Below, one piece after another: positions 1-64,000 of a stretch of 64,000 nt of DNA (the stretch's first letter is position 1; every line of letters begins with the position of its first letter). Both the position numbers and the translations under genes were made by a program. Source of the stretch: Lama glama (lineage: Eukaryota). Under the pieces are notes generated by a model that saw nothing but the letters and a program-made list of their open reading frames with translations, was not told the origin of the DNA and ran no database searches. Location: assembly GCA_028534125.1 (NCBI GenBank), contig CM052816.1, positions 40,178,001-40,242,000 on the forward strand, given 5' to 3'.

Positions 1-566
1 CTTCTCTGTAAGCATTTAATTCTCCAAATAATTATTTTACATGCTTTTCTCTTTATAATATATATTTCTGTCACTCCTATAGTTAGGATACCAGTAGCTT
101 CTCTGAATATTTTCTGAATCATTGTGCAGAAAATTATGGCATAGAATCGCTTAATTACAGGATTATGTCAAGGAATGATTTACGTCCTAGTTAAAAGTAC
201 AAAAATCATAGATGAAAATTTCCCATGTGTGAGAACTTTAAGGATGCAGAAAAATTCCCTTTCCCAGAAGTTCTGTGGATGATTAACTTCCCTCCAGCCT
301 TCAATGAGGAAGTAGATACCTACAGTTCACTAAACATTCAAATGAATTAAAATTTTAAAAGCTGGCTAATTTACGGAAGGTATGCTCATTGTTTATGGAG
401 CAAAAGATGCAAATTCTCCTTTGCTGAAATGGTTTTGTTTGTATGATGCATCTTTATGGTTCATTAACCCCATTTTTCAAGTCAGCATCATACTTCCTTT
501 CTTGCTTATATGTGCCCACCGTCTGGATGGGCCAAGCTTTAGAAAATGACTTCATCCCCTACTTAC

Positions 567-764
567 CTGGTTCTTCTAAAGCAGAGAAGCCTCCAGATGT
601 TCGTCAGTACCCGAGGCAGCACTACCTCTCTTCACGGAGCCTACTCTGCATTAACTGAATCACAAGCAAATCTCCCTCACAGCCCAACTGTACATTTTTC
701 TTGGAACCTGCTGTCTTTGGCAACTTTTTTTTAAGAATCCTTCTGGTTGGCTGGTCACAGAACA
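567..764 (-). ncRNA. Candidate spliced non-coding exon (198 bp)
   Basis: Minus-strand acceptor atttttcttgtttcAG (AG at 766-765) and donor CAG|GTAAGTA (GT at 566-565); unique sequence; stop codons in all three frames. Confidence 0.4.
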
Positions 765-1089
765 CTGAAACAAGAAAAATATGAAGCTATATAATAGTAA
801 AGAGAATATTGACTGCTTAAGAAAATCTGTGTTTAAAATGTTACCCCCAGAAGACCATATTAGTTATATCCCAATTGCGTTCTATTCTAGGAAAATGACA
901 TTACTTTACCTCTTAGATGTCACTGAAAAAAAACTAATGAAATGCTCGAAGACATAAATTGGGGGGAAATGTGGTGAAAATAAATTTTTCTTCCTTTCTT
1001 AAATATATGAGCCATTTTGGGGCATATGTTCTGTCTCTGTGCATATCAGACTTACTGCATAAATAATAATGATGCTAAAATGTATGAAA

Positions 1090-1300
1090 CATCCATGTGT
1101 CAAGAACAGGATTAAGCACTACGTGGATTATATCATTAAATTGTTCTACTTGGCACTGTTATACGTAAGCAAAATGAGAATCAGGCATTGTTATATGTAA
1201 GGAAAATGAGACTCAGAGAACTTAATTGACTTCTCCAAGGTCACACAGCTAGTAAGTGACAGAGACAGGATTCAAACCCACGGAAGTCTGATGTCAAACT
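1090..1300 (-). mobile_element. MIR SINE
   Basis: Reverse MIR core: aaatgagactcagagaacttaattgacttctccaaggtcacacagctagtaagtgacagagacaggattcaaaccca. Confidence 0.9.
1152..1215. repeat. 32-bp tandem duplication inside MIR
   Basis: ggcactgttatacgtaagcaaaatgagaatca followed by ggcattgttatatgtaaggaaaatgagactca (28/32 identical). Confidence 0.9.
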
Positions 1301-1734
1301 CAACCAGTATTATACCATACCATAACCCTTCTCAGTGTCTTAATGGAGAAATACCTTTCCATTGGCCAAAAACAAACTAGAAAATAGCAATTCTCCCTCA
1401 CTCTCTGTTTTCAGGTGTAAACTCAACCCCAAATTGCTAACTCTGTGTGCAGAAACAGCTGGTAGTCATATTTATCTTTTAATACAAGAAAGGAGTTTGT
1501 GTTGATCAAGTACATTTTTTTCCCTGAGAGATTTAATTGCATATGCTATTTAAACTGTACATGGTATATTAAGGAGAAAGGTTTACTGTGGTTTTTGAGA
1601 TAAGTACTTTCAAAGAAACGGAAAGAGATAAGTACATATCCGGGTACAGTTTCCAGCTGTACAGCTGTATGTTGTTTTGAAATAATGAAAATCAAATACC
1701 ATCAGCAGTAGTGGTTCCACTGAGGAAAACTCAC

Positions 1735-1876
1735 CTTTAGAATGGAGGAATTTGTGTATTGCTTATGCTGATTTGAGAGTTACAAACATAAAAAGGATTC
1801 CCTACGGTGGCTGATCTAATCTTGACACGGACAGTATCCACAAGATCTATAGTCAGTCACAGCTCAAAGCTGCTGC
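1735..1876 (-). ncRNA. Candidate upstream non-coding exon
   Basis: Minus-strand donor AAG|GTGAGT at 1735/1734; acceptor ttttttcttcccaAG (or nearby cAG, exon start 1872); no open frame through it. Confidence 0.25.
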
Positions 1877-2563
1877 CTTGGGAAGAAAAAATGCTTTGAT
1901 AACTCACTGTGTCAAAGAAAAGGATTTCACTGTGTGAAATATTGATTAAAACTTTAAAATAAAATTGATACTTTCTGAAAGAACCTTGTAAAGGTAACAA
2001 AGAAAATAACAAAGAAATTCCAAAGGGTGCTTTTAAGATTGTTTTCCAAAAGGTTGATCTTTAAAGAAAATCTTGCAAAAAAAATGTACATTACCTTTTA
2101 ATACCTACATCAATATAATTTTTCCACTAACAGTGACAGTATATTTTCTTCACATTACTGTTATTACTTTTTGTTTTAAGGTCAAAGGACATTCACTGTG
2201 CTTTTTAGCTAATAAAGTAAATGCATTCCAACCCTAGCCTTCAGATTATTATTTCTCAAGGTACAAACAAGTCAAGGAAAAGTCAACAGTGCAAATAGAT
2301 ATTTTACTGTCAAAGAAGATCTATGAGTCTCTCTAGGCTTTTCAATTGTATAATGTATTTATAAAATACTATAATGCTATCACAACAATTTTGGAGAGAA
2401 TTACTGTTCTATTAGGGGATGTGGGAAATTCTATAATATTATGCCAATAATAATCACAAACAAATTGGGCCAATAGGGACCCCATGATGATTACATTATT
2501 AAGGGGATTTTGACAAATGTTTAAACCGTGAAAAGTCATCCTGGATAAATTTTATCTTTTCAG

Positions 2564-2664
2564 GAAAAAATGAAGGTGGAGTGGGAAGAAGGCAAGAAGA
2601 TTGATCTAAATGGGGAGGATCCCGTTGAATCTCACCTCAATTACTGTAGACCCTTCAGAGCAAG
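2564..2664 (+). other. Candidate exon (101 bp), purine-rich
   Basis: Acceptor tttatcttttcAG at 2562-2563 and donor AAG|GTAAGA at 2664/2665; GAA-rich; frame 0 open (EKMKVEWEEGKKIDLNGEDPVESHLNYCRPFRA) but not recognised. Confidence 0.3.
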
Positions 2665-2807
2665 GTAAGAGCAAAGACTTTTCACTCCTGCACCCACTCT
2701 GACGACTGCTCTGATAAGGGGAGGTCTAAACACGTGACTCCTTTTCTTTGATGAAGAGGAGATTTCCAGTGAGGCATTAAAGTGAGTAAAGTTTGTCTAA
2801 AGGCAGA

Positions 2808-2895
2808 CATGGTGTTTTGAGATGAAATATGATGAGATGGAGCAAAATATATTGGCACAGTGCCTGGAAAATAGTAAACTGTCAAGAAATAGCAG
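2808..2895 (+). mobile_element. MIR 3' fragment
   Basis: ggcacagtgcctggaaaatagtaaactgtcaagaaatagcag resembles MIR tail. Confidence 0.6.
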
Positions 2896-3194
2896 TTGAT
2901 GGAGTGTAGCGATGATTGGGGGTCCTGAGGTGCGGGTGGGTTGTGGGTCCTAGTTCTTTCTCTGACTTAACTAGGCGTGTGACTGTGGGTGTGGGACCTG
3001 CATCTCTGCTGGTAAAGCAGGGACTGAGGCGCCAACCCCGTTCCTCACTTTAGAAGTTCTCTGAAGGACTGATTCTGGCTCTTGCAGTGTTAATTATATG
3101 ACTTTGGAAAAGGGAAGTGTTTCTCAGGCGTTCTCAGCACAGGGAAAATAATAAGCACTAGACACAGGGCTCAGGAGCCTGGTGAGGAAGGCAC

Positions 3195-3412
3195 CAGGGC
3201 CCAGGCTCTAAATTCAAGCCCCAAGTTTGAATCCTGTGCCTGCCACGAGTTGTGTGATCGTGGGCAAGCTCTCAAGGCTTTGGATCTCAGTTTCCCCTCT
3301 GTGAAACAGGGGTATAATTCCACCTTCCTCCTAGGTTATTGGACCAATTAAGAGAGCACATACATGTAAGGTGCTTTGAATTGTGCTTGGAGCGGAGTAC
3401 ATGTTCAAAACA
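3195..3412 (+). mobile_element. MIR SINE
   Basis: gtttgaatcctgtgcctgccac...tgtgtgatcgtgggcaag...ctcagtttcccctctgtgaaacaggggtataat...catgtaaggtgcttt. Confidence 0.85.
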
Positions 3413-4587
3413 CTTTAGAGGCTTGTAAAATGGCTCAAGTTTATAATATCCTGGAAAATCATACGGTTCTCTGATTTTAACCTGGTAAGTTTGCAACTGC
3501 ATCTCTACAGTCCACAAAGCCACACAAGCCCCAACTCGGCTTTATCCTGATAGGCTGGTCCTTCTTGTATACTTTTGACAGGGCTGTGGACCTAGAAGTA
3601 GTTACACTACTTGCCAAATAAAATGAAGAAGTGATACACTTAGCTCACTCATTTAAGGACAGTCACTCCATTTTCCCGTATTCTTTCCCACCCCTGTTGA
3701 AATGAATTTGTCTGAAATCTCCAAAAAATGAAGATAAAACCGTGAAGATTTTCTCTAGTAGGCTTGGGTGTCTGCTGAGGTGTTTTACATAGCACTCGGT
3801 GGGGGCGTGGGATACTCTAGGGTGAAAGTTACTCTCAGAGCACTCCTCTATTTTTGACTTGGCCTCTCAGACTATTAGTCCTCTTTGTCCTTCAAATCGT
3901 TTTATATTGCATAGCCAGACAAATTCAATTATTTCCCTAACGCTGAGCTCTGTGACTAACACTCATTCCTTTGGGGTTTAGTCAGAAACATTAGACCTGC
4001 ATGATGTATAATACCAAGTCGGGCATATTTACTAGCTTTGACCTTTATCATACATGGTATCAATAAACAATTTAAACACACTCAGGGAGAAGGTCAGGTT
4101 AAAGATAAAGCATCTGGTCTCAAAAGAAAGGCCTTTGAGCGGTATTTAATTGAATTGACTACTTTACCTTAAAAATTATGGAGAATTTACCCTTTTCCCG
4201 CAGGCCAGTGTCCCACTCCTTCCAATCCATGCTTCTGGCTATGGTACAACTTTGTCTAGCTGTCCTTTTAAAATTATTTTTAGATCATGTTGCTAGCTGA
4301 CAATGCTACTTTCTGAAGTATTAGAAAATATATCTTTTGGGTTAACATAATTAAAAGTTGGCAATATATGTAAATTTATAATATCATTAGTATTTCAACC
4401 TCCTATTTTCTTTTTGTCAACATTTCTTAGAATGCAGTATCAGTACAATTAAATTACCCGCAGATTTAAATGTCCACCTCACCTTATTCATTCAACCTGG
4501 AGCTACCCAGGTACTAAGTGTTCACCCCCAGCTACTTGTATTTCACATCAGTTTGACTTCCTTGCTTAGCTGACCTTGTTTTGACCT

Positions 4588-4940
4588 AGTTATTACAAAC
4601 TTAAATGCTTATAGGTGCCCAATAGAACTAATGCTTAAAGCAGGTATTAGATGACTATCGGTGTATATTAAAATATATTTTCAGGGAGCCATGTAATGTA
4701 ACATAGAATTAATATCATTCTACAAATTATACCCTACAATTTTTTGACAGTTAAGGTCTATTTTTCTTAGAGCAGTCAATTTTCTTAGATTTGAATGAGA
4801 AAAACTTAAGCCCGGATGTTCATCCATGCCAAAATCCCCTCAAACCACTGTCCATGTGGCACTGTGGCCTGAACCAAACAAATCTTATTTGCATGGCTCA
4901 TGTCTGAGATACATGGTTACGTGGCTGCCTTTTGACTTCA
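4588..4940. mobile_element. hAT-Charlie-type non-autonomous DNA transposon (MER113-like)
   Basis: acaaacttaaatgcttataggtgccc start and gtggctgccttttgac end resemble degenerate Charlie-family termini. Confidence 0.45.
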
Positions 4941-5764
4941 TTTGATTCTTGCAGTGTTACTTAGTGGAAATGGGCTCCGTGTACTCGTCAGGCTGTAAGA
5001 GTCTGTGATTCTGGTGTATCTGCACTAATGCTTCAAAACTCCATGTCCTTTGGCAAATCTAAAAGAACACATTGTGGCCACCATATCAGGGCCACACGAC
5101 AGAGGTTAAAGTACAGAACCCACGGACAGTTCTGCAGGTGCCCATCATCACGTTGGGCCAGAGACAGTCTTGGTGAACCACCTGTGAGGGTCTTTATGCT
5201 CCTTCTTACTCACTACATCACCCTTGCCTTCATGGATTCTTTTTTTTTTTTTCTGCTTCAATATTCTACTCAAACCTTTTCTTTTCCCAGAAGAAAATAA
5301 ATCAAAGCCCTGTAAAGCTTGTCCTATGTTTTATTCAGTACTAGTCATTGGTCCCCCAGTACTGCTTGAAAGCAAAACTGCATGGGGAAACCTAAGATGG
5401 TCAAAAGAACCAGGTTTTAGTTGTGTGTTTTACCCACTGCTTCATCCTAACTCATTCCTGTACCTCTGTCTCCCTGACCCGTGTCAGGGACTGCCCCTTC
5501 ACCCCAGGTCAGTCTGCAGCCCGCTTCTAAACTGATCCTGACCACTGCAACAACGGTTCGTTACAAACAGTACTTTCATCTTCCTGAGCTTCCTTCCCAC
5601 ACCCTTACAACGGGGAGAGTCTCACATTCTTAACTCTTTGCTTTCTTCCTCCTCCCTCCAAATGTTACAAAAATTGCACTTTTCCTATGTCTGGTTCATG
5701 ATTGTTAAGAATCTATTTAATTTATGCTACATCGTTACCAGCATGTATTAAATTAGGGAGGCTG

Positions 5765-5990
5765 GGTGACTGAATGAAATGAGCTAAGATTTCAGGTTTA
5801 ATTAGACTTAGTTTCAACTACCTGTTTCCTGTGTGATACGATCAACTCACTGAACCTCCGTTTACTTATCTGTAATACAAGGCAAATACACACACTCAAG
5901 CAGTTCTGGATTTAGTAAATGAGATGATTAGATGGGCTAGCATAGTTTCTGGCACATGGCCGTTATTTCTGAGGTTAACAATAATCACTA
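5765..5990 (+). mobile_element. MIR SINE
   Basis: ctgtgtgatacgatcaactcactgaacctccgtttacttatctgtaata...aaatgagatga...ctggcacatgg. Confidence 0.75.
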
Positions 5991-7009
5991 GAGTGATATG
6001 AGAGTCGGTATGAAAGCAACTTTTTCTGAGTCTGGTAACAAAAGACCAAATGCTTAGAAGAACGCGTAGTGATGTTAGAGGGTGTTTGAAGAGGAAGTAG
6101 TGAGGACAAAACTGTCTCTTTTCAGGTTAGAGACACATTTTCCATTACACCCCTTCCTCCTCTTGCCTTAACCACTCGAAATAAATTTGCATTGAATCAA
6201 TGAATATGGTTGGACTAGGCTTTGAAAGATTTTCAGCTGTATCAACAAGTCCTCCTGTACTGCCATACTGATCCCACCGACCTGCCATGTTGTCTGAAGA
6301 ATCCCACCTGTGAGGCCACTGTTTTGGGTAAATTGTGGTGGATGCCTGCTTTAATCCCAAAAGTGTTGTGTAGGTGGTATAACATGTTAAACCCTGATTG
6401 TGACATTAGTCTTTTAGATGGATTAGCTGCTACAGGACACAAGGCAGAGCCTCTGGGAAAAATGAAGGGCAGACTGAGATAAAGGATAAAGAATGTTTGC
6501 GTGTTTAATTCCTGCTGTCCAGGAAGGCAAAGCCCAGTGGAAAAGCTTGCGTCAACTCTGTGTAATTTGGGGTCTTTCTGAGAACCAGTTATCAGGGAAG
6601 ACAGAGACAGATTTGTAGAAAAAGGGCCTTAGTATGGGTCTTGATCCTAAATAATGGGTGCCCCTCCAGCATTTTTCTTACTTTTCCTTCTTCATATTTA
6701 GTGATTTTTTTAAACACTATGTGTTTTAATCTAGATAGTAGCTAGGGCAGGTGGATAACTAGGATAACCTAGGTGGATAACTGGAGGAAAAATTTCACTG
6801 AAGGTAAGGTATTCAATAGAGTTAAAGTAGACACAGTCCCTGGCACAAAAACGCACACCTGTGTCTGATATTTTTGAGCACTAGCTATGTCTATTTCCCT
6901 GCCATGCAGCAGTAATTCAGAGATTAAAGAATTTATGTTTTCCAGCCCAAGAAGCATCATGCTCTTGTGGAGTAAACCAATACGTGCAAGATAAACTAGA
7001 CTGCAGGTG

Positions 7010-7307
7010 AACATCTCCTCTTCAAGACCCAAGTCAAATGTTTCATATGTTAAGCCTTAACTGACTCAAATCCAAGGCAATTTGATCACCTCCTTGTAGA
7101 AACTCCATCTCTTGCAAATACCTTCATCCTTGGGCTTATGATCCTATGTTGCAATCAAATGTTTGTACATCTATCTCTACAACTAACTTGTAAGCTTCTT
7201 TGAAGCAAAGGGTTAACTTTTGTTCAACTCTGTACCCTTAGTACCTAGCAGAGATTGATTTGTAATGGGCATTCAGATGTTTTCTGAATGAATGAATGAA
7301 TGAATGA
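7010..7307 (+). mobile_element. L2 LINE 3' end
   Basis: cttgtaagcttctttgaagcaaaggg...tgtacccttagtacctagca... ending in (tgaa)n tail. Confidence 0.85.
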
Positions 7308-8644
7308 CTGTTATAATCATGTTGTGAACTGTCTTTGAAGAGAGCACATTTATTCTAGCAGAGAGAAAGGCGTCACTGAGGAAATGACCTTCGACTTGGG
7401 TTTTGAAAGATGAGATAAATTATGCTAGTATACAATCAGACAAAGCTCAACAGATTTCTAAGTGGATTCTAAATGCATTCAGCTAAATTGCTTAGAGTGT
7501 CCAAACACAACCTAAAGACAGCTTGTCAAAATAGGCGAGAAATTGCTTAGGGAAATATACTGAAGCTCAGAGCAGCAAAAGTATTTATTTTTCAAGCAGA
7601 ATTATCAAGAATTTACAGAGACAAAAAAAAACTAAGAGACTTCATTGCAATGAACTTTTTCAGTGAACACCACATGCCACGTGATTGCTGGGCCCTTTTT
7701 CTGGATTTCAGGGTACACAGCTGGAATTTGCATGAGGATGTCATGCGATTAATCCCTTAATAGCACACTGAAGGTATGCTGACAGGCCTGCAGTGGTGTG
7801 TCCCATGGTTGACAGAATTTGTCACACTTTGGGTCCTCCTCACATGGAACTTATCACTGGTTCTTAAGTGTCTCTCCCTTCTTGCCTGGAGGGGGCAAAT
7901 CATCCTTCTAATATTTTCCCAGATATTTCCATGCTGAGAGCTGAGTTTAGTGTGAGGAGATTTTGCTAAAAATAGTTGAGAGACATGTCAGGGCATTATT
8001 ATGGCCAATTTGACTTGGAGTGGTCCAAGGAAACTAGCTCTCATGTGAAGTTAGTTAAAATCAGATTTACTGTGCATAATGGTAGTTTTGTGATGTGTGA
8101 CCATAAAAAGGACCAGTCTTGGTATATTTCTTGAAATGTAGCAAGTCAAATGTCTCTGAGAGTTAGCTCATGGAAGGAAGATTTTGAAAATCTTAAATTT
8201 AACTACACTAAAACTACTGTTTTATTTTCCTTTGTTTTAAGAGATTAAGATTCAGTCCAGTGGTGATAGTAATCTTGGGTACATTTTAACTTGTTTTTCA
8301 AGTTGTGCTACATTTTAACCCCTTGCATTAGGCAAGCCATGAAAAACATACCTGTCAGTAGGGTTTTAGCATCCACACCAAGAGAGACTGTGATTTCACT
8401 GTACCATCTGTTTACCAGACCACTCCTGTGTTGTTTTCCAGTTATACATACAATGTTTTAAAAGGATCAAAGATCAAATGTGTTGTGCACTGAGGAGGAC
8501 AGCTGGAACTGAGAGGTGTCTGAATATCGAGACACATGAGGACAGATAAAATAGTTGAGAATATTAAACTTAGAGAAAAAATAACTTTGAAGATCACAAC
8601 AATAGCTAAAGTATTGTCATGCTGTAGATGAAGTGAACCTTTTG

Positions 8645-8885
8645 CTTGGCTCCAGAGGACCAAGCTCTGGTGAAAGTGTAAGAGTTACAGGAAAATAGAT
8701 TTCATTTCCAAGTGTAAAGATCTTGCGTAAAGACACCTAATCAACAACAGGATGGAATACCTGGAAAAGTATCAACAGAGTTGTTTAAGGAGAGGCTGAG
8801 GATGATCCAGCAGGAATACTGAAAGAGATTTGGGCGTTAGATGGAGATTTGGACCAAATGACTTACGATTCCTTCATATCTATAA
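8645..8885 (+). mobile_element. L3/CR1 LINE 3' end
   Basis: gagttacaggaaaatagatttc...tttaaggagaggctgaggatga...ttggaccaaatgac...ttccttc matches CR1 3' end layout. Confidence 0.7.
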
Positions 8886-8904
8886 AATTAACCAACCAGA
8901 TAAT

Positions 8905-10290
8905 TAGATGGATTACAAAGTCATAAATAATAAATATGGTATGGTATCAGACAGAAATAGATAATAGTCAAATAGAATCAGAGAAAGGGCTCAGAGACAG
9001 AAATATGAACATACAGAACCTTAATTTATAGTAAAGAGGCCCAACAGATCAATGAATAAAAGGTAAACTCTTTTCGTATCTTAGTGTTAAATAATCTCTC
9101 ATTATATGGAGAAAACAAAGTTGGATCACTACCTATCAGCACTTTAAAAAGATGATTCCCAAAGAATTAAATACTAAATGTTAAAAGTAATACTATAAAA
9201 ATATTAGTAGGAAATGTTGAAAAGTATCTCAATGATTTAAAGAAAAGGACTTTTTAAATTTCAAAAGCACAAACCATAGGAGAAAAAATTTATTTAATTA
9301 CATTATGTAAAATTAAGAATTTATATCCAAAATGGACTCTGAACAAAATTAGTACATAGAAAACAGAATGGGAAAAGAGATTTGAAGTCTATAAATGGCA
9401 GAGCAACAAAAGCTAGGATTCCCCAAGTCAACAAGGTGGCCCGAACAGGAAAATTGACAAAGCAATTGAAATTGACAAGCTGAATAAGAATTTTACAGAG
9501 GAGATAATCAAAATAGTTAAGAAACATAAGGCAGTGTTCACAATCATTAGTAAACAGAGAATTACAAGTGTAAAGGCAATGAGATATACCTATTAATAGC
9601 CAAAAAATTAAAAAGCTGGGTAATACCAAGTGTTGGCATAGATATGAGCTATATGAATTTCCATTGGCTGCTACTGAGAATATGGATTGTAATACTCATT
9701 CCAGAGAGAGTCTGTCGTTTCCTAATAAAATAAAATTATGTATGCCTTACTGTCCAGGAGTTCCACTTCTTGACGTATAGTTCTAAGAAGTTCTCACACA
9801 AGTCTTCAGAGAGATACGTACATTGGTGTTCATTGTAGCAATATTTATAGTAATAGGGAGTTTGAGGCAACCTGGGAGTGCACTGCTAGAAGGATAGAAA
9901 AGAAAATGAGATCCATGCACACCATGAAATTGTGTATGAAATACTGAGTATTGAAGTCATGAATTCATATACAAAGAGATATGAATGTTCTTAAAACAGT
10001 ATTTAATGATAAAAGGGAAGAAAGATGATAGAGATTTTCATATATAGCATAATACCATGTAAGTACATTAAAAACACTCACCCACATTTGCAAAAACACA
10101 CATATGCCAAATACAAATTAAATGTATTAGTATAATGACTACCGGATAAACAGGAATAGAAGTACAGTGTTAGAGTAAGAGGAATAAATAAGGGAAACAA
10201 AAGAGAAACCTTGCGTGGATCATTGAGGATAATGTGCCATGTACTGAGCATAACTAACACTATGCATCTAAATATCAGAAAACAAAATAA
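8905..10290 (+). mobile_element. Old L1M (ORF2 3' part and 3' UTR), degenerate
   Basis: A-rich L1 hallmarks: tggtatcagacagaaataga, caaaagcacaaaccatagg, taataccaagtgttggc, ttccacttcttgacgtatag, gttcattgtagcaatatttatagtaa. Confidence 0.9.
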
Positions 10291-10879
10291 TAAAGCAATA
10301 AAATCGTATTTTGTGTTCAGGGGACCTAAAGACCCATAACAACTTACACCTTTTACTCAGATCTCCTACGAAGGTATAGGACTTCATTTTCCCTTTCTCA
10401 CGTGGCCGGCCTCAAGTTTTGACCTTATAATGTATACCTTTTGTGAAGGAGTTTCTTCCAACCTATTATGGCTATATATATGTGAAAGAATAGCAAAGGA
10501 GAATTATCTCTGACTTTTTCACTTTGAAACTGTTTTCAACTATGCACTAAAATATTTCAATCATTTTTAAAGTTTTCATTTTTTAATGGAAGAAAAGTTT
10601 AATTTGAAGATCATATGAAACTGTTATAATAGCTTATTAAACATAAAGGATAAAAGAACTAGTGAAGCTTTAAAATGGTAATTAAAAGAGCTGATGTGTG
10701 TCTAATGCATTTATTCAATGTCTTCTAGCAGTAAGTCATGATAATGTTAAAAATTTTGCCTATATGTTCGAGTTATTATTATTGCTGGAATTTCCATCTC
10801 CATCAGCTGACAAAGTCCTGTGCTGTCACTGTATCTGAGCCAACAGAAGTAGTAAACGACACACTCAGATTAAGATACG

Positions 10880-11015
10880 TGCACACACCGCTTGCTGTAA
10901 CCCAGTCTCCCTCCTTACAGGGAGTGCATGGAGCCTACCCTGCTTCCCCAGAACTGTGGAGGAGGAGGGTTGCTATGTGACTTCCTCATCAAAGTGAAAT
11001 TAGAAGTGACACAAA
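10880..11015 (+). mobile_element. MaLR MLT1 LTR fragment
   Basis: gctatgtgacttcctcatcaaagtgaaattagaagtgacaca. Confidence 0.5.
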
Positions 11016-11062
11016 TTACTTAATCATCCTCTGTATGTGGAGGGGTATTCTGTTTCAGGGGG

Positions 11063-11280
11063 CTTTAAAGTTTACAGAGGAATTTACAGGTATTAGCTAA
11101 TCACTGTGTCACAAGCAACTGCCTGTAAGATAAGTAGAGTATTATCTTGATTTTACAGAGAGAGAAACTGGATCTACAAAGACATTTTCATACACATGCT
11201 AAAGGTCACATAAGTTCTTATGCTAAAATGTGATTTGAACACGTTTCCTAGTTCCAAAGTAGAATCATTTTCTCTAACAT
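11063..11280 (-). mobile_element. MIR SINE
   Basis: attttacagagagagaaactggatc...aaggtcacataag...gatttgaacac. Confidence 0.75.
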
Positions 11281-12050
11281 GATTTAAAATTGCCATCAGA
11301 CCGTAAGCAGCTTCCTCAAATTATTTCCCAATTTGAATCAGAAGTTACATTTCCCTAATGCCTGCTAGTAGGGAAAGGTACAACATACCAGAAAGAGGAG
11401 AGGGGAGTCTGAATGGAATCGTAGAACATTCTGGTACCATGTATGGTCTGACCTAATAATTTCAAGCTGGATTTAGGTTGATTTGGTTGTGTTTTATGAG
11501 CTTGCTCAATAATCCACGTAGAAGGATAAAAATTTATGTTTTAAATAAAATATAAAATAACAGGATGATGTTGGTAGACTGATTAAACTGTACGCTGCCT
11601 TATCTATAACTTTAAGTACATGATTCTATTAGATGAGAGTGTAGAAACAGAAAAAAATTACAGAAGCCTAAATAATAAATATGAAATATATGTAAATGTA
11701 TAAATGTTGTGCTGGATTTCTCTATAAATCAAGGTAGTGTTTTGCATATCATAGCTCTCTCGACAAAAAAGTGTCATTATGAGTCCATAGGATGCAGATT
11801 TATTTGTAGAGAGGGAATTGTAGGTCACTGACAGTAGAAAGAAGAGACCCAATGATTTCTTGAGTAGGAGTAAATTGTCAGAAATCCCTACTCAGAAAAA
11901 ACTCACACACTTTCCATAATTCATGATTAATTTGGCCTTTTAGCAACTGCAAATAGCTCAGGGAGTGTATGTGGACCAGGCTGGGAGTGGGTGGAGGGGG
12001 AAGCTAGTGTATAGAATATTCACAAGTTGGTGTCAATCATTTTAATTAAA

Positions 12051-12271
12051 CTGGGGTTTTACAAACTGTAAATGTTGACCCACTAATGAGGCTCCATGAA
12101 CAATTCTCAAAAGTAAAATAGAATGGAATAGCAAATGAATAGAATAGAAAACATAACAGTGATTATAAACGGTATAGGTAAAATCTGATTTTTGAAATAT
12201 TTGTTTTGGTTATTTCATGTGTGTGTTTATATTTAGGATGTAAATGGTTCCTAAATTTTTAAAAACCAATG
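12051..12271. mobile_element. hAT-Charlie DNA transposon (Charlie4z-like)
   Basis: ctggggttttacaaactgt...gacccactaatg...aatagaatagaaaac...tttaaaaaccaatg termini. Confidence 0.6.
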
Positions 12272-12511
12272 CATGCAATAGCGTCATGCTGACAGCCACA
12301 GAGCTCAACACAAGAAGTACTGGTGGAGATGGACAGGAAGGGGCTCAGGGAGCAGGTGTCTTTGGAACTGGTATCTTCTGAAGTACAAAAGGGACCATGA
12401 ACCTACATTCAGAAGACTGAGGCACAGTAAGAGACTAGACACTGGTGTGTCTGGTCTAGTTAGGAATGCCACTCAGCCCAGTCTCCCCCAGGTTAACCTG
12501 TTTTCTACAGT

Positions 12512-12766
12512 CCAGGAATCTGCCAACTACCATTTGTTTTATATCTTTTATATTTTGCAAACTAAAAATGCTTTTAACATTTATATGATTAAATTTTTAA
12601 AAAATAATATTTTGTGACATTTGAAAGTTATAAGGAATTCAAAACTCACTATCCATCCACATACTTGCACGGTCACATGCTTTCATTTACATATTGCCTA
12701 TGACTTCATTGGTGCTACAACAGCAGAGTTAAGTAGTTGTGACAGACACTGTGTGGTCGACAAAGG
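12512..12766. mobile_element. MER58B hAT-Charlie DNA transposon
   Basis: aataatattttgtgacatttgaaagttata...catttacatattgcctatg...gctacaacagcagagttaagtagttgtgacagacac. Confidence 0.85.
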
Positions 12767-12964
12767 AATACTTGTGCTTTTATTGCATGAAATGACATGG
12801 TGGAAAGCAGAGTGTGGAGTTATACAGAAATGAAAATCGTGGCCTCAGTTTCTACGTCTCTCAATTTCTTCACCTGCAATGGGGTGTTGTAGAGTCAATC
12901 TGGGAGGGAGCTGGATTTCCATGCCAGTTCCTGTGTCTCCCCAGCTTTTGAGCTGGGCGGAAGT

Positions 12965-13165
12965 CTGCATGGCCTGGGCTGGAACCTCTTCTCTGTAACC
13001 TGATAGTTGAGTTACTTTGGGAAAACCCTTTCCTTTTCAGAACCTCCGTTTCTATATGAGTAAAATGAGGACAACAGTGGTACACACTTTCAAGTATTGT
13101 ATTACAACTGCATACGACTGCGCAGATAGTACACATGCTACATATTTAATAAACATAAATGATTG
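12965..13165 (+). mobile_element. MIR SINE
   Basis: cctgggctggaacctc...actttgggaaaac...cctccgtttctatatgagtaaaatgaggacaaca. Confidence 0.75.
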
Positions 13166-13751
13166 CTTTTGCAACTGTGATCCAGGCCATTTCTGTACAT
13201 TCTCTTCATCTGTAACTCTCTTGGGTCTTACACTTCAGTTATTCACTAGATCTTAAGTATTACTTTTGAGAATTTGGCTTTTGTCTTCTTTCAGATTTGA
13301 AATATAATGTTAAACCACAAACTATCCAGTATGTCATGAGTACCAGAGTCTTCTTTTAAAAAAACTTTTTTAGAGAAAAAAATGCAATCTGAAGAAAGAT
13401 GCAATCTAAACCAAGTGTGACAAGAAAACAGAATCTGTTTTCCAATAATATATCTAAAATACAGATCTAATAGCTTTCAGAGCAATGTAAAAATTACTGA
13501 GAATGGAAATGAAATGTCAACACTTGCTCCAAAAGCCTACATTTATTTATTTGAAGAGAATACCTAGTCAATGACTTATATTTAAAAGATAGTATCAGTA
13601 TAAATAATGAGACCAGCCTTTTGATATGTCAATGTAGACAATTTCTGTTCTTCCTAATAAAAACCCTGACTGATTCTGATTTAATCTGGAAAAAAAATTT
13701 GTGTTCCTGCTATTTGATCTTTCCAGTTGATTAGCATCTCCTTCTGGAGGT

Positions 13752-13778
13752 AAAAACAAACAAACAAACAAACAAAAA
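13752..13778. repeat. (AAAC)n microsatellite
   Basis: aaaaacaaacaaacaaacaaacaaaaa. Confidence 0.9.
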
Positions 13779-15189
13779 TGCCAGGGCAGGGAAGATTTTG
13801 ATCAGTGTATTTTGGTAAAGTGTGATTTTTGAGCTCTGGATTTCACCTATGAATGGATATTTAACAATCTCTCTGCATTAAGATTGATTGGATAATTATA
13901 TAGAATAGTTTGAATATAAGCAGAAGAATGTGAAAAATAACTGTAAAATGGCCAACAGTTACTGAAGAATTCCCTCTCAGTTCTAGTCAAGTGTTTTCTG
14001 TCAGAATTTGGAATTCAGATCAAGAGGTAGGGCAGTAAAAAATAGTCATTTTCCAGTCCACATAAGTTCTAAAAGGATTTTGCATGTACCACATACCACA
14101 AGGAAAGATAAGTCAAAGCTTCATCTTGTTTAGGAGAGTAACACAGAACTTCCAAAAGAGGACTTTGTCCAGGTAATCTGCCAAGTCAAGTCAACTCCCT
14201 GAATAACACTCTGGCAGACTTTTGCAGTTCAGTATAGAATCAAGTATTACATTCAGAAGAGGGAGTTCCTGATGTAGTTCCTGATGTGAAAAATGCTGTC
14301 CCATATCCTGTGGGGACTGGAAAAAGTAACATTTAGGCTTGCCTTATAAAATGCATTCCCTAGCGATGCTGTCACATCAAGACATCTGTAAAAGTAGATT
14401 AGAATCCTCATGGAATTTCAAGTTCAATGGTAACAGAGAAGTAGATCATTTCAAGGTACAAGGTTGTTTCTTGAAAACTAAAACTGGCATTTGTATTTCT
14501 TCATGTATTCCTAAATCATTATTTAGAAGCAGACTTTAACATAGTCTAACCAGTTGTAATTTAGTAACTTTATCATAATTTCTGGAGAAAATTTAAAGAG
14601 CAAGATATTGTTTCTTTTAAAGCATAACTCTATTAAAATTTTTGAGTGATTTGACATAAATTATTTTGTAAATACAGAATTTGTAACTTGGTTTATTATA
14701 AACCTATGACACAAATAAAAATTCTGTACACAATTTAACTAATATAATTAAATGCTAACCCTATTCAATATCCTCTCAATTTTAATGCCCTTTGAAGTCA
14801 CCAACTGATATTCCAGATCATGAATTTGTTGGCAATTTTTCTATTTTTTTCTATTCTCTATTGGCTACTAAGGGTAAAGAATATATTATCATCTAAAATC
14901 TCAATGTACTGTTACTAAGTAAATTTATTAGGGTTTTAAATTAAAAAGTGGAATGAGCTTGAAGAATTAAGATCAATAGAAAATTAAATATTATATCCAT
15001 AAAATACAACCTAGGAATATTTTTCAAGATGATGTTTATTTCATACATTGGGTTTCATTTGAAAACCAAAGTAAAACTAACCCAGCAGAGTCACATCAAA
15101 GTTTTCAGGTTTTCTTGTGTGTGTGTTTGTGTGAGTCTCCCCAACCCACTGTAAAACATTTTCATGGAAAATAGGTCTATCATAATTAT

Positions 15190-15315
15190 AATGGCCCTGA
15201 TTATGGGGCTGAGATGGTTCTGGCTTATGTTTGAGATCCTAGTATGATTATTAATAGCATTCTGTTTACTTTCAAACTTGTCCTAGGTTGGAAGGTAAAT
15301 TGTATTGTCACCCTA
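15190..15315. mobile_element. MER81-like hAT-Blackjack MITE
   Basis: gattattaatagcattctgtttactttcaaacttgtcctaggttggaaggtaaattgtattgtcacccta terminus. Confidence 0.65.
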
Positions 15316-18300
15316 ATCATAATTCAATTTAAGAAAATGGCCAGATTTGACTTGTGGATAAACTGTGTGTGAGAAAAATGGGAGGGAGTTTATAATTGCT
15401 CTAAACTATCAAAAGCTAAATTACAGTGAAATTTAATCTTCAACGATATGTGAGAAGATTAGTTCATTAGCCATATTCGAAGATATGCCTAACTATGTAA
15501 TTAGATAAAATGCTTAATCAACTTTGGGTCAAGTCTACAAACACAAAGGGAAGGAGTGAATTTGGGGCCAAATTTGGTTGACCAAAATAAACCTGAGAAT
15601 TACCTCTTTTTCTAAACTGTCAATCTAAGCAGGTATTCAACAAAAGTATGACTCGTGTAACTGCAGACATGTCCTTCTTTTATAGGGACATTGGCCCCAC
15701 TCTCTTGCTGAATCACCTTTAATTCAAGGTTATCTTTGTAATTTGATCTCTCCATTATGGCAGAATTACTCTTACCAAGAACATCAGCCCCTTCCCCTGA
15801 TACCAAAAGGGTACTTCTGATATATATCAATGACTGGAACCTTGCTACTAAGAATTTTAAATTGCCATGGCTGACAAATTAAAGCCTTAAAATCTAATTA
15901 CTTCAATTTGTTGTAAGTGCATTATGTTATTATGAAAGAAGTTATATGGAAATCTCTAACTCTCAAGTCCCATGTCTTCTCTTTATAGCTAAAGAGTGAA
16001 GAATATAAGCTCTCTCTATCATGCCTTCAGGATATATTTTGTTGTGTAAAAATCTATCAAAAGAGATTAGAAAATAAGCTTCAGTTTCTATTTTTCTGTC
16101 TTTAACCTTTAATAACCAGTGCTTGGCCACAATTTTGCCACCTTGGGTGGTGGTAGTTCAAGCTAATATTTCAGTTGTTTCATACGTGAATCTTAATAAT
16201 CATCTTCATTTTCTCTTGAACTGAATTTGAAGAAAAAGAGTCCTTGGAGAAGTCTTTTTTTATCCTTAACCTAATGACAGTGAAACAGATATTTACTTCA
16301 AACATACTCATAGCAACAGATTCAGATAGAAAAAATTCCCTCTGTATTAGAAATAGGGGAAAAAAAACTTGAAATAATACAGTAACTGGATGTATACTTC
16401 TCTTTTCCTTACTTCATACCCTAATTTTCTACTTCCATATGAATTAAAAATAGAGTATTTTGCTGATTATCATTATTTTCTTAGTCTTCAAGTTCAAGGT
16501 TATAATCCACATAGAGAAAATAGCTTTTTAATATTATTAAGTGAAACGAGCACACCATCATTGTAATAGCAGATTAACAAAATAACACATGGTAATCTTT
16601 TTATAACTGAGCAAAATGGTGAGCTAAAATTGCTTTCGTTTGCTACTCCTCTATCCAGGTAAATTCACTTAAGCCCTGTTTCTTTTGCACTTTCTTTGTA
16701 GGCATCAGATCAATTAGAATCTCTACTCTTTCTTTCTGTTTCCCTCTCTTCTCCCATCAGTGCAGAGATTCCAGACCTTGAGACTGCTTGACTGTCCCTT
16801 TCTCTGCGATGTCTGTTCTAGGACTCCATGTCCCTGTATTGGATATATCCATACACTTAAAACATGGAACCCCATTTCGGACTTCCTTGAGAGAGAGGCT
16901 CTGAAAATATATTTGATAGTATTGGGTGTTATCCCAGGATAGCCTTCCAATACCTGTTTTCTATACCTCCTTTTCTGATTTGTTTCTTCAACACTGCGTA
17001 CTCTCCTCCACATGTGAGAAGGATATTTAAAGTTGTGTATATTTTAAGTAATTAATGTAGGGTTCTTCTGATAAATGATAATCTATCTCTATTTATCTTT
17101 CCTTCCACTTTGCATTTTTTATTCAGGTTAGCATGATCTATGAATTTTACCAGATGATACAAATGAGATGGGAGTATTAGGACTACTGATTTATTTGAGT
17201 ATTTCTACCTTATGTTTAATACACCGTTCTCACCTAAGGTATTATTCTAAGTTGTGCGATTGTAATTCAGTATCCCGTTTAAATTATAAGAGCACAAAAA
17301 TAGAACTGATAAACTTCACAAATCCAAAGAAAATCCCTTCTTGAAATGTCCTTCTATAATCTAGCAATTTATTAAAGAAAAGTATCATTTAGGACATATG
17401 ATTTTCTAAAATATGATGTGCTATGTATTTTGTATGTGTGCGTGCACTACATATTCAGTTTCCTGAAAATAAATTTGTTTCTCTTGAAAAAGCAGCTCTC
17501 CATTTGGAGAAAACTAAATTACATTTTTCTTTTTCAAATTTTTATGTAAACCGTATCTTTTTGCCTCTGAAGTTCTCAAAAAGTAATTTGGTTTTGAAAA
17601 ACAATGTCTGATAGTATTTATTGAATTATGACCCACTTCTACCTTTGGCATGCTTTCCTCTTCCTTTTCCTGTATTTAAATTCTCAGATAATTGAGAATA
17701 TGCAATAACAAGAAAATGAGATTTTCAAGACCAATTTGGACTAATATAAACAAAATTTCAATACTCACCCTAAGCATAAAAATACTTAAGAGATTTTGTT
17801 GGGCTCAGTTCCCAGTGAACTTAAAGCTCATTTTCGTAACTATATTCCAACAACTTTTAAATGACATTTTTAGATGCCCCATTGCCTTGCTGTTTTATAT
17901 CAATTAACATTGCTGGTTTTCAGTTTACTTTCTTTATTTATGAATTTATAAGTCTAGTGACTTTGTGTGTATTATATCCTCATATTATCAAATGAATTTT
18001 GAACAAGTTTTAAAATTATTTTTATTCTTCTTTAATTAAATGATCTCTACTAAGAATAGCATAAATTTGTGTATATTCCATATGCATGCAAAACTTAATA
18101 TGCAGGTTATTTTAAAGCAATGATTCAAGATAATTATTTAATACTCAACTTTTTGACAATTTCATAATATCTTTTTGCAGACTTTTATTGAGCTAATTTG
18201 CTAAAGGCAAAAATAAATTGCAAATATTAACTCAGAAGATTTATAAATTCATAAGGTTTTATAAAATTATACCTAAAAATAAGTCATTAAACTTTGAATA

Positions 18301-18579
18301 ACCATTGCAGCTATAATAAAATTATATTGTCAGAAAGTTTAAATCAAACGTATACTGATTTGAGTCCACTGATAGGGACAAAAAATAGCATAAAAGGAGA
18401 AGAAACAGAACAAAGTATAAAAAATAGAAAATAGAGAATTAAGATTAGCAGTGGAGATATGGGAGATGTATTAATATTTCTTGAAATCCTTGCTTTTTAA
18501 ATTTTATAATTAATAAACACATGTATCAAATTGTGTTTTACCAGTAAAACATGCATTTATTTATATATAGCTGCATAAA

Positions 18580-18690
18580 TTTATCAGATGTTTATTAAAA
18601 CACTGTCTGCGTGTCAGGAACTTTGGTGGTACTGAACGTGCAAAGAAGAGCCAACAATCTAACAAGGTAGAAGCTTAGGTAAACAAGTGC
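18580..18690 (-). mobile_element. L2 fragment
   Basis: tcagatgtttattaaaacactgtctgcgtgtcaggaact. Confidence 0.5.
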
Positions 18691-18759
18691 CCCATTCTGG
18701 TAGAGTAGAGATACTACCTGTGTAACGTTGAATGATTCTTCCGGTCTCAGCCTAGCTGC

Positions 18760-19032
18760 TACTTTGTCTGGAAACTCTTCCCTGAGCAATATTCCTTGCC
18801 CACAGCTGGATTAGGGTCTGCAGCTAGGCATTTCCTCAATCCTCTGTTCCTTCTTTGTTGTATCACTTGCCACACAATATGGTAGACTGAACTCTGATAC
18901 TTGATTCTGGCTTTGAGAATCAACTAAGCTTTGAGAAAGCAGATGCAGAGCTATCTTGCTCACATTTGTATCCCTTGTGCTTAGCACAGTGCGTGGCACA
19001 TGGTATATGCCTAATACATACTGTTTGAATGT
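18760..19032 (+). mobile_element. L2 3' end
   Basis: tttgtatcccttgtgcttagcacagtgcgtggcacatggtatatgcctaatacatactgtttgaatg. Confidence 0.8.
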
Positions 19033-19035
19033 GTG

Positions 19036-19118
19036 AGAAAAGGAAGAGGGAGGGGAGGAGAGAGAGAGAGGAAAGAGAAATGAAGACTGAAAAGGAAGAG
19101 AAGAAGGGAGGAAAGACA
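19036..19118. repeat. GA-rich low-complexity tract
   Basis: Near-pure purine run gagaaaaggaagagggaggggaggagagagagagaggaaagag... Confidence 0.85.
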
Positions 19119-19959
19119 AGTAATTTTACATTGGAAACCTCTCTCAAGGTCAGTTGTGGATGGAATTCTCAACTTCTCTTCATGTAAGTCTAAAAATAAC
19201 AATAGTTGAGAGATCAGAAGAAACTAAAATTCGTAAAAAATGATCACTTCACATTTAATATTTTGGGATGAGGGTACTGGATATGTATAAAAATGTGAGA
19301 TCTAATTCTACTTTCAGTCTATCACCAAATACTAACCAGAGCTATAATCCTTTGAAAAGTTTAAAAAAGATTCAGTCACTAAATCATAACTGAAGATGTC
19401 TCTATTTATTCATCAGTCAGATATTTGCTAGAGGAGGCCAAGAAGCAGGAATGTTTCAAAATGTTTCTACCTAAAGAGACTCTATGGGAAACTATTTAGA
19501 AACATCTAGGAGTCATTTTTTGATATAACATACTCAAAGTTAGAATTTAGAAGACAATATTCCCAAATCAGCGGAAAAATACTGATGGATTTCAAGGTGC
19601 AACGGTCATTTTAAATTAAAACAGGAAGCTTTCTTTTTTCTTTTTTACTTTTTGTCTTTGGAGCTGTATTTGCAAAGTTTTCTACAGTGAACATGCATTA
19701 TATTTACACTTAGAAAAAATAAAGATAGATGTTAATAAAAGTGAAACTTGTGGAACTGAACTACGCATAAAATCATATAGCAAACTGTCAGATGAGTGTT
19801 TGCATTTAAATACACGTATACCTATGTATTACCAACTAATTATCTTTGTCAAGAATGAAAAGAAGTGAAAGAATAGAATTGTCACACTCCTGTCTTTTTT
19901 GCTTCTAGGATATTTTAACTTTACTCTATTGTTTTCTGAAAAGCATAAATACAATTGAA

Positions 19960-20290
19960 AAATTGGAACAACTTGGTCCAAAGTATATGTATTTCCAGGT
20001 TTTAAAATTATATTGATACACACTCTCCAGATAGGTTGCCAATTTCATTCTTTCCATGACAAAATTTATTATTATAATCCCTGAAAATACTTGCTAATTT
20101 GATAATTAATGACTGATAGCTTAGGCTTAAAGTTTTTCTCACCTGGGCTTTTGTTTGTTAATAGCATTTCTAAATATTATTTTATGTACTTATTAGGGTT
20201 TTTTTGACACTATTGGTCTATTTTCATTATTTTTATTCATATATGCATTGTGTTTCTTCACCTCATGAATTACCTGTTTAAAATATATTT
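19960..20290 (-). mobile_element. Old L1ME fragment
   Basis: ctctccagataggttgccaatttcattc...ttgctaatttgata...atgaattacctgttt. Confidence 0.5.
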
Positions 20291-21026
20291 ACAAATCAAA
20301 ACTAATTTATCATCTTTATTCAACAGTACTTAAACTCATTATATAAAAATATATTGAAATATTAACTTCATCCAGAAGAGAGAAAGATTTTGATACCTAT
20401 TTGGCAAATTACTGTATCTGAGCTATACATAAACTATTTGGGTTACAGTAACAGGCTGAATTTTTAATCATTGGCCTACGCTCAAACTCTACCATTCTGT
20501 ATTCAATTACCAGAGTTTGGAAAATTAAAATATAAAAATTACATGTTACAACCTCTGCCAATAAGCCTGTTATTTTTACTGCAAGATAGGATAACCATTT
20601 ATGGTGCTAAAAAGTTTTGCTTTCAAACTCTAAGATGCTTCTTTAGAAATAGCGTCATTGTAATTATGGCAGTAAATGGTTCAAAGTGCACCAAATACGT
20701 TTGCAGTTCACCAAATTCTTTGCATTTCCAATTTGACCCACATCATATTTATTGGGCTGTAATGACTGTGGGTCACAACAAATTCAGGATGTTTCTGGAA
20801 AAGCAAAACCTCTCCTATTAATAATGCAGCAGTTGAATGTTAAAGTACTATCACGAAGCTATTTTATGATGTGATAAAACTGTTAAAAGTACATAACTAT
20901 ACCACTGCAGGAGTACACTTGGCCAGAAGTGTGTTAAAGTACTCAAGAAACAGGAACAAAATAAAAACCAACATGACTTTCATGCAGGTAAAAAAGGCAT
21001 GATACATGCTATCAGGCACAATGACA

Positions 21027-21156
21027 GTGTGTGTGTGCACGTGCAGTGTAATGTGTTGAGTTCATGTATGTCTGTGTGTGTGCTTGGATGTGACTGTGTG
21101 CTCATGTGTGTGTGGTTTGTATTTTTGTGTATTTGTGTGTGTGTGCATGTGTGTGT
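21027..21156. repeat. Degenerate (TG)n low-complexity repeat
   Basis: Interrupted gtgtgtgt arrays. Confidence 0.85.
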
Positions 21157-21396
21157 AAAGGTGGCATCCAGATTCTATGGCTTGTCATTGAAGGTGATAA
21201 TGACATGTTTAGAAGGGAAAGGATGTGTGGTGAGGGTCTGAAGTCAGGATGAATACTTTGAGGATAAAGCAGAGTCAAACCTAAGTATCCAGCACTGTCA
21301 GTGAACCCTGCAAGGTCTAGACTAGTTTGTAACACAGTGCTGATTATTTTGTTGGAACTGTATATTTCAGCAGAGCAGTTGATTTCTAAGGGTGTC

Positions 21397-22009
21397 TCTA
21401 TTCATTTTTTATTGCTGTGATACAAATTACCATACATTTACTGTCTTAACATAGCACACGCTTATCGCCTCATGGTTGCTGTGCTCCAGGAGTCCAGGCA
21501 CAGTGTCGCAGAGTCCCCTGCTCAGGGTCTCACGTGGCTATGTTCTGAGTGTTGGCCAGGTTACTTTCAAGTCAGTAAGCTTGATCAGAAGAGAATTTAC
21601 TTCCAAGCTTATTCAGGTTGCTCCACGTACCTGTTCAGCTCATGAAGGCCACCTGCAATCCTGTGCCATGTGGACTTCTCCAAAGGCAGTTTACTACATG
21701 GCTGTTTGCCCCTTCAAGGGTGGCAGAGAATCTTTTCCAACCTCAGGAAGGGTCCAGTTACTCATTCAAGGGTTTAATCTGATTAATTAGGCCCAACAAG
21801 GATAATCTTTTGATTAACTAAAAATCAACTGGTTTGGGACTTTAATTACATGTGCAAAGTCCACATACTTTTGCCTTGCAAGGTAGCCAAATTAGGAATG
21901 ACATCCCATCATATTCACAGTTCCCACCCATACTCCAGGGTGGGATTATACAAATGTACACCAGGGGGCAAGAAATCTGCAGGGCCGTCTTAGATTTCTG
22001 CCCACCACA
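21397..22009 (-). mobile_element. MaLR solo LTR (MLT1E family) with 5-bp TSD
   Basis: Starts tctattcattttttattgctgtgatacaaattacc, ends tcttagatttctgcccaccaca; flanked by GTGTC (21392-21396) / GTGTT (22010-22014). Confidence 0.9.
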
Positions 22010-22317
22010 GTGTTCAAACTACTTTAACATCCTATGCAACTTACCTCCATCCAATCATCAAGACTAATTTAAGAACTATTTCCAAATTTCACATTTGGTC
22101 TCTTTCTAATGGTCCCTTTTGTCTACATTCACCATTATCCATTCCATTGTTTCATTCCTTGATTTTTGCGCTGTTCCAGGGCCTTTAAGATTGACAAACT
22201 ATTACACAGACTGCTGGTTTCAGCTTCGGCTCCCCCCTCCCACCCCAAAAGCCACTCACTACTCCTGCACACTGTCTTACAGAAACTGCATGGAAAAAAG
22301 GAGATGCTCTTCCCACA

Positions 22318-22512
22318 GGCAGACCTGAATCGGAATCTTGATTCTCCCACCTTTTACTAGAACTTGGGTAAATCGCTTCACTTTCTGAGTCTCAGTCTCC
22401 TTGTCCATCAAAAGAAATCATAATATTTATTTCCATGGTAACTAGAAGGAGAAAGTGTGCAATACATATGTAACACCCAGGAGAATATGTGGTTCACAGG
22501 TTCTCAGTAAAG
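22318..22512 (+). mobile_element. MIR SINE
   Basis: gcagacctgaatcggaatcttg...acttgggtaaatcgcttcactttctgagtctcagtctcc. Confidence 0.75.
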
Positions 22513-22580
22513 GAGAGCTCTTCTCTCAGTGCACTTATCCTTTGGCAGTGGTTCTGAGCTCTGTGCTGCTCAGGCTTTGC

Positions 22581-23300
22581 ATAATAATAACTTCCGCTTA
22601 CCAATAATATTTTTTGTTCTAGGTCATATGCTAAGTACATTTTTCACCATGATCTTTAATTTTATACTAGTTTCCTGTGGCTGCTGCAACAAATTATCAT
22701 AAATTAGTTGACCTAAAACAGAAATATATTCTCTCATAGCTCTGGAAGCCAGAAGTTCAATGTCAAAGTGTCAGCAAGTTCACACTCCCTTGAAAGGCTC
22801 CAGGGGAGAATCCATTCCTTGCCTCCTCCAGCTTTGGTAAATAACTCCAGGTGTTCCTTGGCTTATGGCCACATCACTCCACTCTCTCTCTCTATTCTCT
22901 CAGAATCTGCTCCCTTCTGTGTTTTTCCTTTGTGTCTCCTACCAGGCCGCTTGTTATTAGATTTAGAGCCCACTCAGATAATCCAGGGTGAGGTCCTCAT
23001 CTTAGGATCTTTAAGTTAATTACATCTGCAAAGATCCTTTTTTTTTCCTTCTCTGAATAAGGTATCATTCATAGGTGCTAGGGATTAGAATAAAGACATA
23101 TATTTTGGGGTGAGGGCACTGTTCAGCTCTCTATCAACATCCTAATGTCCCGGAATATCAGTAGTGGTATTATTTCAGTTCGAAGAAGGAGCAACCACAT
23201 TTAAGAGAGGTTTAAGTACTTTTCCCATGATCACATGGACAGTTAGTAGTATGGGTGGGGCACAGTGGCTGTATACACACTTCTGACTCCAAGCCTGCAC
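22581..23300 (-). mobile_element. MIR SINE split by MLT1 insertion
   Basis: MIR tail (atgctaagtacattt) left of 22663 and MIR core (agagaggtttaagtacttttcccatgatcacatgg...ctgactccaagcc) right of 23136. Confidence 0.7.
22663..23136 (-). mobile_element. MaLR solo LTR (MLT1C-like)
   Basis: tatactagtttcctgtggctgctgcaacaaattatcataaa...ctctggaagccagaagttc...taattacatctgcaaagatcc. Confidence 0.9.
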
Positions 23301-24039
23301 CCCAATCACTTCACTGCACATTATATTCCGGCGCATCCTAGCAAGTTCTAGAGCTCTTGAGAAATCTGATCTTGGAGGACACATCTATCAGGGAAAGAAG
23401 ACAATTTTAATCTTTTTTTTCCTTATATGAGCTTAATGTGACTTTCTGAAACTGTCAGAATCACTTCTAGTGAAAATTAACTTGAGTGTGGGAGTGAGAG
23501 TTGAATTGCTTTAAATTTGAAGATGTCAAAGTGAAGGTCGAGTAGATGCCGATCTTGGTTCCTTAATTAGAAGAGCTCAAGAGTTTTGTACTAAGACTTT
23601 AAAAGCAGGGTGAATCACTTCACCTTTGTGCTGTGATCTTTGATGCTTTGTTGCTGACCCTTGTCACCACAAATTACAGTGATCAGAGACAATTTGGAAA
23701 AGAAAGGAAGTTCGGGAGTTTTGAAGAAGCACATTGTCTCCTCTGTTTCCCCTCGATTCCATTTTTGTCTCACTTTTTCAACTAACCTGGACTTCTTCCA
23801 CCTACGTACTATGTTTGATTGTTCATTATGATAAGCAGTTAATGTGTCTCAATTTATACATACATATTTTAAAAATCAGAAAAAATTTCCTTCCCCACAT
23901 GATTCTCATCAGATCATCTAAAAAAATTCTCCCCAATCTCAGCAAGCAGAAGTCACTTTTACATATTTGTACTTAATATGTATATTTTTATAATGACTGT
24001 ATAACTAAATGTCTAAGAAGCCACACAATCTAATGGAAA

Positions 24040-24225
24040 AGTCTTAGGCTAAGATCTCTGAAAATCTGTGTTCCAGTTTTTGTTCTGCACTAATTAATTG
24101 TGTGCCCTCAATTAAAAGCCAAGATGACTTTCGTGCATTTTCCGTATTTGCAAAACTGAGATAATTTCTAGACTCAAAGCATTGCTGGAAGTATAAAAGA
24201 ACCTCTAAAATAAATTTTGAAATGC
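24040..24225 (+). mobile_element. MIR SINE (degenerate)
   Basis: gttccagtttttgttctgcactaattaattgtgtgccc...tttgcaaaactgagataat. Confidence 0.55.
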
Positions 24226-26479
24226 TCAGGAAACAAAAAAGTGCATTCTAACTTTAAACATAGAAGATAAAAGAATAAGAAGCAATTGAAATACACAAAT
24301 TTAAAATCTTTAAAAATATTTGGAGCTTTTTCTCAGTCATTTTTCTACAGTTGTCATGGTTCATTTTAAACCGTGTTATGCTCTGTTAATGACATTGGGG
24401 GAGATGATCAAGATTTCAGGAGGATTTTAATGTTAATGAAATATAAATTTGATTTCGCTGAAAATATGTCATTCTATAATGGTGATTCTGCAAATTCCAA
24501 GAAATGCCTTTGAAAACTTATTCTAGCCTCCCTCTCCCCTTACCCCTTAATTTCCAGATGTGTTACAATACTTGCTCTATGTGAGAGCTCATCAGCCCAC
24601 TCTGGGGAGTTTCAATTCTCAGGCATTTACCTCAATGGGTAAGTGGTTGAATAGTAGCCTAGTGTGTAGGCCTTTGCGAGAGAGGCTAAAGATGTCTGTA
24701 GGAGAATGAGGGGATTGAAACGTATTTAAACTCAGATGATTAGTGGAGTTGTCCAGGGACCAAAGGGATTTCTGTTGAGTGAAGAGGAATAAGGTTGGCC
24801 TGCTGTTTTCCACAGATAGTTTGCATTTAAAACATAAAGTAATTAAATGTTTTAATTTTGATCCCCATGGTGTCTCCTTTTCAGAGCACAGCAGGGAGGG
24901 CGAACGTAATTGGCACCGTTTGGAAGGTTGAGTGCCTGAGGTTGGGGCAAGTCTTTATTTGTAGCTGAAAACGGACATTTTGGTTTAATCTGTTGCTATA
25001 CTTATCTGTTCTGTTCCTAGTCTAATTTATTAAGTAGAAAGACTGTGCCTACCCCACCTTCAAAAAGCAGCCTGGAATCTTCAGAACTCAGGGGAAAATG
25101 TGTCTGTCATCTGAGAGATTAACAGTGTGTTCACCTGGGGGCAGATGCCACAGCTGAAAATGCTTTTTTGATGTGTTTCTGTGTCTGTTTGTTTCTGATA
25201 GGATTTTGTATTTAGACAAGATTGTACATTATTTGTATAGTTTTACTTTCCCCTAGAACATATTAGTGTGCACATTCAAGGTCCTACATTGTCCCTTTGT
25301 TTTCCTGGGTAAGCCTTTAAGTTAGGCTTATATACCAGGAATAAATGAATAACAGAATAGGTCATTTTTCAGTTGATATAGTAAAGGTAGAAATATGAAA
25401 GAGGAAGACTATCTTTAAAAATAAAATCAGACTTTTTTTACCCCTGAGATATCGTCCCCAAACAATGCCTGATATGGTATAATATGTTCCCTATTTTTGA
25501 ATATTCAATAAATGAATGAATCTCTGCATTTTCACTTCCTGTTGTGTAATATAATATGGCAGCTCTGATCCTGTCCTCAGCTGTAGACCTTGAAGATATG
25601 TTGATGTACACGGAATGGGTTAGATTTAAGGTTTAGGTGAGGATATTTACTTTTGATCTACCAACACCAAACTATTTTTCTATTTGTGTTGCAGTTAGAG
25701 GTGTGTTGGACTAAAACTAAAGATCTAGATTTGAATATATGACTCATTTATCTCAGATTCAAAGTGGAGAGATCTTAGTGTCCTTCCCATCCATCTTACA
25801 GAACAGTCACATAAACCGAAAGAGAGACTCTAAACTGTCTTTTTGAAACTCCAAAGATACTATTGTATCCAAATGTGAGAGATTATTTTTCAAGATGAAT
25901 GAGAAGCACATCACCTGTATCAACATTTCTGCTCACTAGGAAAGAAATATGTGAGAATTGATAAGCATAAGTATTAAAATATTTCTCTTTCGTGTGGAAT
26001 TCAATAGGAGAAACAAGCTTATGAGCAATATGCTGAAATGTTGACGCAGTGAGTTTTTTCATGTAGAACTGAGTACACAATCAATTCACCTATTGTTTTC
26101 TAAACAATAAGATCAGGACTATGTTATTTAAAGCAACGTGTTAAATACTGAATAAATAAGGGGTTTTAGCACATTCATTAATATTTCAGCCAGGGACTAG
26201 TCTTCCATCAGTTCACTATCCTGCATAATTATTCTTATTTATTTATTTATGAAATAGTGTGCATTGCTGTGACCCAATTGTGAATGAATATTAAATAGTT
26301 AAACACAATAAAATTTTCTGCTAATTTTCTTGTTCCAAAAGTAAATAATCTTTAGAGATATTTTACAATTGGAAAGTCAAAAAATGACAGAACTATTAAC
26401 ATTCTGAAGTGAGAGATAAAGTAAAAGTAAAATATATAATTTTAGAAGTAAAGAAACTAAGAGTGCACAAAAATCTGAA

Positions 26480-27055
26480 GATTGTTGCAAGTAGCAAGGT
26501 TCCAAATCAAAGTAATTTAAGGAAAAAATAAAGTGTTGGGGGGTATTATTACATGTCAAAACCAAAATGTCTGGAATATTTTAGGTTAAGGCATAGCACA
26601 GCTGGATCCAGAGGCTCACACAATATTGTCAGAACATTTTTCACTCTTCATTTCTTGGCCTGGCTTTAATCTGTCTTGGCTTGCATCATTTTTGGGGAGG
26701 GAATATCCTCAGCACCAAAATGGCCACTGACAGACCAAGGTTTGCTTCTGAAATCTAGCAGACTCATCCTCAGTTTGGCTTTTCAACCAATAGTTCAAGT
26801 GAAAGCCTCAAGGTCAATGCCCATTAACTTTGATTGATCAGGCTTGGTTTCCGTGTCTACTTCTGAGTCAATCACCATGGGGAGGGCAGTGTGGGAACCT
26901 CATGGGCAAGTTTTGGATGATGTGCCTGATTCTAAATAGGGAGAGCAGAGTAAGATTTATCCAAACTACATAATCAGAGAGTCAAGGAAATGAGCAGTTA
27001 TGCAAAGAGGAGGTAATCAATGCTGGGGAGGCAAAATCAATAAATGTCCACTGCA
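26480..27055 (-). mobile_element. MaLR LTR (MLT1K-like)
   Basis: cagctggatccagaggctcacac...gattgatcaggcttggtttccgtgtctacttctgagtcaatcacc...gatgtgcct...aatgtccactgca. Confidence 0.75.
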
Positions 27056-27454
27056 GAGAATGGTACAGCAGCAGGGGGAAAATTCAGAGACTAGAGTGAA
27101 GTGTTTCAGAGAAGGAAGCTGTGGAAAGAAGAAATGAAGCATAGCTAGAAAGCATTATTCAGGAAGGCATCAAATCCTCCATGAAATTAATAATATTGGA
27201 TACTGGATCATTGTGGAGTGGATATTGTCAGTTCTTTGCAAGATACTCATGAAGAGTAGAGTTGATAAAAGATCAGGAAAACAGTTGAAATCTGACCGTC
27301 CTTCTTTACGAAGAACACTTTAAGACTTCTGTGTGAGGAACTTTCAGGTCAAAACTAACCTCATAGGTATAATACTATTTGTAAGTAAATATAGACTCAG
27401 ATCATCAAGAACCATGTAGCACTACAAGTAGAAACTAGAACTAAGTATGACCAG

Positions 27455-27644
27455 TAGTGTAGAGACATGTTTGAAAGCATGGGTTCTGGAGCCAAACTAT
27501 CCTGGCTTAGAATTTGAATCTTGAATCTTTTCTTTGCTGTATGTAGGCCCTTGGGAAAGCTACTCAAGCTTATTGTGCCTTAGTTTACTCATCTTTAAAA
27601 TGTATATAATATTAGAAGCTTCTTTACCAGGGTATATCCAGAAG
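27455..27644 (+). mobile_element. MIR SINE truncated at LTR40 insertion
   Basis: gcatgggttctggagccaaactatcctggc...gtgccttagtttactcatctttaaaatg. Confidence 0.8.
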
Positions 27645-28155
27645 TGTGAAAGTTCTGAAAATTTAGTGTACTTCCAAGCTAACTGCCACAGTTTTATGGA
27701 TGCTGGTATTAAGCAAGGAATTCCCAGGTCAGAGACAAAGAACTTAATTATTCATGGCACATGCCATTTCTTCTTTCCAGCAAAGTCCCACCAAGTGACA
27801 TGGAGGGGCCTAGGTGGGTGCTACACATATTGGGTGCTACACTATGTGGGTGCTACACATAGTGAATTTGTGTCACTTCTGACGATCCCTGAGCACAGGA
27901 AACTAAATGTTTAAAAAATAATCTGCTGCAAGCAAAGCTACCTGATCTTTGTCCTGGAGGAAGATATAATCTTTACTGTCCTGGAGAAAAAACAAGCTAG
28001 CTCTTTGCTCAGGAGGGAGACAAATAATCTATTTTCCAACACTGTTCCTTACACAATACTTTAGAGGAAGTGATCAAGAACAAAACGGCAGTTATTACCT
28101 CTGGTTGCAAGACGCAAAGAAATACAAGAGACCCAAAAAGGATTATCTCCCAACA
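27645..28155 (-). mobile_element. ERVL solo LTR (LTR40-like)
   Basis: TG...CA termini: tgtgaaagttctgaaaatttag ... gcaagacgcaaagaaatacaagagacccaaaaaggattatctcccaaca. Confidence 0.8.
27815..27862. repeat. 16-bp tandem triplication inside LTR40
   Basis: tgggtgctacacatat / tgggtgctacactatg / tgggtgctacacatag. Confidence 0.9.
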
Positions 28156-30579
28156 GTTAATAAATGTATTACTATTTTAATTATTAAATACACTTTAAAA
28201 CTATTACTGTAGTTATATATTTTATTCTATCTGTTTAGCTCTCATGTATATGATTTATAATCACACCTGATCAGTCCAGTTAGTGACTTGAATAAGACAA
28301 GTAACAACTGTAACAGAAGGTCCCAAACGTTCAGACATGGAATTGGGCCCCACAATAAGTCCCTAACCAGTCATCATTTTATTTACTTAGTTGTCCTGTT
28401 CTTAAGAGTCCTCAACTCAGGTTTAGGAATTTCCCAGTTTACATTTATTTTCCCCATGCTGACCTACTGTACTTTCAAATAAGTCTTTGTTATTAACAAA
28501 ATAATTTCATTTCCTCAATAGATATGGAAGAAATTACTGTGTATTGTAGAACAATGATGATAATAACCACAATAATAATCCAGAAAACAATTCTCCATAA
28601 AAGCCTGTATTATTTCTGCTTAATACTTTATTCCTAAAATCATGGGGAATTGCTTTATGCAGTTAAATTACAAAGTTACAAAAAGAAAAATGGAGAAATG
28701 TAACCACCAGGGAAAAGCTGAATAATATTTTGAGAAGAAATGGAGGTGTAAAATTGAAGAAGAAAAATTCAAGGAGAGCAAAAAAAGTCCACGATAAGAT
28801 AAAGGAGGTGTATACACAGCTAACATAAAGTAACTTACATTAGCTAGCTGTATAATATGATTCATTAGGGTTTCTTTTTTTTGCAGTAGGAAAACTAATT
28901 TTAAAAAATCCAATTTGTATAGTCAATGTAGACGATACTTGAAAAGAAGAACGTACATCACAGGATAATGGTGGTTGAGAGTGCGAGCAACCTCAGACAG
29001 CCCATTAACAGGCTCACCAAGGGATCATCCTGTAGTTGCCAACAAAATGGTTTGAATTTTCTGCCAGAAGACCAGATGCTGCTGTGTTAAAATTAAGTCA
29101 AAATTTAAATAAAGTCCTGTGAAAGAATCTGTAGCCTGTAATGCCTACTTTCACAAGCAGAAAAAAGCAACATCTATAGTGAGAAATTGAGACCTGTATG
29201 TAAAAGAAGAAATTTTACAAAAAAAATTTTTAAAGATAACTAAGTTGTGTGTGTGTGTAAAACCTATTGCCAAATAACAATATCTCATAACTGCATAGTT
29301 CCTTATTATTTTCAGTAGAATTTTCAATGTAATACTCTGAAACAAGTTAGCTTTATTATTACTGTTATTCTGCCTTCATTTAAAAAAAATGCTGAAGTTC
29401 AGAAGAGATAAGTAATCAGTGATCCCTAACTCTAAATGTCTTAGAACCAATGAGGCGGCAAACTGAAAGCTATAAGATTCTGATTTATTTTGGAGCTTCA
29501 GAGATATGACCTCCCCTGGAAGCTTTCTTCAACTCTGTTTAGAATTGATTGGTCAAAAGGCAAAAATTTTGTTAGAAGATGGCTCTATCTTGGCTTATTT
29601 CTCATATCCAAGTCTGTGCATTATTGAAGTAGTTAAAAGATCTCGTTGCTAACCACTTTTATTTCATGAATATGAGAGAATATGATTTATTTTAAAGAGC
29701 AGTAGTTTTGGTTTTTGGTAATAATTCCATGACACCACTTTACCATGGCTACATAGATTAAAATAACAATGAGAAAAGAGTTGATTGTAACCAAGTTTAT
29801 GAATTTCCCAAGTAAGTTTCTATAGGGAATGGTATTTACGATTTCTTTCTATCCTCCTAAATAACTGAAAACAATCCACAATTAATAAACTTACAGCATA
29901 TTTATATTTTCTTGTAGAATGCAACAGAGGAAAACTGAGAGTTCAACTGGAGAGCATTTTAAATACCATAGATGTGGCAATCTCTGTCAGAGCAAAATTT
30001 AAAATATGTCAGGAATTATGGTGGTTGAATCTTCCCTATTCTACTGCCTTGTCTAAAAATATAGATGAAGGCAGATGAATTTTAGAAGCCAGTTTAAGAG
30101 AAGCCAAAAGTCACAAAACTGATTGAGTGGAAGCAGATTTAGAGAATGGCTGTGGTTACAAGTATGAGGGCTGTAAGAGTTATATCTCAGGGGGAGTGAA
30201 CCAGTGTATATGCAGGCTCCAGATGAGAGGCCAGGGATGTCTAATGGGGCCACATGTGTTGAGTCATTTGCTGACAATAAGTATCCAGATATCACAGATG
30301 AGGAAAAGCCTGAATTAATCACCTTGTTTCACCAAAATAATGCTTCTTCCATCATTCCGAACAGAATGTGCAAAATACACCCTAAAGTCAACATAAGTAT
30401 AAGAGATTTGGTGTTTCTGGTACTTAGCAATGATATAAAGACAGAATATTCTCTTCCAGTAGCTGCCCCAAATTTTCATTGGATAAACGAATAATTAAGT
30501 TCAGGTGTGCCTCTTCCTTACTACCTGTCCCCAAGTGGATCCGGTGCCTTTGTACTGCTACTAGCAGTCATGTTTTCTG

Positions 30580-30702
30580 TTCATTTGTCCATCTATCCAT
30601 TAATTAATTCATTCAACAAATAATTACAGAATGCAGAGAAAATGTCATTGTGTCGTTGATGGTCAAGGTAGAATCTCTTTACTCGTGGAGATTATAGTCT
30701 GA
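30580..30702 (-). mobile_element. L2 3' fragment
   Basis: attcattcaacaaataattacagaatgc...tggagattatagtct. Confidence 0.6.
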
Positions 30703-30984
30703 AAATATAATATTTAGTCCTCCTTAGAAGATGTTCTTACGTGTCATTACATGTACCATTTGCTGTCCTTAATCCCATATATATTGTCCTCTCTTTCCTA
30801 GGTTAAGATCTGTGTTAACATGACAACAGTTGATAATTGCTGGATGTTTTAATTTATCCTGGGGATAATATAAATACATTTTAACTAGAATCTTATAGAG
30901 ATAATTATATTAACCAGGGATCTGAGATATAGTCGTATCCCAGTGTAGGATGGTTGCATCTCTCATAAGCTAAGTTACTATATG

Positions 30985-31093
30985 TTTGCCTTTCCTACTT
31001 GACTCTTGACCTTCTTGAGGCTGAAATTTCGTATTTTTGCTCCTACATGTAGAGCAGTGGCTGGCAATGTTCATTAAAACAAATTGAACTGAA
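30985..31093 (+). mobile_element. L2 3' fragment
   Basis: gaccttcttgaggc...agagcagtggctggca...aaattgaactgaa. Confidence 0.5.
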
Positions 31094-31906
31094 ATTAAAT
31101 GCTAAAACATCTTCTTACCTAGTACAGGTTCTACTCAAACCGTAAACCACTTAGAAATATATTAAGAATTTGTTCTTTTTGAATTTATTTTCTGGTTTGG
31201 GTACTTTGTGAACAAAATCTTAGAATAAGAACTGTGGTTTATATACATATAACAATAGATATTTTGTTTTGGTTTGACTTCTGGAGTCATTTTAAGTGTT
31301 TTTAATGATAGATAGTTTTGACTTGAGACTGTTGGATATTTTATAGAACATCATTATCACAGACAAATGAACAGACACACTAAAAATACACAATTTTTAA
31401 ATTACTTGATTGCAGTAAATTATAATTTTCCTTCATCAATTCTTTGTTAAAAGCTTATTGGTAAATAAAAGTCAATAGGCAGATTGTATACTTGAATGTT
31501 ACTAATAAATCCAATCTTAAAAGTTAAAAAAAAGTCAATAGGCATTCTAAAAAAATTGCCAGGATGGCTACCATTAACCAAAATCACTTTGCATAAAAGC
31601 AGAAAAATAATCTTTAAAAACTTACCTTTATTTTATAAATCTTTTAGTCTTATCACCTCTTTTTTACTCCTTGTCTTTTTATATGTTACCTGAAATCTAT
31701 CAGTGAAATATTGTCATGAAAACAAGAGCATAAGAATTCTCTGAGAAACTGGAACTTCCAGATAAAGAGTGGTTTGCAGAAAAAATAAACAAAAAGCCCT
31801 AATCCCACTTGACTCTCCAAATCTTTCATGATTTTCAAAAATGATTTTCATCAGAAAACTGAAATAATAGCTCTGTAGTTTAATGGATGAAGTGAAACAA
31901 AAGAGA

Positions 31907-32185
31907 TTCATTCATTCACTTACATATTTGTTAAACATTTATTGACACTTATTTGTGTCAGGGACTATAGTGAGGTCAGGGGATACGATAGTCAGCAAAA
32001 GAACAAATTAAAAACCTGGTGTTTGTGTTCACAGCATATGTATTTTGAAAGTGGAGAGGTTAGTTAAACAATAAAAATTTCACCTTTCACCAGTGGTGTG
32101 AAGTTCTGAGAAGTGCCTACAACAGGGTGACTTGAGATGTTGAGCTTCAATGACAAATATGAATGAATTGTACAAGAAGAGTTAG
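31907..32185 (-). mobile_element. L2 3' fragment
   Basis: ttcattcattcact...aaacatttattgacacttatttgtgtcagggactat...ggggatac. Confidence 0.75.
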
Positions 32186-32917
32186 AGTCTTCCATTTTGC
32201 TTTTTAGAAGCATTATGATCACAGCAGATTTACCTATGTTTCCACTAATGTCCCCTTATGCAAAGGAGCATTAATTCATACCCCAGGGACCTGGGAACAC
32301 AACCAAAAGCCTTTCCCCAAAAGGCAGGTCTCAGTACCTCAGCCTACTTTAGACTAGCACAACCTCACGTTTCAGTTTGACCTGTGTCATCCTAGTTTAT
32401 TCCTGTTGTCTTAGCTTCAATTTTTAATAGCTCACCAGTTTACTCTCAGAATTGTGCTTGTTAGGACAATAAATTATGCTGTCAACACTTCTTTACACTC
32501 ATATTTCATCCTAAACATTCATGGAAACTTTTCATTGTGCACCAAAATAAGCCTGGGTTGTTTTATGTACTGGTAGGCAATGAGAAAGATCCTGCTCAAG
32601 GGGAAATTATTAGTCTTAGAGCAACTGTATTTGAATAAAAGCAACTTCAATGGGCTAAACACATAATTTAAAACTGGCTTAAATAATCACAAATAATATA
32701 GCCTCATCTTTGATGGCTCCTAGAGACAAAAAATACATACAAACAATTGGCCATAATTACAAGAATCCTAGAAATAGAAAACAAAGAGGACAAGGTACTA
32801 CAGTGTAATCAGAGATTAGGCAATGTGAGCTATTGTTGTAATTGATTTTTAAGAATAGCATCTTTGTGTATTTTTATTAACTTCCCACCGCATTTCACAA
32901 TTATGAATTTATTCTCT

Positions 32918-33045
32918 TATTTATTGATTCAGCAAATAAATTCTGAGTGACCACTGTATACATCAGGTACAGTTCTGTTCAAGGTGTTGGGATTATGATG
33001 AGGAATCACACAGGAAAGAAAAAACTGTCTTTGTAGAGCTTCTTA
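32918..33045 (-). mobile_element. L2 3' fragment
   Basis: attcagcaaataaattctgagtgaccactgtatacatcaggtacagttc. Confidence 0.65.
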
Positions 33046-33348
33046 GTATTTAAATACTTTCATATTTAAGGATAAATTATAAAAATAGCTAAAATTAAGT
33101 GGTACTGTATCATGAAAGTGAAGATAGAAACAATATAAGAGAAAGTGCAGGGTCGAGGTCAGGGAGAAAAGAGGCCAAATTGGCAGTTATGAGACTAAAG
33201 AGGCTTGTTATGACGACGCCTTCAGCTTGTCTCTGGGCTTCCCGAAGCCAACAGGAAAAATAGAGATGTCATTAATCTTTTTTTTTTTTTCCTGATTGGG
33301 GGAAAAGGTCCACAGAAGATCCAAGAATTTTGTAGCAACAATTTCCAA

Positions 33349-33354
33349 ACACAC

Positions 33355-33386
<32 letters not shown>
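33349..33386. repeat. (CA)n microsatellite, imperfect
   Basis: acacacacacatacacatacacacacacacacacacac. Confidence 0.95.
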
Positions 33387-34139
33387 GGAACTGAATAAAA
33401 AACAGTAAGAGAAACTGTTCAGTGGTTCCAAAGCTCAGGTCCACAGAACTACTACACATGAGAATAAACCGGAAAACATAGAAAAATACAAATCCTCAGG
33501 TACTTACCCTAATGTAATGTTTTTCCAGTAGCTCTGAAATATAGTCTGATGTGGGAATTCCTGGGATACTGGGCACCATTTTTTCAATAAAAATGGAACA
33601 GGTTTTATATGGTACAATCTATTTGAATATAGAAATTAGTTTTTTATAAGCTAGAAAAGAATAAAGATATAATAAATATATTTAACTATATATATCATAG
33701 ATTTTAAAAAACAATTGATTTACATGTAATTATCCTAAATTCTGATACCAAAACATGATAAGGAAGGCCCTAAAAGGAATAGAGACTTGTTATAACTGTA
33801 AGAATATAGATTTTAAAACTCTTAAAGCAAATACTGCAAACTTAGTCTAAAAATATGTTAACTAATAATTCACAAAAACCATGCAAAATGTATTTCTGGA
33901 ATGTAATACTGATAATATTAAAAACAATTGTTACTATATTTACTTACATAAGTAGGAAAAACAGAAATAGCTTATTTTTCAATATTTAAGAACTGACATA
34001 ATGGAAATCAATTCCAGATTAAAAAGCAAAACAAAAGCTGACCCACTCACATTCATCCCCTTTACTCACAGCCCACGAAACTAGAAGGCCTACCACATGA
34101 ACACAAGAGTTTAAAGAAGTTATATAAATGATCACCACT

Positions 34140-34360
34140 GTCATCATAAATGATATCAGGAATTTAGTGCCTAAGTGTGTGAGGCACAAGGCAAGTGCTT
34201 TACATGGAAAATTTAATTTAAAATGAGATGTAAAAAGTTTAAAAATCTACTATTTTGCTATTTCTGATTTTCAATAACAAAATCAGAGTAGTAGAGACAG
34301 AATTTAAACTTAGTTCTACCAGTTTTCAAAGCAAGAATTCATTATCAATCTGCTATATTG
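34140..34360 (-). mobile_element. MIR SINE (degenerate)
   Basis: agtgcctaagtgtgtgaggcacaaggcaagtgctttacatgg...gtagagacagaatttaaact. Confidence 0.6.
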
Positions 34361-35360
34361 AATTAAAGCTATAAAAAACTGAAATTAGATAATAAAGGTG
34401 AATATTTGTGTGACTAAAATTGAGAATGTTCTTTTAAAATATGATAGTGAAAAGACGATTGATAAAAAATGATATAAACAGTAAGAACATAAAACAGATC
34501 TTTAAAAAGCAGATAAAACAAACTGAGGAAAATATTTCTGTTTACTCACTGACGTCATCATCTTTGACATATTAAATTTCTCGTGTATTAATATACAAGA
34601 GTTAGAAATTCCACTAGAAATACTTTAAAAAATCGAGAGAATAAGCTGGCCAATATTGTTATAGACATATTTAGCTTAACTGGAAGTTATAGAATACGCA
34701 TATTAAAACAAAATGAAATTTTGTCTTTGCCCATGTATTACTCTATGGAAGAGTGAAGTGAAATGAGTGAAATCACTTTCATGTGTCACTTCAAGGAGTA
34801 TAGATTGGTTGTCTTTCTGGAAGTCAGGTAGTACGTATCAACTATCTGGAATAATTTCATCATTGTTTATCTAGTAATTCCATTCTAACTGATTTGTCCT
34901 AATGAAATAATCTGAAATGTACCCAGATGACACACAGAATAATGACCCTAGTGCCATATTCATGATAACATAAAAAAGTGAAAATAAGTGCCCCCAAAAT
35001 GCAGAAAGTTGATGTGTTTGTTGCACAGCCATAGGCTGGAATGCTCTGTAATTTTTAGAAACCTGTTAGCAAGATTATGTAATATTTTAGGAACACAATT
35101 TTTTATTAGGTGAAAATAAAAATAAAAGTTGTGTAAAGTTATTATTTGAAGAAAAAATTCAAATGATTTGTACAGGGTAGCCATAATTTTGAGGAGGTAA
35201 AAAACCTATATACTCAGACTTTTTGACTCAATAGTGAAAATAACTGTAACAATTCTAATAGTGACTGCTTCTAATAGTAGGTTTATAAATACATTCCTCT
35301 TTACACTTTTCTGTATTACTCATATACCATTATGTTGAGCATGAAGTAGTTTTATAGTCA
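34360..35360 (+). mobile_element. Old L1ME 3' region, degenerate
   Basis: tctttctggaagtcagg...tagtaattccattctaactgatttgtcctaatgaaataat...agttttatagtcag. Confidence 0.65.
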
Positions 35361-36264
35361 GAGAAGTTCAGAAATAGTCTTAAGAGAACATCATATCTAT
35401 AAAAAGATTAATCTTACAAGAATACTATATCTGTGTCACCACACAAATTTGTCACTTCAGTAACATATGCAGACGTAAGTGACACAGAAGTTTTCAGAAG
35501 AACGGATTTTAAGTTACTTGAAGAATTTTACATCATCTTTATATGTGATTGTTACCACTAGTTTGTCATCAGGTAAAAAGAGGCACCAATGATTTTGCTG
35601 TCAAAAATCTTTATAATTCTTTTCCAGAAAGCACTTCAGAAAAAAAAATTGTTCAGCAAGATTGGAAACACCATCAGATTCATTCATCTCCATGAGCTGT
35701 ACATAGTAAAATAATCGTTTCACTCTTGTCTCTCCAACTTGGCCTACTTTAAAGAAAAAAAAAAAAAGAAGTTGCCATAAGCACAGAGAAAAACAGTGTG
35801 TATGAGCATCTTATAAAAACATATATCCTTCCAGAATTCAGCTCTCAGTAAAATTCTAGTGTTACTCTCTCAATTGTGTGCAGGATGTGTTTTATTAATG
35901 GCCACATGAGGTATAAGAACATTTGAGAGCAAACTGTTACAATGTTTTCCACAGCTGTCCGATTTACAGACCTGCTGAAGGAGGAAGGAAATTGGGTAAC
36001 AGTTTATGTTCTTAAAAGCCATCAGCTCTGAATAGATATTATCCTCAAGAAAAGGAAATAGCATCTGACTAGCTTACACTAAACCCAATTTTGTTTTTCA
36101 TTGTGCAGTTGGCCTTTCTTAAATTGAGAGGACAAGAAACCCTCTGCGTGTTCCTCCTTGGGTTGTCTGCAAGCAAAACTTGTGTTTAATACTGTAAGAG
36201 AAAAACTGGCACAGAACTGATTTTCTAAATGACAGATCTACATTTTTCAGTGTAGTCCTGTTTA

Positions 36265-36455
36265 GTCAACAGTTTATGTGAAAGCACATCCCAGAAACAT
36301 GTAGGAAATGTGTCAGTACATAAGAAAACTCGTAAGTGCGCAGAGGGAGGCCTGCTGTTTGCCAGACAGTATGATAAACCCTATGGAGCATACAGAAGAA
36401 ATAAGAGACATGCATCCTGCCTTCTGTGAGATTACAGTTCATCTGAGATAATACT
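36265..36455 (-). mobile_element. L2 fragment
   Basis: tttgccagacagtatgataaacc...catcctgccttctgtgagattacagttc. Confidence 0.5.
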
Positions 36456-36469
36456 AATTTATGGAAATC

Positions 36470-36692
36470 TCTCTCCCTTCCTGGAGCTGAGCTAAGCATT
36501 TCACAATGATTACCTCACTTAATTCTAAATAATATATTGAAATATATATTATTATCTCTACTTGACAAATGAAACTCCCACATTCCAAGAGTTAAGTATT
36601 TTGCCTAAGATCATATATTTATTAAATGGAAGAGCTGGGATTTGGAACTCTGTCAGAGTCCAAAATCAGGTGTTTTAACACTACACTAACCT
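36470..36692 (-). mobile_element. MIR SINE
   Basis: gagttaagtattttgcctaagatcata...agagctgggatttggaactc. Confidence 0.75.
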
Positions 36693-39154
36693 ACCATATG
36701 CAGACAAGTTGAACAGGGTCTTACTGCCTAATGCTGGTCTTTACCAGTACCACCGCTTTGCTAAAATATAAGACATTTTAAAAATGCATATTTTATTAAA
36801 TGCTATTTGAAGCAATTGTCTTCTCTCTGGTTAGAGACATAAGCTCATTGAATCTTAAATAACTTACATTTATATTATATATTAAACTTTAATTTATACA
36901 ACATTAGCGAACTCCGTAAATGTGCACATTAAGTTTTTGTTGTACACTCTGATCTGGCATCCAACTAGTTTTTAAGTTGTGTAGGTTATTTGCAATAAGT
37001 CAAAGCTTGAACCAAAATCGTTTCAACATCCATCTTTTCCCTCATACATCATTGCCACCACTAAGGTCAGCTAATGCATTACCTGTTAAGTCTCAAATTT
37101 CAGCCACAAAAAACACATAGTCCATACATTTTAAATGAATTATTATATATGGAATTATTAATATGCCCATAATTAGCAAATTCCTATTAAATGAATCTAT
37201 TAGGTTTTTTTTATAATGGCTTTTTTCTGATGTGCTAGTTAGGATTTATTAATAATGGTATTTCATGGCTATTTAATGTTATCATTTGAAACCCTTTGCT
37301 AAAGTAATTCCTGGAAAGGAATTTTTTAATTATAGGAATATAGAATACACAGAGCTTTGGGTAAATCACAATAGAAAATTTCATTGCACCTATTTCAATA
37401 CTCTAGCAGTACTTAACGGGTATCTTGACTGTGTTTGGCATTTATTTACCAAGGATAATGTTTATCACTTGAATCAGCATAGTCTGTAAGGCAAAGTAAT
37501 TGCTTTATGATAAACCATCAAACTTTAACTAAAATCTTCAAAATTCAGTATGATAATCCAAATTAAGAGGACTATACTGGTTTCAGATCTTTAGAGTTTA
37601 CATTCCGCAGTCCTTTCCAAAATAGGTTATGTAAATAGTTCTCAGTTGTACTTCAAAGGAGAGCCACAAGCATTAATGCCAGTTTATGTAGAACTGAAAA
37701 TCAAACTTACGGGTTAACTGAGAGAGAAATGTAACTTCCTGCCAGAACAACAACAAACAATGGACTGATTTGGCTGAGGCAACAAATTACAAGCTACAAT
37801 ATGTCCTGGGAGTCATTTAGAAGTTTCCCAATATGGTTGTTCAGGAGGAGTTAGACCAAAGCTATCAGTCATTTTACACTAATATCCTCATTAACCAAAA
37901 CGTATTTGATGCGTTCAGCAATGATGGAAGGTCTGTCATGAAGATATAATCACACCTCTTTTTTAAGAAAAATAATTTTAAAAAGTATGTGTGGAAATAT
38001 GAGAGGACATTCATTTGGGTAATGGAGAGGGCTCTTTTCATTTACTTAAATAGGCTTTGAAACAATTTTATTTAAAATTCATATCTGTGGCGAGTATAGT
38101 CATTTCCACCCAGCAGAGTCAGTTGTTCAATACAGGCACTACATAAATCTGCTCAACAACATAAACACACTGCCTCAGAGCGATCTCACGAATTAAATAG
38201 CTTGTTTCCCAGAGAGAGAAAAGTATAGAACAAAATTAATAGTACAGCTACTGTATCTCAATGGGGAACTACCCTCAAGCCTGAATCACTGCAGAAGAAG
38301 AGACGTTAACAGAGCTGATTTTAGTGAGTACGAGAGTGAAAATGCCTGTGAACTCAAGAGAGAAGAGGCGGAGAGTTGATTTGGAACCATGTTGTTAATT
38401 AGCTAACTTAACAGAAATGGAAGTCATGTAAAAAGCTAATTAAAGTGAAATTGATGTGCATGATCTCAGTCTTTATTTTGAATACAGCTGAATCTATCTC
38501 TGAGCTAGAGAATCCAGCTCCAGAAACTTGCTTCCATGGGATGGATGCTTATAAAAGGGGTTGATTTCAGCTGTTCCTAAAGGTGTATTTTTCATGCTCT
38601 GGTAGTTTGCCAGGCTCAGCCATCCATGTCAATTCTGTCTTAAGAGACACCTGCTTTTTGTAAGATTGTCAGACACATTAAAATTGTGAAAAATTTAATA
38701 CTGACCTCATTTTATTATCTGTCTAATTATAACTCCCCTGGCCTTAGCTGCACCGCTAAGAAAGTACTGTGAGCCACCATCCCACCCAGAGCTGAAAAGT
38801 CTAGAGTAAGGTGTAGGACTTTTGTGGTGCACCTTTAAAATTTATGTCTTCTCGATGTTTCGTCTCACTGATTTAAGGCTGCTCTTTGCCTACTTCATTT
38901 TGCACATGTGAAAGGCATACTTGAGAATCTAAAATGTGAGAAAGCCTTCTAAGAAAACTTGAAAATATTCCATGTTGTTTTAGTTTGACCAAATCAACTT
39001 TCAGGAAGTTTAATTTTACGTTGATCAGAGAAATGAATAAAAGAAATCCTTTAAGGATTTGTGCATCTTATCTTTTAGAGGAAATGGAGTAAAATCCAAT
39101 GGAAGTTCCAAGGAAGTTGGGAAGAACTATTTGAACAAATTTTAAAAATAAACA

Positions 39155-39385
39155 CAGTGACCATTAACTGAGTACTTTCCATACGCTAGTGACTATGCTA
39201 AGCATGCAAAGATATTATCCTACTAAATTTTCATAAAAATCCTCTGTGAAATTATAATGCCCATTTTAGAGCAAATTCAATTGGGAATTGGAGAATTTAA
39301 GTAATTATGTGTGATCACAGAGTCAGTAAGAAGAACAAAATGACTTTAAGCTCAAGTCTGTCTCCAAAGCCCATGCTTTCAACTA
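39155..39385 (-). mobile_element. MIR SINE
   Basis: actgagtactttccatacgctagtgactatgctaagc...gatcacagagtcagtaag...gtctgtctccaaagcccatgc. Confidence 0.75.
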
Positions 39386-39568
39386 TAAAAACCTAGACAG
39401 TAAAATATAAGAACTTCTTTTCAAGGACATTTTCCTAAAAGATTCTCATTTGGGGACTTTCCTAATCTCATTTCTTTAGCAAAGTCCAGGCTATTGACAT
39501 ACTTGTTCCCTAATACAAAGAATTTTACATTCCAGTCTTTGCTCTTTCTTTTTTATGAATTAGGTAGG

Positions 39569-39592
39569 ATGTATGTATGTATGTATGTATGT
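39569..39592. repeat. (TATG)n microsatellite
   Basis: atgtatgtatgtatgtatgtatgt. Confidence 0.9.
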
Positions 39593-39779
39593 CTTATTAT
39601 TATTTTTCAGCCTGCAGATAGGTGACTAGATGAAGTACTAGAAAGGCCAAGAATGGTTTTGTACCTTTTTCATTTTTAAGAGCTTGAGAATTTATTCTGC
39701 ATTTTATTAGCTTTACCTGTTTATATACCTTCCTATCAAGCTGAACAATTGACAAAAGAATTCCCTAACAGATCAGACT

Positions 39780-40748
39780 TTATATAGTTTCTCAGCTGAG
39801 TCTAAGCTATATTTAACCATGGCAGAACTGGGCATGTCTGGCAGATTGATTGAGAGGGATAGGCCAGAAGCATTTTTTGCATGAATTACAAAGAACCCTT
39901 CAGAGAAAGAATTTACCTTAAGGGGACAACCTGTAATTTGGCACAATGAGAAAGCCTCTCCTGAGCTTTGAGAGGAAAGGGCAGTTCAGACTACAGCATG
40001 GCCCCTGTCCCTCACAGTTGTCCTCTTACCCACCTGTTATGGGGCTGGGGCTGAATCCTGGAAATCGTTTGGCTGAAGGACAAAGCCTGGAAAAATATTC
40101 TCCTAAAATTTCAGTAAGATATTGAGGATATATGACATCATACACAATGACAAGAGTGTAGTATGCTCACAAACATAGTTCCAGTTCGCTGACTGCTCCA
40201 AATGATGTCCAGGTGTAGTACTGCTTTGACATACCAAGGGGACATACATGTAAAGGCAGTAACAGGTTCCAGGGCCCAGGTGGAAGGACAGACACCTCAC
40301 TTGACACTTCGCTTGATAAAGGGGACCTCAAGAGTAGTGGTGTCTGGTGCCTGTAATTAGGAAGCAGCAGGAGTTAATGTCAGTGTGACAGGTGGTACCA
40401 AGTAGGACTCCCATAGGACCCCTTGGCACAGAAAGCAGATCCCTCGAACACTCAACTATGGCAGTAGCGAGAAATCTTCTTAAATGTACGTAGTGAGTTG
40501 TACTAAATGGGGTCAGAGCAAAAGAGCAGGGAGAGGGGAGAGGGAAGAGGTATGCACTGATATGGATGATGAAGAAAGTTGTTCTTGAATCATACGGTAA
40601 CATGACCCCTGACCAGAGACTTCCCCCAAACTAAGAGATGTCGTGAACCGGGCTAAAGTTCTCATACAAGTGGGCAGTTGTAAGAACAGAAAACACTTTT
40701 TGCTTTTGTTATTCAGATCATGAAAATTTTAAGATCCTTCCTATGACA
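39780..40748 (+). mobile_element. Possible ancient LTR (MamGypLTR-like)
   Basis: ~1 kb purine/GC-elevated block ending ...gggcagttgtaagaacagaaaacactttttgc...cctatgaca, loosely like mammalian Gypsy-type LTR 3' ends. Confidence 0.3.
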
Positions 40749-41084
40749 GTTACAAGAGCTTGTTGGAATACCAAAAATATCTATCAAATCTTCACTTTTG
40801 CAAATGAAAGATGATGGGTTTGGAGTTCCGCTGATATACATCTGATATTTATGGATTGAACATTACATAATTTGTGAACAAAAACAGTTTTGTCTCCTTT
40901 TATATTCATATGCCTTATTCATAGTTGTCTTATTAATTATATGTCCTCAGTTCTGTGGTCTAGAATATCTAGCATGAGGCCTAGGGTGTGAATTTTAAGG
41001 GGTCTCTCACTCAGAGGATTGTGTAAATGTTGACATTGTCTTTACTGTCCTTGCCCTACTCTGGGAGTACATCCTTGTCATGCT

Positions 41085-41360
41085 CCTGATTTAATTGGAA
41101 TACTTTTGAAATTTGACCATTAAATATGATGTTTGCTTAATTTTACCATTAAGCATCATATAGGTTTTTGAAAGGTCCTCATTATTCAATTAAGAAACGC
41201 ATCTTGCATTTCTAGTTTGCTGTTAGTTTTTAAATTAATATTGAATCTAAACAATTGCTCTTTCTATATTATTTGATATGCTTGTTTTTTAAATCCAGTA
41301 CTCAGTCAGTACAGCTGATTACATTAATATAGGTCTATAATGCTCATTCCTGAGGTAATC
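41085..41360 (-). mobile_element. Old L1M ORF2 fragment
   Basis: accattaaatatgatgtttgc...taggtttttg...tttctagtttgctgttagttttt. Confidence 0.7.
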
Positions 41361-41569
41361 TCCTTTTCTGTAAAGTCCAATTCAAACACCACTTTTGATC
41401 TGTCAGCCAAAAGTAATGTCTTCCTCCCTCCTCTAAACTGCTACTGCACTGTTTACTTTTCCTGTGTACTTTAGCACATTCTACATTGTACTGTATCTAG
41501 ACATGTACATGTTGTTCTCTTACTCCATTCTTCCTTGTTATGCAAAGAATAAAGGATTGAAAGCCAGAG

Positions 41570-41750
41570 AAGTTGAAATGGATTCAAAGTCTCCACTTGA
41601 AAAATATTTCTAAGGCTCAGTTTCCTGTTATATAAAATAAAGACTATAATGCATGCCTTTCTTGCCTTAGAGACATTTTTAAGTATCTAAATGAGATATG
41701 TTGAGCATAGTATTCTGTAAATGTTGAAAGTTTCATATATATTACTTTTA
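41570..41750 (+). mobile_element. MIR SINE
   Basis: ctcagtttcctgttatataaaataaagactataatgc...aaatgagata. Confidence 0.6.
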
Positions 41751-42261
41751 TTATTGATCATTAAGGTTCAAAATTTGCAAAAATTTTACTCAACATTTAC
41801 TGTATTTGGAGAAAAAAATTACCTTGAGAAGTCCTCCAGGTTTTTATTTTAATACCATCCTACAATGAACAGTAACAGCAGTAGTCATACTGAAGGGATT
41901 AGCAGTTATCTTTTCATGCATTATAAATCAGATTGCCTTGTGGCTCACCACACAACCTGTGAATGCTGCATACCCCTGCTAGAGATGGCAGATACAACTA
42001 GTGCAAAAGGGTCATTACTCTGCTTTAGTCTCAAAGACTATTTCTTGAGATCCCAGTGAGAAAATGATCTTGAAAGGAAGAATTTGTGAAAAGAATGAAA
42101 GTTTCCAAATTCTAAAAATTTCCCATTGCAGATACAAAACAACGTTTGGGCATCAGCTCATCAATTATTACCATAAGTCACTGGGGTATGGTAAACTCAG
42201 GATATCCCGTAGGGCAAATAAAATAAAACCATTTTAGTTTCACTGTTTAGGAAATGAGCCA

Positions 42262-42750
42262 TCTCTGTTAGTGATTGTTATATAAAAAACAATACCAAAA
42301 CTTATTGATTTACCAATTACTATTTATCCACAAATTGTGTATGAAGTTATGCTGCTCTGACTTGCTCAAGGTCATGTGTCTGCAGTTAGCTGGGAAATCT
42401 TCAGGGGCTACTGATACAAGGTGATCTTGGCTGGGATGAAATCAATTCTGCTTCACATGATTTTTTATCCTTCAGCATTTTATCTCAGGTTTGCTTTCAT
42501 GGTGAAAGCTAGGGACCAAATACATAGAATTAAACTATAAAACACCTCTAAGGGCCTAAGCTTGGAAATTTGCACAGCATTACTTATGCCCACTATATTC
42601 CGTTGGTAAAAGTAGATCACAGGGCCAGCCCGAATTCAGAGTGGAGAAATAGACTCCACCTCTTGATGGGCAGAACTATACATTAATACTGCAAAGGACG
42701 TGAATATTTGGAGGAATAGAGAGTTGGGGACATTTTTGCAAACTACTGCA
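42262..42750 (-). mobile_element. MaLR LTR (MLT1H-like)
   Basis: gtgtctgcagttagctgg...cacagggccagcccgaattcagagtggagaaatagactccacctcttgatggg. Confidence 0.85.
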
Positions 42751-45584
42751 CCTATCCACAGCAAAATTGTATAATGGAAATATTAAATATGGAGGCCAAA
42801 AAGTCAAAAGCCAAGAGGTCTTGGCTTTACTCTCATTTGGTTATATGCAGAGTGACAGCCACAGGGTTCCACTGCCCAGTAGGACGTTATAAGAGGAGCC
42901 TTGATTAGAATTAGTAGCTCTCCCCTGGCTCCCATGGGTATTGAGGTGAATGTGATTAGGTTTTTCTGCCTGCCCCGTGGGAGACAAGGAGGTGATAACT
43001 AACTTGCCAGTCAAGACCTACTGTGCAATCCACATGGCAAGGAGTAAGCTACAGAAGCTGGGGCTAAACATTCCAAATAAAGATCATACACATAATGTTG
43101 CTTATATACACAGAAGTTTGTACCATTAATAAGAAATTAAAGAACTATCAGTCCCTGACTGGGTGAAAAAACAATTTATATGATCTCTAGCTCTAGAGGC
43201 CAACAAAGAACTAAAAGATAACACACAGATTTTTTTTATCCTCTTTCCCCCAACCCCCAACACGTTGAGGTCAAGTGAACTACCCCATATATGTTGGATG
43301 GGAGAAAGGTTTCCATCTCGGAGTGGAGAAATATTGGAGCAGGACCAGAACACTGACAACTGAACATTTACTCAAAATAGACAAGAGTGACAAAGTTATC
43401 TGAAAAGAAGATGCACGTATCAGAAAGGACTGAAATACCGTGATTTGGAAACTTGAAAAAAAAAAACTATTACTCAATGATTGAGGAGTTAAGATTATAT
43501 CAGATACATAAACTATAAAAAGTCAGGCTTCTTTGCATATCAGAGAAGCAGTAAGGGACAGTTCTAGATTTTATGGAGACTGTACAAGAGAAATGAAACA
43601 GTGTATACCATTTACAAATATGACACAAGCATGTGACCCTGTGAACACTTCCTGAAGTCTTCAAGATTTCAGAAGGGACTCGTCCAAGTCACGTCTGAAG
43701 GGGACCTGAAACTGCTGCATCATTAGCTTCACAGTAAATCTCCCTCTGATTGTGGCATATTAAATACTAGAGGTTTTTATAAGTGTACCATCATCGGACT
43801 TCTCTCCTCTTCTACAGATGTTTCTGTAACGGGCTAAGGGGTACTTGCACCTGTTAGGAGGCAAAGCAAAGGTATTAAGGTATTTAGAGCAGAACATGTT
43901 TCTGCAGGTAAAAAGGCTATTTACTTCCTTCTCTTCTGAGTTCAAATAGAAATGATCACTTTATAGGTCTTGGTTGGAAATTGTCTTAAGTATGTCTTCA
44001 AAAGCCTTGAATACTTAGGTATTATATGCTGGCAGCAAGGCCATATGAATGGGGTGGCTGAAGATCCTAGGATAGAGAGGCCTGAGAGTTTCCTGCAGCT
44101 CCCTGAGGTCATGGAGAGGAAGCACCATTGCCTATTCTCCCCAGTTACTTTTCTCCCAGTTCCTCAGATCTAAACATCATGTCAGCTCAACAAGAGGGTC
44201 TCTGACATGCATTGCAAATTTCTCCTCACTTCACAGCATTTCCCTTTGATTATCAGGACCTAGCAGAATGTTAAAGTTTCCTGTTCTACTTTGGTAAGCC
44301 CATATCTGACCCTCTTCCTCAAACTCTGTTCAGTCTTTCACCATCCTTGTGGCCAAAATTGTATTCACAACAAACTTCATGAGCTGAGTTTCACCTGCTG
44401 AATGTTCATGTCCAGTCTCTCTCATGGAATAGGGTCATCTGTCATTAGATTGCCATCATCATTCCCACAGAAAGTTTGTTTCACTCAAACCTACACTGAA
44501 ACGACTTTTATAATTCTAGTCTATTGTGATCTAATAATTAATAAGTCATTATTCATTCTTTACCTGAGTCACTTAATTTTCCTATGTATGTGAAAAGAAT
44601 TTATCCAGTCGAACTTCATTCTATGTGTTTCTCAATACTTTATAACATGTCAAGATTTTAATATAGTTTGACATTGTTATTTTATATTTAAACAATGATA
44701 CAAAACACTCCTGTTTAAAATTCAGTAAATTTTAAATTGTTATTGTCCTTATGTAGTTGCCACTTAAGTAGTATTTCAGAATTGCAGTTTATAGTTATGA
44801 GTGCTAAAAATTCACAAGTTTTCATATCTTCCTGTTGACCAAAAGAACAACTCTTCCTATATGTTCTGTCTTTTTGCCTCATAGTTCATTGAACTATGAA
44901 AACCTACTCAACTATTTGAAATTGATTTTGTAATGTTACTAAAATACAATCTGAGATTCTAATCTTTCAGCACACCGTGATCTCACTCTAAAAGTTTCAG
45001 AGATGAGAAGATATATAGCTGTGCAATGTTTATAGAGTGTTTTATACTACTTCTTAACACTGCAACATAAGGCAATCTGCTCATATAATTTCAACACTCT
45101 TTTTCTATAGTCAAAGACTATATTTAGAAAAACATAAAAGTTGAATCTATCTTATGTAAGAAACCAATTTTTATGCCTTGACTGTCATTTCCTTTGTAAC
45201 AATGGCTAAGCTAATATGAATACAGGTACTTTCATTTCAGTGAGAAATCATATAGAATAAAGGTCTTCACCAGCCCCTGTTTATACAGCATTCAGTCTGT
45301 CTAATGAAGATGTCATGCTTGTATAAAGTGTTTATAACTGCTGTGTTAGAGGTCCCTCCAACACAAATGGGCCACGTCACTTTATAAGGATCAAGCACCC
45401 ACTGACTTGAGCCCACTCTTAGAAACTTGAAGCGTGTCTGGCCAGTCAAGTTACTGACTCCACGTAAAAATTCACCAGGCAACATGAATGAAAGAGAATA
45501 TTTCTTAAAATATTCTATTCTTAAAATATGTTAGATGTGATAAAAAAAAAAGGAAACTGTCATGGCATAGAGAGAAAGTAGAAA

Positions 45585-45740
45585 GTAGATCTGAAGTTTA
45601 ACAGTGTCACTGTCACACTTTGGTGTGAGCTGGTTGAGCATTTCTCTCTCTAAGCCTCAGTCTGCTTGTCTGTTAACTTTCTGTGATTAAACTGAAGTAA
45701 CGTTTTCTAAAAAATACTCCATGAGCTCTACAACCATGAA
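45585..45740 (+). mobile_element. MIR SINE
   Basis: ggtgtgagctggttgagcatttctctctctaagcctcagtctgcttgtctgt. Confidence 0.6.
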
Positions 45741-45789
45741 ATTATCTTTGCAAAAAAAAAGAAAAGTGAAAAAGGAGTGGGGTCTAAGG

Positions 45790-45990
45790 AAGTATGGAGA
45801 GAATGCTCACTAAACCAGTAGGTTCACAGTGCAAACTAATGAGACCCTGAGTATCTTGGCAGTAAAGAAATGTCTTACACTGTATTCTTTTATGAATGTA
45901 TTTAAACAGAAATTCCCTTCCAAACTCTCTTTTTACATAATACCTATTAATATACCAAGGAAATACTATTCTAAGAGATTCACATTCTGA
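45790..45990. mobile_element. hAT-Charlie MER fragment (MER112-like)
   Basis: cataatacctattaatataccaaggaaatactattctaagagattcacatt resembles a Charlie-type terminus. Confidence 0.4.
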
Positions 45991-46385
45991 GAGTTTGATT
46001 TTTAAGGTTCTTCTGACTTTGATATATAATGCTTCTCTGCAAACTTGACTCTCTCCAAAAGTGGATTTCCTGCTTTTTAAGTTCCTGGATGAAGAGTTTC
46101 CTCATATGTGGCATTCCCCTCTCCAGTTTTGCCTGTGCAGGAGCAGTCACTGCCTTGGAGTTGCTCCAGTCATCCAGAGGGATGAGCCACCATACAGTCA
46201 TCCTCTTGGCCTCTGCTCTGGTCATCTTCCTGAAGTGTGCTCCCTGGGCTCGGCCCAGGGCTCACATCCAGGTCCCAGGCCAGCACAGTCTTCCACAGTC
46301 CACAGCAGTGTTCACTTCTACTCAGACTCTGGTTAACAGCATGGAGTCTGGGAACCTTCACCCACCGCACCACCTCTACCTAGAC
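45980..46385 (-). pseudogene. Candidate processed pseudogene/retrocopy fragment of an unidentified mRNA
   Basis: Abrupt GC-rich island in AT-rich context, rich in TG/CA (CpG-decay pattern), intronless, G-rich 5' half grading into an A-rich coding-like 3' half on the minus strand; parent not recognised. Confidence 0.45.
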
Positions 46386-46855
46386 AGAGCTGAATTTGAG
46401 CTCCATAAAAGAAAGAGCATTCTACTTTATGATATAAAAAGCCAGCTCTTTGGTAACCTTCCACAAGTCCATAGATGGTTAAGCTGCAAATAAGCAGAAC
46501 AGCTTCAAAAGGAACAACTATCACTGAAAATGTAGCCCATAATCAACCCATTATTTGGTGCAATAGCTGCTAAAGGATCCATTATCACAGGCTGAAAAAG
46601 TATTTCTCTCTCCTATGGAGCTTACCTTCTATCCCAGGCTGCACAAAACTCATGGTAACTGACTGTTTCCTCATCTTGTCCTGACGTTTTCCCAGCCTTC
46701 TTGGAATCCCCTCTCACTCACTTATATTCTTCAAGGAGGCACACTTTACTGGATATTACCTACATTCAACATACTGTTTTGTTTAGAGTTAATACTTAAT
46801 ACGAGTCTGACCCCACTACTCAATAAAATTTAATCTAAGAAAAATACACCAGACT

Positions 46856-47180
46856 GTATTAGTTGAGAATCTTCCATCTTTAAGTAACTTAATGAAAACT
46901 AGGTTAAATAAAAAAGGAAATATATCAGCTCAAATAACTGAAATGTTTAAAAAATATGCTCTAAGTGAGGCTTAATTCAGCACTCAACAATGTTATAAAA
47001 TACCTGTTTCCTTCCATTATATATTCTTTGCCCTAAGTGTTGTGTTCCATCATAAGACTGACTTAACCTCGTGGTAAGTTATTCTGTAATTGAGTTTCAG
47101 AGACCATGTGCTTTACCGTTCAGATCAAGCAGAATTAGTGAGAAACCCACCTTTCCTGAAGATCATACAATAGTCTCAAG
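46856..47180 (-). mobile_element. MaLR LTR fragment (MLT1K/L-like), interrupted by L1
   Basis: tgtattagttgaga...aaataaaaaaggaaatatatcagctcaaataactgaaa...ggcttaattcagcactcaacaatg. Confidence 0.6.
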
Positions 47181-47181
47181 C

Positions 47182-48255
47182 TTTATTATTATTTTGTTAA
47201 ATTTTATTTTATTTTATTTATTAAAAAAAATTTTTACTTAAGTACAGTCAGTTACAATGTATCAATTTCTGGTGTACAGCACAATGTCCCAGTCATGCAT
47301 ATACATACATATATTCATTTTCATATCCTTTTTCATTAAAGGTTATTCAAGATATTGATTATAGTTACCTGTGCTATACAGAAGAGACTTTAAAAAAATC
47401 TATTTTTATATATAGTGGCTAACATTTGCAAATATCAAACTCCCAAATTTATCCCTTCCCTCCCCCTTTACCCAGTAACCTTAAGATTGTTTACTATATG
47501 TGCAAGTCTATTTCTGTTTTGTAGTTGAGTTCATTCGTGTCCTCTTTTTTCTTTCTTATTCTCCTTTTTTTTCTCTCAGAATCCACATATGAGTGATATT
47601 ATATGGTATTTTACTTTCTTTTCTGGCTTACTTTACTTAGAATGACAATCTCTGGTTCCATCCATGTTGCTGCAAATGGCATTATTTTATTTTTTTTTTT
47701 ATGGCTGAGTAGTATCCCATTGTATAAATATACCACAATTTCTTTATGCAGTCACCTATAGATGAACATTTAGGTTGCTTTGATGTCTTGGCTATTGTAT
47801 ATAGTGCTGCTGTGAACACTGGAGTACATGTATCTTTTCAAGTTAGAGTTCTCTCCAGATATATACCCAGAAGTGGGATTGCTGGATCATAGGTTAAGTC
47901 TATTTTTAGTTTTTTTCTCCATACTGTTTTCCATAATGGCTGCACAAAACTACATTCCTACCAACAGTGTAAGAGGGTTCCCTTTTCTCCACACCCTCTC
48001 CAGCATTTATCATTCGTGGATTTTTGAATGATGGCCATTCTGACTGGTATGAGGTGATGCCTCGTTGCAGTTTTGATGTGCAGTTCTCTGATAGTGATAT
48101 TGAGCATTTTTTTCATGTGCCTATTGGCCATGTGCATGTCTTCATTGAAGAATTGCTTATTTAGGTCTTCTGCCTATTTGTGGACTGGGTTGTTTGTTTG
48201 TTTTTGTTATTAAGTTGTATGAGCTGTTTATATATTCTGGAAACTAAGCCTTTGT
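47182..48255 (-). mobile_element. L1 3' end (ORF2 end and 3' UTR), lineage-specific, 5'-truncated
   Basis: T-rich tail, then agtacagtcagttacaatg..., catccatgttgctgcaaatggcatt, gtgggattgctggatcata, catttt...tcatgtgcctattggcca. Confidence 0.95.
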
Positions 48256-48783
48256 GTTCTTTCATAACCACGTACCCCTTACATGTGGAATTTCACTTGC
48301 GTTTCTGTTCTATATAAATGAGAGAGGCAAACTGAAGAATTTATTACAGAAAGATTCTTTGTTTAACCTAATAATTTGCTACAGGGCTCTTGAAAAAAAA
48401 AACTGCACTCTCGTTATGTTTAAATTTATTTTAAAACTTTACTTGACATGTCCAAGAGTAATTGTTTAAAGTGAGATGTACTATAATAAATCTTTTAAAA
48501 AAATGTATTCTTTTAGATTGCTTACTAAAATTTTGAAGAAGTAGAAAAATGCAGCACCCTTCTCCCCAGATGTACTGGTCTATTGCTTATATAAACTAGA
48601 CAGCAAAGCTCTAGGCTGAAGATGCCTGCAGGCTGGGGATATATGCCTCACACTTAAACATATGGTGATATTCTCCCAGGTTAAGTCAGGGGAAATTGAA
48701 ATGACTGTTCCCAACAAGTTAAACAGAGGTGTTTGTTGATCTGCTTACCCACTTATTTTTGAATAAGTATGTACTCTATTTCT

Positions 48784-48942
48784 TTTTTTTTTTTGCAACT
48801 CATAGACAAAGCATTTATTTCTCACATAGATAAAGAACTCCTATAATTCCATAAGAGAAAGAAACCAACTCATTAGAAAAATAAGAATGAATGGAATAAG
48901 AATATGAACAAAACATAGATTTTTAAAAATGCAGTTGGTTCC
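48784..48942 (-). other. L1 3'-transduced flank with distal poly(A)
   Basis: Lies between L1 tail (48943-48950) and a second T12 tract (48783-48794); AATAAA (minus) at 48819-48814; inside the TSD. Confidence 0.8.
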
Positions 48943-49333
48943 TTTTTTTTAACATTTTTTATTGATTTATAATCATTTTACAATGTTGTGTCAAATTCCA
49001 GTGTAGAGCACAATTTTTCAGTTATACATGAACATATATGCATTCATTGTCACTTTTTTTCTCTGTGAGCTACCATAAGATCTTGTGTATATTTCCCTGT
49101 GCTATACAGTATAATCTTGTTTGTCTATTCTACAATTTTGAAGTCCTGTCTATCTCTTCCCACCCTCCGCCCCCTTGGCAACCACAAGTTTGTATTCTAT
49201 GTCTATGAGTCTGTTTCTGTTTTGTATTTATGCTTTGTTTGTTTGTTTTTAGATTCCACATATGAGCGATCTCATATGGTATTTTTCTTTCTCTTTCTGG
49301 CTTACTTCACTTAGAATGACATTCTCCAGGAGC
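48943..49333 (-). mobile_element. Young camelid-type L1 3' end, 5'-truncated
   Basis: tttattgatttataatcattttacaatgttgtgtcaaattccagtgtagagcac...ttagaatgacattctccaggagc; TSD ctatttct at 48776-48783 and 49333-49340. Confidence 0.95.
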
Positions 49334-50379
49334 TATTTCTAATATACAAAATATTTCTAAAATATCTTTAAGTGAAAAGAACTGTTAAGACACTTTCAAA
49401 TAATCATTAATAAATTTAAGAATTTTTAGTATTTTTGTGATCTATGAAGCCACAATTACATTCTGAAAATGAATTGTAAAATTCTTCAGGACTCTCTTTT
49501 TTTCTGAAAAGAAGATGTAAATTTGGTAAGGTCATCTACCCTGCGAACAGAGAAGAGTCACTGACACACTGCTCTGAGTCAGTGTGGAAATTTGCCTAGA
49601 AGCAGGGGTTGTGTACTCGTAATTGACCTGCCAGTTTGAAATCTTTCCTTGGCATCAGTGACTTCCTACAGAGTTGAAAATACTGTCCATCTTGAGCTCA
49701 GATAGCATATTTAGCCTGAATCAATATGGTGTACAACATAAAACTCCTAGACGAGTGGAAAAATTATGAATTTTTAATGAAAGAAAAAATAATCTCTAGC
49801 TGTTGGATTCTAAATATTGGATTTAAAATATCTTCACGTATCTCTGAATCATTATTGCCAAGGAATTTCTATTAGTGACGTACATTCTTAGAGAGTAAAT
49901 TTTCATTTCTATGAGAATCATGGACACTTGATCAACTAGTATGATAACTTGTAAGATTTTTGATGCAGAAAAAAAGTAGGCCTGCTATTTTGCTTCAGGC
50001 TGACTCTCTCTGACACCATAAGTTTCCAAACTCTCCTGATGAAATGTGTGCTGCGAAGCTCCTTGCTGCAATGGCAGACATAATTGTGGGTGACTGGCTG
50101 TTTGGAACTCCTCTCTTAATCTATAGCTGTCTTGGTATGTTCCTTCAAGAGAAAATGTTGGGGTCCTCAAGAGTGAATTTCACACCCTTCATATCCTTTC
50201 CTCATTTAAAAATTTTATCTGTGAAATATCTCTGTTCCATAGTGTATGTTTACTATGCCCTACTGTTAGATATTCTTGCAAGATTAATATCTGTAAAACT
50301 ATATATCTGATAACTTTTATTTATGAGTTTTGACCCAGAATTATATTAAAAAATATAAATTGCTTATCTTAGCCCTAGT

Positions 50380-50698
50380 CATCTTCCTCCCCTTCCCCTA
50401 ATTTTTCCTGTGTGTATTTTTGAGTATCTTGCTCCTTAGTTAGAGTGACTCATGCCAAGGTTTATGTGCCTCCACCATGGGGGCAAAGTCAGAGAGGGAC
50501 TCCTGCCCAAATTAATGGCTCTGAGAGATGAAGAAAAATCAGCCATGGAAACATTATTCAAGCCGTTAGGTCCAGCCATGCATAAAGTCACTTCTGCTTT
50601 TGAACTTTTATGTTAATGTAAACCAGTATGTTTCCTCTTTGCTTAAAACAGTTTGCGTATGTACTTTTGAACTTGCAACATTAAGAGTCTCAATTTAC
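50380..50698 (+). mobile_element. MaLR LTR (MLT1J/K-like)
   Basis: ggtccagccatgcataaagtc...tttcctctttgcttaaaacagtttg...acttgcaacattaagagtctcaatttaca. Confidence 0.7.
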
Positions 50699-52299
50699 AC
50701 CAGCTACACACAGGACATATGATATTTTGATGAAAACTAAAAATAGATTAGGTTTTCTTATTACCATGCTTTCTAACCTTTAGCATCAGGAACATTAGTA
50801 TCTGATATCATATCCAGAAATAAAAATGAATTTATACCCTATCAAGCAGAACTCATCCAGCTGCCATAAAAGTGCTCCATTGGATTAATACTGCATCTAG
50901 ACGAGCTACTGAGAACCTTTTTGGCCCTGGTGGCAGAACAGCAGCAACAATTAGGTGTCTGTGAAAACTAATGCCAAGGAGCCCCAGTAGCTGAAAGATG
51001 ACAGATAAGCTCCCACCCTTGCATTCATTATTGCAGTGAGGGCCAAACCAGAAGGGAGAAAGATGACCAAACAATTCTCCATCATTTTCAATCTGCCAAT
51101 TGCTACATGTACAAAAGCAAAATAAGTAATGTATCTGGTTTTTGGAAAATGTGTCAGTACTTCAAGAGCCCACCTTAAGTTGTACAAAACATACATACTT
51201 TGGAAGAAATAATCTTTGAGTTACTCTGCCATGAAACCAGCTGTGTTTGAGTGAGATCTGGAAACCCCATTCAAAGGCTCTTGATTGAGTATACTTTCCA
51301 CTCAGATGAACCATTAGCATTAATGAAAACCTATAAATCTTCTGCACATTTCAAATGAAAACTATCACAAATGCTTAACCACTGGTCTTGACAGGATATA
51401 CTTTGTGGAGTCTATGATGGGAATTTAAATTTGGGAAAAGAAGCAGAAAGAAAATGTTAGTCATCATGCCCACAATTATAGATCGGTGACTTAATGCTAG
51501 TGTATTTAGAGGGAGAGGGGGCATAGTCAAGTGATACTCATTTGGTCAAATGCTGGAAAGAAAAACATGATTCTAGTTAATGTGTTCCAACCCACATTGG
51601 AGACTAAACTAAGCAACAGCTACCCCAGGAACCTCAGGGGAAAATCTGTGGTAGTGTTGTTGCCAATGTCTGAGCAACACCAGAGACTAGTGGATTGAAA
51701 ATCACTCATTTATGTCTGTAGGAACTAGAGAAGGCCTTGACTCCATTCCTTAGCCATGAATTAATTCTCTCCCAGTTCTATTTCTACTATTCTCATATTT
51801 TGCTGTACCTCCAGCATAAATAGCTCTCAGAGCAACTTCTAATAAAAAACAAATGCATAGAGCTTCTTTAGTGTTAATAGTCTTACATTATAAAAAATAT
51901 GATCATCCAAAAATTAATTTAATTGGATTTCTAATCCAGGAGAAAGATGAAAGGGGGGCTATCAAAGGTTTATGAGCAACAGGAGAACATTTACCATTAG
52001 ATCAAGAACGGTCCCAGCTGACTGGAATGCTGGCACGTATGATACTTTATTGCTTTCTTGGGATTGATAAGATGTATTTGAACATATTCCCATCTTATCA
52101 GACTCCCTGGAGAGAAGACAATTTCTTGAAATATTCTTGAGGTCTCATACTTTATACTATTTGCCAAAAGTGAACATGATCTGATGGCTGATACATTTAG
52201 GTAGGAGTAAGGGCCTCCATCTGAAATAGGATTATATCATAAGCACACTGATCGACTTACTTAAGTTCTCTTTTCCAATGTGTACAAAGCTATTCAACG

Positions 52300-52460
52300 A
52301 AGAGATTAATTAAATTCTAAGTTAACTAATTCAAAATTATTATTTATATTCCCATTATATGTAAGATATTATGCTAGATACTTTTAGGGCATATGGAAAT
52401 AATTATAAACTAGTATGCCTCTAAATTTATATTCTAGTTGGAAAACAAGACCTGGATATT
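52300..52460 (-). mobile_element. L2 fragment
   Basis: attcaaaattattatttatattcccattatatgtaagatattatgctagatac. Confidence 0.55.
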
Positions 52461-53589
52461 GCAGATAGTAACAGTGATTGCTTAAGTAGTTGGAGACACT
52501 GCTAGCATTTGAGAGGAGGGACAGTGATACCAATGGCTTCAGTCCTGATAGAATTCTGCATGTCTACAGATCTTTGAATGTCTGACTGGAAATGTAGTTT
52601 AAAAATTTGTTTATAATTATGTGAGCCTAGACCTCTGTTTATAAATATGCACTGAGATCTTTTGCATGAATTTGGTTTATACTGAATTTTCCATTTTTAA
52701 TATGCAAGTCAAGGAAAGACTGCACTTTTATTTTCTTAACTTTACCAGGAATAGTTCATCATTTCAGAAATAACAGCCCCAAAGACAAAACAGCATTTGC
52801 GCTGCCAAAACCATATACTTGCATCAGTTTGTGTTTGTGCCTGTTGCACCCACAGGAGAAAGATACAGAGATGATACATTGATATCACTGTTTGAAAATG
52901 TCCCAGAGTGTAAAAAACTCAACAATTGTAATATGAATTCAATCAAAATCAAATTTATGGCTCTTCTGTCAAGATTTTTATTCTCCTAGTGAAGTAAAAA
53001 ACAAAACAAAAAATGCCAAAATTAAGTGGCAAACTTATAATGAAATTTCTCATTTTCTGATTTTCTCCAGTTCAGTTTGTAATTCAAGAGTACACCTGAC
53101 TAGCACTGTCATTTTAGTGAGAGGAACAATAAGGACCCAAATCATCATGGCACCGGCTCCAAGGATTATGTCCTGAGAATTAATTCTAAAGTCTTAAAAT
53201 GTGCTTTGAGCTCCTTAGAGACGTTACACATATATATATAAAATGTGTGTATACAAATATATGTGCAGATACATGATTGTAGTGAAGTTTGCATTAATTG
53301 TATGGCACCCGTATGTGATTTGCTAGGTAATTGCATCTAGAGGAAAAGTGTGTATTGCAATAACGAACACTCCAATAACAACTTTAAACAGTCATACAGG
53401 TCCTTGCCATTTCACACTTCTGTAATACCAATAACATCTTCAGGTAACTTCTTAGCCTGAACTGCTCTGGGATAAGAAAGCACAAAGCCCTGGCTAACAT
53501 CACAGAAGTGGAGAGGGGCAAAAACCCAGGGCTCAGAATGTAAATAGAAATTTATTTTAATTCTTCAACTGCAATAAAACAGAATAGTA

Positions 53590-53790
53590 ATTAATATTTC
53601 AGTAAATTACCCTGACATAAGCTAGGTGTTGTACAAATGTTACCTCATCTGATTTGCATACCAATCCAGTTTTACAAAGAGAAAACTTGACCTTGGGTTG
53701 TAGAGCCTAATAATATAACTTAGAGAACTGGGCAAGAGGAGATCAGAACCTGGATGTATCTGCCTGTAAAGACCAAGTTCTTTTCACAAG
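53590..53790 (-). mobile_element. MIR SINE (degenerate)
   Basis: cagttttacaaagagaaaacttga...gatcagaacctggatgtatctgcctgtaaagacc. Confidence 0.55.
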
Positions 53791-54574
53791 ACTGGTCTGG
53801 TGGGAGACAAGAAGGTTCTTTGGGGGAAGATACCATTATCATGAATTGGAGAACCAGTTTTTTTTGGGGGGGGCAGTAAAGGACAATGGCAAAAATCATA
53901 CCACATAACTAGTAGCTTTGCTAACTAGGAAGGTTCATAAAGTGGAGAGATCCCGAAATATTGGAGGGGTTTGTCAAATGCAGATTTGTCAAAATGAAAG
54001 ACAAGTGGCCTCTATACTGAATAAATTACAGTTTAGATACTGGCACCTTAATGAAAACAGGCATTTCATCTGGAGAAAATATTTGAAAAGGAAATGTATT
54101 GATTCCATTCAGAGTGGCAGCAGACAGAGTGGCTTTTGGGGAAATCATTTCTAAGTGCATTGGGCTGCTTCTTGCTTGCAGAACAGAAATTACTGACTAT
54201 TGGTTAAAATGCCATGTGAATTAATTTTCAGCCTCATTTATTCTCTGGCTGAGCATAAAGGCAACTTCAAAGGGAGAAAAATGGCCCCAATATGTGTTGC
54301 CACAAATTTTTTGAGAGATGAGAAATGCTAGCAACTAGTATGATTTAACCCTATATTCAAACAACTCTTACTATTGTGGTTAACAGTTCTGGGTGTGTCC
54401 ATTTTCAGAATGATAAAAAAGATTATTGTTTGATCTTAGATTTGAATTATTTCTTTTAGTATTATTTTCTTATAATTCCTTCAGTACAAGAAAATACATT
54501 TAAGCATTGAATCTACCTTCTGTAACTCTTCTCACCAGGACCTTAGCTGGATGATTTTATTAATTCTCTTTTCT

Positions 54575-54705
54575 TTTTTAAAAAAAGTTTTTTATTTAAT
54601 TTTTGAGGGAGGAGGTAATTAGGTTTATTTATTTATTTCGAGGTACTGAGGATTGAACCCAGGACCTCATGTATGATAAGCTACCAATTGAGCTATACCC
54701 TCCCC
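54575..54705 (-). mobile_element. Camelid tRNA-derived SINE (Vic-1 type) with TSD
   Basis: Minus strand ggggagggtaTAGCTCAATTGGtagc...cctgGGTTCAATCCtcagtacctc (Pol III A and B boxes), (taaa)n, A-rich tail; TSD ctcttttct at 54566-54574 and 54707-54715. Confidence 0.9.
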
Positions 54706-55375
54706 ACTCTTTTCTAATAAATGAGTCTCTCCTTCTCTGTAAGAATAGTTGTTAACTATTGGTTGTTGTTTTCTATGAGCCCCATGGATTAAACGATAGC
54801 TTCTCTAATTACTTAAAATAATTTCACCATATAAGATGATTCTTATGAAGATGAAACAATGTCTAAAAATTGTGATGAAATAGGTATACTTATTTCAGCT
54901 ATTGAAAAATGGGTGAAAAAGTGGCATGACAGTGACAGCCTTTGCATAGATCTGTGTGCCTCTAATAGTGAAGTAAGTTAAGATACATTCATTTCTGGGT
55001 GATTTCATGGCAGTAAGTTAAAAATTAAAAAAAAAAGAATCTAAAATAAGAGTGATATTTACCTTTTGCAGTCACAGAAGAATCCCCTGGGTGGGATAAT
55101 GCTGCTCCATTTTTGGTATCATTTAAGTTAGACTCAGATGACTAATTCTTTTAATCTCAACTTAACCTCAAAGAACAAAAGCCCACCTTTTGTTGGGCTG
55201 GTAGAACACTTTACGTGAACTTTGGTTCTTCACTGCCTGCTCTGCACTGCAGTGACAGAAAAGATTGAAAAACAAGATTGGAAAACTTTTTAACTGTCAA
55301 CTTAGAATGAAAAAAAAAGAAAGAAGATTCTTTAAGTTATATGTATCTGTACCAAAGTTTGTTTTTGTACTGCTG

Positions 55376-55413
55376 TCTCTCTCTCTCTCTCTCTCTTTTT
55401 TTTTTTTTTTTTT
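55376..55413. repeat. (CT)n plus poly(T) tract
   Basis: tctctctctctctctctctc followed by a long T run. Confidence 0.95.
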
Positions 55414-57049
55414 GATGAAGACTGCAAATTCTTTTCACGGTCACTTTTTATTATTAGAGCCCCTGGACAATCTGAGAGGTAACTAATATTTCCCTAAATC
55501 GATGTATGGCACTAGAGAAAGTAATGTAACCATTCCAATTATGGGGCATTGTAAAGGAGATTCTGGTGTGTACTGATTGAGGTGTGAGTGATCACAGCAC
55601 AACATTCCTTTTAGACAAGTTCTCTTATTTATTTTCTGAATGGACACATTACATAGCACACCCTAGGTCTCTGTTGTCAGAAGCCCCGGTTAAAGAATCA
55701 GATGCCAAAATAATAAAACATAAACCACTGAAATCCTTGTGTTTATGTCAGTGATGGACCAAAGAGAAATACCTGACTCACAGATGCAAATAGAGAGGTG
55801 GCTGCTGCCTCAAAGACGAGGCGTACTCTGCCTACTCACACTGCATCACAGCAGAATGAATTGGTCCGTAGAAAAATGCTTCAGGTAACTGAGGTATACA
55901 TTCTCATAACGAGTAAAATAAAATAAGACTTCATTTAGCTATTGTACTTCTAAAACTCTTTAAAAACAGATTATATTATCTCACATTCCTCTTTTTATAA
56001 ACAGAGGATATTGGTAATAATTGAAACTTTTCTTGATATCTCAGATGATGATGATGTTGATTATTATTATTAATATTATTACTATGTCCAACATAGATAC
56101 AGTCACTCAGCAATGTATCAGATTCAGTTTTTCTATCTTCTTTGCTATAAAACTGTAAATTATTCCTTCTCACATATTTTCTCTTTCTTCAGCAAGAGTC
56201 CTTCTACCTTTTAAAAAAATGATTTGGACAAGATTTTTAAAATAAAAACTAACTACTAAGAATCAGAAAATAAGGACATGATGGTTTCTCTCAGCTGTGC
56301 TCTACAGTTCTAAATTGATTCCTTGGAACTATTTCTCTAACAAAGATGAAGTAATTGAAAATTGATTGATTCTTCTGTCTTTACAGTTAAAAAAAAAAAA
56401 ACCTAGAAAATATTTATGAAATAATGGTGTCCTTAGGACAGTGGACATTAGGCAATGAAAGTAAATTGCCCCTCAGACACAAGAAACACATTAGATGAGT
56501 CTTACAATTATTTTATCTCAGTTCTTGGAGAGCTTCTAAGTCAAGACTAGAGGACGGGGATCCCAGTTGGATCACAGTAATTTCCTGAGTTGAGGAGACT
56601 GAACTGAGAGTGTGGTGGAACCAGAGTGGCTAGAATTACATCACTGAGTGCTGGATTGGAAAAAGTTGTTTAAACAGAGAATTCCAACTATCTTCTGAAG
56701 GTTGTCCATGAATAGTTAGCAGAGTACTTGTCAACAAAGGAGGAAACTACCTGAGACTGAGGAAAGATATGCAAAAAGGATTAGAAGTACTACTGCCTGA
56801 TGCTCACACAGACCTAGGAATAGTGCCCGCTCCCAGCAGCCAGAACGGAAACACATGTAGTTCACAGGGCATTGAGTAGAACAGCCAAAAACATTTTGCC
56901 ACGTTAATGGAATGATTAAACCTATACTAAGCATTTTCTGAACTCACCTAAAAAATCTTAAAAGCAAGACCTGAAAGGACCAAACTATTTCTGGCTACTA
57001 AATTATGACCCCAATCAGAGCTCCAGACATATTTATAACACAAAAATAA

Positions 57050-57347
57050 TGAAGGTCATGTGTCAAAGAATGTGGTGGCCTCTAGAAGCTGGAAATGACT
57101 CTTAGTTATAGGCAACAACAAAATAGAGATCTTGGTCTACACTGACAGTAACTGAATTACGCCAACAACCTGAATGAGGAGGAAGTGGATTCTCCCCTAG
57201 AGAAGGATGCTATCTGCCAATTCCTTGATTTACTCTAGTGACTTATACTGAATTTCTGACTTACAAAACTGTAAGACCATAAAAATGTGTTCTCTTAATC
57301 ACTAAGCTGGTGGTAATTTGTTATAGTAGCAATAGAAAACTAAAGTA
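57050..57347 (+). mobile_element. MaLR LTR 3' half (MLT1E-like)
   Basis: gtggcctctagaagctggaa...gccaacaacctgaatgag...gtggtaatttgttatagtagcaatagaaaactaa. Confidence 0.85.
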
Positions 57348-57964
57348 ATAAACAAACTGCTCAAAAAGATGAAGAGAAAATCCTTTACAGGACCTAGGGC
57401 GTGGGATATATTATGTAGAGAGGCAAAACTATAAGAATGTGAACACACTTATTGTCAAAATCATTGAAAACAAAAAGACACTGGAATAATATCTTAAAAG
57501 TACTAAAAGGAAAAAAATGAACAAACCTATTAACACAGATGTCTATACTCATTTCAATTACTTTTCAAAAGAAAGTGAAATAGAGACTTTTCCAAGCATG
57601 AAAAAGCAGAAAGAATGTATCTTTAAAGACTTCCACTACAATAAATAAAGAATGTCCCTCAGCAGAAGATAAATGATACAAAATCAAAATATGGATATAC
57701 ACTGAAATGAAAAGAGCTAAAAATTGCAAGTACATGTGCAAATACATGAAAAAATTTTATTACTATTATTTAAATATCTTTAAGAGATAACTAGTCAATA
57801 ATAATGACATATTAGGGACTTTATTATAAAAGGTAAATATATGATAGAAAATAGCGCAAAGGTAAGAAAGAGAGAAATAAAGGTATACTATTGTGAGTTT
57901 TCCTAAGTATATTTAAACTGGTATAATATCACGTGAAGGTAGACCGTGATAAGTTAAGCATGTA

Positions 57965-58389
57965 CAAGTATCCCCTACTCCTCAAAAGTTCATTTCATGC
58001 CACTTTGCTTTTATAAAAGACCTACATTAATGTCTGTTTTCACTAACCAAAAGAAATCCAAAGAGGATTTTCGCTTTTACAAAAAACAAGTAAAAAGCAA
58101 GAATAGCATTCAGCTTTTGTTTTACCATGAGCCATTCGAGAGGCAGTGAGCACCTGGAGCAGCAAGGGTGGCACTGCCAAGCTCCTTCCCCAGGGATTAC
58201 ACTCAGCATCTCAGCATCAAGCTGCCAGAGTTTTGAGCTGTATCTGTGAGCATCCTGTGCTTTATCTTGATTTATTTTGTGAATCTGATAGCAAGGTGTG
58301 CCCAAAGGTATACTTCTTTGCTTTACACCATTTCAGATAATGAAAGTTTTGAAAGGAATGCTCTACTTTTCAATAGTAATAGAATCTTG
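57965..58389. mobile_element. TcMar-Tigger MITE (Tigger5/MER47-like)
   Basis: TA|caagtatcccctactcctcaaaag ... ggaatgctctacttttcaatagtaatagaatcttg; degenerate TIRs; L1 sequence resumes on both sides. Confidence 0.8.
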
Positions 58390-59049
58390 CATATTATAAA
58401 TCCTAGTAACCACTAAAGTAACCACTAAAAAGTTTTAATAACAAATAATGTTAGGGATTGTCATCTTGGATACCAAAGCAAGGGCTAACTCTTTGCTGCC
58501 TATAAGAAACACACTTTAAAACTAAGGATACAAACAGGTTAAAAGGAAAAGAATGGAAAAAGAAGGCCTGAAGAGCTATATTAACATCAGAAAAAAAAAC
58601 TTTAAAATTAATAATAATTCCAGAAACAAGATCATTTTATAATATAAAGTAGTAATCCATTAAGACAAAGTAATAATTCTAAGTGATTATGCAATTAGTA
58701 GAAGAAATTCTAAATACATAAATTATAAAATGATAAAACTACTAGGAGAAACAGACAAATCCAAAATGATAGGGGTTTTAATAACCCTCAAATGGGGGTC
58801 CCCCATTATATGAATTATATGAATAAGTAGAGAATATGCACAAAAAGAAAGTACACAATAAAGGTGAATTCCACTTCATCTATTTAAATTTAATAATTTC
58901 AGTACTATAGTTTAGTTTTTGGATGTCCTTACTTGCTAGATGTTCTGTTAAAGTATTAATATTGTTTTGTTTACAACTTATGTATCTTTAAAATATTAAA
59001 AATAATCCATTCTACAAGTTCACTCTACAAATAAATTTTGGGCAAATTC

Positions 59050-59170
59050 TTTGTGGGAAGTTTTAGAGACATGGTGAACAAAACAGACACAATTCCTAAC
59101 CACATGGTGCTTTAGTCTTGTAGGAAAAAGACATTCATAAATTGCTAAAAAAAAAAAAAAAGAATGTGGT
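59050..59170 (-). mobile_element. L2 fragment
   Basis: tagagacatggtgaacaaaacagacacaattcctaaccacatggtgctttagtcttgtagg. Confidence 0.7.
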
Positions 59171-60629
59171 AAGTGAATCAATTATCGTTCTAGAAGTGTC
59201 TGTCATTAGATCCATGTCACTATGCAGAGTTGGCTAGATACATTTCTGGTCTTGGTCTAGGTGTTTCTAAAAGCCCCTCACTTTATTTAAGTTTCCACAA
59301 GTAAGAGCTGTGAAAATGAAAATGAGGTGCTTTGCTTCTTACTTGCATTAGAAAGGTATGCACAAAAAGAGAGAGTGAACCTGGGATAGTAGATCTAAGT
59401 ACAGAAACACCTAGCTTGCCTCCTTCATGTATCTAAAATGCATAAGTTGCCTTTTTTATGTATCTAAGATTATGAAGGCGAAACATAAGGGACTATACTT
59501 TTAAAACAACTGTTATTACCATAAGAAACAAATATCCCTGCATCTGTCATTCCAAGAGGTAAGGGACAAAGTGGATTGGACCTGTGGTTGCTTTGGAGGG
59601 TAGTGCAAGTTGTGCCATGCACAATACTGGGGAAGCCACTCATGGCAGGCTTATACACACGTGATGTACATGAATACTTATGGGGACCCTTAGTAGACTT
59701 CTATATAAACTGCTGCTATTAAATTCTGGAACAGGATAACACTCAGCTTTTGTATCTTGCAGAGATAGTAAACAGACCAAGATCTACTGATCCACCCATG
59801 TAGGGTGCCAGGACTAGTCAAAGAGAGAAGCTTTCCTGTACAGTCAAAGAGAGGTTTCTTCCCTCGTATCTGCCAATACCATAGTCTAGTAAGTTTTTTG
59901 TCAGAGTTAATAACATTAAGGTAAATTGACAAATTCAACAGGTAACCAGAGAGCTGAACTAGCAAGCCTTTGAGAGTCTGAGAGCTATTTGTGTCACCAT
60001 CCTGAATAAACATCTGAAAGGCAGTTAAATGTGTGTATGCAGATTAACACAATGGGTAGAAAACTTCCAGAAGTTGTCATTTTAATCACTATTACTTTCT
60101 CATGCTCTTTCCTGGGTTTGACATTTTGAGGAATGCTTTCTATAATGTTTAAATTGCATCAGCCAAGAATTATTCTGACATATGATGTGTGATAAATAGG
60201 TAACTGTGTAAGTCTTTAATGGGCAATAATTTTGGAGGAACCTAAAAAAATCCATTTAATATCTAATAATGTACCATGATTACTAACCTGGTGTGAATAA
60301 AAGCAAAGCAGGACTTCCTTCCACAGGTCTAGCTGACCTAATGCCTTTAATAGATAGTAATTAGTCTAATCAATGACAATCTTTGGACTTTATATAGCAC
60401 AATTCAATGGTGCTAAAAGATGTCTTCCCAGGGAGAATTATTAAGGGTATCGGGTAATAATGCTGAGAAAGATACAGTAGCTGTCAGAAGTTCTAGTTCA
60501 CAGGGTTAGCAGCAATGCTTTTTTCTTTTTTAACCACTAACGACCTTTGACTTACAGATCCTATTCAAACTTTGAGCAAAGGAGCCAGGAAATTCTGCTT
60601 TCTTCCACTGTCTTTATTCAACGTACTTC

Positions 60630-60740
60630 TATTCATTTCCTTATTCACTTCACAAATATTAATTGAGGAGCCTCTGTATGCCTGGTACTGTGCTAGGTAA
60701 GAGGATAAAATGATGAACAAAAACAGACCCAGATTCTGAA
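60630..60740 (-). mobile_element. L2 3' fragment
   Basis: caaatattaattgaggagcctctgtatgcctggtactgtgctagg...gatgaacaaaaacagac. Confidence 0.8.
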
Positions 60741-62229
60741 AAGTAAAATTAACCTTTTTACGTTAAAATGTACTATGTGTAAATTTAAATAGGTGAGTAA
60801 TTAGTGATGATTTCAGATTGCTAACAGCTTCAAATACTCCTTGTCTGTGCCTGGTGAGGACAGAAGTGAGTAGAGAAAGAAACGCACAACTGTGAGGGAC
60901 TTAAGAGAGAAAGGTGATCCAAGATCTGTCTCCTTGTGGTACCCTAAAGGCATGAGAGAAAGGAATGACCCTCTCTCCTTATTTTACTCAGTCTAATGCT
61001 AAGATGTAAATAATATATATTTTTAGTAAAATCAGCATTTTGTCATTGAGTCTAACATTCAGATGCTTTTCATTATGCTAATTCACTGTATTTATTATAG
61101 GCAGGGAAACTTCACCGAATTTTAGGGCACTGTAACCAAAATGAGCCTAGTTGTTGGCTGTTAAAATCATAATGTAAATTTTAAACATGATTTTAAAAAT
61201 ATATAGGCTGAAAGAGGGGAAGTAAATATTCATAAAGTGGCACCAAATAATATTTACTCATTAAATATGATAGTCATAAAAGAGCATGTTTATTACTATG
61301 GTATTATCATGAGATCCTATTCTTAACAGTTTATCCAGATTTGGGATGAATAGAAAACTACATAAATTTCTTTGTGGTTATGTACATAAATAGTGAAAAG
61401 TGCTAAGAAAGAAGTATTTCGTTCCTACTCCCTAGAGGAAATAGCACTTGGAAATTTTACAGATGAAAGTTGCTAAAAAGAAATGTATGAAAAGCTGAGC
61501 AGAGAAAGAGCAGGAATTCATTAGTAATCCATCTGCCTTGAATCAGCCAGCCTCCCTACCTTATTTCCAGAAATTTGGCCACTGGTAACTTTTATTGCTG
61601 CTTTTGAGCCACTGGCGTATTCCATTCTCAAGACTTCTTAGACCCTTCTCTTAAAATCCACTCAAGGAGGGTTGGGATGGGAAGAACTCAGGCAAAAAGT
61701 TATGGACAATGATGCTTTTGGAAAAACTTTCCCTGAGAGAAGAATTTTTAAATGCTTACATGAGGGGAGTAAAAAATATTCCTCATGATGATGACACTTG
61801 TCTAGTTCCTCTTTATAGATTCTCTTGCTCTTGGAACTTTACACAGCTTTTAGAGACACAGCAACTAAGAACTCTAGAAGGGGTATAGGTGAGTGACTTA
61901 GTGACAATTTTCCTTGTGTCTGTGTTTCCAAGCCTCTCTTCAGGGGCCTGCAAAGTGCCTGAAAGATGTGATTTTGTATAAATCAAAAGGCAGACATGGA
62001 TCAGGTAGGCAAAAGGAAGCTCTGTGCATCAGTTATGTGCTACACGTACGTCAGGCATTCCATACAGATTTGGGGAAAGCGCAAAATCCCCAGGTGGCCT
62101 GGCTTTTCTTCCATAACTAATTCTTTTCAGGATATAAAGGTAGAGGTTTCTACAAAGACATGGTCTGGAGACTGTCCTAGCTTAACACTCTGGCTATATT
62201 TATTGTCCACTGGCTTTTCTTCTTGGTAG

Positions 62230-62362
62230 TTGTGTAATATGAGCACCTGCTTGTTATCAGACAGACTGTAGGTTGAGTCATGGTGACAGAGTGATGAACA
62301 GCACACATACAGAATGTCTCTACTCCCATGGAATTTAGAGTCTTAGTCTCTAGTGGGACAGT
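62230..62362 (-). mobile_element. L2 fragment
   Basis: tgagcacctgcttgttatcagacagactgtagg...ctcccatggaatttagagtc. Confidence 0.6.
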
Positions 62363-63599
62363 ATCAGAATTCTTCAAGTCTTAATTGATTAGAAAATGGT
62401 ACACATGAAGAGAAATAGAAAAGATTTATGCCCCTCACCCTTTTGTTTGTGGTTAATATGTACCCTAATAGATATTAACGTGGTCTTTGAGGACCATGAG
62501 GAACAAGTAGACTATGATTATCTTTGTTTGATTTTGTTCATATCAGTGAATCATGATCACAAGAATAAAGCCTTTCAATAAAGATGCTCAACTGAATGAA
62601 ATGTAGCCATCTTGCCTGCAGGGTCTCATTAGTATGCACAATTGTACTGAAAGAAACCGTTGAGTATATCGGAGCACACGTTCTCTGTCACAATGAAATG
62701 CGGCTCTGATGACATGGAACTGTGTTTGAATCATGGTCTGTAATGTGAAAACATCACCGAAATTTACCTAAGACCCCTCATGTGATCAACATTATTAGTT
62801 TAATGAACCTTGACCCACCAGAGCAACTGTCCTCATGCAGTAGAGAGAACTTGTTTAACTCTCTGGCAGTTCCATTGGGTTTTGCATTAATTAGTCAACA
62901 TCCATATAATTACATATTCCCTAATTGATTCTGACAAAACATTCACACAGGTGTAGGCAGAATATTGTCTTTGGAACTTCAAAAATCATTAGACACATCT
63001 TTAAAAAAAATGACTTCTTAAAGTCAAATCACCTGTTTCCTTGAAAATAAAGGTGATGTCATATTGACTAACCCAGATGCCCAGAAAAACTATACTGAGA
63101 TCAAGTTAATACAAAGTTAAGTTTTAAATTGCAAATCTACTGGAGAAAAAGATTTGATCCTATATTTTTACATGATCTGAGTATCTGTGAACCAAAGACT
63201 ATGTATATGTACAGTAAATAAATATATGTACTGACTACTAGGTCAGACTGAAGAGTGTATTGTTTTATTATAGATTTATTCATTTATTTTTTCTAGCCCT
63301 GAGGAGTACCTACTTTGGTGGTGGAGAGTGTAACTTCTGGTTTTTGCTTATGTACACCTGGTAGGCTTGAGCAGAGTGAAAATTAAATAACAATATATTG
63401 TCAAAGCAAAGTGAGACTGTACATAGTGGGGTCACTGGTTGTCTCATAAAGAAAAGCAATATAGAGTAATAAAGAACTTGAATACATGACATGACAAAGG
63501 GAGTTACTTTGTTACTCAGTTCTCTGTTCTCACATATGTAACTTTAAAGGACTGAATTCGATGTTTTCTGTAGTTTGAAGAAAGCTCATCACTTTATAA

Positions 63600-63880
63600 T
63601 TCTGTGAATAAATAATATCAAACACCAATCTGGAGATTTTATCTAATATGATTACACAAGAAAAAGAAATAAGATATGTGAATATCAGAAGAAAAAATCA
63701 AAAGAAATATTGTCAGACAATATGTTTGCATAAGTAGAAAATCAAGAAAAAAGATAGATAACATGTATATATAATAAGCCCATAATGTAAGTAAACAAAT
63801 CAGAGTTTTCCATATGTTTGCAGTGACAAACTTAAAATATAGTAGAAATAATAAACCTGTTTTTCCAAAACAGAATATAT
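63600..63880 (+). mobile_element. Old L1M ORF2 fragment
   Basis: caagaaaaagaaataagatatg...gtcagacaatatg...gtagaaaatcaagaaaa. Confidence 0.55.
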
Positions 63881-63886
63881 AAAATA

Positions 63887-64000
63887 AAATGTGACAATGA
63901 ATATATATATGTTCATGTATAACTGAAAACGGTGCTCTACACTGGAATTTGACGCAACATTGTAAAATGATTATAAATCAATAAAAGTATTAAAAAATAA
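63887..64000 (+). mobile_element. Young camelid-type L1 extreme 3' end (runs off window)
   Basis: gtgacaatgaatatatatatgttcatgtataactgaaaacggtgctctacactggaatttgacgcaacattgtaaaatgattataaatcaataaaa; near-identical to reverse complement of 48951-49053. Confidence 0.95.

Follow-up and report, generated by a model that had tools for sequence, protein, structure and literature searches.

Between positions 48776 and 49340 of the window (the whole 64-kb stretch of DNA that was analysed) lies an insert of ~550 bp, in which a 5'-truncated L1 of ~380-390 bp and an additional 148-bp segment, hereafter the cargo, are enclosed by one perfect direct repeat, both ctatttct 8-mers being identical. Its parts, by increasing coordinate, are as follows.

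48776-48783, plus strand: left copy of the 8-bp target-site duplication (TSD), ctatttct, on the 3' side of the insert, its last T common to the tail
48783-48794, minus strand: outer poly(A) tail A12 (T12 on the plus strand), the putative priming tail of the insertion
48795-48942, minus strand: the 148-bp cargo, putative 3' flank of a source L1, whose plus strand corresponds to an old L1 ORF2 fragment
48814-48819, minus strand: AATAAA of the cargo, 19 nt before A12, the putative poly(A) signal of a read-through RNA
48943-48950, minus strand: inner A8 tract, putative genomic tail of the source L1, with no TSD paired with it
48951-49332, minus strand: 5'-truncated L1 with the last ~27 ORF2 codons in an open frame, the stop codon and the 3' UTR (by translation and alignment)
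48958-48963, minus strand: the L1's own AATAAA, presumably read through
49333-49340, plus strand: right copy of the 8-bp TSD, ctatttct, at the 5' truncation point of the L1
49337-49342, plus strand: TTCT/AA, a nick site of endonuclease-like sequence that departs from TTTT/AA at one base

The initial annotation had described a TSD around a ~390-bp minus-strand L1 with AATAAA and A8, a further 148 bp, and an AATAAA 19 nt before A12, and every one of these parts lies where it had been placed. The endonuclease-like target site that it had proposed is likewise present as the TTCT/AA motif, the L1 endonuclease consensus being TTTT/AA (PMC3219598). At the edges of the insert two small overlaps or gaps have to be kept in mind. 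Base 48783 is counted twice, once in the left repeat copy and once in T12, and alignment to an older L1 of the window starts at ~49326 while the frame stays open as far as 49332, so that 1-6 bases are assigned to neither the L1 nor the right repeat. Hexamers of the form A[A/T]TAAA occur on the minus strand of 48776-49000 only twice, at 48963-48958 and 48819-48814.

Searches of the window returned no Rfam match, and no Pfam family was found in 121 of its 170 stop-free segments of at least 62 aa, a search that short exons would escape (481 stop-free segments reach at least 45 aa). No gene or function appears to be implicated. The right flank of the insert (49341-49900) is represented in public sequencing runs: 18 of the 24 entries listed hold all 56 sampled words, and these come from 7 studies under 4 organism labels. 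Fourteen of these 18 carry a flag marking them as possible sources of the DNA itself, and the other 4 belong to one study; presence of the flank is uninformative on the insert.

The L1 part and its relatives in the window

Two other L1 sequences of the window can be compared with the L1 of the insert. The first is an older 5'-truncated L1 at 47220-48250 on the minus strand, ~1 kb long, with a broken ORF2 end and a 3' UTR. The second is a short copy of the same L1 3' end at 63886-64000 on the plus strand, cut by the window edge. Identity is 91.2% over 114 bp to the second copy (63886-63997) and 71-85% to the older L1. The element had been called young at the outset; its closeness to the second copy relative to the older L1 supports that description in part. 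The pure tails, the perfect repeat and the open ORF2 end make a young L1 plausible, the identities being those to copies in the window. The 3' end of the element appears to be of camelid type.

Chance levels of the insertion hallmarks

The hallmark criteria were picked after the site had been seen. Chance levels were taken from a background consisting of the window minus the insert, which contains 33 T-runs. A repeat of at least 8 bp that abuts a T-run and starts no more than 4 nt from a random point was obtained in a fraction of 0.002 of 20,000 trials, a tail that includes self-matches. When the true right junction was compared with all 33 background T-runs, the best match was 5 bp and none of the 33 gave a longer one. 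Once the position constraint is lifted, 3 of the 33 T-runs have a repeat of at least 8 bp somewhere within the next 600 bp, and the weight therefore rests on the repeat coinciding precisely with the 5' truncation point of the L1.

The remaining hallmarks differ in how often the background produces them. Runs of at least ten T have an expectation of 0.026 per 300 bp, and an AATAAA located 10-30 nt upstream was found for 0.031 of random points and for 2 of the 33 background A-runs. The motif TTCT is followed by A and a purine in 0.11 of background cases, and the nick site is weak by itself. Chance explains the hallmarks poorly.

The cargo and the origin of the insert

According to the initial annotation, the 148 bp are foreign to the young L1 and resemble an old L1 ORF2 fragment in the opposite orientation, and the whole represents a 3' transduction. 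Comparison of the cargo with the older L1 (48050-48300) upholds the first two points: 89 of 133 aligned bases are identical (67%), a score reached by 1 of 1000 shuffles, and under stricter scoring the value is 59, the best of 500 shuffles reaching 45. The similarity covers 48804-48937, almost the entire cargo. Its continuation as old L1 sequence into the right flank was not found, the score there being 26 where shuffles average 32, and in two comparisons 162 of 200 and 13 of 200 shuffles were as good. On the left flank 68 of 200 and 127 of 200 shuffles were as good as the sought continuation, a weak test given that the reference is truncated near the same ORF2 position. Self-comparison of the window gave no match to the cargo beside the 3' end of the older L1, and no second copy of the cargo was found within the 64 kb. 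An exact 28-base pattern from the cargo had no match in metagenome contigs, where single-copy DNA of the host is not expected.

The 5' truncation of the older L1 falls near the ORF2 position at which the cargo starts, the two lying ~550 bp apart in inverted orientation. At 67% identity, this agreement in position looks like a coincidence.

We consider it very probable that the insert is the product of one L1 insertion with a partnered 3' transduction, the support being internal to the site. Five features of its anatomy bear out the transduction proposed initially. The L1 3' end lies inside the insert together with the element's poly(A) signal and A-tract; the 148 bp that follow it on the 3' side are distinct from the tail of the element; a second poly(A) tail, A12, has its signal 19 nt upstream, within the expected 10-30 nt; one 8-bp TSD surrounds L1 and cargo together; and the nick site TTCT/AA is of the endonuclease type. 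For the L1 alone, a TSD was sought at the inner A8 tail and rejected, the best repeat there being 2-3 bp. The order and spacing of all parts count in favour of a transduction, and so does the old-L1 similarity that fills the cargo without continuing into the right flank. The shortness and A/T-richness of the repeat count against it.

What sequence of events could have produced this structure? The source L1 would lie elsewhere in the genome, embedded in antisense orientation within a decayed ORF2 fragment of an old L1. Transcription would have passed the AATAAA of the source element and its genomic A8 and extended 148 nt into the flank, and the RNA would have been cleaved and polyadenylated 19 nt after the cargo AATAAA, the positions being those seen in the insert and the process being established knowledge. 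ORF2p would have nicked the plus strand at TTCT/AA, with priming on the new poly(A) tail, and the tail, the cargo, A8 and ~380 nt of L1 would have been copied before synthesis stopped. Repair would then have left the 8-bp duplication. The hallmarks of these last steps are present at the site, and their presumed order is that of target-primed reverse transcription. The product is a dead ~550-bp insert, most likely neutral for its host, whose cargo would mark the source locus.

The copy of the L1 3' end at 63886-64000 offers an observation of its own in this respect. By eye, the 250 bp before it resemble what we take to be an old L1 ORF2 remnant, and the site may be another young L1 inside an old one, the arrangement proposed for the source locus.

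Another possibility is that the old L1 fragment and T12 are native to the locus, and that a younger L1 inserted alongside them, leaving no TSD or deleting a little of the target, the repeat and the second AATAAA being due to chance. The 148 bp are indeed old repeat DNA of the kind scattered across mammalian genomes, and short A/T-rich repeats are common, as the 3 of 33 T-runs illustrate. An old L1 ORF2 has a few T where T12 begins, so that T12 might be an expansion. Such a history nevertheless requires an L1 lacking a TSD, with 2-3 bp at the inner tail, to have landed by chance such that an 8-bp repeat coincides with its exact 5' end (0.002). It further requires a chance AATAAA at the right spacing (0.03-0.06) and a nick-like site (0.11), and no continuation of old L1 sequence was found on the right. 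We regard a native origin of the fragment as unlikely.

A variant of the transduction itself would have the L1 and the 148-bp unit as one copy of an amplified lineage born of an earlier transduction, in which the antisense piece of old L1 serves as an extended 3' end. This is decidedly improbable. Were it true, the copies would be annotated as unrelated pairs of young and old L1s, inflating the counts of old L1 and concealing a source lineage of this mammal.

An identical outer TSD, signal and tail would also be expected if ORF2p had begun reverse transcription on the poly(A) tail of some unrelated RNA whose end was this antisense piece of old L1 and had then switched template to an L1 RNA at its A-tail, or if a later L1 had landed against the 5' border of an orphan retrocopy of 148 bp. 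Chimeras of L1 with other RNAs are known (PMC13174262), and a non-L1 insert at 31467-31544 suggests that the ends of non-L1 RNAs undergo retroposition in this genome. Against such an origin, no TSD encloses the L1 by itself, and read-through is far commoner, affecting 2.5-8.8% of polymorphic primate L1 insertions (chimpanzee 2.5, macaque 5.5 and orangutan 8.8% in the germline; PMC4862182). In the chimeras with U6, Alu or mRNA described in PMC13174262, a foreign part and L1 likewise share one TSD and a poly(A) tail, but there the foreign RNA occupies the 5' side of the L1, the reverse of the order seen here, where the cargo stands 3' of it and behind the inner A-tract. A 5' chimera of this type was rejected for the present insert, in which no more than 1-6 bases separate the 5' end of the L1 from a TSD copy. 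Template switching or a two-step insertion is, in our estimation, very improbable.

Derivation of the cargo from the neighbouring older L1 (47220-48250) as a local inverted copy, through twin priming or inverted duplication, is hardly credible: the cargo does match the 5' end of that element, ~550 bp away and inverted, but 67% identity (89/133) is far under that of a direct copy, and on that ground this origin was rejected; moreover, the two overlap in the same ORF2 coordinates instead of occupying the adjoining ones that twin priming yields. The insert also does not qualify as a twin-primed (5'-inverted) L1, in which the inverted piece derives from that very L1 and stands within the TSD on the 5' side of the forward part; its antisense piece is an old diverged ORF2 fragment located 3' of the inner tail.

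Relation to described transductions

L1 3' transduction is a well-documented class in human, in other primates and in dog, and its mechanism is textbook. In human tumours ~25% of L1 insertions are reported to carry 3' sequence; partnered transductions have two poly(A) tails in 72%, a poly(A) signal precedes 274 of 349 transduction end points by 10-30 bp, and the median length of a somatic partnered transduction is 445 bp (PMC13009371). Reported TSDs span 6-17 bp (PMC3219598). With the partnered L1 3' transductions described for human somatic and germline insertions in PMC13009371, for the primate germline in PMC4862182 and for human and chimpanzee assemblies in PMC3024322, the insert shares a 5'-truncated L1, an inner A-tract and a second poly(A) tail, a short flank ending 10-30 nt after AATAAA, an enclosing TSD, an endonuclease-type site and a total of a few hundred bases. 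It differs from them in its non-primate host and in being known from the insertion site alone.

How often the source of a transduction can be recognized has varied between these studies. A comparison of human and chimpanzee covered 78 putative transductions among truncated L1s: for 42 of them the source could be placed without ambiguity in both genomes, and 13 were twin-primed or disrupted elements; a confirmed transduction was defined there by a second copy of the cargo at the source locus together with an empty orthologous site (PMC3024322). Among non-human primates, donors are described as mostly not seen, with a method (TIGER) that demanded unique cargo (mean matches <=3; PMC4862182). The present cargo differs from these cases in being an old repeat, of a kind that a uniqueness filter may miss.

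A close parallel outside primates is provided by the canine LINE-1_Cf 3' transductions, which are mostly 'parentless', likewise come from a germline, non-primate assembly and have been used as tags for source elements (PMC7980453). In that report, 17 of 18 transduced sequences map to places without an annotated adjoining L1. The canine cases are dimorphic between two assemblies and their cargo was mapped elsewhere, whereas here a single assembly site is read. Taken with the mostly unseen donors of primates, the canine figure implies that finding the 148 bp elsewhere with no L1 beside them would be compatible with transduction.

If confirmed, the insert would represent a clean germline case of L1 read-through in a camelid. 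Our literature search, with most subscription papers outside its coverage, found no study of transduction in camelids, and a camelid repeat survey, as far as its accessible portion goes, names the process once and in general terms (PMC8605555). Its cargo could be used to find the source L1 and to score presence or absence of the insertion. The case also points to a blind spot, in that cargo consisting of old repeats can escape both masking and uniqueness filters.

The non-L1 insert of the window mentioned above, at 31467-31544 on the plus strand, is bounded by two identical 15-bp repeats in direct orientation (31467-31481 and 31530-31544). The 48 bp between them hold an AATAAA (31504-31509) 16 nt before an A8 run, and the site is of the form T/AAAA. 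By eye, it is unlike the L1 3' ends of the window, and it looks like an orphan transduction of very small size or an mRNA retrocopy truncated to an extreme degree.
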